Origin: Chlamydiales bacterium
Lineage (GTDB): Bacteria; Chlamydiota; Chlamydiia; Chlamydiales; JARBTN01
Assembly (NCBI GenBank): GCA_029240195.1
Contig: JARBTN010000002.1
Coordinates: forward strand, 1 to 46,914
Length of the DNA: 46,914 nucleotides
Reading direction: 5' to 3'
This document shows, one piece after another, positions 1-46,914 of this stretch; position 1 is the stretch's first letter; every line of letters begins with the position of its first letter. Under the pieces are notes generated by a model. It was given only the letters and a program-made list of their open reading frames with translations, made no database searches and was not told the DNA's origin. The position numbers and the translations under genes are program-made.

Positions 1-2
1 AA

Positions 3-896
3 CTGGCAGCCAATCTAAAAGAGCTCTCCCTCTTTAAACAGATGGCCTCTCATCTGACTTTTCCCCGCCATAAGATCGCCTTTGAGCAGTTTCTCATCCG
101 CTTTTTGGCCTCTTCTTATGGCATTCCCCAAAAAAAAGAGGAAGTGCTCTCTTACCTGGAACAGGGCTTTTTCAAGTATGGCGATATCTCTTTAGCGAAA
201 GTCTTCTTCCATCTTTTAAAAGGAGATGCCCCAGAATCCCTCTTTGCCCATTTTTTTCAAGAGATCGACGTCACTTGGAAAAATGAAAAAGAGCAGACAG
301 CTCTTGATTTGGCAGCACGCTATGGCCGGGGAGAAATCGCTCTTCGCCTGTTAGAGATGGGCGCTTTAGCTAACACGGATAGAGACAACCGCTCCTCCCT
401 TTTCCAAGCCGTCATCGGCAATCAAGCAGCTCTCATCCTTCCTCTTTTAGAGAAGGGCGCAGCTATCGATCAGATGGGACATTCGCCTGATTACCCAGGG
501 CAGGAGACAGCGCTCCATCTGGCCGCTCGCCGCCGCTTCTTCCCTTGCCTTAAAGCTCTTTTATCTGCCGAGGCAAGGAGAGATCTTTCCGGCATCGAAG
601 GGCGCACTCCTTTTCTTGAAGCTGTGATCAGCGGCCACCTCCCCTCTATCGAGCTTTTGAGCCGAGGCTTTCCATCCAGCCAGATGCAAGATATCGCCGG
701 CAACAACGCTCTGCACTTAGCGCTCCTCCACTCTGGAAAATTCCGCTGGGCTGAGACCAAAGAGCTCTTAAGTTTCTTACGCCACCTAAACGTCGATGCC
801 AGAGCTTGCAACTTAACCGGGCAATCTCCCCTTCAGCTGGCCTCTTCTTTAAATGCACCCATAGAGGTATTAAACATATTGAAAATTAAGAAGTAA
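3..896 (+). CDS. Ankyrin-repeat protein, probably 5'-truncated by the window edge
   Basis: Several ANK motifs: TALDLAARYG, SSLFQAVIGN, TALHLAARR, TPFLEAVISG, NALHLALLH, SPLQLA. The frame is open from base 3 (LAANLKELSLFKQ-M42), so the true start may lie upstream of the window. Confidence 0.85.
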   Translation: MAANLKELSLFKQMASHLTFPRHKIAFEQFLIRFLASSYGIPQKKEEVLSYLEQGFFKYGDISLAKVFFHLLKGDAPESLFAHFFQEIDVTWKNEKEQTALDLAARYGRGEIALRLLEMGALANTDRDNRSSLFQAVIGNQAALILPLLEKGAAIDQMGHSPDYPGQETALHLAARRRFFPCLKALLSAEARRDLSGIEGRTPFLEAVISGHLPSIELLSRGFPSSQMQDIAGNNALHLALLHSGKFRWAETKELLSFLRHLNVDARACNLTGQSPLQLASSLNAPIEVLNILKIKK

Positions 897-972
897 ACTG
901 AAAATCATGTTCATATAATTTCTTTTATGTTATTTATTATTTAAATATAATAATAAAAAACGGAAGGCGTAT

Positions 973-1692
973 ATGGACAATATAAAAAGAAATTATCATA
1001 TTGAAGGCGAAGGATTTTCTTTTGATATCATTCCAACAAAGAACCCCCAAGATTCTAAAGCGACCCAACTGATCTGCCAAAAAATAGATCCTCTCACCGA
1101 CAATTTTTCTTTAGAAATGCTGAATAAAGCTGGGGGAGCCCTATTGTTTATTGGCGGGCTATTTTCCAATTACCCCGGCAATTTATGGAAAAATCGAAAA
1201 ATCACGACCGTTAAGATCGAAGGGGAAACAAAGGTTCAGGCTGTGACTTACCAGCTATTTCAAAGGGAAAAGTCCGCGGATAAGCTAAAAAAAATTTTTA
1301 AAATGATCGTCGAAAGCGAACTACACCCCGAAAACGTGAGCGCTAAACAAGCTTACTCCATCTTTGAGGCATTGACCTCCCTGAAAAAAATTGAACCCAG
1401 CCACCATTATTGGAATAGAGAGTTAGATGTCTCTGAAATGGATGAAGAGGAGCGCCAATTTTACTTTTTAAAGCAAGATACGACTGCCTTATACTGGCTA
1501 TATCGAGCAGCAGAGAAGGGGCATGAAAAAGCCCTTATTACCTTATCTAAATATTCTACGATGTTGGAAATAGAGAGCGAGTATCAAAATATTCAAGATC
1601 AATTGCCTACAGAGGCGCAAAAAGAGGATTATGATGCCTTGAGAAAAGTCATTCGGGATTTCTTGGCGAAGACCCCCACTCAAAAACGCTGA
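973..1692 (+). CDS. Hypothetical protein with one Sel1-like repeat, candidate effector
   Basis: 239-aa ORF, more AT-rich than its neighbours, with GGAAGG upstream. ALYWLYRAAEKGHEKALITL matches the SLR pattern A..WY.KAAE.G...A...L. Confidence 0.6.
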   Translation: MDNIKRNYHIEGEGFSFDIIPTKNPQDSKATQLICQKIDPLTDNFSLEMLNKAGGALLFIGGLFSNYPGNLWKNRKITTVKIEGETKVQAVTYQLFQREKSADKLKKIFKMIVESELHPENVSAKQAYSIFEALTSLKKIEPSHHYWNRELDVSEMDEEERQFYFLKQDTTALYWLYRAAEKGHEKALITLSKYSTMLEIESEYQNIQDQLPTEAQKEDYDALRKVIRDFLAKTPTQKR

Positions 1693-1715
1693 CTGTGGCA
1701 GACCTCGCAAAAGGC

Positions 1716-1743
1716 AAGGGCGCCCGAAAGCGCCCTTTTTTTT
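1716..1743 (+). terminator. Intrinsic terminator between convergent genes
   Basis: AAGGGCGC-ccgaaa-GCGCCCTT followed by a T-run. Confidence 0.7.
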
Positions 1744-1746
1744 CAG

Positions 1747-2604
1747 CTATTCAAAGGCAAGGGGCGACAGCCCATCTTGGATAGAAGGCGTCGAATAGGT
1801 GCGGCGCAAGCCGTGCCGTTTCTTTAAGACGGCGCCTTGCAGGTGCTGCATGATCTTGATCCCTAAATCGATATGCTCATCGGTATGTTCAGCAAACACT
1901 TTTTGGCTGCTCTTTTTCGTCTTATAGCCATCCGGCTGCAAAGGCAAGTCGGAAATTAAGAGCAGAGCCCCAAGCGGCAACTTATGGAAATAACCCCCCG
2001 TAAATAAGGTGGCGCATTCCATTTCGATGGCCTGCGGCCGCATGCTCTTGAGCCGCGTCTTAAAGTGATCGTTAAATTCCCAGATGCGCTTATTGAGCGT
2101 GTAGGTGATGCCAATATGGAAGGGGATATTTTCCTTTTCCAAAATATGCGACACCGACTTTTGAATCATGAAATTGGCCATGGCCGGCACTTCTTGCGGG
2201 AAATAAAACTCCGACGTCCCCTCCCCGCGGATGGCGGCGACGGGAAAGAAGTACTCCCCCACTTCATAATGGCGCCTCAAGCCCCCGCACATACCGAGCA
2301 GCAGCGAGGCTTTGATCGGCAAAAATGCGCAGAGGTCGACGACCAAAGCGGCCGCCGGCGAGCCAATCTTAAAATCGAGGATGCTGATGCCCAGGTCCGG
2401 GGCATGGGCCACGCTGAACATCGACCCATGGAAGAGCGGCACGCGCAATTTTTCGGCAAAGTGCTCCACATATTTTGGGAAGTTGGTGAGCAAAACATAG
2501 GGCTGGAATAGCTCGATACTCGAGCCTGAATAGCGCTCTAAAGTGTCTCTCGCGTACTGGGCTTCTTTACTCTTCATCAGTTCTTCTAAGGCATCTTGCT
2601 GCAT
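1747..2604 (-). CDS. amn: AMP nucleosidase (PNP/UDP family)
   Basis: LLTNF, GSPAAALVVDL, LGMCGGL, AAIRGEGTS, AIEMECATLF and LLISDLP motifs; divergent from efp as in chlamydiae. Confidence 0.9.
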   Translation of the reverse strand: MQQDALEELMKSKEAQYARDTLERYSGSSIELFQPYVLLTNFPKYVEHFAEKLRVPLFHGSMFSVAHAPDLGISILDFKIGSPAAALVVDLCAFLPIKASLLLGMCGGLRRHYEVGEYFFPVAAIRGEGTSEFYFPQEVPAMANFMIQKSVSHILEKENIPFHIGITYTLNKRIWEFNDHFKTRLKSMRPQAIEMECATLFTGGYFHKLPLGALLLISDLPLQPDGYKTKKSSQKVFAEHTDEHIDLGIKIMQHLQGAVLKKRHGLRRTYSTPSIQDGLSPLAFE

Positions 2605-2762
2605 AGTGGCTCGCTCTATATATTTAATCTCTTATTTGTTATGCCCTATATAATAATGGGCGATTTTTTGGCGACCTTTTGCCCAAGTATCTTTTTTTTC
2701 CTCTCAATTTGCAGCTTTAGCTCAACAGGGCAGCAAATTTGCAGAAGGGAAGCAATCCTCTC

Positions 2763-2791
2763 TAGACAGCTGGCCCTCTTTCCGTTATAGT
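2763..2791 (+). promoter_or_regulatory. Sigma66/sigma70-type promoter for efp
   Basis: TAGACA-N17-TATAGT about 40 nt upstream of the efp ATG. Confidence 0.6.
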
Positions 2792-2830
2792 GATCGTCCG
2801 TTTAATTGAAAAAAGACGAAGGATCAGATT

Positions 2831-3406
2831 ATGGCTCAAGTCAGTACAAATGAATTTAAAGCTGGATTGAAAGTCGAGATGGAAGGGCAGCCTTACACAA
2901 TCGTCAGCAATGAATTTGTCAAACCAGGTAAAGGGCAAGCCTTTAACCGGGTGCGCTTAAAACAGATCATCACCGGCAGAGTGACCGAGAAGACGTTTAA
3001 ATCGGGCGAAAAGCTCGATGTCGCCGACGTGGTGGAGACGAAGATGCGCATGCTGTATAAAGATCAGCAGGGCGGCGTCTTCATGGATGATGACTCTTTT
3101 GAGCAGTTCACCATCCCCTACGAGCAGATCGAGAGCGTCGTCGATTGGCTGATGGATGATCAGATCTATGACATCATCTTCTACAAAGGGCAACCCGTCA
3201 CCGTCGAGCCCCCCACATTCATGGAAATGCGCATTGTCGAGACAGCTCCTGGCGTGCGAGGCGATACAGCTTCTGGCCGTGTGCTAAAGCCCGCAGTCAC
3301 TGAAAGTGGCGCCAAGATCCAAGTGCCGATCTTTGTCGAAGAAAATGAGCTGGTGAAAGTGGACACGCGCACGGGAGAGTATGTCAGCCGTGCCTCTGGC
3401 AACTAA
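2831..3406 (+). CDS. efp: Elongation factor P
   Basis: VKPGKGQAF loop, PGVRGDTA, VDTRTGEYVSRA. Confidence 0.97.
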   Translation: MAQVSTNEFKAGLKVEMEGQPYTIVSNEFVKPGKGQAFNRVRLKQIITGRVTEKTFKSGEKLDVADVVETKMRMLYKDQQGGVFMDDDSFEQFTIPYEQIESVVDWLMDDQIYDIIFYKGQPVTVEPPTFMEMRIVETAPGVRGDTASGRVLKPAVTESGAKIQVPIFVEENELVKVDTRTGEYVSRASGN

Positions 3407-3408
3407 AG

Positions 3409-4338
3409 ATGCGAGACAAAATTGCCTGTCTGAAAGAGCGCGCCCGCATGTTAGCTGCGGCGCGCTCCTTTTTTGCCGAGCGGGGCGTGATGGAAGTCGA
3501 CTGCCCCTCTCTCAGCCAAAGAGCCTGTATTGATGCCTATATCGACTTAATCGAAGCGAAGATGGGGCAAACCCCCTGCTACCTCCACAGCTCTCCCGAG
3601 TATGGGATGAAAAGGCTGCTGGCCTTGGGCCTTCGAGATATCTATCAGATCTCCCATGTCTTTCGCTCCGGCGAAGTGGGCAGAAAACATAACCCCGAAT
3701 TTACCATGGTCGAGTGGTACCGCACCGGCCTGCCGTTCCAAGCGCTCATCGAAGAGACCCTCTCATTCATTTCCCTTTTCATCGAAGCGCCTTTGGTCTC
3801 TTATCTAACATATAGCCAAGCTTTTCAAAAGTATGCCGGATTTTCCTATGAAGAAGCTAGCGTCCCCTTTTTAAAAGGGCAAATTGAAAAGGCTCAAATC
3901 ATCAGCCACGCTGAAAGTTATGAAGACTTAATTGATGTCACCTTCTCCCTATTTGTAGAGCCCCATCTCGGACGAGATGAGCTGACTGTCCTCTTAGAGT
4001 TTCCAGCCTTTCAAGCCTCCTTGGCCAAAACGCGCCTCGTTCGAGGAACTCGCGTCGCCGATCGCTTTGAGGTCTACTATCAGGCCCTGGAGCTTTGCAA
4101 TGGCTACCACGAGCTGACCGAGCCTTTGGAACAAGAAAAAAGGCTGCTCTTGGCCAATGCGGAGAGACAATTGCTTGGCAAGAGCACCTATCCCATCGAT
4201 CACCTGTTTTTAGAGGCTCTCAAGCAAGGGCTGCCAGACTCTGTTGGCGTCGCCGTCGGCTTCGACCGGCTGATGATGCTTCGGCTGCAAGCAGATGAAA
4301 TCGGCTCTGTCATCCCTTTTGATTGGCACGAGGCTTAA
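3409..4338 (+). CDS. epmA: EF-P lysine aminoacylase EpmA (GenX/PoxA)
   Basis: LysRS-like catalytic core without an anticodon domain: YLHSSPEYGMKRLL, HNPEFTMVEWY, ELCNGYHEL, GVAVGFDRL; starts 2 nt after efp. Confidence 0.93.
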   Translation: MRDKIACLKERARMLAAARSFFAERGVMEVDCPSLSQRACIDAYIDLIEAKMGQTPCYLHSSPEYGMKRLLALGLRDIYQISHVFRSGEVGRKHNPEFTMVEWYRTGLPFQALIEETLSFISLFIEAPLVSYLTYSQAFQKYAGFSYEEASVPFLKGQIEKAQIISHAESYEDLIDVTFSLFVEPHLGRDELTVLLEFPAFQASLAKTRLVRGTRVADRFEVYYQALELCNGYHELTEPLEQEKRLLLANAERQLLGKSTYPIDHLFLEALKQGLPDSVGVAVGFDRLMMLRLQADEIGSVIPFDWHEA

Positions 4339-4387
4339 AACCCAACTTGCCACTTACATCAAACTTGAACATGCCCTGTCCTGCGGG

Positions 4388-4590
4388 AAAGGGAGGGAAG
4401 AGCTCTATCCTCCCCCCTTCACCCCTCTTCCAACAAAAGCTAAATCTTTGTGGAATTCCCAAAAGGCTTTAACCCTTGGGCGGATAGCCCATGGGTTAAA
4501 GCCGTTTTATAAGACCTAAGGATTGCAAAGGGCTAGCCCTTTGCCGGTGAGGGGTCTAAGGGGAGAGGCAGCGCCTCTCCCCTTTTTTTT
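4388..4590. repeat. Inverted pair of REP-like repeats around a central hairpin
   Basis: Copy at 4388-4460 (+), copy at 4520-4590 (-), and hairpin GGCTTTAACCC..GGGTTAAAGCC at 4465-4503; related copies lie at about 10242 and 44402. Confidence 0.65.
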
Positions 4591-6216
4591 CTAGCGGTAG
4601 GTGATGGGATAGCGCCAGCCGGCGGAAAAGGAGTTTTCAGAAACGCAAAACGCGAAGGGAGCTTGCCGCCTTTTATACTCGAAGCGGTGGATGCGTTCAA
4701 TGAGGCTCTCCACAAGTTCGAGCGGCAGATTGAACTCGCAGGCGATTTGAGCCGGAGAGAGGGCATCGATCAGGTAGCTTGCGACGACATGGTCGACGAT
4801 ATCATAGTCGGGCAGGGAGTCGCTATCTTTTTGATTGGGGGCCAGCTCAGCGGAAGGGGGCCGAGTGAAGGTATGCTCAGGGATGGCCGGCTGCAAGTGG
4901 TTGAGGTGGCGCGCCAGGTGATAAACTTCATGCTTGAGCAAGTCGCCGATGGGGCTGATAGCGCCGACCAGATCGCCATAGAGAGTGGAGTAGCCCATCG
5001 CCCACTCGCTTTTATTGCCGGTCGACAAGACCAGATAGCCGTGTTTATTGGCTAGGGCCATCAAGAGCATGCCGCGAATGCGCGCTTGTAAATTCTCTTC
5101 GGTTACATCAGCGGGCTTATTTTGAAAATGGGGTGATAAGGTATCTAGATAAGCATGGAAAAGGGGCTCGATGGAGATCTCTTCGAGCTGAATGCCGAGC
5201 GCCTTGGCCAAATTTTCTGCGTCATCAAAGCTCTCTTTTGAGGAGTATCTAGAGGGGAGGGCAAATCCGACGACATTTTCTTTACCGAGCGCGCGCACGG
5301 CTAATGCGGCGACGAGCGCTGAGTCGATGCCGCCAGAGAGGCCAAGGCAAGCTTTTGTAAAGCCACATTTTTGAAAGTAGTCACGGATTCCCATGACCAG
5401 CGCCTGCTCGAGATCGCTCAAAGGATTGATTAAAATCTCTTTGGAAAGGGGGGCTGCATCCTCTATCGAAGCAAAGAGCCACCCTTCTGAAAAGCCTGCA
5501 ACTTCTTCGATGAGGCGCCCTTCCCGATCGATAAAGAGGCTGTGGCCATCGAAGAGAAGGGAGTCTAAAGAGCCCACTTGGTTGACTAGAAGGAGGGGGC
5601 AGTTTAAAAAGGAGGCGGCATTTTTGGCAACGTGAAGGCGCGTTTGCCGTTTATCGACCGTATAGGGAGAAGCTGAGAGATTGATTAGGCAGCTTAAGGG
5701 AGTTTTGAGCTCTTTGATAGAATGGACAGGGTCTTTTCGATAGCTATGAAGAGGTGTTTGGCCGCTGCATTGCCAAATATCTTCACAGATGGTCAAAGCC
5801 AGCGTATGCCCTTGAATGGTGAAGAGCTGGACGCTTTCAGCCTCTTGAAAGTAGCGCTTTTCATCGAATACGCCGTAATTGGGCAGCAGCGTTTTATCTT
5901 GAAATCCGAGCCATGTCCCATGGGAGATGACGGCGGCGCTATTATATAGTTTGCCCTGCTCAGAGCGGGGAAAGCCGACGATGATGGCAATCGGCAATGC
6001 GGCATCTTGCAGCTTTTGGAGCGCTTTTTCCACCTGAGTTAAAAAGGCGGGGTGCAGGAGAAAGTCGCCTGGCGGATAGCCGGTCAGCGCCATCTCAGGA
6101 AATACGATCAAGTCGGCGCCTTGAGAGATGGCCTCTTCGGCGTCGGCGATGATTTTCTTGAGGTTGAATTCAACTTTGGCGACAGTTGGGTTAAACTGTC
6201 TAAGCGCTATCTTCAT
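4591..6216 (-). CDS. nadE: Glutamine-dependent NAD+ synthetase
   Basis: N-terminal nitrilase domain (FPEM, DKTLLP, ICEDIW triad) plus NAD synthase domain (LGLSGGIDSA, ENLQARIR, TGNKSE, PPSAEL). Start placed at MKIALRQ (6216), giving an ATGA overlap with the upstream gene. Confidence 0.95.
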   Translation of the reverse strand: MKIALRQFNPTVAKVEFNLKKIIADAEEAISQGADLIVFPEMALTGYPPGDFLLHPAFLTQVEKALQKLQDAALPIAIIVGFPRSEQGKLYNSAAVISHGTWLGFQDKTLLPNYGVFDEKRYFQEAESVQLFTIQGHTLALTICEDIWQCSGQTPLHSYRKDPVHSIKELKTPLSCLINLSASPYTVDKRQTRLHVAKNAASFLNCPLLLVNQVGSLDSLLFDGHSLFIDREGRLIEEVAGFSEGWLFASIEDAAPLSKEILINPLSDLEQALVMGIRDYFQKCGFTKACLGLSGGIDSALVAALAVRALGKENVVGFALPSRYSSKESFDDAENLAKALGIQLEEISIEPLFHAYLDTLSPHFQNKPADVTEENLQARIRGMLLMALANKHGYLVLSTGNKSEWAMGYSTLYGDLVGAISPIGDLLKHEVYHLARHLNHLQPAIPEHTFTRPPSAELAPNQKDSDSLPDYDIVDHVVASYLIDALSPAQIACEFNLPLELVESLIERIHRFEYKRRQAPFAFCVSENSFSAGWRYPITYR

Positions 6217-7199
6217 AGTCCTTCCTCTTGTCCTTCCTCTACAAACATGAACGGATCTCCCCAATCTACTTTCTTTGCCTTTTTATAAGAAGCGTGTTTT
6301 TTGGAAAGGAGCGCCCTATCTAAAGTGCCTTCTGGAGAGCATAGCTCGAGGTAGAGGTGGCCGGTGTGTTTTTCCACCTCTTTCAGCACGCGGAAGGGGT
6401 GCTGATCGGCAAACGGCTTTGGGCGTACAATCAAATAGCAATATTTTTCATCTTCCCAGGGCAAAGAGGCTTCTTTGACGATCCGCTGCAGAAAATTGCG
6501 GGGCAGCCGCTTGCGAAAATGGCACCAGCGGTCTTTGGGCATGGGGCAAGCGCTGGCGTGAGGGCAAGGAGCAACGATCGAGGCGTTCAGCGATAAGAGG
6601 AGATCGCGGCACTGCAGCAGGGTCTGAAAACCGCGCGGGGTGCCCGGTTCGGTGATGACTAAGAACTGATTGGCGGCCAGAAGGGCATTTTTCAAGATCT
6701 CGGGCAATTTGGCGGGCTTCACTTCGCCGATCGAATAGGAGAAGAGGACCAAGTCAGCCTGAGCGTCTTTTTTTTCGCACATATCCTGCCTGGAAATGGT
6801 CAGGCCAGCTGAATAGACAGGGTTCAGTAGAGACTCTGCAATAGACAGCGCCTTTTCCGACTGCTCGACTAAAGTCAGCGATTGGATGGAGGGAAAAAGG
6901 TCGAGGGCGGCAAAGGTGGCGGCGCCGAGGCCGGCTCCCACATCGATGACTGATTGGATGGGCGTTTGATGGATGGCCTCAATTTGCTCGAGCACGGTGT
7001 GCATGACGGCAAATGTCGCCGGAGCGCGCGCGGCCAAGTAGCTATAGAGAAAAGAGTCTTTTTGAAAAAGAGCTGAAGAACCAAAACCTTCGCGATAAGC
7101 CTTAGAAAGGAGCTCAAAGGATTTCTTCAGTTCGCTTTGGGGAAAGCGCTGGAGTTTTTCTTGGATGATTTGTTCGAGTGCCGAGAGAAAATGAGACAT
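6213..7199 (-). CDS. Rsm22/METTL17-family SAM-dependent methyltransferase
   Basis: YLAARAPATF, IDVGAGLG SAM motif, EPGTPRGF, APCPH...CP...WCHF, EDEKYCY. Confidence 0.85.
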   Translation of the reverse strand: MSHFLSALEQIIQEKLQRFPQSELKKSFELLSKAYREGFGSSALFQKDSFLYSYLAARAPATFAVMHTVLEQIEAIHQTPIQSVIDVGAGLGAATFAALDLFPSIQSLTLVEQSEKALSIAESLLNPVYSAGLTISRQDMCEKKDAQADLVLFSYSIGEVKPAKLPEILKNALLAANQFLVITEPGTPRGFQTLLQCRDLLLSLNASIVAPCPHASACPMPKDRWCHFRKRLPRNFLQRIVKEASLPWEDEKYCYLIVRPKPFADQHPFRVLKEVEKHTGHLYLELCSPEGTLDRALLSKKHASYKKAKKVDWGDPFMFVEEGQEEGL

Positions 7200-7266
7200 G
7201 GGCCTTTTCCGCGCTATTAGAGATAGGGAGCAGCGTGGATTCTGGCCGACTTAAGATAAAAGAGAT

Positions 7267-7350
7267 TGCGAAAGGGGGGACTTGAACCCCCACGGGATTT
7301 CTCCCTCTACCACCTCAAGGTAGCGCGTATGCCAATTTCGCCACTTCCGC
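7267..7350 (-). tRNA. tRNA-Leu(GAG)
   Basis: Reverse complement reads GCGGAAGTGGCGAAATTGGCATACGCG-CTACC-TTGAGGT-GGTAG, then a variable arm and GGTTCAAGTCC...TTTCGCA; CCA is not encoded. Confidence 0.95.
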
Positions 7351-7489
7351 ATATAGAGACTCTCAATATAGCAAAACAGGTTCTTTTTGCGCCAGTTTTT
7401 TTTCTTGCTCGCGCACTAAAAAACTTTCAAAAATAGGCGCAAAAAGCTTATGGTGTTAAAAACAACAGTTTTAAGGTTTCAATCATTTC

Positions 7490-8284
7490 ATGCTTTGCTC
7501 AGCTTTTTGTACCGCATCTTCGTATCAGCTGCCCCTTTTGGCAGAACATTTTAAAAAACGATTTAAGATCCAGCGCTTTAAAGATCTCATCCATATTGAG
7601 ATGAGTGGCGGCGAGGGCGAGATTAAAGATGCCTTTTGCTTCCTCTATGGAGCCACTCTCCTTTGGAATTTCTCAAAAGAAGAGGAGAGCGCCTTTTTGC
7701 TGGAGATCAAGGCCTTTGAAAATGAGCCGCTGGCCCAAATTGAGAGCGATAAATTCTATGCCTCTCCCGGCACAGCCAACCAGATTAGCGACAAACAGAT
7801 CCTCCTCTCCAACTTCGATTCCCTGAGCCGCACCGCCGCTTCCCATGCCATGGCCCAGTCGGTCAAATTGAATACCTTTGAGCTGGCAATCGGCAAGACC
7901 ATCGATAGCACAAGGCAAATTCCAGAAGAGCTGGCCGAAAAAGGAAAGATCGGATTAAAGCGAGGCGAGATTCGCCGCAAAATGGGGGCCCTTTTTTTAG
8001 AGCGCCATTCCATCAACTTGCATCTCGATTTTTTAGATAAGCCTGAGTTCTTTTGGGAATATGAGGCCTATGAGCCCATTTACAATATGACGGCCCATTA
8101 CTTGGACATCCAATCGAGGGTGAATATCCTCAATCAAAAGCTTAAGATTGTGAACGAGCTTTTTCAGATGATGCGCGATGAGCTCAACCACCAGCAGTCG
8201 ACACGGCTGGAGTGGGTCATCATCTGGCTGATCTTGCTGGAAGTGATCTTAACAGTCTTAATTGACATCTTCAAAATCTTGTAG
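7490..8284 (+). CDS. RMD1/DUF155 (YagE-like) family protein
   Basis: [51 protein letters not shown] with a C-terminal TM helix. Confidence 0.85.
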
Positions 8285-8301
8285 AGCTCGTAGAATCTGA
8301 C

Positions 8302-8586
8302 ATGAAATTCTCGTTAAAACCCCTATTAAAGGGGTTGATCACCCTCTATCAGCTCTGCATCAGTCCCCTGCTCGGGAAAAACTGCCGCTTTTATCCAAGC
8401 TGCTCTTGCTATGCCAAAGAGGCCATCGAGCTGCATGGCAGCGGTATGGGCCTCTTTCTCACACTCAAGCGGCTCTTTAAATGCCACCCCTGGTATCCGG
8501 GAGGGTTCGATCCGGTCCCCCCGAAAGACCTCAATCAGGGGAGCAGGAGCTGCAGCCCTGGCCGCAAAAAGTCTGAGTCGAGCTGA
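8302..8586 (+). CDS. yidD: Membrane protein insertion efficiency factor YidD
   Basis: [37 protein letters not shown]. Confidence 0.92.
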
Positions 8587-9863
8587 TTGAGCCTTTTTAA
8601 ATCTTCGACATCGGCGCCGAGCCGCCTGGCAATGGCCCAGAGCGTATCCCCTTCTTTGACCGTATAGAAAGAGGGTCGCTTAAAGCGCGCGGCGCTTTGT
8701 GAGAGGGTCTCGCAAGGAAAGCTCTCGCTGCGCGCCTTCCCCTGAAAAAGGGGGCTCTTCAGCTCGCTCTTGATCTCTTTAGATTTAGCTCTAGGTGGAG
8801 TGACAGGCACAGGTGGCATAGCAGGTGCAGGAGGCTTTAAGAGCGCCTCTGCCAGCTGCTGGCTTTCTAAAAGCCAATGCTGAGCCGCCTGCAGCACTTG
8901 GTCGGAGCGGGGGCTCTTGAGCAATTCCTGACAATAGACAGTTCCTTCTGCAGCCGGCGGGGTGAGCGCTGTCAGCAATTGGATACAGGCGCTATCTCTC
9001 AAGCGCTTTAAAGCAAAGTCCATGTCTGTCTTTAAAAAGAGAACAGCCGCATCTTCACTGCCGCATTTAATATAAGTCAAAAGGAGGCTGCGCCGGCTTT
9101 CCTGCTCAGATAGGGCGCTGTTGACAGCAGTCGCTGCCCACTCATGCAGATCGAGCCAAGATCCGGAAAGGAGCATGCGCATCAATCGGGAGCGTTCCCA
9201 AAAGATATGCGATCTGCCGATCAGCGTCTCAACAGTGATGAAATCGGTGGTGAGATAAAAGGCATCTTCAAGCGCTTTATCCGGCTTGCCTCCGGCTTTG
9301 AGATGAGCAAACAGCCCTTCGGTGGTCAAAGGCCACTGCTCTGTACGAGCAAAGTGCAGGATGGCTTGAAAATCTTCATCTTTCAGCCCTGGAAAGACCG
9401 TCAGCTTGACATGAGCATTGGGGTCGCTAGCTAGGTCAAAAAACAGAGAGCGTTTTTGCAGCGCTTGGCTGACCGGCTTTAAAGCGCGCTGGATATCGAA
9501 ATAGTGATAGTGGACAAGGCACGCCAGTGCCAAATCCCGCTCGCTATAACCATCTTCGACCATTTCCTGGCTTTCTAGCTTTTCCAGCAAAGCGGAAGAG
9601 GGGAGAAAAAGCAGGCTATTGAGCACTTCTTGGTTGGTCTTTTGCGTCGTGCTCGCTAAATGGGCCAGCAGATTGAAATGATAGAGGGAAGGAGAGAGAA
9701 AAGAGTCGCGCTTGGCCAAAAACGAGTAGATGCTAAAACTTAAAAACAGGATATTGCAAGACACGCTTAAAATGAGCAAGATGGAGATCAGGCGCAGCTT
9801 TTTAATCAGCGCCCCGCTCAGGGCAAAGTCCCTTTTTTTATCGTGTTTCTTGCTTTGAGACAT
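8535..9863 (-). CDS. Membrane-anchored LysM domain protein (chlamydial conserved)
   Basis: N-terminal TM segment and C-terminal LysM domain [29 protein letters not shown]...[10 protein letters not shown]. Confidence 0.85.
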
Positions 9864-10241
9864 AGCACATGCTCATTTACGGCCATAACCCCCCTTTTGC
9901 GCCGGCTTAAAGGCTCTAGACACCTTTTTTTAACTTCAGCATCGTCCATCGGCAGCGGCAAAGAGGGATTGAGGCCTCGTCTGATTGAATGATTCTCCTC
10001 TGCTATATATCAAAATATTTATTAATGCACAATAGAAAATGTGCCTCTGAAGTTGCGCGCTTTTTAAAGAAAAGACCCAAAGGGAGCGTGCTCCCTTTGA
10101 ACCCTTTTTTTTAAAGCAGAGGCTGAAATCTATGAGTGTTAGCAAATATAACTGACCCTATTAAAGCGGCTTGAGATCAAGCCGCTTCCTAATTGCTTTT
10201 CGCTTTAGCGATAGGCAATTAGGAAGCGGAATACAGAACTT

Positions 10242-10360
10242 GGATTCCAAAGGTTTGCCTTTGGCCGGGGATGGTTTGGAAGGGGCAGGCAGCCCCTTCC
10301 AAATCAAGCTCACCGTCAAAAAGTGCGAAACTTCAGGGGCAGAGGCGCTGCCCCCGCCCA
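10242..10360. repeat. REP-like repeat copy plus a partial copy downstream of pckG
   Basis: GGATTCCAAAGG-tttg-CCTTTGG...TTTGGAAGGGGC-aggca-GCCCCTTCCAAA (10242-10303) and GGGGCAGAGGCGCTGCCCC (about 10336-10354). Confidence 0.55.
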
Positions 10361-10367
10361 AAAGAAA

Positions 10368-12245
10368 TCAGTTGGCCAGCGATAGGGCACCCATGGCAGG
10401 AGCGGGCAGAGCCGCTGATGGCTCAAGCTTTTCTTTGAGCGCCTCTAGCTCCAAAGAGAGGCCGCTTGGCAACCGATCTCCGAAGAGGCGGAAATAGGCG
10501 GCTAGCTCTCGGCTCTCTTGCAGCCAGGCTTCTCGATCGATATGAAAGAGCTCTTGAAGAGCGCCAGGAGCCAAATCGAGCCCCGCTATGTCCAAGCTGT
10601 CAATCGATGGGACATACCCAATTGGGTATTCTTGATAATCGATTGCGCCATCGCAGCGCTCAAAGATCCATTTCAAGACGCGTGCATTTTCCCCAAAGCC
10701 TGGCCAGAGCCAGTTTCCCGCCTCATCTTGGCGAAACCAATTGACATGGAAAAATTTGGGGGCATTTTCATGATTTGTCTTCTCCCCCATCTTCAACCAA
10801 TGGGCAAAGTAATCGGCCATATGGTAGCCGCAAAAAGGGAGCATGGCAAAAGGATCATGGCGCAGCGCGCCAACTTGGCCCGCAGCCGCAGCTGTCGTCT
10901 CTGATGACATGGCCGCGCCGAGAAAGACGCCGTGGGCCCAGTTTCTGGCCTCGTAGACTAGAGGGATCGTCTTTTTGCGCCGGCCGCCAAATAAGATGGC
11001 GGCAATTTCAACTCCCTCGGGCGCCTCCCAAGCTGGATCGATGACCGGGCACTGCTTGGCAGAAACAGTAAAGCGCGCATTTGGATGGGCGGCGGGCTGG
11101 TTTCCCGGAGCCCAAGGCTGGCCGCGCCAATCGGTCAACCCTTCCGGAGGCGGGCTCAGCCCCTCCCACCACACATCGCCATCCGCTGTCAAAGCGACAT
11201 TGGTGAAGAGGGCATTTTTCTCAATGGCCCGCATGGCATTGGGATTGGATTTGAGGGACGTGCCGGGAGCCACTCCAAAAAATCCATTTTCAGGGTTGAT
11301 AGCTCTCAGGCGCCCTTGAGGGTCAAAGCGCATCCAGGCAATGTCGTCGCCGACACATTCAATGTGCCAGCCCGGCAGCTTTGAGCGCAACATAGCCAAA
11401 TTGGTCTTGCCGCAGGCGCTGGGGAAAGAGGCGGCAATGTACTTCTTCTTCCCCTCTGGATTGGTCAATCCTAAGATGAGCATATGCTCGGCAAACCACC
11501 CCTCCTCATGGGCAATCTTAGAAGCAATGCGCAAAGCAAAGCACTTCTTGCCGAGGAGCGCATTGCCCCCATAGCCACTGCCAAACGAGAAGATCGCCAA
11601 GTCTTCGGGGAAATGGGCGATGACGGTCTTTTCCGGGCAACAAGGCCACACGCTATCTTCCTCCCCCTCTTTTAGAGGGGAGCCGACGGAATGCAAGCAG
11701 CGCACCAATGCTTCCTCTTTCGATAATAAATCCAAACTGACGCGCGTCATGAGATGCATGTTTAACACGACGTAGGGAGAATCGGTGAGCTGCACGCCGA
11801 TTTTGCTCATAGCAGAGCCGATGGGTCCCATGCTATATGGAATGATATAGAGCGTGCGGCCCTGCATGCAACCTTGAAATAGACCTTGCAGGTGCTCTCG
11901 CATCTCAAGTGGGTCGCGCCAATGGTTTGTCGGACCGGTATCTTCAAAAGAGGCGCTGCAGATGAAGGTGCGCTCTTCCACCCGCGCCACATCGCCGGCA
12001 TGGGATCTGGCCAGATAAGAGCCGGGTCTCTTTTTTTCATTGAGGCGGATCAAGCTCCCCTTTTGAACAAGTTCCTCAGCCAGCCGATCGAACTCCTCTT
12101 GAGACCCGTCGCAGAAATGAACTTTGCTTGGACAGGTTAAAGAGGCGCTCTCTAAAATCCACCGGCGCAATTGGCCAGTTAAACCGCGCCTATTTAGCTC
12201 TTCTTCCAAGCACTCCAAACTATACTGAGCCATAAATCCCACCAT
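10368..12245 (-). CDS. pckG: Phosphoenolpyruvate carboxykinase (GTP)
   Basis: DVARVEERTFIC, GSGYGGNALLGKKCFALR, FPSACGKTNLAM, VGDDIAW, HDPFAMLPFCGY. Confidence 0.97.
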   Translation of the reverse strand: MVGFMAQYSLECLEEELNRRGLTGQLRRWILESASLTCPSKVHFCDGSQEEFDRLAEELVQKGSLIRLNEKKRPGSYLARSHAGDVARVEERTFICSASFEDTGPTNHWRDPLEMREHLQGLFQGCMQGRTLYIIPYSMGPIGSAMSKIGVQLTDSPYVVLNMHLMTRVSLDLLSKEEALVRCLHSVGSPLKEGEEDSVWPCCPEKTVIAHFPEDLAIFSFGSGYGGNALLGKKCFALRIASKIAHEEGWFAEHMLILGLTNPEGKKKYIAASFPSACGKTNLAMLRSKLPGWHIECVGDDIAWMRFDPQGRLRAINPENGFFGVAPGTSLKSNPNAMRAIEKNALFTNVALTADGDVWWEGLSPPPEGLTDWRGQPWAPGNQPAAHPNARFTVSAKQCPVIDPAWEAPEGVEIAAILFGGRRKKTIPLVYEARNWAHGVFLGAAMSSETTAAAAGQVGALRHDPFAMLPFCGYHMADYFAHWLKMGEKTNHENAPKFFHVNWFRQDEAGNWLWPGFGENARVLKWIFERCDGAIDYQEYPIGYVPSIDSLDIAGLDLAPGALQELFHIDREAWLQESRELAAYFRLFGDRLPSGLSLELEALKEKLEPSAALPAPAMGALSLAN

Positions 12246-12441
12246 CTCTTGATGAATAAAGCTTAAGAGTACAAAAGAGCTATTCTTTTTGCACGTCTTT
12301 TTGCATGCAAAAAGAGCGCCCTTCCCTCTCTACCTTTTAGGCGGGAAAGATTCAGTCCTTGCCCTTTAATCTTGCTATTTTTTAAATAACGCTGAGATAA
12401 AATACTTCCTTTTTTTTAATTTTTTTAAAACGAGAGACTCC

Positions 12442-13362
12442 ATGTCCCCTCCTCATTCCCAGTCAAATCTTTCGGCAGAAGCGTTTGAAAAAATGGTGGC
12501 GCATTTTCACGCTTTTCAAGAGGCCGTTCTTCCTCCTTTTCCAGCGTCAAATTCCCAAAGCTCAGACATCCCTTTAGAGAGGCTACCTGCAAAAGACCTA
12601 TCTCCGCTCTTTGCCAGCTCCATTCAGCCCCAGCTTCAGCTTCAGCAACGCAACAGCAGCACTTGCAATCTAGCCCAATGGAAAATCTCCCCCTCCGCGC
12701 ATCATAGCATCATCTATAGCGCTAACTCGAAAGACAACCCCATCTTAGTCGGGGACAGCCCGACCCTTTCGCCAGAAGAAGAGCGAACACCTCTTCCCTC
12801 GAAGCATCATATCGAAGTGCTCTCTACTTCCTTTTTCAAGTGGCCTGTAGAAAAGGCGATCTCTGTCGCCTATTACCAAAGCCTCATTTACAAGAGTTTA
12901 TTCCAGCTGAAAAGTCGCCTATCGTCCCCTACCGATTTAAAGGACATCGCCATCTACATCAGCATGCATCCACTTTTAAAGCACTCAGATGCCGAACAAA
13001 TCCACCTCTTCCTAGAGAAAGCCTTTCAAAAATATGCCGACTTGCATGGGCTCTCTCCAACTCTCCTCGATCTTTCCCATCTATTCAAAGCCCTTGAAAA
13101 TTTGATCGTTGAAAAGGTGGACCCCGCTTTTAAAGAAGAGATGCAGCAGCTTTTAAAAGCAATTTTGCAAGAGGAGCAACAATACATCTACTTGCGAAGA
13201 ATCAAAAACTTGTGGGATGAATCAAGCCCTCAGCGAAGACCATTTGCCACATATGTGCGCCGCATCTTAAAAGAGGCAGACCCCGGCTGCAGCATGCACA
13301 GTTTGCTCCAAACAGGGGCGCTCTACGAAAAGCTCAGCTGTGCGCTGCAAGAGCTCTTATAA
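12442..13362 (+). CDS. Hypothetical protein, paralog of 13497..14873 (one copy of the shared domain)
   Basis: 306-aa ORF with a Ser/Pro/Gln-rich N-terminus; its C-terminal ~190 aa aligns with the neighbouring gene. Confidence 0.7.
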   Translation: MSPPHSQSNLSAEAFEKMVAHFHAFQEAVLPPFPASNSQSSDIPLERLPAKDLSPLFASSIQPQLQLQQRNSSTCNLAQWKISPSAHHSIIYSANSKDNPILVGDSPTLSPEEERTPLPSKHHIEVLSTSFFKWPVEKAISVAYYQSLIYKSLFQLKSRLSSPTDLKDIAIYISMHPLLKHSDAEQIHLFLEKAFQKYADLHGLSPTLLDLSHLFKALENLIVEKVDPAFKEEMQQLLKAILQEEQQYIYLRRIKNLWDESSPQRRPFATYVRRILKEADPGCSMHSLLQTGALYEKLSCALQELL

Positions 13363-13496
13363 GCCCCCAAAGGGCAAGCGACTCGGAAGCGCTCTTTCCA
13401 AGGCTGCCAACTTGACGACAGAGCTTTCGCTTTAACTCAATTTCAAATATGCTTTCCTTAATAAAAAGTTAATTTAAACCTCAACAGGGGATAGAT

Positions 13497-14873
13497 ATGC
13501 TTCCTTTTCACCCTCATTTTCCCCCCAAGGAACCACCAAGCCCTCTCCATTCCCCTTGGCAAATTTTAGAAGGACCGATTGCAGAGGCGCAAAATTCCAT
13601 GACTTATTGGAGAAGCTCCAATGCAACGCAAGAGGAGGCCAATAGACTGTGGGGAATCTTTCAAGATGTGACCTCCTCTCCCCCGCCACTTAAGCTGCAG
13701 CAAATCCAAAGCATCATTTTTAACAAAACACTCTGGACACAGCCCCTCTCTTACCAATATGCTGCCATCTATCGCGTGTTATTAGAAGAGCAAGAGGCTT
13801 TAAAAGACGCCGGCGATTTCAAAGAGATCGCCGCCCATATCGGCATCCATGCGGGGCTTAAAATCGAGCAAATTGAGACCACTCAAAAACAATTGAAGTG
13901 GGCCTTGCAAACCTATAAAATGCGCACAAAAAGCCCCTTTCTCAGCGAGCAGCTGTTAGCTGCCTTTGAAGCACATATCTTGCAAAGGCTCCCAGTCCCT
14001 CTCCAAAAAGAGATGGCGATTTTTTTGAGAGCCATCTTGATTGAAGAGGGTAAAAAAAGCCATGAGCGGACCACACAGCCCTTGTTTGCGTGGAATGGGT
14101 ATCAAGAGATCTCTCCTCCCTACATCCGCCAAATCTTAGCCGAAGCGCGCCTGGAAACAGGCCTGAGCAATCTTTTAGTAGCCGGGCAGCTTTTTGACCA
14201 TTTATGCACGGCCCTACAAGATCCCTTGCCCAATCCGTCAAGCGATCAGGTCGCTTTAACGCCTCCCCTGCCAGTTGAAAGCGCCCCCCCGATTGAGATA
14301 GAAGAGACCCCGCTCCCCTCCCCAAGAAACATCTCGGTGCTCTCCACCCCCTGGGCAAATTGGCCGAGCAAAAAACCAATCCCCCTCTCTTATTACCAAA
14401 GCTTAGTCTATAGAAGTCTCATTGAAAGGCAAGAGGATATTCCCCCTCAGGCTAGCTTAAAAAAGATCGCCAAAGCTATTGCGCCGCATCCAGCCCTTCG
14501 CGGATCAAATGCCGTGCAAATTCACGCCCTCTTTAAAAAAATCGCCGCTGGCGCCAGGCAAATCAATCAGCCATCGGATTCTTCTTTTGGTCTATCTGAT
14601 GTAATCAAAGCTTTGGAGGAGACGCTCTCTAAAAATGTCCAGGAACCCTTTCAAGAAGGAATGCCAGGTTTTTTAAAAGCGGTGATTCTAGAAGAGCAAA
14701 AACGGGTCAATTATCGAAAAATGAAAAACCTGTGGGGAGAGCCCAATTTGTATAATAATGCGCATTACCGCTATGTGAGGCAGTTTTTAAAGGTAAAGCA
14801 GGGGGTCAGTGTCTCGTTTTTATTAGAAAAAGGGCTCCTTTACGAGACGTTTAGCTATGCGCTGCAAAAGTAA
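13497..14873 (+). CDS. Hypothetical protein with two copies of the shared domain
   Basis: 458-aa ORF with AGGGG RBS, Pro-rich N-terminus and an internal duplication. Confidence 0.7.
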   Translation: MLPFHPHFPPKEPPSPLHSPWQILEGPIAEAQNSMTYWRSSNATQEEANRLWGIFQDVTSSPPPLKLQQIQSIIFNKTLWTQPLSYQYAAIYRVLLEEQEALKDAGDFKEIAAHIGIHAGLKIEQIETTQKQLKWALQTYKMRTKSPFLSEQLLAAFEAHILQRLPVPLQKEMAIFLRAILIEEGKKSHERTTQPLFAWNGYQEISPPYIRQILAEARLETGLSNLLVAGQLFDHLCTALQDPLPNPSSDQVALTPPLPVESAPPIEIEETPLPSPRNISVLSTPWANWPSKKPIPLSYYQSLVYRSLIERQEDIPPQASLKKIAKAIAPHPALRGSNAVQIHALFKKIAAGARQINQPSDSSFGLSDVIKALEETLSKNVQEPFQEGMPGFLKAVILEEQKRVNYRKMKNLWGEPNLYNNAHYRYVRQFLKVKQGVSVSFLLEKGLLYETFSYALQK

Positions 14874-14942
14874 AGATAGCCCCTCCGATTTCTTAGATCA
14901 GATAAAAATCTGGAGAGGGGCATTTTTGGCTAGTGAAAAGAA

Positions 14943-16046
14943 CTAAAAACTTTTGCGCTTCTTGAATTTGTAGAGGTATTCGAGCGCTTTGCCCGTGCCG
15001 AGGCAGACCGCCAAGAGGGGGTTTTCGGCAATGATGACAGGTAAGCCCGTCTCTTTGATGAGCGCTTTATCAAAACCTTTGATGAGCGCGCCACCGCCAG
15101 CAATGACCATACCCCGCTCGACTAAGTCGGCTGCCAATTCAGGAGGGCATTTCTCCAAAGTGAGTTTGACGCCTTCGATGATCTGCTGGATAGGCTCGGC
15201 CAGGCACTCGCGAATTTCGACGGAGTTGATCCGTTTAGTTTCGGGCAATCCGGCGACCTGGTCGCGGCCGCGCACTTCCATCTCCAGCTCATTATCCCCT
15301 AAGGAATAGGCCGAACCGATGGTGATCTTGATCTCTTCGGCGGTGCGAGGGCCGATCATGAGGTTATAAGTGCGGCGCATGTAGTTCATGATGCATTCAT
15401 CAAACTCATCGCCGGCGATGCGCAAAGAGCGCGATTCGACAATGCCGCCGAGGGAGATGATGGCAATTTCAGTGGTTCCGCCGCCGATGTCGATGATCAT
15501 ATTGGCCGATGGCTCATGGACGGGCAGGTCGACGCCAATAGCTGCAGCCATCGGCTCTTCGATGAGAAGCACTTCTTGAGCACCGGCGTGGAGAGCGGAA
15601 TCTTCGACAGCTCGCTTTTCGACGCCGGTGATGCCGGATGGGACAGCGATCAGGATTTTTGGGCGAAAGAGGCTGCGCGAAGGGGTCACTTTTTTAATGA
15701 GCGCCTTCAACATCCCTTCAGCAATCTCAAAGTCGGCGATGACGCCATCTTTCATGGGCCGGACGGCATGGATTTTGCGAGGCGTCTTGCCAAGCATCGC
15801 CTTGGCTTTATGGCCGACGGCGAGCACTTCATTGGTTACAGAATCGACAGCGACGACAGAAGGCTCTGCGAGTACAATTCCCTTGCCGCGGACAAAGACC
15901 AGCGTGTTGGCTGTGCCCAGATCGATGCCGATGTCATTGGAGAAGACGCCTTTGAATCGGCCAAGACGGGCCTCAATTGCTTGATATAAACGCGTTAAAA
16001 TGGTCGCCCCAACAGCTTTGTTGCCCGACTGGCTTTTTGTGCTCAT
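14943..16046 (-). CDS. mreB: Rod shape-determining protein MreB
   Basis: [48 protein letters not shown]; N-terminal extension typical of chlamydial MreB. Confidence 0.97.
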
Positions 16047-16240
16047 CTAAATTAAAGACCTCTGTTCCATATAGATTCTTAAGCGCGTTTGACGTTGTTT
16101 TTGTTCCAACCCAAAACTCTTAAGCTGCTAAGAATTTTGCCCGTCAGAGCGCTTTTTCGACAATAGTTTTTAAATTCCAGCAGCCCTCTATCGCTTTTTC
16201 AAGATAAAAAGGGGGATGAATCAATCGATGAGCTGGGTTT

Positions 16241-19200
16241 TTAAGTTTGTAAAAGTTCGAGCACTTCTTCCCAGGTGAGCTTGGCCATGGCTTCTTCGTC
16301 GCAGCTGATGATCTCTTTGACGAGCCCTTTTTTGCGCTGCTGCAGCTCTAATATCTTTTCTTCGATGGTCCCCATGGTGATCAGCTTGTAAGAGGAAACG
16401 GATCGCTTTTGGCCGAGGCGGTGCACCCGGTCGGTGGCCTGGTTTTCCACAGCGGGGTTCCACCACAGATCATAGTGAATGACTGTATCGGCGCCGACCA
16501 AGTTCAAGCCCGCTCCCCCAGCCTTTAAGGAGACCAAGAAGACAGAGATGGTTGGATCTTCGTTGAATTGCTTGACAATGCCCATGCGGTTTTTGCTCGA
16601 CCCATCGAGGTAGCTAAAGCGAATGCCGAGCTGCTCTAGGTCTTCGCGCATGATGCTGAGCATACGGGTGTATTGGCTGAAGATGACGGTCTTGTGGTTG
16701 CTTTCAATTAGCGATTGGAGCAGCTCGATGAGCATGTCGTATTTGGCTGAATCGCCGGGTTCTGCCTTTTCTTTGGCAAAGATGGCCGGATGGCAGCAGA
16801 TTTGTTTGAGGCGCGTGAGGGTGGCCAACACGTGAATTTGAATGCGCTCAAAGCCCTCTTTGCTGACCAGCCGCGACAATTCTTCCCGCGCCGAATCGGC
16901 ATAGGAGCGGTAGAGCTCTTTTTGGGTATTGGACAAGTGGCAATGATACAAAATATGGGAGACGGCCGGCAATTCATCGAGCACGTCGGCTTTCATGCGG
17001 CGCAAGATGAATGGGCTGAGCTTGCGGCGCAGCACCTCTAAGCTTTTGCCTGTGGGGTAGTTGGGATTGCGGATGTATTTTTCGATGAAGCGATCAAAGG
17101 AGCTGAGAAGTCCGGGCATCAAGAAGTCAAAAAGGCTCCAGATATCTTCTAAAGAATTTTCCAGCGGCGTTCCCGTCAGGATCAGGCGGTGGGCGGCCTG
17201 GATCATCTTCACCGATTTGGCGTTGCGGGTGCCCCGGTTTTTAATGTGCTGCGCCTCATCTAAGATGGCATAGCCAAAGGGAATATTCTTATAGGTCTCG
17301 ATATCTTTTTGCAACAAGGTGTAAGAGGTGATGACGACATCGGCGCCCTTGAGCCCCTCGAGCTGCTTGCGCCTTTGCTGGGGGGTGCCGTCGATAGGCA
17401 GAGCGACTAGCTGGTTATTGAATTTGGTAAATTCCTCTTTCCAGTTATAGATCAAGGAAGTAGGGCAGACGACAAGGGCCGGTTTCTTTTCTTCCGACTG
17501 CTGGATGTATTGCGTGACGGCGGTGATGGCCTGCAATGTCTTGCCAAGCCCCATATCGTCGGCGAGGATGCCGTTTAAGTGCATGGAGCGGAGCCGCTCT
17601 AGCCAATGAACCCCTTCTGTTTGGTAAGAGCGCAAGTCTGCTTTGACCTCTTTGGGCAGAGGCGACGCTTCGAGCACCCCTTTGCCAAGCATCTGCTCTT
17701 GGATGCGCAGCAGCTTTTTAGAGATCTGAAAGGAGATGGGCAAGTTTTCAAACTGCTCTGGCTGGATGCTAGTCAAAGTCCAAAGAGGCCTGTCTTCGGC
17801 ATGGTCGGAGAAGATAGCAATGCCAATCTCATCGAAGAGCTGGACAATGGGGCTCAGCTTTTCCAAATCGAGCACCAAGATCTTTTGAATTTTGGGGGCG
17901 TTCTTATCCGCTTTCTTGCTGCCATTTTTCTTTTGCAGTTCGATGAAGGCGCGCCGGGAGGTGATGCAATCCCAGAGCAAGTCGGTGGAGACGCCCTTCA
18001 AGTCGCCGTCTACCTTGAGAGTCACTTGGTAGCAGTCGACGAGGGAGGATTCTTTCAACGAAAGGGAAAAAGAGGTGGAGTCGTAGATGAATTGGTCGAG
18101 CAAATTTTCAGGGCAGTTGAAGGTGACCCGGTGCTGGTTTCTCGGGATCACTTCAGTCATGAATTCGACGATCTTCTTATCGCTTTTGCAGATATAGCCG
18201 CCCATTTCTTCGCTATAGTAAAAATCTTGGAAGAGGTCGAGCAGGATCGATTGCTCTTCGATCAAGTTGCGGGCCAGTATCCCCTCTTGGCGGTTGAATT
18301 TATAGAGGTGGGCGGCTTTAAGCTGGGAAAAGGCGGAAGGAATTTTTAAATCGCCATAGAGAAAGTGGATGGCAGCCTCCATCTCTCCATTGAGGTACTG
18401 GATATCGCATATGGCTTTTAAAGTGTCGACAAAGGGCAATGTGACAAATTGCTCGAGCTTTTCTTTGTTGACGACATCGGCAAAGTGGAGCAGCTCAGGG
18501 AGGGCATTTTCAATGAAAGTGCCAAAGAGGGGCTCTGGAATGGTCAGGTCGCGGATGGCCTGAAGCGCCTGCAAGTGGCGCCGTTGGATTTTCTCTTCAA
18601 AGTGCCAATAGGTGTTTTGATAGATTAAGCCCGGCATGGCTCCATCGAAGAAGCAGGCCTGCTCGAGGGCGATCGAAACTTCAGCATCGAGCATCAGGAG
18701 GGGTTTGAGCATGATCTTAGGGGAAAAGGCCTCTAAATACTCTAGCTCAAAGCGAAAGCGGAGGTGAGATCTGGAGACGTAGAGCGGCTGCTCTAAGCTA
18801 CCGATATAGAGGCTTGGCAAAAGCTGCCCTTTTTCATCGACGACAGCCTTGATTGCCCCGCTGGTGCTCATCTCAGCGGTCTCAGCTAAGAGCGAACCTA
18901 AGCGGTCCACTTTAATCCAGGCCTGTTTTTGGGCCTTTTCTTGATTGCTATCATGGAACAGGGCAAAGTCGATCAGCATTTTGACGATGGCCTGGCCGCA
19001 AAGATCAAAAGACTCGAGGCAAAAAAAGTAGTTTTTTCCAGAGATGTTGATCGGTTCTAGATAGCGAAGGCTTTCGACAAACAGCTTGAGGTTGGGGATA
19101 TTGAGCGGTTTTGAGCGGTAGGGCAAGCGCAAGGCCACAGAGATCTCTTGAAAGCGCTCCTCTTCCGCCCCTTTTTTAGGGTCCCCAAGCAAGATGAGGG

Positions 19201-19750
19201 CAATCTCGGCCTTGTCGACCGGCCATTTGGTCAACGGACGAAAGAAGGGGGAGGCGCCGAGAACTTTGGCCGATAGGATGTATTCGTCGAGCAACTGCTT
19301 TTCAATCTCTTTACCTTTGCGCTCGATTTCTTTACTTTCAGCTGCTTTAAAAGCCTCTCTAAGCTGCGTGCGGTCTTTTTCATCGACGCCATCGAATTTC
19401 TCTAAGTCGTTTTCCTTGGAGAAGGCGACGATGATGGCGTCAAAATTTTTCTCAAGATAGCTAAGCACAGCAGCGAGATGGGAGCAGTCATATTGGTAGG
19501 TGCAATCGCAGTTGGAATCGATGATATCCGACTCGTGGCGGTCGATTTCAATTTCGCACTCATAGGAGTTGTCGTGCTTGCCCTGGACGCGGCTGCTTAA
19601 TCGAATGTTATCTTTGGACAAATTGATGATCTTGGCCGAGAGCACCATTCCATTTTCAAAAGCGGCCTTCCCTTCGCGCAAAACAGCAGTTGCGAAATCT
19701 TGTCTTAATTTACGAAAATTAAGCATTTTTCCACTTTTTAGAAGCGACAT
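16241..19750 (-). CDS. SWIM zinc finger + SNF2-family helicase
   Basis: SNCDC...DCSHLAAV (SWIM), GILADDMGLGKT, ILDEAQHIKN, LTGTPLEN, WWNPAVENQATDRVHRLGQ. Confidence 0.93.
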   Translation of the reverse strand: MSLLKSGKMLNFRKLRQDFATAVLREGKAAFENGMVLSAKIINLSKDNIRLSSRVQGKHDNSYECEIEIDRHESDIIDSNCDCTYQYDCSHLAAVLSYLEKNFDAIIVAFSKENDLEKFDGVDEKDRTQLREAFKAAESKEIERKGKEIEKQLLDEYILSAKVLGASPFFRPLTKWPVDKAEIALILLGDPKKGAEEERFQEISVALRLPYRSKPLNIPNLKLFVESLRYLEPINISGKNYFFCLESFDLCGQAIVKMLIDFALFHDSNQEKAQKQAWIKVDRLGSLLAETAEMSTSGAIKAVVDEKGQLLPSLYIGSLEQPLYVSRSHLRFRFELEYLEAFSPKIMLKPLLMLDAEVSIALEQACFFDGAMPGLIYQNTYWHFEEKIQRRHLQALQAIRDLTIPEPLFGTFIENALPELLHFADVVNKEKLEQFVTLPFVDTLKAICDIQYLNGEMEAAIHFLYGDLKIPSAFSQLKAAHLYKFNRQEGILARNLIEEQSILLDLFQDFYYSEEMGGYICKSDKKIVEFMTEVIPRNQHRVTFNCPENLLDQFIYDSTSFSLSLKESSLVDCYQVTLKVDGDLKGVSTDLLWDCITSRRAFIELQKKNGSKKADKNAPKIQKILVLDLEKLSPIVQLFDEIGIAIFSDHAEDRPLWTLTSIQPEQFENLPISFQISKKLLRIQEQMLGKGVLEASPLPKEVKADLRSYQTEGVHWLERLRSMHLNGILADDMGLGKTLQAITAVTQYIQQSEEKKPALVVCPTSLIYNWKEEFTKFNNQLVALPIDGTPQQRRKQLEGLKGADVVITSYTLLQKDIETYKNIPFGYAILDEAQHIKNRGTRNAKSVKMIQAAHRLILTGTPLENSLEDIWSLFDFLMPGLLSSFDRFIEKYIRNPNYPTGKSLEVLRRKLSPFILRRMKADVLDELPAVSHILYHCHLSNTQKELYRSYADSAREELSRLVSKEGFERIQIHVLATLTRLKQICCHPAIFAKEKAEPGDSAKYDMLIELLQSLIESNHKTVIFSQYTRMLSIMREDLEQLGIRFSYLDGSSKNRMGIVKQFNEDPTISVFLVSLKAGGAGLNLVGADTVIHYDLWWNPAVENQATDRVHRLGQKRSVSSYKLITMGTIEEKILELQQRKKGLVKEIISCDEEAMAKLTWEEVLELLQT

Positions 19751-20480
19751 AATCCCTCATACCTTTTTGCGCGGGTTTTAACGCACGGCGATTAAAATTT
19801 TTAGGGGCAAAGCGACCGCTTAAGCTTTGGCGTGATACCCATAAAAACTTCAATTGCCTTGCACTAAAAACCGGCAGCTTAAAATAACGCTTTCAAGGCA
19901 AGCGCACTCACCGCTAGAAAACATTGACAACAAGAGGTTTCTAGTTGCCTCTTTTTTCATTTGAAGTCAAGCATTAAAATGATAGGGCGTTAAAAATACG
20001 CTCCCCATGCGAGGCTTTTTAAGGGCGACCTAAGAGGCGGCTCGCTTTCGAGCATTAAAGGGATTTAAAAAAAAATTTACAACAAAAAAAGTATCCTTTG
20101 CAGCATCTCTTATCCAATCAGCACTATTTGGCATCTGACTTGCTTCTCTCAAAGCCTGCATCCAGCCGCCATGTGCCGCGCTTAGCCGCATTGAGGTTTT
20201 AGGGGCTCCACTCAAACTTTTAAGGATAGGATACTCCATGCTCAGCATCGACAAGAATGCAGATCCAAGGCTCATTTTAGAGCCCTGGGAGAGAGACTTT
20301 TTATCAGGGACAGTCTCCCATCTCATTCCGGAGCTATCCCAAATGATTGGCACTACAAGCCAAGCGGTGCCTTTACAAGCAGAGCCTTTAACAGATGTCT
20401 TATATGACTCTTTCTCAATGGCGGGAAAATAGGCCAAGGCCCTTTCTCGAGTCACCTATCACTAAAAATGAGAAAGATTC

Positions 20481-20510
20481 TTGCCAAAAAAAAGAGCAAA
20501 GGTGTAGAAT
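20481..20510 (+). promoter_or_regulatory. Sigma66/70-type promoter for the tRNA-Gly cluster
   Basis: TTGCCA-N18-TAGAAT ending 17 nt upstream of the first tRNA. Confidence 0.55.
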
Positions 20511-20527
20511 TGCCTTTCGTGATAAGC

Positions 20528-20600
20528 GCGGGTGTAGCTCAGTTGGTAGAGCATCACCTTCCCAAGGTGAGGGTCGTGAGTTCGAGACTCATCGCCCGCT
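20528..20600 (+). tRNA. tRNA-Gly(CCC)
   Basis: GCGGGTG acceptor, anticodon arm TCACC-TTCCCAA-GGTGA, GTTCGAG T-loop. Confidence 0.95.
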
Positions 20601-20645
20601 TATCTAAAAGAAGACGAATCTCCTGCTTTTTTAAGCAGCAATTTT

Positions 20646-20717
20646 GCGGGTGTAGCTCAGTGGTAGAGCATCACGTTGCCAACGTGAGGGTCGTGAGTTC
20701 AAGTCTCATCACCCGCT
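20646..20717 (+). tRNA. tRNA-Gly(GCC)
   Basis: Anticodon arm TCACG-TTGCCAA-CGTGA with a complete cloverleaf. Confidence 0.95.
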
Positions 20718-20745
20718 TTTTTTTCTTTCAGTTTTTTTTCTTCTT

Positions 20746-20817
20746 GCGGGTGTAGCTCAGTGGTAGAGCATCACGTTGCCAACGTGAGGGTCGTGAGTTC
20801 AAGTCTCATCACCCGCT
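20746..20817 (+). tRNA. tRNA-Gly(GCC), identical second copy
   Basis: Identical to 20646..20717, offset by 100 bp. Confidence 0.95.
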
Positions 20818-21096
20818 TCTTTCTTTAGTTCCTTCTATAAACGATTCCAAACAGCTTTTTTCCCTCAATCCCTCGAAAATTTATCGCAAGCGCTTCCCTT
20901 TTTAGAGCGGGATTTTTTTTACGAAATTGCAATAAAAAGATAAATGGGAGATACTGTTTAAGTTTCTAGCGCTTCTTTTAGCTCATCCTCTTTTTCAAGG
21001 ATCTCTAAACCTTCCTGAGGAGCCTTCCTCAAGCAGATAAAGAAAACAGAGCTAAAAGCTTATTTTTAAGATTCACTGTAACTATGGGGTCCTACT

Positions 21097-22443
21097 GTGT
21101 CAGAAGATCATCTCTCTTTCGAAAATGACAAAGTTAAAATTAACGCCAAAAAATCGCCTGGGTGCCAGATCCATTTTGACGTGTCGGTTCAAGCGCCGGC
21201 AGCGGAAAAAATCTATCAAGACGCATTCAAAGCGGTGAGCCGCGAAGTCTCCCTTCCAGGCTTTCGTAAAGGAAAAGCGCCAAAAGAGCTGATCTTAAGC
21301 CGCTTTGGCAAGCATGTCGATCAAGAGTGGACAGAGCGCTTGGCTAGAACCTCCTTTCAAGAAGCCATTACACTCTCAAGCCTGCCCCCTCTCGATGAAA
21401 AGCACATCAAGCGCCTCAATGTCAAAGAGTGCTCGAGAGAGACCGGCGCTTTGGTCGAGATCGAGTATGAATTTGAACCCAAGCTGGCCGACATCGATTT
21501 AAGCGGCATCTCTTTGACTCGCCAAGAGATTGCGCCCGTCGAAGAGAGCGACATCGAAAAAGAGCTCAAAGCCTGCCAATTTAGACATGTCAACTGGCAA
21601 GAAGTGGAAGGCCGCGCGATCGAGATGCATGACTTTGTCGATCTCGACATCGAGCTTTTAAAAGAGCCCAAAGAGATGGTTTACACCAATCAGCGCTTTG
21701 AAGTGAAAGAAGGCGCCATGCGCGAGTGGCTGAAAAACCTCGTGCTCGGCCAAAGCGTCAATGCAAGCTTAGAAGCTGTCTTTGATGTCAGCGAGACGCT
21801 TGAGAACACAAGCGAATTAGCCGACGTCACTGGCCATCAACCCTCCTTTGAAAAGCGCTTCCAAGATCAGCCTTGCCGCGTAACTGTAAAAGGGATCTAC
21901 CGCGCCGAATTGCCCGAGCTTTCCGATGCTTTGGCTGAAAAAGAGGGCTATAAGTCGCTTGCTGAGCTACGCCAAGAGATCTCTACCTATCTCGAGAGAA
22001 GCCGCAAAAAAGAGACCCAGAAAACGTTGCGCCAGGAGTTGAAAGCTCTCTTAATTGAAAAGTACCTGACCGATATGCCAGCTTCCTTAGTCAAGCATGA
22101 AAAGCAGCGCTTGAAAGAAGTGAAGCAAATGGAGCTTTCTCAAAATGGCGTCGGCAAAGCCGAAGCCGCTGAACAGTTGAAAGAGCTGGATGCCACATTT
22201 GAGACAAAAGCTCAGCAGACAGTCTTTTTATCGATGCTGATGCGCAAAGTGGCCATCCAAGCCGACATCTCGATCTATAAAGAAGAGATTCTCAATGAAG
22301 TATTCAGCAGCATGTATTCTGAGAAAAAAGACGAACTGCCTATCCATGCCGGTATGAAGCCAGAAGAGGCTCAAAACCGCGTCGTCATTAAATTGATGAT
22401 CGATAAGAGCTTGGATGTTCTCTTGGAAAAAGTCGCCTCTTAA
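21097..22443 (+). CDS. tig: Trigger factor
   Basis: SLPGFRKGKAP ribosome-binding signature; tig-clpP-clpX order. Confidence 0.93.
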   Translation: MSEDHLSFENDKVKINAKKSPGCQIHFDVSVQAPAAEKIYQDAFKAVSREVSLPGFRKGKAPKELILSRFGKHVDQEWTERLARTSFQEAITLSSLPPLDEKHIKRLNVKECSRETGALVEIEYEFEPKLADIDLSGISLTRQEIAPVEESDIEKELKACQFRHVNWQEVEGRAIEMHDFVDLDIELLKEPKEMVYTNQRFEVKEGAMREWLKNLVLGQSVNASLEAVFDVSETLENTSELADVTGHQPSFEKRFQDQPCRVTVKGIYRAELPELSDALAEKEGYKSLAELRQEISTYLERSRKKETQKTLRQELKALLIEKYLTDMPASLVKHEKQRLKEVKQMELSQNGVGKAEAAEQLKELDATFETKAQQTVFLSMLMRKVAIQADISIYKEEILNEVFSSMYSEKKDELPIHAGMKPEEAQNRVVIKLMIDKSLDVLLEKVAS

Positions 22444-22458
22444 GCGCCTCTTCCCTCC

Positions 22459-22489
22459 TTTTGGAGAGAGCAAAATGCTCTCTCCAAAA
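22459..22489 (+). terminator. Hairpin/terminator after tig
   Basis: TTTTGGAGAGAGCA-aaa-TGCTCTCTCCAAAA. Confidence 0.55.
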
Positions 22490-22597
22490 TCCCCTTTCCC
22501 CCGATAAATAGCCGCAAGGCTCCCGCAAAAATGTCTTGACGCCAGAACGTGGCGTGGCCTATAAAGAAGGGTTCATCACCGTAATTTAAGGATTGAT

Positions 22598-23224
22598 ATG
22601 AGTACTGAGCGCCCCTTTAATTCCCTGACACCTTATGTGATTGAGGACACCGGACGTGGCGAGAGGTCGATGGACATCTACTCGCGCTTATTGAAAGATC
22701 GCATCATCTTCATCGGCACAGAGATCAACGATCAAGTGGCCAATGTCGTCATTGCCCAGATCCTGTTCTTGAAGATGGAAGATCCCAAAAAAGACATCCA
22801 CATCTACATCAACTCCCCTGGCGGCTACATCACAAGCGGTCTGGCTATCTACGACACCATGCAATGGGTTGGCTGCGACATCACCACGACATGCATTGGC
22901 CAGGCCTCTTCTATGGGCGCCGTGCTCTTAGCAGCAGGGACAAAAGGCAAGCGCTATGCGCTGCCCAATAGCCGCATCATGATCCACCAGCCGATGGGAG
23001 GCATTGGAGGCACCAGCGCCGATATCGCTGTGCAGGCCAAAGAGATCCTCTACATGAAGCAGCGCCTGACCGATATCTTATCGGGAGCGACAGGCCAAGA
23101 CAGAGAACGGGTCATCGAAGATACGGAACGCGATTTCTTCATGTCGCCGGAGCAAGCGCTCTCCTATGGCATCATCGACGAAGTGGTGCGGCCAAAATCT
23201 TGCGCAGCAGCCCCAGCAGCCTAG
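22598..23224 (+). CDS. clpP: ATP-dependent Clp protease proteolytic subunit (ClpP2 type)
   Basis: [38 protein letters not shown]. Confidence 0.97.
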
Positions 23225-23460
23225 GTCTTCTTGCAAGCCACCCTCATCGGTGGCTTTTTCCTTTTCTCCTTTAAATTCAAAGCTTTTTACAAAAGCCCCT
23301 CAGACTTTAACCCTAAATGCGGGCGTCGGCGGCAAATTTAAGGTTCAACCGGCCTCTTTTTTTACCCTTTTTCTTCAAAAATAATGAAAAGAAAGGTTTC
23401 AACTAACGCGGAATCTGGTATAATCGACTCATCAATGGCAAACTTAGAATGTAGAGGAAT

Positions 23461-24702
23461 ATGTCCAAAAAGTCCTTTTCTCCAAAAAATATAGCGGCTT
23501 GTTCTTTCTGTGGGCGCACTGAAGATTTAGTCGAGAAGCTCATCTCCGGCCCTGACGTCTATATTTGCGATAAGTGCGTACGCCTTTGCAACGGCATCAT
23601 TGAGAAGAAGCCGGCGACCGATTTGGAAATCAAACTTCTCAAGCCGAGAGAAATTAAGGCTCGCCTCGATGAGCATATCATCGGCCAAGAAGAAGCCAAA
23701 CGCACCATCTCAGTGGCCGTCTACAACCACTACAAGCGGATTGTATCGCAGGGCAAACACAAAGACGTGGCGCTCAGCAAGTCCAACGTGCTCCTCTTTG
23801 GGCCGACCGGCTCGGGAAAGACTTTGATTGCCAAGACATTGGCCAGCATCTTAGATGTCCCCTTCACGATTGCCGATGCGACGACTTTGACAGAAGCCGG
23901 TTACGTGGGCGAAGATGTGGAAAACATCATCTTGCGCCTCTTGCAAGCGGCAGACTATGACGTCTCCAAGGCCGAAAAAGGGATCATCTATGTCGACGAA
24001 ATCGACAAAATCCATCGCACGACATCGAATGTCTCGATCACCCGCGACGTGTCAGGAGAGGGTGTCCAGCAGGCTCTTTTAAAAATTGTCGAGGGCACTG
24101 TAGCCAACGTCCCCCCCAAAGGCGGGCGCAAACACCCCAATCAAGAGTACATTCGCATCAACACCGACAATATCTTGTTCATCGTCGGCGGCGCCTTTGT
24201 CAGCTTAGACCGCATCATCGCCAAAAGGCTCGGCAGATCTACCATCGGCTTCCGCGCCGGCGATAAAGATGCGATCGATCACACGGAGAAAAATCTGCTC
24301 CTCTCCAAAGTGGAGTCGGAAGATTTCATCCAATTTGGCATGATCCCTGAGTTCATCGGGCGCTTCAACACCATCGTCAACTGCAATGAACTGACCAAAG
24401 AGGACTTAGTCCAGATTCTGTCTGAACCGAAAAATGCCATCATCAAGCAATATGAGGCGCTTTTCGACATGGAAGGGGTCAAGCTCAACTTCACTAAAGA
24501 GGCTTTGGACGCGATTGCTGAAAAAGCAATCCGCAGCGGTACCGGCGCTCGAGCGCTGCGCATGGTCTTAGAGGATAAAATTCGCACCCTGATGTTCGAA
24601 GTCCCCTCCGATGAGACCGTCGCCGAGATCACTATCGAGCGAGAGACGATCACCGAAGGCAAGGCGCCGATCATCCGCCGCCACGACGAGAAAATTGCTT
24701 AA
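23461..24702 (+). CDS. clpX: ATP-dependent Clp protease ATP-binding subunit ClpX
   Basis: CSFCG...ICDKC zinc finger, [30 protein letters not shown] loop. Confidence 0.97.
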
Positions 24703-24749
24703 AATTTTTTAAAAGGCGGCCCTTCGGGCCTCTCTTTTGAACTCAAATC

Positions 24750-24796
24750 AAAGGCCTTGAGACTTAAGGAAACTTTCCTTAAGTCTCAAGGCCTTT
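24750..24796. repeat. Perfect 23-bp inverted repeat with a 1-nt centre
   Basis: AAAGGCCTTGAGACTTAAGGAAA-c-TTTCCTTAAGTCTCAAGGCCTTT. Confidence 0.85.
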
Positions 24797-24983
24797 TGTT
24801 TTTTCTACCCCAACCCTCACTCAAACGCTCAAAGATAGACAAAACCTCAATCTGTGCCAAGCCAAGTTTTGCCCATCAAAAGTTTTAGCCCGGCTACCTA
24901 AAAAGCTAAAGGCGGCTAAGAATTTTGCCGATGACTCCCAAAAGGTATATTTTCAAAACTCGCTTTTATTGGAGAGGATTTTT

Positions 24984-26429
24984 ATGAGCGTTGTTACTCC
25001 TGGCACCCAAGGTTCTCTTTTGACAGCTCCCGGGGCCCCCCCGCTGAGCACCGACATCAACCACTTCCCAAAGCATGAGACTCTTGTCAATGTCAATGGC
25101 AAGCAAACGGTCACGACGACCTTCATCCGCCAAGAGGCGCAAGACTACTTTCTTCAGCAGATGGCCATTGTCCAAAACTTTTATAATAACTCTGGCGGCG
25201 TCACCTATGCGCAGGCCAATACAGCGATGCAGACGTTGCTCACTTGGGCCACCACCAATTACGTCGACAACACCGGGGCCGAGCAGCTGGCAGCTTACCC
25301 CAAAACCGTCAATGGCGTATTAATCACCGACTTAGGGCCCATCACCCCTTTTATGGCCGAGAGCTTAGAGCTGACGCGCAAATTGGCGCAAGGGCTTGGC
25401 GTCTTTAATGGCGCGGCCCCTTCGGCGACACAATTGGCGGTCTGGCGCTCGACAGCATATATGGAAAACGCCATTGCCGAAGTGATTTCTAATGGCAATA
25501 AAGCCCGAACAGGAACGCTAGTCTGGCTCGACACGGAGACCGGCAAGGCGCCAACAGCCTCATCGACAAAAGCTGCTTGGTACTTTGTCGAATCAAAGAT
25601 GGTCTCCACCTCACTTCAGCACTTAGTGGAAGTGGAATATGTGAGAGGCGGCTATGACGCCATCTATAAAGAGCTCTTCACACTAAACCAAGCCATATCG
25701 ACCAACTCCAGCGTTTTAAAAGTGCTCAACAAGTTGCAACAGGTGATGAACCAAAAGGCGCCGACGGCCTGGCGGATGCAGATCGAAGATTTGCCCATTG
25801 CCGTCAGCATTGCCGACCCTTTTGCTGGCCAGCAAAAATTTGACACCTTCACCAAGCGAATGGACGATTGGGAAAAAGCTAACTTTGATAGTGACATTCC
25901 GCCCCGGGTCACCACCGATAACCTCACCGAAGCCAAAGAAGCCATCGATATCATGACGCAGAATTTAGAGGCCTATGGCTATACGACAGTATCTACCGAC
26001 CGTTTGGAGCAGCTGCAAGATATGCTCAAGTACTTCATCGCCGCTCCAAGCACCGTTGGGACAAACGCGCAGCCCAGTGGAGGGATTGTCTACCAGCTCG
26101 ATGAGGCAGGCACAGGCGATGTCACCATTGCTCTAAACCAGGTGATTGCCGATATGGAGGTCATTTTAAGCGACTCGAGCAATACGACGACGACAGAGTC
26201 GGCTCTTCAAGTTTGGATGGAAGACTTCAATACGGCGGCCCATACCGACGGCCACCACCAAATGCACCTAAACCAAGCCATTGCCGCAGCGACATCCTTT
26301 AACGATCTGCAGCGTGAAAACATGCGCAAGACGATGTTCTTGTACGAGGAATTCATCAAATCGGCGGGGGCGCTGCTCTCGAGAATCACCCAGATCATTG
26401 AAAAATTGGCTGGCACCATCTCCCGTTAA
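24984..26429 (+). CDS. Hypothetical T3SS-associated protein, candidate needle-tip (LcrV/IpaD-like) subunit
   Basis: First gene of the run leading to the translocon. Amphipathic C-terminal helix SFNDLQRENMRKTMFLYEEFIKSAGALLSRITQIIEKL. ATG at 24984 follows a GGAGAGG RBS. Confidence 0.6.
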   Translation: MSVVTPGTQGSLLTAPGAPPLSTDINHFPKHETLVNVNGKQTVTTTFIRQEAQDYFLQQMAIVQNFYNNSGGVTYAQANTAMQTLLTWATTNYVDNTGAEQLAAYPKTVNGVLITDLGPITPFMAESLELTRKLAQGLGVFNGAAPSATQLAVWRSTAYMENAIAEVISNGNKARTGTLVWLDTETGKAPTASSTKAAWYFVESKMVSTSLQHLVEVEYVRGGYDAIYKELFTLNQAISTNSSVLKVLNKLQQVMNQKAPTAWRMQIEDLPIAVSIADPFAGQQKFDTFTKRMDDWEKANFDSDIPPRVTTDNLTEAKEAIDIMTQNLEAYGYTTVSTDRLEQLQDMLKYFIAAPSTVGTNAQPSGGIVYQLDEAGTGDVTIALNQVIADMEVILSDSSNTTTTESALQVWMEDFNTAAHTDGHHQMHLNQAIAAATSFNDLQRENMRKTMFLYEEFIKSAGALLSRITQIIEKLAGTISR

Positions 26430-26453
26430 AGCTTTTACTTAGAGGTAAAGCTC

Positions 26454-27806
26454 ATGCTCATAGAGACATTCATCGAGAAGCTGCCCAGCATCTCTTATCA
26501 AAATAGCGGCCCCGCTTCTTTTGCAGCAAGCGGGCTGCTCTCTGAAGGGTCCGGCTCGGCGTTTTCTTCCTTTTTAAATGGATTCAATCAAAACCGGCAA
26601 TGGTCGAGCTGGACTGACTTCATCGATAAATGGCGCGCCTTTACCGGCTATGGGGCAGCTCACCCAGGGCTCAATGCAAGGTCCGGTCCAGCCTTTACAG
26701 CCCTTGTCAGCGACTTAAAAAATGCCTTGGCCATCCAGGCCGGTGGCGGAGATTTTGCCCCTTACTTGGCAAGCTTCACTGACCCGACCGATTTTGATCG
26801 AGACATCGAGCAGATTGCCGACGGCTTGATGACCCACATCTTAAATGACTTTCCCTTCCCCTCAGATGGTAGCGCTCCGACATCTGCCTATTTCTTTAGC
26901 TACCTGCAAGACGCCCTGACGACAACGGCTTACTTGCTCAATAGCAGCGCCTCTAATAACGTCGCCACCTATGAAGCCATCTATAGCTCCTTATTTAGCA
27001 CGGGCTTTTCAGAGAAGCTCGTCGACTTCATTGGGCGGCAGGTGGAAGGGGAAGGGTTCTTCACCCCTAGCGTCTTCTATGACAAATGGATTGCAGAGAT
27101 CATCTCCGATTATAAATCCTTGCAGATGCAAGACTTGTCGCCAAACGAATTGAAGAGGCGGCAGGTGACCGATGTCTTGTTTCTCGTGCTCATCCAAATG
27201 CTCGAGATCATTCAAGAATCGATTTCGGTGCAGGCCAAAGTTGCCACTTACATCGCCAAATGGCAAGAGCAATACACCAATTGCATGGAGGCCACCCCCC
27301 TCTATGTACAAAGTCCCGATAGCTACGCCGGGCTGACTCTCGATCGACTGCATGAAATTGCTGTAGAAGCGGTAGAGAAAGAAGGGGTGCCCCAAAGCGC
27401 TTTTGCCGTCCCCCTTCGCGATCCGCCTTCACCCTTCATTACGACAGTCAACTATGCCCTGCCTAAAGACCACGTATCGGGCATTCTCAACTTAACTGTC
27501 GGCGTCGACTATTTAAAGACGCACAGTTTCCCCTTAGGCGGCGTCGGCGAGCTCTACGGCAACGACATCATCGTCAGGCAAAGATGGCAGGGCTCAGGCG
27601 ACAATGCGTCCACGAGAAGTGAGAAGAACCAGGTGATGAGCCAATACTTGTCCAATATCCGCGGCCGCCGCACAGCCTTGAGCTCGCAGCAAAAGCAAGT
27701 AGAGAGCGGCTTAGAGACGACCAACAACTCTCTCAACCAGCTCTCTGCAATCATGACCGCTGTGTTAGCTCAGCTCAATGGCATGCTGAAAGATATCTTC
27801 CGTTAA
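26454..27806 (+). CDS. Hypothetical T3SS-associated coiled-coil protein (paralog A)
   Basis: GAGG RBS, long C-terminal heptad helix ending IFR, strongly similar to the next gene. Confidence 0.7.
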   Translation: MLIETFIEKLPSISYQNSGPASFAASGLLSEGSGSAFSSFLNGFNQNRQWSSWTDFIDKWRAFTGYGAAHPGLNARSGPAFTALVSDLKNALAIQAGGGDFAPYLASFTDPTDFDRDIEQIADGLMTHILNDFPFPSDGSAPTSAYFFSYLQDALTTTAYLLNSSASNNVATYEAIYSSLFSTGFSEKLVDFIGRQVEGEGFFTPSVFYDKWIAEIISDYKSLQMQDLSPNELKRRQVTDVLFLVLIQMLEIIQESISVQAKVATYIAKWQEQYTNCMEATPLYVQSPDSYAGLTLDRLHEIAVEAVEKEGVPQSAFAVPLRDPPSPFITTVNYALPKDHVSGILNLTVGVDYLKTHSFPLGGVGELYGNDIIVRQRWQGSGDNASTRSEKNQVMSQYLSNIRGRRTALSSQQKQVESGLETTNNSLNQLSAIMTAVLAQLNGMLKDIFR

Positions 27807-27833
27807 CCAGAACACTGTTTTTTGGAGAATCGA

Positions 27834-29306
27834 ATGCGTATCGAAGACTTTATCAATTCCCTTTCCCAGTATACTTACCAGGTCGCCGGACCGACAAGTT
27901 TTGGGCAAAGCGGACTTTACGCCGAAGGGTCGAGCTCACAATTTGCCTCCTTCTTAAGCACCTTCAACCGCAGTCAAAACTGGTCGAGCTGGACGGACTT
28001 CATCGAAAAATGGCGCGCCTTTTCCGGATATCAAACAGCGCACCCAACAGTTGGCGTGGAAGAAGGCCCCGCTTTTTTAGGGTTTGTCTCTGATTTTAAG
28101 GTGGCGCTTGGCATCACCGCGGCAGGCGGCGATTTTTTGCATTATAAAAATAGCTTTGCCTCCAGTGCGGACTTTGATGCGGAAATCAATCACATTGTCA
28201 ACGGCTTGATGACGCAAATTTTAAATGACTACCCCTTTGCAGCCGATGGGAGCGCTGCCACTCCCACAGCCTTTTTTAACTACTTAAAACAGGCGATGAC
28301 AGTCACCGGTTATCTGTTGACGGCCACGGTCGGATCAAGCCAAGTGGCCAGCTATGAGAGGATCTACAATAGCTTATTTAGCTCCGGCTTTAGCGCCAAG
28401 CTCGTCGATTTCATCTCCCGCAAAGTGGCATCCGCGGGGTTTTTCACCCCCAGCCTATTTTATGAAGAGTGGGTGGAAGAGGTGCAAGCCGATTTTAAAG
28501 CCACGCAAGGAACGCTGCTCTCGCCAAACGAAAAGCAACGGCGGCAGATTGCCATGACGGTCTACGATATGCTGATCGAGATGATGCAAAATTTGCAAGA
28601 GACCGTCTCCATGCAATCGAAGGCCACGATTTACTTATCCCAGTGGCAAAAAGAGTATACGACCTGCATGCAAGGCACGCCCATCTATGTCAGCGCGCCT
28701 TCCAACTACGCAGGGCTGACGCTAGACTCGCTCCATACCATTGCCGCAAATGCCATGAAATATGAAGACTTAGATCCCTACCACTTCCGCATTAAATACT
28801 GGACTCTGGTCGGCCCCTCGGCAATTGCAGAAGGAACCGGTCACCATCCCGCCGGGTGGCTGGGTGTTTGGACCAGCGAATATAAATGGGCCGGGATCTG
28901 GCTCGACTACGCCGCCAACCCCTACTTTCAAGCCTCTCTTCACCCGGCTCCCGACGGCTCGGCTTCGGGAAGTGGAACCACCCCTGGACCAAACAGCTTT
29001 GGCCTCGGCTGGATCAAAGGCAAGTATTATAGCTGGTATGATGGCGTCCAGCTTTGGAGCACCGATATGGTCATCCGGCAAAGGTGGCAGGGCGCAGGCG
29101 ACAATGCCGATGCCAGATCGGCCAGGAACCAGGTTTTAAACCAGTTTTTAGAAGACATGCGCGGCAAGCGGTCGGTGATCAAAGACCAAGAAGATCAGCT
29201 GACTAACGCGCTGCAAAACACGAACCACTCAATCAATCAGATGGGCGATCTCATGACGGCCATCATGCAGCAGATGAGCACCATGCTGCAGTCTATCTTC
29301 CGTTAA
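27834..29306 (+). CDS. Hypothetical T3SS-associated coiled-coil protein (paralog B)
   Basis: Start MRIEDFI matches paralog A MLIETFI; GGAGA RBS; lies directly upstream of the LcrH chaperone. Confidence 0.7.
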   Translation: MRIEDFINSLSQYTYQVAGPTSFGQSGLYAEGSSSQFASFLSTFNRSQNWSSWTDFIEKWRAFSGYQTAHPTVGVEEGPAFLGFVSDFKVALGITAAGGDFLHYKNSFASSADFDAEINHIVNGLMTQILNDYPFAADGSAATPTAFFNYLKQAMTVTGYLLTATVGSSQVASYERIYNSLFSSGFSAKLVDFISRKVASAGFFTPSLFYEEWVEEVQADFKATQGTLLSPNEKQRRQIAMTVYDMLIEMMQNLQETVSMQSKATIYLSQWQKEYTTCMQGTPIYVSAPSNYAGLTLDSLHTIAANAMKYEDLDPYHFRIKYWTLVGPSAIAEGTGHHPAGWLGVWTSEYKWAGIWLDYAANPYFQASLHPAPDGSASGSGTTPGPNSFGLGWIKGKYYSWYDGVQLWSTDMVIRQRWQGAGDNADARSARNQVLNQFLEDMRGKRSVIKDQEDQLTNALQNTNHSINQMGDLMTAIMQQMSTMLQSIFR

Positions 29307-29327
29307 TAATAAAAAAAGGGATTTTTT

Positions 29328-29867
29328 ATGGACCTCGACCAACTACAAAAAGCCATGTCAGAAGTGAACCTCTTTGCCGGCAAGAAGGCAGAAGGGATGA
29401 TTAAAGACCTTCTCTCCAAAGCTATGACCAATGGCTCGTCGCCAAAGGCGGCCCTACAAATTAGCGAAGAGACGATGGAGGGCATCTATAGCCAAGGCTA
29501 TAACCTCTACAATCAAGGGCGCTATCAAGACGCCAGCTACGTCTTCCGCCTGCTGATGATGCTCGACTACAAGGTTGCCAAATACACATTGGGCCTAGCC
29601 GCTTGCTTGCACCGCTTGGGAGATTTTTCCAATGCCATCGTCATCTACACGTTGGTGGGAGTTTTAGAGCCGACAAATCCCATCCCTTACTACCATGCAG
29701 CCGACTGCTTTTTAAAATTGGGCCAAACTGAGGGCGCTTTTTGGGCCTTGGATCAGACAATCATGCTGAGCGCAGAGAATGAAGAGCATGCCGTCTTAAA
29801 AGAGCGCGCCAAGATATTGAAGCAAGGCGTGATGCAAGAAATGCAGCAAGAAAGACCTAAGCAATAA
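29328..29867 (+). CDS. lcrH: SycD/LcrH-family class II T3SS translocator chaperone (Scc2/Scc3-like)
   Basis: MEGIYSQGYNLYNQGRYQDA..VFRLL, YTLGLAAC, NPIPYYHAADC TPR pattern. Confidence 0.9.
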   Translation: MDLDQLQKAMSEVNLFAGKKAEGMIKDLLSKAMTNGSSPKAALQISEETMEGIYSQGYNLYNQGRYQDASYVFRLLMMLDYKVAKYTLGLAACLHRLGDFSNAIVIYTLVGVLEPTNPIPYYHAADCFLKLGQTEGAFWALDQTIMLSAENEEHAVLKERAKILKQGVMQEMQQERPKQ

Positions 29868-29934
29868 ATCACTTATAGTGCACTGGATCTGAAATATTAA
29901 CTCTAGACAACAGCTTTAATAAAGAGAGGTCACG

Positions 29935-32244
29935 ATGAGTGAAATCAACCAACCCCCATCTTCGGGGTACAACCCACCAAATAATGATGGTTATTTAGCA
30001 GCAAAGGCAAATAACCCCAATTCAGTAGACGGCAATGTGGATACAACAGGAGCAATAGCTCCCAGTGGCAAGCTGAGAAAAGAAACCGATCCGACAACGG
30101 CCTATAACCCAAGCGCTGGCTCTACGGTCAACACCCAGAGCTTCACCTCCTCAGGAGAGACTCTCTTGGCAGAAAGCCCTGTTTTGGATATGCCCACAGC
30201 AACTCCGGCAGCTGTCATGCAGATGGATCCCAAGACGCTGGCGGCTCTGACCAGCTTGCCCGATCTGATTGCCATGATCTCAGAAAGCTTTACACCGAAG
30301 ACAAAAAGCGATGACGCAAGCGACCCAGCCTTGCCAAGCTCAGATGCGGAAGAAGAGGCCGGCCCCTTTTTTAGCAAAATGTTTCAAGTGCTCGGCCAAA
30401 AGGGCGCCAATGGCGACAAGCAAGATCTAGCTAACCTCCTCTCAGAGTCAGGAGAAGGCGAGGCTGCGACAGGCAGCGCCAAGAGCTCATCGCCTCTCGA
30501 TGCCGGCTTGGAAGCGCTTTTGGGCCTGCCCATTTTAGAAGGGATTGGCGAGACCTTTGCCGCTGACTCGGCAACCTTTGAGAAAGAACTCAATACGGTC
30601 TTGACAAAAGCGCTCGGCACCGACTTGGCGGCGGCCATCGACAAAGCCGCCTCGTCAAAAGATCCCAATGCCTTGACAGCTGAAGAGCTCAAAGTGGCCA
30701 ACAGCTACCTGACACTTTTGGCCCATGCGCTGGCACTCATCTCTTCCATGAAGCAAAAGATGAGCCAAGCTGACTCCAACAAGGTAGAAGATGCAACAAG
30801 AGCCAAACAAGATGCTGTGCAGCTGAAGATCAAAGAGACCGAAGAAAATCAAAAGACGGTGCTCGATCAAATTAAAGCCAAGCAAGAAGGAGATGGCGGA
30901 TGCGCCCTCGTCTTGAAGATCATCATGCCCATTGCCACAGCCGTCGTCGCCATTATTGCCGTCGTCGCAGCCATCTTTACAGGCGGGCAGAGCCTTTGGC
31001 TGATCGGCCTGATGATTGCCGCCTCGATTGCTATGACGGTGGTGACCACATTAGACTCGGCGCTTGACCTGACAGCCAAGCTGGCCGCTGAAATTGGCGG
31101 ACCGCTGGCCTCTTTGGTGATGGCATTTGCGATGATCCTCATTGTCTTGGTGACAGCTGGAGGGGGGCTTGCCATTGCCGCTGCCGCTTTAGCTAGAACA
31201 GCTTCCAGCGCCGTCGTCTCTCAAACCGTCGCCTCCGCGGTAAGGGCCTCTGTCGGCACGTCTGTGCAAGAGTCGATCAAGCAAGCAGGCAAGAGCACGA
31301 TACAAACAACGCTCACCCAAGTTGCCAAAGACGTGTTCATGACTAAAATGGGAGTGGCATTGGTCACAACGCTCGTGGTCGAGGTTTTGATGTCGAGCGG
31401 CCTCCTCAATCAGGCCATCACCGAATCTGTCCTAGCCATGGGCGGCTCACAAGAAGACGCGATGATCGTCTCTATCGTCTTAACGGTGATCATTGCCATC
31501 TTTATGATGTGCTTTGCGGTCTACGCCGCAGGAAGCGCGACAAAAGGGATCACTAGCGCAGCGGATGACATTGCCGAAGAGGGAGCCGGCGCAGCAGCGA
31601 CTGGCACAGCCAGCGCAGCTAGCACAGTCGTTAAAGCAGCTAAAGAAGGTGACAACTTGGCCGGCAGCGTAACGCAAGTGGCCGCTCAAAAAGCCATCGA
31701 ATTAGCTGCAGAAGAGGCCAAAAAGACCGAAAAGCTGCTCAGCAAATTTTTCCTGAAAATGTTGGAAAAGCTGGAAGAATTGATCGGATTGGCCCCAGGC
31801 TCGTTTAAAAATGCCAGTTCACTCTCAGATGTCGGCAGCATTGCCGGCAACATTGCCGGCAAGAGCGTGGTCCAGGCAGGGGAGTTTGGTGCAGATGTGA
31901 TCAAAGCGACAGTCGGCTGGGCGGGAAAAGATAAGCTGATCAAGATTGTCAACACTCTCACGCAGCTTTCTCAATACGCAGAGGGCGCTGTCATAACGGC
32001 CTCAGGCACTAAAAAGCTAGAGATGGCAGAAGAGAATTTAGAGCTGGTCAAAGCGCTGGCAGAAATCCGCACCTTCTTAGCTTACTACGACATGGATGTC
32101 AAGGCCTTTGATTCCATCTATCAGCTGTGCCTTGATATGCTTAAAGAGGGAAGCCAGACAACAAATGGCATGTTCGAAGTCTTTAAAAATATCATCAAAG
32201 GGCAGCAAGCCATTTTACAGAAAATGACAGACGGCGGAATGTAA
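29935..32244 (+). CDS. Major hydrophobic translocator (SctE/CopB-like)
   Basis: Follows lcrH. Ser/Pro-rich N-terminus, coiled coil, then several hydrophobic segments including AIFTGGQSL, and a C-terminal coiled coil. Confidence 0.75.
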   Translation: MSEINQPPSSGYNPPNNDGYLAAKANNPNSVDGNVDTTGAIAPSGKLRKETDPTTAYNPSAGSTVNTQSFTSSGETLLAESPVLDMPTATPAAVMQMDPKTLAALTSLPDLIAMISESFTPKTKSDDASDPALPSSDAEEEAGPFFSKMFQVLGQKGANGDKQDLANLLSESGEGEAATGSAKSSSPLDAGLEALLGLPILEGIGETFAADSATFEKELNTVLTKALGTDLAAAIDKAASSKDPNALTAEELKVANSYLTLLAHALALISSMKQKMSQADSNKVEDATRAKQDAVQLKIKETEENQKTVLDQIKAKQEGDGGCALVLKIIMPIATAVVAIIAVVAAIFTGGQSLWLIGLMIAASIAMTVVTTLDSALDLTAKLAAEIGGPLASLVMAFAMILIVLVTAGGGLAIAAAALARTASSAVVSQTVASAVRASVGTSVQESIKQAGKSTIQTTLTQVAKDVFMTKMGVALVTTLVVEVLMSSGLLNQAITESVLAMGGSQEDAMIVSIVLTVIIAIFMMCFAVYAAGSATKGITSAADDIAEEGAGAAATGTASAASTVVKAAKEGDNLAGSVTQVAAQKAIELAAEEAKKTEKLLSKFFLKMLEKLEELIGLAPGSFKNASSLSDVGSIAGNIAGKSVVQAGEFGADVIKATVGWAGKDKLIKIVNTLTQLSQYAEGAVITASGTKKLEMAEENLELVKALAEIRTFLAYYDMDVKAFDSIYQLCLDMLKEGSQTTNGMFEVFKNIIKGQQAILQKMTDGGM

Positions 32245-32275
32245 ACCCATCTCTATTCTTTTAAGAGGACGTTTT

Positions 32276-33706
32276 ATGAGCAGCAATTCTATTGACAGCG
32301 GTTCTACGGGAATTCCCGGCGGCGCCGAGCCTTCTAAAGACATGCAAACGGCCGGATTGCCCTTTGATTTTGGGCTAGGGCTTTTAGGCAGCGATAACAA
32401 ACGAGAAGCCATCGGCAAAGTGAGGGCTAGCGATATGCTCGATCCCACTTTTTTTGCCGGCAACGCCAATGTCAACCCCGACGGCAGCAGCTCGACAGCC
32501 GCCGATGAGCCCTGGCTCATCGTGCCCGATCAGGCTATGGTCGATCAATGGATCAAAGAAGTTTTGAGCCTCAACAAATCAGGCTCTCAACCTGACGCCT
32601 TAGCAGGCGGACTTGGAAGCCTCTTTGGCGAGCCCGATTCAATCGATGAAGGGGAAGTGTCCCTAGCGGCCACAAGCGCCTCTTCTCAGGCTTTGGACAG
32701 CTCCGATATCGATAAGCTGGCCTCATTGCTGGGCCTTAAGGCAAGTGCTGCGGATGGAGCCTCTCTCACGCCCAATCTTTGGGTATCGACATCGAGCTCC
32801 GTCTTTAGAATCTTTATGCTCCTCTCAGAGCTCGGCCCCATAAGGCAGGAGATGATGAAAGAGGAAGTCGTCGCTCTGATCAAAGGGATGCAGTCCTCTT
32901 TAGATTTGTCGTTGACGATCGCCGATAAAACAAAAGAGATTGGTGAACTGCAAGTGAAAGAAGCTGCCGCCCAGATTGGAGCGGCCGCAGCTCAAATAGC
33001 CAATGGCATGATGCAAATCGGCGGCGCTCTCGGCGGCGCGTTTGGGGGCTACAAAGCCCACAAAAAAGAAATGAAACATATCGCCGATCAAAAGGCTGAC
33101 TTGACGACCAAATACGCCCCGCCAGCTGCTGCCGCTGCACCTGCTGCAGGCCCAGGTCTAGCACCGCCACCTGCGGCAGGTGCAGCAGCGGCAGCAGGTA
33201 CCGTAGGCCCAGCTGCCCCTGCCACTCCTGCTGCCGGAGGCCCAGCCGCTCCTGCCGCTCCTGCAGCCGGAGGCCCAGCCGCTCCTGCTGCTGCCGCTCC
33301 TGCTCCTGCTCTTTCGCCGAAGGAGCTGGCTAAGAGAGAACGGGACAAAATGAAAGCCGAGACCGATTTAGAGGCTAGGACGCCCTCTTCCATGTTCGCT
33401 TCCAACGCCTATGGCAACGTCGCCCAACTTTCCAATGGCCTTGCCGGCGGAGTTGGCAAGAGCATTGAAGCAGCCGGTCAGATGGGTGTGCAAATCCTCT
33501 TTTTGTACACCAAGATGGCCATGGCGCTAGCTGAGGCGACAAAATCGATGGCTGAGGCGGCGAAGGGATCGCAAGATCAGGTCAACAACTCGCTGCGCGA
33601 TGATATCAAATCGCTTGCCGACGCTTCACAGACGCTGGCTAGCCTCTTGCAGGCATTCATCAGCACGGCGCAATCGCGCAGTTCGCAAGGGCCATCCGGC
33701 ACTTAA
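32276..33706 (+). CDS. Minor hydrophobic translocator (SctB/CopD-like) with an Ala/Pro-rich insert
   Basis: Third gene of the chaperone-SctE-SctB order; Gly/Ala-rich hydrophobic segments and a C-terminal amphipathic helix. Confidence 0.65.
   Translation: MSSNSIDSGSTGIPGGAEPSKDMQTAGLPFDFGLGLLGSDNKREAIGKVRASDMLDPTFFAGNANVNPDGSSSTAADEPWLIVPDQAMVDQWIKEVLSLNKSGSQPDALAGGLGSLFGEPDSIDEGEVSLAATSASSQALDSSDIDKLASLLGLKASAADGASLTPNLWVSTSSSVFRIFMLLSELGPIRQEMMKEEVVALIKGMQSSLDLSLTIADKTKEIGELQVKEAAAQIGAAAAQIANGMMQIGGALGGAFGGYKAHKKEMKHIADQKADLTTKYAPPAAAAAPAAGPGLAPPPAAGAAAAAGTVGPAAPATPAAGGPAAPAAPAAGGPAAPAAAAPAPALSPKELAKRERDKMKAETDLEARTPSSMFASNAYGNVAQLSNGLAGGVGKSIEAAGQMGVQILFLYTKMAMALAEATKSMAEAAKGSQDQVNNSLRDDIKSLADASQTLASLLQAFISTAQSRSSQGPSGT
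33194..33292 (+). repeat. 33-bp tandem repeat (PAAGGPAAPAA; two near-identical units and one degenerate unit)
   Basis: cctgctgccggaggcccagccgctcctgccgct / cctgcagccggaggcccagccgctcctgctgct. Confidence 0.8.
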
Positions 33707-33721
33707 AGTGGCAGAACAGCT

Positions 33722-33747
33722 AGGGAGGGGCTTTAGAGCCCTTCCCT
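33722..33747 (+). terminator. Hairpin after the copD-like gene
   Basis: AGGGAGGGGCT-ttag-AGCCCTTCCCT with no clear U-tract. Confidence 0.4.
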
Positions 33748-33767
33748 CTCAATCTAGAGGGTAGGCA

Positions 33768-34169
33768 ATGTTAAAAGAATGGATGACACAGCTAGGAAAG
33801 GAAGCCGGAATGGATGCCCCCTTTTTGCAAGAGGCGAACGGCGCTTACCTCATGGCAATCGATGACGAAAGAGGCCTGCGCTTAGAAGAAGGCATGGGGA
33901 TCCATTTTTTTTGCCGCTTGAGGCCCTTGCCGGAAAAGGAAGAGCGTGTTCTCTCTGAGATGATGCTGGCCAATTTGATGGGCCAGGGAACACAAGGAGC
34001 TGTTCTGGGCTTGAGCGAGGACGGGCAAGACATTTACTTGAGAGATTTAAAGGCCCTCAGCGACTACGCCCAATTTATGGAAGCCTTTCGCACCTTTTTA
34101 CAGGTGATCGACTTTTGGGTGGAAGAGATCGACCTGATTTTAGCAGGAGACGCTACAAAAGCGCCCTAA
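33768..34169 (+). CDS. scc4: CesT/SycE-family class I T3SS chaperone (Scc4/CT663-like)
   Basis: 133-aa acidic protein with MLANLMGQGTQGAVLGL and F....DFW motifs, immediately upstream of cdsD. Confidence 0.8.
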   Translation: MLKEWMTQLGKEAGMDAPFLQEANGAYLMAIDDERGLRLEEGMGIHFFCRLRPLPEKEERVLSEMMLANLMGQGTQGAVLGLSEDGQDIYLRDLKALSDYAQFMEAFRTFLQVIDFWVEEIDLILAGDATKAP

Positions 34170-34170
34170 G

Positions 34171-34331
34171 TACCCAACCAATTTAATTTTGAGGTGTAAA
34201 ACTGATGCGAAAGCTCTCGTGATTGGACTTGTGCAAGCTCCTTTATATTTTTAATATTAAGGAGCTTGCACAAGTCCAATCACAAGGCTTTGGCGCAGTT
34301 TGACACTCATCAAAACTAAGTTGGTTGGGTA
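34171..34331. mobile_element. MITE-like foldback element flanked by CTAAG direct repeats
   Basis: Termini TACCCAACCAA...TTGGTTGGGTA, imperfect ~73-bp arms, perfect inner 25-bp stem, CTAAG at 34166-34170 and 34332-34336. Confidence 0.7.
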
Positions 34332-34512
34332 CTAAGATTTTTTTAAGCAAAAAGTGCATTTTTCAGCCGCTCAACTTGAGCGTTTTGCCCCTTTCTTAAA
34401 CGGGCCGGCCGGATTTATTGAATCTTAATTTAACTTTAGAACGGCCGTTGTTATATGATTGAAGAGCACTTTAAGTTAACGTGCAATTTTAATTCAAGGA
34501 TGTTAGATTATC

Positions 34513-36360
34513 ATGGCAGCACAATTGATCGTAGAAGAAGGATCAGCCAAGGGCAGTTCATTTGAGCTCTCCGCTGAAAACTCAATTGGGCAGGAAGGGA
34601 AGGTATGGCTTCTCGGCCACACTTCAGATTGCTCATTTGTCATTGAAGATCTTGCCACCAATGCCCAGCAACTGTCCATCCGATCAACTGATTCCGGCTA
34701 CTTTCTGGAAAATCATAGCACCGAACCCTTGATGGTCAATGGTCACCCTTTAGAAGATCCGCTCTTACAGGATCAAGACCTGATCAGCGCTGGAACCTTA
34801 ACTTTACGCTTTTTATTAAAAGCCAGCGCATTAAAAACGTCCAATGTGGAAGAAGATATGGCTCACTTAGATGAAAAAACAGCCGTCGCAGAAATGCCCT
34901 TAGAGCATACTGAATTCGACGAGCAGCACATGAAAGAGATTGAAGACTCTTTTGCCGAGGTCAACTTTGACCTGATCGGGCAAGAGGGGCGCTGGCTGCT
35001 CAAAGTGATCTCGGGACCCAATGCCGGCGCTGAGTTTTCCATGCAGGCCGATAAGAGCTATCTGGTGGGCACCGATACGGCAGCTTGCGATCTGGTCTTT
35101 CACGATGCCAGCGTCTCCAGGCAGCACGCCAAGTTTTCTGTCGATCATGACGAGGTGTTGTCGATCGAAGATTTAAATAGCCGCAACGGCACCCGGATCG
35201 ATGGAGAGCTGATCAAGGGCCAACGCCGCATTTCCTCCAATACCTTGGTGACGATGGGGACGACGACCTTTCTCCTGATCGACCAAGAGGGAGAGCGCTC
35301 CACCATCATCTCCCCTCCCCTATACTTAGAGCGCGAGCGAGCAGTGGAAGTGCCAGCTAAAGAGGCAGAGAAAAAAGAAGGCGACCCGAGCCAATCCAGC
35401 GATTCCGCGGCCCCTCCTAGACAAGAGAGCGCCAAAGAGGAAGAAAAAGTAATTTCTTCTCTCGGCGGTTTAATGTTGCTAGCAATTATTACCGGAATTT
35501 TTGTATTTATTGGCTTTGGCACAAGCATGCTATTTCGCAGCGATGAGCTCATTGTTGAAAAAGTGGATGTGGTTCAGAAAATTGAACAGGCTCTTGCCGA
35601 ATCGCCCGATGTGAAGTTCACCTACACCAAGCAAACAGGGCGCCTCCTCTTGCTCGGCCATGTACTTACAACATCTGACAAAGAACAGATTAGACATAGC
35701 TTAAAAACCCTTCCTGATATCTCCTATGTCGATGACAATATCGTAATCGATGAGTTGGTTTGGAAGGAAGTGAATGGGATGATAGGGAAGAACCCCAGCT
35801 GGAAAGGCATTTCGGTGAACGCCACAAGGCCTGGACACTTTGTCTTGAGCGGCTATTTGACCAGTTATGCCGAAGGGGAGAAGCTCTTCGATTGGGTGAA
35901 TAAGAACTTTAACTACTTGGATTTGTTAGAGCGGCGCATCATCATCGAAGAGGATGTCTTAAATCAAGTTTCGAGCAAGCTGTCTGAAAAAGGATTTAAG
36001 GGCATCACGCCTTATCTGCCAAATGGCGAGCTTGTGCTGCGCGGCTCCTTAATTCCTGACCAGCGGCCAGTGCTAGAGGTGTTGCTGCGCGAGTTTGAGA
36101 AGATACCGGGAGTGAAGAGCGTGCGGCTGCTGACTGATGACGCCCAGGCCCCCTCTTCAATCGTGAATTTGTCAGACCGCTACCAAGTGACAGGAGCGTC
36201 CTTTCAAGGGGGCTCTAGTTTGAATGTGGTCATCAATGGCCGCATCCTGACCAAGGGAGACACTCTCGATGGCATGACCCTTTTGAGAATTGAGGAAAAT
36301 GCCATCTTCTTAGAAAAAGATGGCTTTCAATATAAGATTGATTTTAATCGCTATCGGTGA
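34513..36360 (+). CDS. cdsD: T3SS inner-membrane ring protein CdsD (SctD) with FHA domains
   Basis: Degenerate N-terminal FHA, second FHA (SVSRQHA, DLNSRNGT), TM helix, BON-like periplasmic domains, VVINGRILTKGDTLDGM tail. Confidence 0.9.
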   Translation: MAAQLIVEEGSAKGSSFELSAENSIGQEGKVWLLGHTSDCSFVIEDLATNAQQLSIRSTDSGYFLENHSTEPLMVNGHPLEDPLLQDQDLISAGTLTLRFLLKASALKTSNVEEDMAHLDEKTAVAEMPLEHTEFDEQHMKEIEDSFAEVNFDLIGQEGRWLLKVISGPNAGAEFSMQADKSYLVGTDTAACDLVFHDASVSRQHAKFSVDHDEVLSIEDLNSRNGTRIDGELIKGQRRISSNTLVTMGTTTFLLIDQEGERSTIISPPLYLERERAVEVPAKEAEKKEGDPSQSSDSAAPPRQESAKEEEKVISSLGGLMLLAIITGIFVFIGFGTSMLFRSDELIVEKVDVVQKIEQALAESPDVKFTYTKQTGRLLLLGHVLTTSDKEQIRHSLKTLPDISYVDDNIVIDELVWKEVNGMIGKNPSWKGISVNATRPGHFVLSGYLTSYAEGEKLFDWVNKNFNYLDLLERRIIIEEDVLNQVSSKLSEKGFKGITPYLPNGELVLRGSLIPDQRPVLEVLLREFEKIPGVKSVRLLTDDAQAPSSIVNLSDRYQVTGASFQGGSSLNVVINGRILTKGDTLDGMTLLRIEENAIFLEKDGFQYKIDFNRYR

Positions 36361-36487
36361 AATAAGAGGGTAGTTCTCCTTACAAACTAAAAGATCCTCA
36401 AAAAGACTCCGCTCTTTTTGAGGACGACATAGCCTTCTGACAGGGTTTTCCTTGCAGAGGGCTTTTGAACCTTGAAGAGAGTTTTGC

Positions 36488-36724
36488 ATGTTTGGACTAG
36501 AAAACAAAAAAAAGCCGCCCACTTTTCACTTTGATTTAGAAGACGAGCTCGCTGACGCCAAAGAAAAGAAAAAGATGCTGCAAAATTTGGAAAAGAAGAC
36601 GCAAGCCATCAAGACGGCCCTTCGGCATGGAGAGGATAAAGACGATTTTGACTTGCTAGGCCAGCTCCTCAATGGCTACACAGCTCTATCTAAAGTTGTG
36701 AGCCGGATTGGCAAGAAAAAATAG
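36488..36724 (+). CDS. cdsE: Needle co-chaperone CdsE (CT665-like)
   Basis: MFGLE...FHFDLEDEL...LRHG...LLNGYTAL; lies between cdsD and cdsF. Confidence 0.8.
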   Translation: MFGLENKKKPPTFHFDLEDELADAKEKKKMLQNLEKKTQAIKTALRHGEDKDDFDLLGQLLNGYTALSKVVSRIGKKK

Positions 36725-36900
36725 TTGAGCTTTTTCCTTGAAAGAGAAAAGCTTGAAGATATTCTGCAAGAGACTCTGCTAAAAAAGACTCTAAAAAGGC
36801 CCTGGCCGTTTTTAAAAAAAGCGCTTCAGGGACTTGGAAAAAACCACGCAAATGCACGTGAACCCGCTACTTAAACTCTAGAAAAAAACCAGGAGCTCCC

Positions 36901-37140
36901 ATGTCTCAAGACAGACAAGCCTTCTTCATGAGTGGACTTATCTCGATCGTAGAAAGCGCCACCGTCAGTGCTAAACTTAAGATCAGCGCCATTAAAAACA
37001 AAAAAAGCTCCATCAGCATTGCCGACATGTTCGAGATGCAGATGCTCATGAACCACTTGAGCCAGCTTTCTGAGATGTGCACTTCTGTCGTATCGGCGGC
37101 CAATACCGCGATCAGCTCGATGGCCCGCAACGTCAAGTAA
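36901..37140 (+). CDS. cdsF: T3SS needle subunit CdsF (SctF)
   Basis: ISIADMFEMQMLMNHLSQLSEM.TSVVSAANTAISSMARNVK, a chlamydial needle-type C-terminus. Confidence 0.85.
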   Translation: MSQDRQAFFMSGLISIVESATVSAKLKISAIKNKKSSISIADMFEMQMLMNHLSQLSEMCTSVVSAANTAISSMARNVK

Positions 37141-37217
37141 GCGATTTTCCTTTTAGCTTTCGTTTGAAGCGGAAGCTAAAAGATTTTTCAAACTCTCTCT
37201 TCTTTAGGTATTTCCTG

Positions 37218-37643
37218 ATGGATATCGACCAAGAATTTCTAGACGACCTCCCCCTCTTTATCGAAAGTGGATTCATCGCCATCAAGCAAATGGACGAGGT
37301 CTCTGCCAGACGCATCTTTGAAGCGGCGCAAGGGATGAGCCCCGGGCACCCCGCTGTCAAAGTCGGCTTTGGCTACATCCACCTCAATAAATTAGAGCTC
37401 AAAGAGGCAGCTTTAATTTTTTCTGAGGTGCTGGCCGAAGATCCGGATCACGATCTGGCCCATATGTTCTTAGGAATTTCCCATCTTTTGAATCAAGAGC
37501 ATCGGGCAAAAGGGGAACAAATCATCCGGCAAGTGATGCAAAAGTCAGAAGATGCAAGCATTGTCAATTTAGGGCAGACAACTTTAGATTGGGCCGCAAA
37601 AGAGCTGAAAACCAGTAAGCCTTTTTTCGCCCAACACTCTTAA
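37218..37643 (+). CDS. cdsG: TPR needle chaperone CdsG
   Basis: LFIESGFIAIKQMDEVSARRIF, GFGYIHLNKLEL; start reassigned to MDIDQ at 37218. Confidence 0.8.
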   Translation: MDIDQEFLDDLPLFIESGFIAIKQMDEVSARRIFEAAQGMSPGHPAVKVGFGYIHLNKLELKEAALIFSEVLAEDPDHDLAHMFLGISHLLNQEHRAKGEQIIRQVMQKSEDASIVNLGQTTLDWAAKELKTSKPFFAQHS

Positions 37644-37655
37644 AAGGGGTATCTC

Positions 37656-38309
37656 ATGGCAGCTGTAGCAAAAATCGAAGAAATCTCCAAAGTGGGGCAA
37701 AAGACGCTCAAGTCTTCCTTTGACACTCTCGTCGCCGATGCCAATCAGGCGCAATTTGAAGTGGTCCATTTGGCCGAAAAAAAAGGACTTGAAAGTGGCG
37801 GCATCCAAAGCACCCAGGCCGCTAACCCCATTTCGCCGATCGCTCTCCTCAACCAGCCGATCCAGGCAAGCGAGCCCGCCTTTTCCAAAATCATCGCCAA
37901 CACGCAGCTATCGGTCGACGCCATCGATACGGTCAAAGAGCGCCTTCAGACGCCAAACCTGACTTTAAAGAGCTCCGTGCAGCGCATTTTAAACGATAAA
38001 TTAAATGGTGTTGAGGGCAACCTCAAGACGGCGATGACTCAAGCCGGCCTGGAATATGAGCCGAGCAAGAGCACCCGCGTCAATCCCGTCACGCGCTTTT
38101 TAGATATGCTGACGCAAGGCCAGAATAAATTGATGAGCATGTCGAGCCATTTAGAGGGCTTGGCAGCGGAAGGAAATAAGCTAAGCCCTGAGAGAATGCT
38201 CTCATTGCAGCTTAAAATGACCTCGATTCAGCAAGAGCTCGAATTCTTCACCAACGTCTTGAATAAATCTTTAGAATCGACCAAGACGCTCATGAACGTA
38301 CAAATCTAA
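37656..38309 (+). CDS. CT668-like T3SS-associated protein (possible inner rod)
   Basis: Lies between cdsG and cdsN; C-terminal LSPERMLSLQLKM..IQQELEFFT..LNK.....KTLMNVQI resembles an SctI-like tail. Confidence 0.7.
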   Translation: MAAVAKIEEISKVGQKTLKSSFDTLVADANQAQFEVVHLAEKKGLESGGIQSTQAANPISPIALLNQPIQASEPAFSKIIANTQLSVDAIDTVKERLQTPNLTLKSSVQRILNDKLNGVEGNLKTAMTQAGLEYEPSKSTRVNPVTRFLDMLTQGQNKLMSMSSHLEGLAAEGNKLSPERMLSLQLKMTSIQQELEFFTNVLNKSLESTKTLMNVQI

Positions 38310-38321
38310 TGGGGATGCCTT

Positions 38322-39641
38322 ATGTCCATTCTGGACAGCGACTTTGATAAAATCATCGAAAATCTAGACCAGCTAGAGATCACCACCGTCAACGGCCGTA
38401 TCACAGAGACCGTAGGGATGATGATCAAAGCCGTCGTCCCGAATGTCAAAATCGGCGAAGTGTGCTTAGTCAAGCGCGACGGCGAGCCGTTGCGCACAGA
38501 AGTGGTCGGCTTCACAAGCGATGAGGTGTATCTCTCGCCCCTTGGCGAGATGAGCGGAATTGGCCCCTCCTCAGAGGTCATTCCCACTCGGCTCCCTCTG
38601 AGCATTAAAGTGGGGCCCGAGCTCCTCGGCCGCATTTTAAATGGCCTCGGCGAGCCAATCGATCAGGAGACAAAAGGCCCTTTAGAGTGCAGCGAAGTAT
38701 TTCCCGTACTCCGTGCGCCGCCCAACCCTCTGACCCGGCAGCGCATTTTAGAGCCAATCTCCACCGGCATCCGCGCCATCGACGGCATCTTGACCACCGG
38801 CAAGGGGCAGCGGGTTGGCATCTTTGCCGCTGCCGGGGGGGGTAAATCGACCACCATGGGCATGATTGCCCGCTACGCGCAAGCCGATGTCAACGTCATC
38901 AGCTTAATCGGGGAGCGGGGGCGCGAGCTGCGTGACTTTTTAGAAAAAGACCTCGGCCCGGAAGGGCTGAAGAAGTCGGTGGTGGTGGTCTCCACATCCG
39001 ACCAAGCCTCGCAGCTGCGCCTCAACGCCGCCTATGTCGGTACAGCCATTGCCGAATATTTCCGCGATCAGGGCAAGTCGGTGATCTTGATGATGGACTC
39101 GGTGACTCGCTTTGCTAGAGCCCTAAGAGAGGTCGGGCTGGCCGCCGGGGAACCGCCTGCGAGAGCCGGCTATACGCCTTCGGTATTCTCCACCCTGCCA
39201 AAGCTGCTCGAGCGATCGGGCAACTCCGACAAAGGATCGATCACAGCCTTCTACACCATCTTGGTTGCCGGCGATGATATGAATGAGCCTGTAGCCGACG
39301 AAGTGCGCTCCATCCTCGATGGACACATCATCTTATCTGCGGAGCTGGCGCGGCAATACCACTATCCGGCCATTGATGTGCTCTCTTCTGCTAGCCGCGT
39401 TTTGACCTCCATTTCGAGCAAAGAGCATCTACAGCTCGTTTCAAAGGTCAAAGAAGTGCTGGCCAACTATAAAAAGAACGAGCTGCTGATCAAGATCGGC
39501 GAGTATAAGAAAGGATCTGATAAAGCTGCAGATTTTGCCATCGACAACTACGATGCCGTGATGCGCTTTTTAAAGCAGGGTGTGGATGAAAAATCCACCT
39601 GGGAAGAAACGACAAGGGCGCTTAAAATGCTCTTCAAGTAA
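38322..39641 (+). CDS. sctN: T3SS ATPase CdsN (SctN)
   Basis: [46 protein letters not shown]. Confidence 0.96.
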
Positions 39642-39735
39642 ACTTGAAACTTGCTCCTCCACCGGCCCATAGCAGGATTTAGAGGGCAAGTTTTCAGTTA
39701 AAAGTCGCCCCATCCCTACACCATAAAGGTATTCG

Positions 39736-40233
39736 ATGAAGAAGGTGGTATACCCTTTAAAGCAAGTGCTGGAAGTCAAGATCAAGCGGATGGAAGACGC
39801 TGAAAAGCGAGTGCATGAAAAGCGCAAGCTCTTGGAGATCGAACAGCAAAAGCTCATCGAAAGAGAAAAAGAGCGCGACCGCGTTTTAGAGCACCACAAA
39901 GCCAAACTCCAGCAGCTGAGAGACACCCTCGATCAGGGTACGACGAGCCACGAAGTGGAGATCATGAAAAATTACCTCAAGCTCTGCAAAGAAAACCTCG
40001 CCGTCGAAGAAAAAAAGGTCAAAGAGCAAAAGTCCCAAGTAGAGGTGGCCGAAAAAAACCTAGAGCTCGCCCGCCAAGAATGGAGAGATAAGCGCAAAGA
40101 AGTCGATAAGCTGCAAACGCACCGAGGCGAGTGGGCTAAAGAGATGAAGATTGAGCTAGATAAACTAGAAGAGTACGAACAAGAAGAGCTCGGCAACACC
40201 ATCTTCCTCTCCCGCATGCAGCAAAATAGATGA
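39736..40233 (+). CDS. cdsO: T3SS stalk protein CdsO (SctO)
   Basis: YPLKQVLEVK..R followed by a fully charged coiled coil; follows sctN. Confidence 0.85.
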   Translation: MKKVVYPLKQVLEVKIKRMEDAEKRVHEKRKLLEIEQQKLIEREKERDRVLEHHKAKLQQLRDTLDQGTTSHEVEIMKNYLKLCKENLAVEEKKVKEQKSQVEVAEKNLELARQEWRDKRKEVDKLQTHRGEWAKEMKIELDKLEEYEQEELGNTIFLSRMQQNR

Positions 40234-40275
40234 GAGCTTCTCATCACTTAAGTCTTGGGCAAAAGGAGCCTTCAT

Positions 40276-41580
40276 ATGAGCGTTGAAAAATCTAAAGCGG
40301 CCGACCCCAATGACTATGTCGGACTGGAAAAAACGGAAAAGCCCTTTTCAAAAGTCACTTTTGTGCCCGGCAGCAAAAAAAAATTTCAAGACCTCTTTGA
40401 TAAAAAGAAGAATGCCGGTAAGTCGGGAGGCGAAGGAGAAGACGAGTTTGCCAACTTAGTCGAAAACGGCACATTTGCCAGCCTCCACCCTGAAGAGGCC
40501 CTGATGACTAACGGAGGGGAAAAAGAGGCCTCTATCTTTGCCCTCTCAGCCAAGCCGCCTAAAAAGGAAAAAGAAGAGGGAGTATCGATTTTTAAAATGG
40601 CCTCTCTCAAAGAAGAGGAGCCTACCTCCCCTGGGAAAAATGCCCTGGGCAAGCTCTCAGCAAACGCTCCCTTTGCCGAAACGGCAGAGGAAGAATATGC
40701 CCTCTCTCCAAAGCTACCTCTTGAAAGAGAGGCGGGCGCGCCCCACTTAGGAACAAAAGAAGAAGAGTCTGAATTTTTTTGCGCCGCTGAAGAAGCGCTC
40801 AGCGAGGCTAGGAGCCTTTCGGCTGAAAAAAGTGCCCTCAAGCCAAAACAACAGCCAAAGCAAGCGCTTCCGCTCATGAATCAAAACCTAGATGAAACCC
40901 AGCAAGCCCCCCCCTTGCAGGAAAAAGAGCTCTCTTTATTTTCCGCCTCCAACCCAACTTTAGAGCAGCCCGACGCTCGGCATGCGGCTTTGCCCTCTCC
41001 GGCAAAGCTGAAAAAACAGAAAAAATCCACCTCGACAGCATCGAAAAAAGACCCCTCTCTCGCTGAAGCCAAAGAGATGAGCCTCAAAGCAGATAGCATG
41101 GCAGCATCTCTCAACCGCTCCCTTTCCTTGCCGCCATCGCCCTTTTTTTCAAATGCCATCGCCGCCGCCGAGCCCGCCCCCGCTTCCCATCAAGACATGC
41201 AGGCCGTGATCGAACAAATCTCTTCAGCCCTTTTAAAGCTGACCATGAGCGACCGAGAGGACACCACCTTCACCATTGCCCACCCCCCCCTCTTCGCAGG
41301 CAGCACAGTGACCCTCAGCGAATACCACTGGGCCAATAAAGAGTATAACATCTCCTTTTGCAATCTGTCGATGGAGGCCAAAGCGCTCATCGATCGCGCT
41401 CTGCATCAAGAATCTTTAAAAATGGCTTTACAAGCAAAAGGGCTTTTTGTGCAAAATATCATCTCTTCGCTCGATCCTTATCCCTACTTGCCAGATTTAG
41501 AGCTGGACACATCGGGAAAAACTAAAGATGAGCCAAACAAAGAGACGTCGCATGGACAACAACAAGGTCATTTTCGCTAA
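40276..41580 (+). CDS. cdsP: Needle-length control protein CdsP (SctP, CT671-like)
   Basis: Long low-complexity N-terminus and a T3S4-like C-terminal domain (DTTFTI.HPPLFAGSTVTL.EY...KEYNISFCNL); AAGGAG RBS before ATG 40276. Confidence 0.7.
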   Translation: MSVEKSKAADPNDYVGLEKTEKPFSKVTFVPGSKKKFQDLFDKKKNAGKSGGEGEDEFANLVENGTFASLHPEEALMTNGGEKEASIFALSAKPPKKEKEEGVSIFKMASLKEEEPTSPGKNALGKLSANAPFAETAEEEYALSPKLPLEREAGAPHLGTKEEESEFFCAAEEALSEARSLSAEKSALKPKQQPKQALPLMNQNLDETQQAPPLQEKELSLFSASNPTLEQPDARHAALPSPAKLKKQKKSTSTASKKDPSLAEAKEMSLKADSMAASLNRSLSLPPSPFFSNAIAAAEPAPASHQDMQAVIEQISSALLKLTMSDREDTTFTIAHPPLFAGSTVTLSEYHWANKEYNISFCNLSMEAKALIDRALHQESLKMALQAKGLFVQNIISSLDPYPYLPDLELDTSGKTKDEPNKETSHGQQQGHFR

Positions 41581-41616
41581 CAACTCCCCTTTCACTTCCC
41601 AAGCGAGGCTTACAAA

Positions 41617-42897
41617 GTGACAACTAAAACCGCCCCTTTCACCATCTTACAGCGCCTAAGCCCCGAGCTCTTTGCGCTCGATGAGACTCCTCTTATCGAC
41701 TGCCGCATCCCTTTAGATGAGCTCGCCGAGCAGCTGGTCAGCCGCCTGGGGCTAGAGAGCGCTTCTCTAGAAGTGGCCACTCCTATCTGGCTAGCCCCTC
41801 CAGAACTGTCTACTGGGATGGGATCTCCCCTGCAAGAGACCCACCTGCAGCTGAGCGGGCTCAAAGGCGATCTGACACTGCTTGCCACCGAGCAAGATAT
41901 CGATGCGCTAATCCGCCTTCTTTTAAAGACAGACAGCCATAGCCAATATGGAGAAGAAATCTCTTTTGGCCTCTACCGCTTCTTTCAATTAGAGGCCATG
42001 CAAGCAGTTCAAGAGCTGGCCCAGAAGCACCACTCTCCCTTGCTGCCCCGCCTGACGCATCGGCAAGAGCCGCTTAAAACGCCCAACCTATCCATCGACA
42101 TCCGCGCCCTGCTCGATGGCAAAAAGCTCTTTGCCCGCCTTCTCCTCTCTCAAGAGCTTGTCGAAAGTTTAAGGCAAAGCCAATATGGCAAAGCCTTTCC
42201 CAGCAAAATTGACGCCCTCACCGAAATGAGCTGCCACTTAGAAATCGGCTCTGTCGATCTCTCCTTAACAGAGCTAAATCAACTGGCGATAGGCGATTTT
42301 CTGCTCTTAGACCGCAATTCCTACTCCCCGCAGGAAGAAAAGACGCGCCTTCTCTTAACACTTTTCGGAGTCCCTTTCTTTCGTGCCCGCTTGAAAGGAG
42401 ATAAGCTCAAAATTTTAGAATTTCCATTTTATCAAGAGGATCAATCGATGGGATCAAACTACCAAAAATTCACTCCGGCAGACGCCCATGACGGCCACGA
42501 AGAGCTCGAAAACGAGGAAGACCACGATAAGCTCGAGCTGGATGAAGACCACGATGAACTCGAGCTGGATGAAGACTCTGCCTTTGAAGAAGACAGCGAA
42601 GAAGCTGAGGCGGCTCCAGCAACTCAGCCCGATCAGCAAGAGCAAAAAATCCACGCTTTAAAAGAGATTCCCGTCCATGTCGTCATCGAAGCTGGGCGCA
42701 TTAAGATCCCCTTAAAAAAGCTGCTCGAGCTGCAACCCGGCAATGTCTTGGAGATGAATGTCCGCCCCGAAGAGGGTGTGGACCTAGTGGTCAACGGCCA
42801 GAAGATCGGCCGCGGCGAATTTCTCCTCATCGGAGAAAAAGTTGGCGTGCGCATCCTACAGATGGGAGAGCCCCTCTCCCTGGCCCAAGAGGATTAA
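41617..42897 (+). CDS. sctQ: T3SS C-ring/sorting platform protein CdsQ (SctQ)
   Basis: Two SpoA-like domains (LEIGSVDLS...LAIGDFLLLD; IEAGR...LELQPGNVLE...VDLVVNGQKIGRGE...VGVRIL). Confidence 0.9.
   Translation: MTTKTAPFTILQRLSPELFALDETPLIDCRIPLDELAEQLVSRLGLESASLEVATPIWLAPPELSTGMGSPLQETHLQLSGLKGDLTLLATEQDIDALIRLLLKTDSHSQYGEEISFGLYRFFQLEAMQAVQELAQKHHSPLLPRLTHRQEPLKTPNLSIDIRALLDGKKLFARLLLSQELVESLRQSQYGKAFPSKIDALTEMSCHLEIGSVDLSLTELNQLAIGDFLLLDRNSYSPQEEKTRLLLTLFGVPFFRARLKGDKLKILEFPFYQEDQSMGSNYQKFTPADAHDGHEELENEEDHDKLELDEDHDELELDEDSAFEEDSEEAEAAPATQPDQQEQKIHALKEIPVHVVIEAGRIKIPLKKLLELQPGNVLEMNVRPEEGVDLVVNGQKIGRGEFLLIGEKVGVRILQMGEPLSLAQED
42517..42576 (+). repeat. 27-bp tandem repeat encoding EDHD(K/E)LELD twice
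   Basis: gaagaccacgataagctcgagctggat / gaagaccacgatgaactcgagctggat. Confidence 0.8.
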
Positions 42898-42906
42898 AAG
42901 TCGCTG

Positions 42907-44373
42907 ATGAAACCCGCCGCATCGGTGCCCTCAGAGGAGGGCGCCCGACCCACATCGATCGGTCCCTATGCCATCGAAGGGCTGATCAAGCAAGGCCACA
43001 CAAGCTTGATCTATTTAGCCTCCATGCCCCAAGATCCTTCCCTCTTGGCCATTAAAGTGCTCGCCAAAGCATTTTTAAAGGAACCAGAGATGGTAGACCG
43101 CTTTTTCCAAGAAGCTTCGATCATTGCCCTGGCCCAACACCCCAATATCGTCAAGCTCTACAAATACGGCCGCTGGCAAGAAGGGCTCTATATCGCCATG
43201 GAATACATCCACGGCGTCACGCTTCAAGAGTGGCTAAACCGCCCCCTCTCTTTAAAAAAGGCGCTCGACCTTCTATTGCAAATAGCCTATGCCGTTTGTC
43301 ATCTACATACTCACGGCATCATCCACCGCGACCTCAAGCCTGAAAATATTTTAGTGAATGCTAAAGGTCAGATTAAGCTGATCGATTTTGGCATCGCCCA
43401 CCTGCTCAAAGAAAGAGCCGCTGAAGGAGCCCTTCAAGCCTCCCGCCTCATCGGCACCCCCATCTACATGAGCCCAGAGCAAAGAGCCGATCCCGAATCG
43501 GTCTCCTACCCATCTGATGTCTACTCTCTAGGTATTATCGCCTATGAGCTATTTACTGGCCCCGTGCAAAAAGGGAAAGTACAGCTCTCTAAAGCCCCTC
43601 TCGGACTGCAAAAGATCCTGAGCCGCGCCCTGCAGCCTAAAGTGGAAGAGCGCTACTCAGATATCTTCAGCTTCATCTCCGATATCGTCAGCTACATGCA
43701 GTCAAAAGACTTCAGCGCCGATCAGGAGCAATTTGCCAAGACAGGCCTATTTTTTGAAAACTTCAAGCAGATGGAACAGCGCCTTTTAAACCGGCCCCAT
43801 ACCCATTCTATAGCCGGGTTTAAGCTGCATACAGCCTGCAATGAACTATCCTTAGCTTCGGGCAGCTACTTTTCCCTCTTTTCTAGCCAAAGCCATTCCT
43901 TTCCCCCCCACCTCATCGCCATGCGGGCCGATATCTCCAAAAGGCCCGAAAACGCCCTCAAAGTGCTCTACCTGGCGGGCGCTTACCAAGCGCTCGCTCA
44001 AAACCTACCCTGGCAAAAAGCGCTCGCCTCTTTTGAGCACCAGGGCATCAGCGAAGACATCTCCTTCCTTACCTTAGAGCTTGGCAGCCACATCCGCTAC
44101 TCTATCTTCGGCAAAGGAGAAGCTTGGGCTTGGCATGCCGAGCGCCAGCAATTCAGCCGCTGCCCGCCTCAAGAGGAAAGTCTCGCGCTCCAGCCCAAAG
44201 ACCGCCTTCTCATCCTCTTAACGCCTCAGGCTAAAGCCCCGCTGCCAGAAGCGTTCCTCCTAAAAAATGCCGAGAGTCTGCTCATCCCCTTTACAGAACA
44301 GATTCTCAGCTATATAGAAGCTATTTCTGAAGACAAACAAAATCCATTTTTTATCCTCTGCATTGAAAAATAA
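42907..44373 (+). CDS. pkn5: Ser/Thr protein kinase (Pkn5-like)
   Basis: AIKVL, HPNIV, HRDLKPEN, DFG, GTPIYMSPEQ, SDVYSLG; lies between cdsQ and cdsC. Confidence 0.88.
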   Translation: MKPAASVPSEEGARPTSIGPYAIEGLIKQGHTSLIYLASMPQDPSLLAIKVLAKAFLKEPEMVDRFFQEASIIALAQHPNIVKLYKYGRWQEGLYIAMEYIHGVTLQEWLNRPLSLKKALDLLLQIAYAVCHLHTHGIIHRDLKPENILVNAKGQIKLIDFGIAHLLKERAAEGALQASRLIGTPIYMSPEQRADPESVSYPSDVYSLGIIAYELFTGPVQKGKVQLSKAPLGLQKILSRALQPKVEERYSDIFSFISDIVSYMQSKDFSADQEQFAKTGLFFENFKQMEQRLLNRPHTHSIAGFKLHTACNELSLASGSYFSLFSSQSHSFPPHLIAMRADISKRPENALKVLYLAGAYQALAQNLPWQKALASFEHQGISEDISFLTLELGSHIRYSIFGKGEAWAWHAERQQFSRCPPQEESLALQPKDRLLILLTPQAKAPLPEAFLLKNAESLLIPFTEQILSYIEAISEDKQNPFFILCIEK

Positions 44374-44401
44374 TACGCCTCCTGCCCGCACTTCGAGCCA
44401 G

Positions 44402-44575
44402 AAAAAAGGGGAAAGGCGCTGCCTCTCCCCTTGCACCCCTCTCTGGCAAAGGAGCCAAGGCCCCTTTGCAAACCCTCTAAGGCTTTCTCAAAAGGCAACT
44501 TTTATCAGCGATGAGCCAAAAGACCCTGCCCTTTGGTGGGAGGAGGTTGAAGGAGAAGGGCAATGGCCGCTTCTT
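44402..44575. repeat. Inverted pair of REP-like repeats
   Basis: 44402-44475 (+) closely matches the reverse complement of 4520-4590; a degenerate reverse copy lies at 44511-44575. Confidence 0.65.
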
Positions 44576-44994
44576 AACAAATAATTCACATTTTCTTATG
44601 GAAATAAATAGGGGCATTTTGAAATAAGAGGGAATTTGTACCCTGAGCCGACTACGAGAGCCTTTTCAGAAGCTGCTGCCAAAGGAATTTTTAGGGCTAG
44701 CTGGCTAAGAATACCGGTATCGATCGCTAAATGGGCTCTTTTTTTATAGCACAGGAAAAACGAACTTGAGTATATTCATTCCCTCATTTCGCCCTGTAGC
44801 CGCTCTTATAGAGAGTAAGTATACGTCCTAAAGAGCCAATCTTTAATCCTCTCTACTTGTCTATAAAATACACTTTGAGCTAGACAATAGAGAGGACGGG
44901 TTGATGATGAAAAGATCGCACGCCAAGATTTGAGAAAACCGGTTCTACTTATAAAAAATACAGTCCTAAACCAATACGCAAGAGAAAAAACACC

Positions 44995-46914
44995 GTGAAA
45001 AAATTCCGATTACATTGGTTTCCGGGTCATTGGATCACCTTAGCACTGGCAGCACCCGTCTTACTCAGCTTCGACTCTTCATCTTCAAAAGGTTTGGAAA
45101 GTGCTCAGCAAATAGAGTCTAAAGCCTCTTTAAAAGAAGCTGAAGGCTATATGATCAACTTTAATAACATCCAAATCACTGAATACATCCGCTTCATCAG
45201 CAAAATCAGCGGCAAAAACTTCATCTTTGATGAAAACGAGCTCAAATTTAATGTCACCATCGTCTCAGAGGCGATGACCCAAATCGATGACATCATGGCA
45301 GCTCTCGTTCAGAACTTGCGCATCAAAGGGCTGACCTTATTAGAGCAAGGCAATAACTTGATCATCCATGCCAGCAAAGACGTCGCGCAGCCCTTTCAAG
45401 TGGTCACCGATGAAAACCAGCAGCTGAGCAGCAATGATGAGTTCATCACCCGCGTCTTTCGCGTCATGAATGTCAGCCCCGAAAAGATGGCCGGCATCTT
45501 GCGCCCCATGCTTTCCAAGACTGCCATTTTAGAGGTGCTAAAAGAGGCCCAGCATATCATCGTCACCGATTTGGCCACCAATTTGCCCAAGCTATCTAAA
45601 CTTGTCACCATCTTAGACTCCCCTCATAGCGGCTATGAAATCGGCCAATATTCCGCCTCGGGAACTGTCTTGCCGCTCATTGCACTGGCCGAAAAGATCA
45701 TGACGCCCATCTCGGCCGATAAGACACTCGTATTCATTCCCCATCTGCAAAGCAATAGCATCTATATTGTATCGACCCCGTATCTGGTCGAAAAAACGCT
45801 CACCATCTTGCAGACGCTCGATCGGGGAGATCGCAAGACGCGGATGCTCTCTTTTGAAAACTTACAATTCTCGCCAGAGGCTTTTTTAGAAGAAGAAAAG
45901 GCAAGGCTTGCCAAATCCAAAGAGACTGTCGAGTCGCGCCTCAGCGATCCCATCTCCTTCACTATGCAGCCGATTGGCATCACCGAAGATAGAAAAACCG
46001 ACCAAGCGCCGGTCTCGATCAAAGGAAAAGAGATGATTGAAATGCGCCTCAGCGACAGTGTCGGCTTTGTGCGCGAAGATTCTTCCTTGGTTGAAAAAAG
46101 AGTGCAAGATAACATCACCTTCACCCCCTCCACAGCTCCTCTCGTGCAAGAAGAGCGCGCAGCAGAGGTGGTGCGCATCCAAACTCCAGATGGAGCTGCC
46201 GATGGCGAAGACTTTATGAAGGTAGAAAACGAGCTGCGCCAATTAGAAGATACGCCCCTTTTAAAAAAAGGCATCGACAACACCAGTGATGAGCTGGAGT
46301 GGGAAGATGAGGCGACAGCACTCTCTATCGATGGCCCAAGGCCTATTTTGCCCAAAGCCTTTGAAGTGCGCCTGCAAGAAGAAGCTGTCCGCATCATCCC
46401 ATCCGTCCCTGTGATCGAAAACCGGCAAGAGGACGAGCTGGGCCTGGTCTCTCCTGGAGAGGAGAGCAATGAAGGGCTCGATAAAAAGCGCGCCGACCGG
46501 CGGAGCGGCGACCTTTTACCGCTGGCGACCGACGCCGACTTTTCAACCAGCCCAAGGAATAAATTAGCTAGCGATAAGTGGGCTGAAGACGTTCCATTCA
46601 GCGAATCTGACAGCACCTTATTCTATGTCTACAAGCTAGAGTTTAGAGGGGGCGAGCAGATCGAGTCGGCCTTGAAAAGGATCGGCGCCAGCTTAAAAGA
46701 AAACCGCCGCAGCAATGCCGACCTGATGAATGCTCTGACAAGCGTTCAGCTCATTCCCTCTTCCAACTCCTTAATCTTCTCCGGATCGCCAGCTGCCCTG
46801 CCGCGCATGGTGGAGCTGATTCAAAGCATGGACGTGCCCCTCCGGCAGGTGCTCATCGAAGTGCTGGTCCTCGATACCAGCATCAGCGACTCGGTCAATT
46901 TTGGCGTCAGCTCT
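44995..46914 (+). CDS. cdsC: T3SS secretin CdsC (SctC), 3'-truncated by the window edge
   Basis: Not in the ORF track because there is no stop codon in the window. GTG start, signal-peptide-like N-terminus, GYMINFNNI...YIRFISKISGKNFIFDE.ELKFNVTIVSE, and later DVPLRQVLIEVLVLDT at the start of the secretin domain. Confidence 0.92.
   Translation, partial: MKKFRLHWFPGHWITLALAAPVLLSFDSSSSKGLESAQQIESKASLKEAEGYMINFNNIQITEYIRFISKISGKNFIFDENELKFNVTIVSEAMTQIDDIMAALVQNLRIKGLTLLEQGNNLIIHASKDVAQPFQVVTDENQQLSSNDEFITRVFRVMNVSPEKMAGILRPMLSKTAILEVLKEAQHIIVTDLATNLPKLSKLVTILDSPHSGYEIGQYSASGTVLPLIALAEKIMTPISADKTLVFIPHLQSNSIYIVSTPYLVEKTLTILQTLDRGDRKTRMLSFENLQFSPEAFLEEEKARLAKSKETVESRLSDPISFTMQPIGITEDRKTDQAPVSIKGKEMIEMRLSDSVGFVREDSSLVEKRVQDNITFTPSTAPLVQEERAAEVVRIQTPDGAADGEDFMKVENELRQLEDTPLLKKGIDNTSDELEWEDEATALSIDGPRPILPKAFEVRLQEEAVRIIPSVPVIENRQEDELGLVSPGEESNEGLDKKRADRRSGDLLPLATDADFSTSPRNKLASDKWAEDVPFSESDSTLFYVYKLEFRGGEQIESALKRIGASLKENRRSNADLMNALTSVQLIPSSNSLIFSGSPAALPRMVELIQSMDVPLRQVLIEVLVLDTSISDSVNFGVSS

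Follow-up and report, generated by a model that had tools for sequence, protein, structure and literature searches.

Which proteins form the tip of the chlamydial type III secretion needle? A tip complex has been seen in situ on the needles of C. trachomatis (PMC4682100). The standing candidate, CT584/Cpn0803, for which the same role was proposed as is proposed here for ORF1, was reported to be unlike a tip protein (PMC3260263) and to have failed to protect mice as an antigen (PMC11512284). The accessible portions of three further papers gave no tip assignment (PMC5451489, PMC4652624, PMC10448858), and in the main text of openly available papers nothing was found that assigns the ORF1, ORF2/3, DUF582 or DUF720 families to the tip. 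The locus analysed here supplies concrete tip candidates in environmental chlamydiae, linked to two Chlamydiaceae protein families. The tip question is directly testable because DUF582 and DUF720 antibodies and constructs are already published.

Gene order at the locus

The window, i.e. the whole analysed stretch of 46,914 nucleotides, belongs to a genome with a completeness of 87.9%. The genes follow in the order clpX, ORF1, ORF2, ORF3, lcrH, an SctE-like gene, an SctB-like gene and cesT, with two terminator-like hairpins setting clpX apart from the tip and translocon genes (Table 1). The longer hairpin, a palindrome at 24750-24796, occurs once in the genome and is probably a two-way terminator. 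The run from ORF1 to cesT was tightly spaced, with intergenic gaps of 21-67 nt, and its GC content was 0.52 against 0.50 across the window. Downstream of cesT lie cdsD, a CdsG-like gene, sctN, sctO, sctQ, a kinase gene and a secretin gene. The names cdsE, cdsF, CT668, mutL, pepP and pckA are conventional or positional labels, with no library match behind them. The gene before sctN (37656-38309) likely encodes the inner-rod protein SctI, since its tail shows homology to the needle subunit (89-92%) and it matched HrpB2 weakly.

An earlier note on this DNA had placed ORF1 at the head of the translocon operon. ORF1 is indeed first in the run, but ORF2 and ORF3 intervene before the chaperone gene, and it is ORF3 that occupies the lcrV/acrV place directly before that gene when compared with the acrV-acrH-aopB-aopD and lcrV-lcrH-yopB-yopD loci.

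Table 1. Features of the ORF1 locus and of the ORF1 protein (positions in the window).
Feature	Position	Strand	Description
Two terminator-like hairpins 3' of clpX	24718..24796	+	5-pair GC stem; 47-nt near-perfect palindrome
ORF1	24984..26429	+	481 aa; predicted needle-proximal tip-class (SctA-like) subunit
ORF1 residues 1-44	24984..25115	+	disordered (pLDDT<50), S/T/P-rich, unconserved (conservation 0.17)
ORF1 N-terminal domain, residues about 45-204	25116..25595	+	mixed helix/strand in AlphaFold model
ORF1 helix A, residues 211-256	25614..25751	+	first arm of antiparallel coiled coil (AlphaFold)
ORF1 distal helical domain, residues 257-424	25752..26255	+	site of length variation among relatives
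ORF1 helix B, residues 425-480	26256..26423	+	most conserved part; runs to C-terminus
ORF2	26454..27806	+	450 aa; second family
ORF3	27834..29306	+	ORF2 paralogue, 48% identity; adjoins lcrH; alternative TTG start 27822
lcrH, SycD/LcrH class II translocator chaperone	29328..29867	+	TIGR02552, 148 bits against cut-off 104.8
SctE/CopB-like major translocator	29935..32244	+	SseC E 3.9e-5, under cut-off; hydrophobic window 3.01
SctB/CopD-like minor translocator	32276..33706	+	by position only; no family match in Pfam/NCBIfam
Needle subunit CdsF	36901..37140	+	79 aa; putative label, from place before CdsG-like gene

Domain organisation of ORF1

The start of ORF1 was placed at the ATG at 24984, immediately downstream of a ribosome-site-like motif (GGAGAGG); an alternative TTG at 24969 would give a protein of 486 aa. 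The gene is single copy in the genome. Its product is hydrophilic, with a maximum 19-residue hydropathy of 1.05 and no transmembrane segment. No Pfam or NCBIfam family matched above cut-off, including the profiles of LcrV (PF04792), T3SS_TC (PF06511), EspA (PF03433) and DUF582/Effector_1 (PF04518), and a whole-length comparison with LcrV detected no homology. By sequence, ORF1 is thus outside the LcrV, T3SS_TC and EspA families.

The AlphaFold model showed an N-terminal domain, helix A, a distal domain and helix B, the two helices packing as an antiparallel coiled coil. The earlier note had described an uncharacterised ORF of about 481 aa with two helices, which proved real: it has relatives, the two quoted peptides map to residues 210-257 and 438-481, and both helices are present in the model. 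The predicted dumbbell topology, a coiled coil closed by a C-terminal helix, matches that of tip proteins, as the earlier note had expected. The quoted helices have hydrophobic periods of 3.4 and 3.6 and show the highest conservation within the family, with mean top-residue shares of 0.51 and 0.65 compared to 0.08-0.36 elsewhere. The terminal helix was flush with the C-terminus in 147 of 149 relatives. Length variation was limited to the distal domain, which ranges from 119 to 2050 aa. Residues 1-44 likely form a type III secretion signal. The fold search barely probed the N-terminal domain and identified no fold for it; by analogy with IpaD, this domain would act as a self-chaperone.

Distribution and synteny of the ORF1 family

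Conserved gene neighbourhoods were surveyed among the relatives of ORF1. A phmmer search of 1.84 billion representatives returned 450 relatives at a cut-off of E<=0.001, the top match being 33% identical, and a word-index search returned nothing beyond ORF1 itself. Matches to ORF1 were found in 16 of 40 other genomes in a sample of one genome per family, and a 94-sequence profile of the ORF1 family matched 35 of 200 genomes (own genome included, one genome unscored). An ORF2/3-family gene lay downstream of the ORF1 homologue, on the same strand and within 1 kb, in 31 of these 35; in the other four, the ORF2/3 gene was divergent (two), a contig edge intervened (one) or a diverged copy lay directly downstream (one). 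The linkage to translocon genes on which the earlier note relied was borne out by the 17 loci inspected, 12 of which had lcrH in the cluster; three ended at a contig edge, and the remaining two were a secretion cluster without lcrH and an unlinked paralogue.

The family was not found in families f5 (0/29), f8 (0/36) and f43 (0/23), nor in several smaller families. Among ten inspected genomes without it, several carried helical genes of 170-360 aa immediately ahead of lcrH, and one of these genes matched EspA weakly (E 0.0028); a strong lcrH match was absent in two of the ten. Tandem copies of the ORF1 family numbered 2-3 in some genomes and 5-6 in family f13. The f13 loci (L036:8043-13975, L166:9061-13620) hold arrays of 4-5 diverged paralogues transcribed away from ORF2/3-lcrH, and one array adjoins snf2, reminiscent of the place of CT711/CT712.

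Several other arrangements were observed. Many relatives have an uncharacterised gene of 830-1020 aa directly upstream of the ORF1 homologue (L021, L022, L023, L028, L029, L030, L033, L165); these genes are weakly interrelated, lack a Pfam family and were not found in the source genome. One genome (L098:10216-15866, G003) carries two large genes before lcrH with an N-terminal DUF4347, one of them with an ORF1-like tail (E 4e-5). A Nitratidesulfovibrio plasmid carries an unannotated 169-aa gene directly before lcrH (L089:7450-7959), which has a weak match to the ORF1 tail (E 0.1) and is possibly a small tip protein. Extra needle-subunit paralogues occur in some relatives (L222 and L223 on G026:C35; L220, L221), two of them in tandem.

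Comparison of the terminal helices

The C-terminal helices were compared with HHalign, using short trimmed profiles of the last 75 residues, with shuffled and reversed sequences as controls. The ORF1-family tail matched the chlamydial needle subunit (88%, E 3e-6) over 37 ungapped columns running right up to the end, with a score of 33 against 17 for the best shuffle and 15 for the reversed profile. It also matched DUF582 (68-74%, E 3-5e-5) over 64 columns, with a score of 28 (shuffle 16, reversed 10) and reciprocal HMM matches of 2.7e-5 and 1.4e-4. The DUF582 tail in turn matched the needle subunit (84%), and the positive control, the needle subunit against the rod-like gene at 37656-38309, reached 89%. 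These profiles gave the ORF1 tail no match to LcrV (0%), SctE tails (5%) or SctB tails (1%), negative results that mean little because LcrV against SipD and LcrV against the needle subunit also fail. At the level of profiles, the ORF1 terminal helix is more similar to the needle subunit and DUF582 than to LcrV. The earlier note had read a pattern like that of the LcrV/IpaD/SipD helix in the ORF1 tail; in these comparisons an LcrV-like tail was found in ORF2 and ORF3.

The ORF2/3 tail matched LcrV (78-85%, E 6e-6) over 43 columns, with a score of 31 (shuffle 19, reversed 18). Searched against a local set of 1222 proteins, to which 18 LcrV tails had been added, its 14 best non-family matches were all LcrV; the best was 6e-8, compared to 0.016 for the reversed set and 0.024 for 1000 shuffled tails. 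With a longer core, the match to LcrV weakened to E 0.19 in an unchanged register. The model of ORF2 repeats the arrangement of the ORF1 model (helices 230-280 and 385-449). A language-model search with ORF2 returned IpaD/SipD (0.96) and LcrV (0.94) clusters, followed by DUF582, EspA and DUF720, with only four of the ten best named matches sharing one family. The same search with ORF1 returned LcrV-bearing, DUF582, EspA and IpaD/SipD clusters (0.91-0.95; EspA 0.91). ORF2 and ORF3 are the better LcrV equivalents on three counts: the tail profile, the language-model features and the position of the genes. A lone 239-aa gene (G000:C68:4612-5331, - strand) matches the ORF2/3-family N-terminal domain only (E 4.9e-16), without the coiled coil and distant from secretion genes.

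Proposed role of ORF1 and alternative explanations

ORF1 is probably an SctA-class axial subunit of the needle tip, namely the needle-facing member of a probable two-family tip formed with ORF2/ORF3. It shares with the SctA proteins (LcrV/PcrV/AcrV and IpaD/SipD/BipD) a hydrophilic chain, the predicted sequence of N-terminal domain, helix, distal domain and closing C-terminal helix, and a gene position upstream of the class II chaperone and translocators. It differs in having no detected sequence homology to them, a needle-like rather than LcrV-like tail, a larger protein with its variable distal domain, a second tip-like family beside it, often in paralogue arrays, and no lcrG-like neighbour observed within the window. 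What is probably new is a tip likely built from two families, with ORF1 as a needle-like layer and ORF2/3 as an LcrV-like layer. ORF1 would be exported after needle completion via its disordered N-terminus, and helix B would insert between the needle protofilament ends, replacing a needle subunit, with the variable distal domain displayed towards the host. FlgK and FlgL form an adaptor layer between the flagellar hook and filament. ORF1 may likewise be an adaptor layer, or else one kind of subunit in a mixed ring, where ORF2/ORF3 would scaffold SctE/SctB insertion.

Assignment to the tip class, as the earlier note had proposed, is supported by topology, linkage and the language model; its view of ORF1 as the single SctA is unsupported because ORF2/ORF3 are the better LcrV counterparts, and LcrV/IpaD sequence homology was not detected. 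An ORF1 homopentamer acting alone as a canonical SctA, with ORF2/ORF3 serving other roles, would fit the topology, the size and the single copy in the source genome, but we consider it the least probable of the explanations, given that ORF2/ORF3 are nearer to LcrV/IpaD. Scarcely more probable is polymerisation of ORF1 into a filament or sheath by which the needle would be lengthened in the manner of EspA or flagellin, rather than a terminal ring. FlgL and flagellin D1 were the best biological rows in the structural search (136-195 residues aligned, rmsd 3.1-5.4), they share conserved ends and a hypervariable middle with ORF1, and the EspA cluster was among the language-model neighbours. However, ORF1 has no Pfam flagellin match, the alignments cover D1-like helices only (9lah 56-233 of 270) and leave no space in which a C-terminal D0 could fit, a 200-aa N-terminal domain precedes helix A, and the C. 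trachomatis needle measures 28 nm and bears a discrete tip complex (PMC4682100).

ORF1 could also be a translocated effector with a shared terminal coiled coil, placed in the translocon operon for the sake of co-regulation, which we regard as unlikely. The tail match to DUF582 speaks for it, as do the varying sizes of ORF1-family proteins, their arrays of paralogues and the unlinked copies; DUF582 proteins are described as effectors and are reported to bind Hrs and to occur in the host cytosol and nucleus (PMC6717882, PMC5053991). An invariant flush C-terminal helix, likeness to the needle and a fixed place before the translocon genes would nevertheless be unusual for an effector. Furthermore, CT619 lacking its last 89 residues, the most conserved part, was reported to bind Hrs unaffected (PMC5053991), and the conserved tail therefore has another job.

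Relationship to DUF582 and DUF720

The ORF2/3 family was homologous to DUF720 (HHalign 84%, E 7.4e-6) over 131 columns spanning both helices, although reciprocal profile matches were weak. ORF1 and DUF582 are colinear over the terminal 64 residues to the C-terminus, and both have needle-like tails, variable size, paralogues and complementary distribution; they differ in that ORF1 lacks the Pfam match, the whole alignment reaches only E 0.018 and helix A is unaligned (E 0.065). Judging from these alignments, the ORF1-DUF582 link is weaker than that between ORF2/3 and DUF720. DUF582 and DUF720 were each present in all 14 f30 and all 28 f36 genomes, f36 being presumably the Chlamydiaceae, and had one further weak match each outside these families. 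Within f30 and f36, the ORF1 family was found in no genome and the ORF2/3 profile matched once, on a DUF720 gene. Given that kin are not independent, this complementarity amounts to one or two evolutionary events. Nine of the 14 DUF582 loci in f30 preceded lcrH and a pair of translocator-sized genes by one or two genes, with the same orientation, and five did not; the f36 loci examined were distant from lcrH.

A wider reading, which we put forward tentatively and at somewhat less than even chances, is a layered tip with ORF1 below and ORF2/3 above, of which DUF582 (CT619-621, CT711-712) and DUF720 (CT847-849) would be diverged descendants and, for that reason, the missing C. trachomatis tip subunits. 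If true, eight supposed effectors would be reassigned, the tip would comprise two protein families, and better tip-directed vaccine antigens would be indicated, as LcrV is for Yersinia. In one study, the infectious form is reported to accumulate four DUF582 proteins (PMC5053991). In another, nine of 675 chlamydial proteins besides the secreted protease CPAF changed with it, namely all five DUF582 proteins, CT847, CT849, the ruler CT671 and the translocator CT860; this set fits exposed apparatus parts, whereas the study itself read them as effectors (PMC5040114). The reported location of CT620, CT621 and CT711 in the host cytosol and nucleus (PMC5053991, PMC6717882) counts against DUF582 as tip proteins. 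The N-terminal regions of DUF582 proteins also showed a weak match to the solved structures of CT622 and CHLPN 76 kD-like proteins (5ue0, 9h2q; E 5e-4).

Follow-up and report, generated by a model that had tools for sequence, protein, structure and literature searches.

The locus and its two paralogs

The window, i.e. the whole stretch of 46,914 nt that was analysed (Chlamydiales bacterium, assembly GCA_029240195.1, contig JARBTN010000002.1), contains two related genes in tandem, here called paralogs A and B, within a cluster of type III secretion system (T3SS) genes. The following features are of importance.

24750..24796 (+): terminator-like hairpin 3' of clpX, a 20-bp stem followed by a T run
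24969..26429 (+): ORF486, conserved partner gene 5' of the hairpin family; hydrophilic, with a conserved C-terminal helix
26454..27806 (+): paralog A (database gene call P0001), ORF of 450 aa
27834..29306 (+): paralog B (database gene call P0002), 490 aa from ATG 27834
29328..29867 (+): class II (translocator) chaperone of the LcrH/SycD family (TIGR02552, E 1.2e-43, 148 bits versus a cut-off of 104.8)
29935..32244 (+): CopB-like major translocator, by a sub-cut-off SseC Pfam match (E 3.9e-5), its position after LcrH and its hydrophobic segments
32276..33706 (+): second translocator-position gene, CopD-like by position only, with no family match
36901..37140 (+): candidate needle protein, CdsF-like, 79 aa; a conserved small ORF in the T3SS cluster

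This strong terminator-like hairpin marks the start of the operon that opens with ORF486, and no comparable terminator-like site was found between 24969 and 29935. The ORF listing of paralog B opens at TTG 27822 (494 aa); the ATG at 27834 (490 aa) is the likelier start because a GGAG lies 6 nt upstream of it and the database gene call agrees. Neither protein has a transmembrane segment (the maximum 19-residue hydropathy is 1.84 in A and 1.37 in B). No RNA run is among the sequencing runs listed for the locus; the only run with a full match is a soil metagenome, which may be the source of the DNA.

The initial annotation regarded the pair as T3SS genes, and their membership in a chlamydial-type T3SS translocator operon is borne out by the adjoining LcrH/SycD chaperone and CopB-like genes as well as by the conservation of this position. 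In all 40 of 40 further genomes an LcrH/SycD gene lies directly 3' of the family gene on the same strand (gaps of -77 to 348 nt). The position next to LcrH and CopB is kept in 13 of the 14 genomes of the first set and in 53 of 54 other genomes in total, plus the window itself. The ORF486 family is found directly 5' of the hairpin gene in 38/40 loci, and in most of the first 14 genomes. Homologs of the CdsF-like ORF were found in 17/40 relatives, and 14/14 family-bearing relatives also carry a needle gene detectable with the CdsF of the window, an association that is confounded by kinship.

A and B share 217/490 identical residues (44%, BLASTP, E 2e-155) and are sisters in the tree (SH-aLRT 99); the pair arose through lineage-specific duplication. 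The common motifs quoted in the initial annotation were found in the alignment of the two ORFs. Calculated in 30-column windows, the identity is 0.30-0.73 outside and 0.03-0.20 within alignment columns 301-405, which also hold most of the gaps. The low-identity segment corresponds to residues about 305-372 of A (nt 27366-27569) and about 305-412 of B (nt 28746-29069), and the divergence is sharply delimited by the conserved motifs AGLTLD..LH and RQRWQG. A variable segment between conserved blocks had been described at 27384-27548 and 28767-29042; the segment is present, with bounds slightly wider than these. The layout of the two proteins can be summarized as follows.

26571..27098 (+): N-terminal domain of A (about residues 40-215), by sub-HMM matches
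27135..27353 (+): central conserved helix block of A (residues 228-300; WQ..YT), in 151/151 relatives, with helical periodicity
27366..27569 (+): variable insert of A (residues about 305-372), 3-20% identity to B
27594..27803 (+): C-terminal conserved block of A (residues 381-450, from RQRWQG to the final IFR), a long amphipathic helix reaching the protein terminus
28518..28736 (+): central helix block of B (residues 229-301), by the family sub-HMM blocks
28746..29069 (+): variable insert of B (residues about 305-412), a Trp/Tyr/Gly-rich orphan sequence
29094..29303 (+): C-terminal helix block of B (residues 421-490), by the family sub-HMM blocks

The flanks of the insert show alpha-helical (100 degree) hydrophobic periodicity with a Pro+Gly content of 1-4%, and the strongest signal is at A 239-266 and A 393-448. 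Both ORFs are intact, and all family-invariant positions are retained in A and B. The insert of B has 8 Trp, 9 Tyr and 14 Gly in 108 aa, and that of A has no Trp; the richness noted initially is real, though the count differs from the 7 Trp in 92 aa given there.

The insert of A had no relative among 57 inserts compared by BLAST except for the flank common with B, and a database search of 63 candidates with the insert of B matched only B itself. A word-index search for homologs returned nothing but proteins of the window, and a search for related loci with a single protein returned nothing but its own MAG record. In the own genome (87.9%-complete) there is no second copy of either insert DNA, and long repeats, direct or inverted, are absent apart from the A/B paralogy itself. 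The notion of a swappable cassette, in the sense of active switching, is not supported: neither silent insert copies nor template-like repeats were found.

A two-helix scaffold with a variable turn

The family to which A and B belong, here called the hairpin family, is widespread and unnamed. At E<=1e-3 it has 341 representatives in a set of 1.84 billion proteins, which puts the observation far beyond chance. The family profile detected it in 65 of the 300 genomes sampled from the phylum and in none of 29 Chlamydiaceae genomes. Sub-HMMs located both helix blocks in 151/151 relatives, and in 148 of these the C-terminal block lies no more than 3 aa from the protein end. The N-terminal domain is present in 102/151 relatives and is a separable module that elsewhere also occurs as a stand-alone ORF. 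In other words, the only universal part of the family is the two helices, and in some lineages there are hairpin-only members of 150-215 aa. The copy number is one in 39/40 loci; elsewhere there are tandem expansions, with three copies in one genome and two in another.

The segment between the helices is at most 20 aa long in 93 and 80-422 aa long in 57 of the 151 relatives. By BLAST, the 57 long inserts fall into 11 mutually unrelated groups, and long, conserved insert families occupy the same site in other lineages. Because the helices are universal, the insert lengths vary and the insert groups are unrelated, the turn of the hairpin is a hot spot of domain insertion, with unrelated domains across lineages and also in A versus B. 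The suggestion that a conserved two-helix scaffold carries a variable or replaceable domain between its helices holds for the A/B pair and family-wide. Such a hot spot would amount to a natural experiment in the diversification of a putatively exposed secretion-system domain.

The pairing of the helices was approached by coevolution. Of the 30 strongest inter-helix couplings 13 fall within the antiparallel register band, versus a background of 20% (p 0.003; 20 shuffled-partner controls gave 2-9; Neff 160), the band having been set after a first look at the data. This weakly favours the antiparallel pairing that the initial annotation presumed. In a first mean-field DCA of the family the couplings were dominated by gap artefacts. 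The existing Atlas model of A has low confidence (pLDDT 0.44), and the structures nearest to it carry no information (TM<=0.34).

Remote relatives of the hairpin

The comparison with DUF720, proposed in the initial annotation, revealed a real remote relative. Hhalign of the hairpin with PF05302 (DUF720) gave 90.0% (E 1.6e-6) over 127 columns, i.e. the whole hairpin, and 91.7% (E 7.9e-7) when the 93 hairpin-only members were used; the reversed profile gave 0.3%, ten column shuffles at most 0.6%, and other helical chlamydial families 0.5-4.7%. The central helix block of A aligns with the first half of DUF720 and the C-terminal block with the second half. DUF720 is also the commonest sub-threshold Pfam match across 106 members (20/106 at E<=1, the best 0.0024), and sub-threshold matches were seen in 2/50 relatives and in 1/40 (E 8.1e-4, 19.7 bits). 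No family member reaches the 25-bit gathering cut-off; A and B have no DUF720 match at E<=1, and their genome as a whole has none either. Judging by these profile alignments, the hairpin core is a remote superfamily relative of DUF720 (Chlamydia CT847-849) and not a member of the Pfam family, a relationship that is new here. In the literature searched, outside which lie the bioRxiv supplements (e.g. those of 10.1101/577767), no paper connects the hairpin family with DUF720 or with a role at the tip.

DUF720 resembles the hairpin family in being chlamydial, in its tandem copies and in a size similar to that of the hairpin-only members (150-215 aa). A and B, unlike DUF720, have an N-terminal domain of 190 aa and an inserted domain at the turn. 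In Chlamydiaceae the DUF720 genes stand three in tandem, away from lcrH/copB; in one genome the CT863 cluster is about 18 kb distant. The sigma-54 regulon tables of PMC7482065 list them together with scc2-CT577-copB-copD. According to a passage of bioRxiv 10.1101/577767, DUF720 is restricted to Chlamydiaceae and one sister clade; DUF720 gains here an evolutionary context well outside Chlamydiaceae.

CT863, a Chlamydiaceae-specific hypothetical protein of 482 aa, had been named as a possible positional homolog. The position is indeed the same: in one Chlamydiaceae genome CT863 lies in the same orientation directly upstream of the LcrH-type chaperone (Scc3), CopB2 and CopD2. It is also similar to A and B in length and has a helical, conserved C-terminal third, and in a passage of PMC3931295 the N-terminus of its C. 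pneumoniae homolog drove type III secretion in Shigella. Homology to the hairpin family is not supported, however (hhalign 0.4% with the single sequence, 0.3% with a 28-sequence profile, and 0.5%), which makes CT863 a positional analogue only. CT863 is likewise unrelated to DUF720 (0.05%) and to ORF486 (0.1%). In eight genomes without the family, 15 ORFs from the slot upstream of LcrH were compared by single-sequence hhalign; the best reached 49% and the others at most 13%, too low to establish homology.

A sequence relationship with EspA or flagellin, whose architecture was invoked at first, is not supported. Neither A nor B matches EspA (PF03433), LcrV (PF04792), the T3SS_TC family of IpaD/SipD (PF06511) or flagellin in Pfam at E<=1, and the tip and filament families are not among the 25 commonest Pfam families over the 106 members. 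The LcrV HMM gave one weak match over 41 genomes, to an unrelated protein, and PDB sequence searches with A, with ORF486 and with the alignments of the family, ORF486, DUF720 and CdsF returned nothing significant. Among protein language-model clusters the nearest to A are the IpaD/SipD tip (0.96, 212/256 features), T3SS_TC (0.94), LcrV (0.94) and the CT620/CT621 effectors (0.91). This resemblance to tip proteins is unspecific, because ORF486, an unrelated neighbour, scores LcrV-like (0.95) too, and it may reflect only a helical T3SS substrate.

ORF486 itself has no Pfam, NCBIfam or PDB sequence match; the LcrV Pfam family is absent in 45 of its members, and a PDB search by alignment was also negative. 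Its nearest language-model clusters include, apart from the LcrV-like one, the same CT620/CT621 effector cluster as A. The idea that ORF486 is a disguised paralog of A/B, CT863 or DUF720 was rejected (hhalign 0.1-2.2%).

Possible roles and comparison with known systems

In the best explanation, A and B are duplicates, standing in tandem, of one hydrophilic protein that is secreted as part of the type III translocator module of chlamydiae. To our knowledge, no protein is accepted as the tip of the chlamydial injectisome. CT584/Cpn0803, an earlier tip candidate, is without a coiled coil according to a passage of PMC3260263, and an excerpt of PMC11071493 now describes it as a nuclear-pore-targeting effector. 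The hairpin family is a concrete tip candidate: many chlamydial lineages keep its gene fixed in their translocator operon, the protein has a tip-like layout (N-terminal domain, helix, variable domain, terminal helix), and it is a remote relative of the unexplained DUF720 proteins found in the human pathogens. We tentatively propose, as a serious possibility though not as a probable one, that A and B are secreted, needle-distal SctA-like tip or platform subunits with a lineage-specific exposed domain.

On this proposal the two helices would pair as an antiparallel coiled-coil hairpin, which after export through the needle would dock at the far end of the CdsF needle like SctA (LcrV/IpaD pentamers, the EspA/SseB filament or platform) and serve there as a platform for the insertion of CopB and CopD. 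The turn domain would point from the needle to the host membrane as the exposed, fast-evolving part, and the two paralogs could give two alternative or mixed distal surfaces. The wider version, in which the family and its reduced Chlamydiaceae relatives of the DUF720 type (CT847-849) would be the missing SctA, i.e. a CdsF-capping hairpin with interchangeable distal domains grafted at the turn, is more doubtful. On this wider version, the host-contact specificity of environmental and pathogenic chlamydiae would be written in the turn insert.

Some observations speak against a tip. The family was found in only 65 of the 300 phylum genomes, and a tip would have to be diverged beyond recognition elsewhere. 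Translocator operons also hold effectors, i.e. position alone is no proof of a role in the apparatus, and the tip could be ORF486, whose position is conserved equally well. Finally, CT847, a DUF720 protein, reportedly binds the host protein GCIP, which fits an effector.

It is rather unlikely, in our view, that A and B are translocated effectors. Their hairpin, being DUF720-like, would then serve for secretion or host targeting, and the insert and the N-terminal domain would carry host-directed activities that diversify under pressure from the host, as is the case for other families of chlamydial effectors. The variation in copy number, domain content and tandem expansions agrees with this, as do the proximity to the CT620/CT621 cluster (0.91) and the remote homology to DUF720, since passages of PMC3931295 and PMC7482065 treat CT847, CT848 and CT849 as T3S effectors or substrates. 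An excerpt of PMC12671076 calls CT848 'possibly secreted' into the host cytosol (1/3 assays); the same excerpt is 'unable to conclude' on CT847 and CT849, and delivery of DUF720 proteins into the host is not yet firmly documented. Moreover, it would be unusual for effectors to keep so nearly invariant a slot as the one between ORF486 and LcrH (53/54 other genomes), and nothing is universal in the family except a helical hairpin of 150 aa, in which the helix at the very C-terminus is conserved best. Should the proteins be effectors nevertheless, they would make up a large modular superfamily of effectors that have the C-terminal hairpin in common.

Less likely still is that ORF486 is the true tip and that the hairpin family is an intrabacterial coiled-coil chaperone or regulator like LcrG/PcrG or CesA, which would prevent premature assembly of ORF486 or the translocators and help to set the secretion hierarchy. 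ORF486 adjoins the hairpin gene in 38/40 loci and clusters with LcrV in the language model (0.95), and the family includes minimal members that are just small helical hairpins (150-215 aa). However, lcrG precedes lcrV, and the order of the hairpin gene and ORF486 is the reverse of this; the large inserted and N-terminal domains and the hypervariable region are unexpected in a cytosolic chaperone, and ORF486 has neither an LcrV Pfam match in its 45 members nor a PDB match. Ysc- and LEE-type tip proteins do require a small coiled-coil partner (stated in a passage of PMC10333785), but DUF720 relatives are T3S substrates in heterologous assays and carry T3S signals, according to a passage of PMC3931295. 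Very improbable, finally, is the reading that one of two redundant copies is decaying neutrally towards loss and that the cassette is a relaxed, functionless loop: the duplication is lineage-specific (sisters, SH-aLRT 99), most loci (39/40) have a single copy and both inserts are orphans, yet both ORFs are intact with 30-73% identity in every flanking window and the family-invariant positions kept, the divergence is bounded by AGLTLD..LH and RQRWQG and not spread, and the same site carries long conserved insert families in other lineages.

We return to A and B as secreted translocator-module components, possibly of the tip, and compare them with known systems. The likeness to flagellin is one of principle: conserved helices as a putative assembly core and an insertion-tolerant, hypervariable middle that is putatively exposed. 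In detail the flagellin-like architecture proposed initially does not hold, given that the conserved helices are mid-protein and C-terminal, whereas those of flagellin are N- and C-terminal; the hairpin family adds a separate conserved N-terminal domain and has no Flagellin_N or Flagellin_C Pfam match. EspA is resembled by the minimal members, which consist of the hairpin only.

The difference from SctA is that there is no detectable sequence relationship. The known SctA genes lie in the same slot, lcrV before lcrH-yopBD and sseB before sscA-sseC. SseB is termed a 'translocon platform' and SscA SycD-like in a passage of PMC3854505. According to an excerpt of PMC10333785, the centre of SctA is a conserved coiled coil flanked by N- and C-terminal domains, and the SctA of EPEC is mainly coiled coil. 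The hairpin family is similar in that its gene precedes those of the translocator chaperone and the translocators and encodes a hydrophilic protein in which an N-terminal domain is followed by a mid-protein helix, a variable domain and a C-terminal helix. Features of the SctA type are present in the family: the variable domain at the turn (57/151), the N-terminal domain (102/151) and the location in a translocator operon next to a class II chaperone.

Tandem paralogs in a type III secretion cluster

A T3SS cluster of chlamydial type lies on the plus strand of the window. Its genes follow the order tig, clpP, clpX, a terminator, ORF486 (the gene directly upstream of A), A, B, LcrH/SycD (a class II translocator chaperone), a CopB-like gene, a second translocator-position gene, a CesT-like chaperone, CdsD, small ORFs that include a 79-aa needle candidate, CdsN, a YscO-like gene, a FliN-type CdsQ, a Pkn5-like kinase and the secretin. 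The features are:

24750-24796: strong terminator, between clpX and ORF486
24969-26429, plus strand: ORF486
26454-27806, plus strand: paralog A, 450 aa
27834-29306, plus strand: paralog B, 490 aa, from an ATG with GGAG upstream
next gene after B, plus strand: LcrH/SycD chaperone (TIGR02552, E 1.2e-43)
36488-36724: small T3SS ORF, 78 aa
36901-37140: needle candidate, 79 aa

The small T3SS ORFs are grouped at 36488-37643. The TPR gene that follows the needle candidate has a listed start (GTG 37077) that overlaps the needle gene, and its true start is probably further downstream.

A and B are 44% identical (E 2e-155). The identity per 30-column window is 0.30-0.73 outside and 0.03-0.20 within columns 301-405, i.e. 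the divergent segment comprises residues 305-372 of A and 305-412 of B. It contains 8 Trp, 9 Tyr and 14 Gly in B and no Trp in A. The initial annotation had described a conserved scaffold with a swapped cassette, which is correct, the boundaries by windowed identity being slightly wider. Neither protein has a match in Pfam, NCBIfam or any PDB sequence, or a transmembrane segment. At residues ~157-205 of A (window 26922-27068, motif SYE.IY..FFP) the family profile weakly matches NCS-1/KChIP-group EF-hand proteins (E 0.2-0.35); these matches are not independently significant and may hint at a helix-loop-helix module in the N-domain.

A modular family with a helical core

The original observation holds and can be extended: A and B arose by lineage-specific duplication within a modular, widespread and unnamed chlamydial family. 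With B as the query, exhaustive phmmer searching retrieved 341 representatives at E<=1e-3, 84 of them at <=1e-10; names were attached to two of the ten clusters looked up, and the named one examined was a Parachlamydia 'hypothetical protein'. Sub-profiles were built from A residues 40-215, 228-300 and 375-450 and scored on 151 sequences. The central and C-terminal blocks were present in all 151, the latter reaching to within 3 residues of the C-terminus in 148, and the N-domain was present in 102.

The spacing between the central and C-terminal blocks is bimodal (<=20 aa, n=93; 20-40 aa, n=1; 80-422 aa, n=57). BLAST sorts these 57 inserts into 11 groups (sizes 35, 6, 5, 2, 2, 2 and five singletons). 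The A and B inserts are linked by BLAST via a common 33-residue flank only, and a region-restricted search found no relative of the B insert.

Both blocks show alpha-helical hydrophobic periodicity and are nearly devoid of Pro and Gly. Mean-field couplings (170 sequences, Neff 160) weakly support an antiparallel hairpin: 13 of the 30 strongest inter-block pairs were in that register (background 20%, p 0.003; 2-9 in 20 shuffled-partner controls). The band was set after a first look, and gap artefacts had spoiled earlier runs. The invariant core, probably a hairpin of two helices at the C-terminus, is a remote relative of DUF720 (PF05302), and its turn is a hot spot for domain insertion.

A 240-aa ORF with the N-domain only (profile E 1.3e-18) lies outside the window on contig C68 of genome G000 (L058:4612-5334, minus strand); its neighbours are pseudouridine synthase, RecX-like and topoisomerase IV/gyrase-like genes, none of them T3SS. 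A similar stand-alone ORF was seen in genome G028.

Distribution, operon and duplication

By profile search, 14 of 40 genomes from other families of the same order carry it, as do 65 of the 300 genomes sampled across the phylum, the window's own included. The hairpin family is near-universal in some taxonomic families (31/32, 6/6, 5/5, 5/5, 4/4) and was not found in others of the 300-genome sample (0/62, 0/46, 0/29). In the 41-genome set, 26 genomes exceed the curated cut-off for LcrH, and these include all 15 that have the family. The window's needle candidate, CdsF, detects a needle gene in 17 of the 40 other genomes, including all 14 with the hairpin family; this could be needle-hairpin co-divergence, or merely kinship.

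The family gene is locked into an ORF486-hairpin-LcrH-CopB operon. The rule holds in 13 of the first 14 genomes, the exception being G017 (LcrH >10 kb off), and in 40 further genomes LcrH was always the next gene on the same strand (40/40). ORF486 represents a second unnamed family that preceded the hairpin gene in 38 of these 40 loci, i.e. it is as tightly tied to the translocator operon as A/B. Its members share a C-terminal motif (..LFVFEEFYKSA..); ORF486 matches nothing in Pfam or the PDB, and the family was not found in five Chlamydiaceae genomes. Hairpin-only forms of 154-215 aa occur in 9 of the 40 genomes.

The duplication of A and B is lineage-specific, because in a quick maximum-likelihood tree (429 columns, low-occupancy insert columns left out, SH-aLRT support only) they are sisters (99), joined next by P0003 and P0006 (97), and all seven members with N-domain and insert form one clade (100) apart from 43 insert-less members. 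No active switching machinery, no template-like repeats and, in the 87.9%-complete genome, no second copy of either insert were found. Tandem copies also occur in G017 (two, 30% identical, insert-less) and G002 (three, inserts of 210-380 aa, partly alignable), and at one of the 40 further loci, which has two.

About 5 kb downstream of both intact G017 copies, two fragments broken by TAA stops (L052, C1:124571-124992) look like a decayed third copy. In G003, which has no clear family match, three helical ORFs (867, 334 and 403 aa) stand between an ORF486-like gene and the LcrH gene downstream (L135, contig C15); this is the layout of three-copy loci, but the profile scores are only marginal (E 0.013 for the C-terminal block).

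Remote relatives and candidate roles

Comparison with DUF720, proposed at the outset, revealed a real remote relative. DUF720 was represented by 14 orthologs of its three tandem genes, taken from five genomes of Chlamydiaceae. Against these, hhalign gave 90.0% for the family alignment (E 1.6e-6, over 127 columns that cover the complete hairpin and place the insertion point at its turn) and 91.7% for the 93 hairpin-only members (E 7.9e-7). Reversed DUF720 gave 0.3%, ten column shuffles <=0.6%, and the CT863, ORF486 and CdsF families 0.5%, 2.2% and 4.7%. DUF720 is the commonest sub-threshold Pfam match (20 of 106 members). The relationship is a remote superfamily link without Pfam membership, because none of the 106 members scored reaches the Pfam cut-off.

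A Chlamydiaceae genome has the order mutL / scc2, 119-aa ORF, copB, copD and, separately, xerD, 485-aa ORF, scc3, copB2, copD2, ispH and a CPAF-like gene. We take its ORFs to be CT860, CT861 and CT863. Their lengths agree with those tabulated under these names (PMC1403754). CT863 had been proposed as a positional homolog: the position holds, the homology does not (28 orthologs against A/B, hhalign 0.3-0.5%).

In an Atlas language-model search the nearest clusters to A were IpaD/SipD tip proteins (0.96, 212/256 features in common), then T3SS_TC and LcrV (0.94 each) and, lower down, EspA-containing clusters (0.87) and DUF720 (0.86). This signal points to helical T3SS substrates as a class and is unspecific for A/B, because the unrelated neighbour ORF486 also retrieves LcrV-like clusters, with scores of 0.95 throughout: a chlamydial cluster (LcrV on 12% of members), the CT620/CT621 effectors and V antigen. 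The LcrV HMM had no match in the hairpin or ORF486 families. The sole LcrV Pfam match in the 41-genome set is weak (E 0.0086, profile positions 246-314) and belongs to L109, a ~360-aa protein at a contig end (G032 contig C3, 131-1230, minus strand) whose C-terminal helix ends ..WLSNMR; it matches none of the four profiles used, and its genome lacks the hairpin family.

We tentatively favour, at somewhat under even confidence, A and B as secreted, needle-distal SctA-like tip or platform subunits with the variable domain exposed. That they are translocated effectors is rather unlikely; CT847, a DUF720 protein, reportedly has a host partner, GCIP, which counts against a tip role. Delivery of DUF720 proteins to the host cytosol is unsettled in the report cited ('unable to conclude' for CT847 and CT849, 'possibly secreted' for CT848; PMC12671076), and sigma-54 regulon tables list DUF720 genes alongside scc2-CT577-copB-copD (PMC7482065). 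It is doubtful that A and B are partners or regulators of ORF486, which would then itself be the tip. Since the duplication, divergence or replacement has made the inserts unrecognisable as relatives while the flanks kept 30-73% identity, and neutral decay of a duplicate is a very improbable source of this difference.

As regards the SctA-like role, lcrV and sseB lie ahead of the class II chaperone gene, in the position that the hairpin gene also takes. SseB is described as a 'translocon platform' and SscA as SycD-like (PMC3854505). The earlier chlamydial tip candidate CT584/Cpn0803 has no coiled coil (PMC3260263) and is now reported to be an effector (PMC11071493). SctA proteins, as defined in a recent review (PMC10333785), have a conserved central coiled coil, for needle binding and oligomerisation, between N- and C-terminal domains, require a chaperone or a self-chaperoning N-domain, and include EspA, which is mostly coiled coil; the layout of A and B fits this description.
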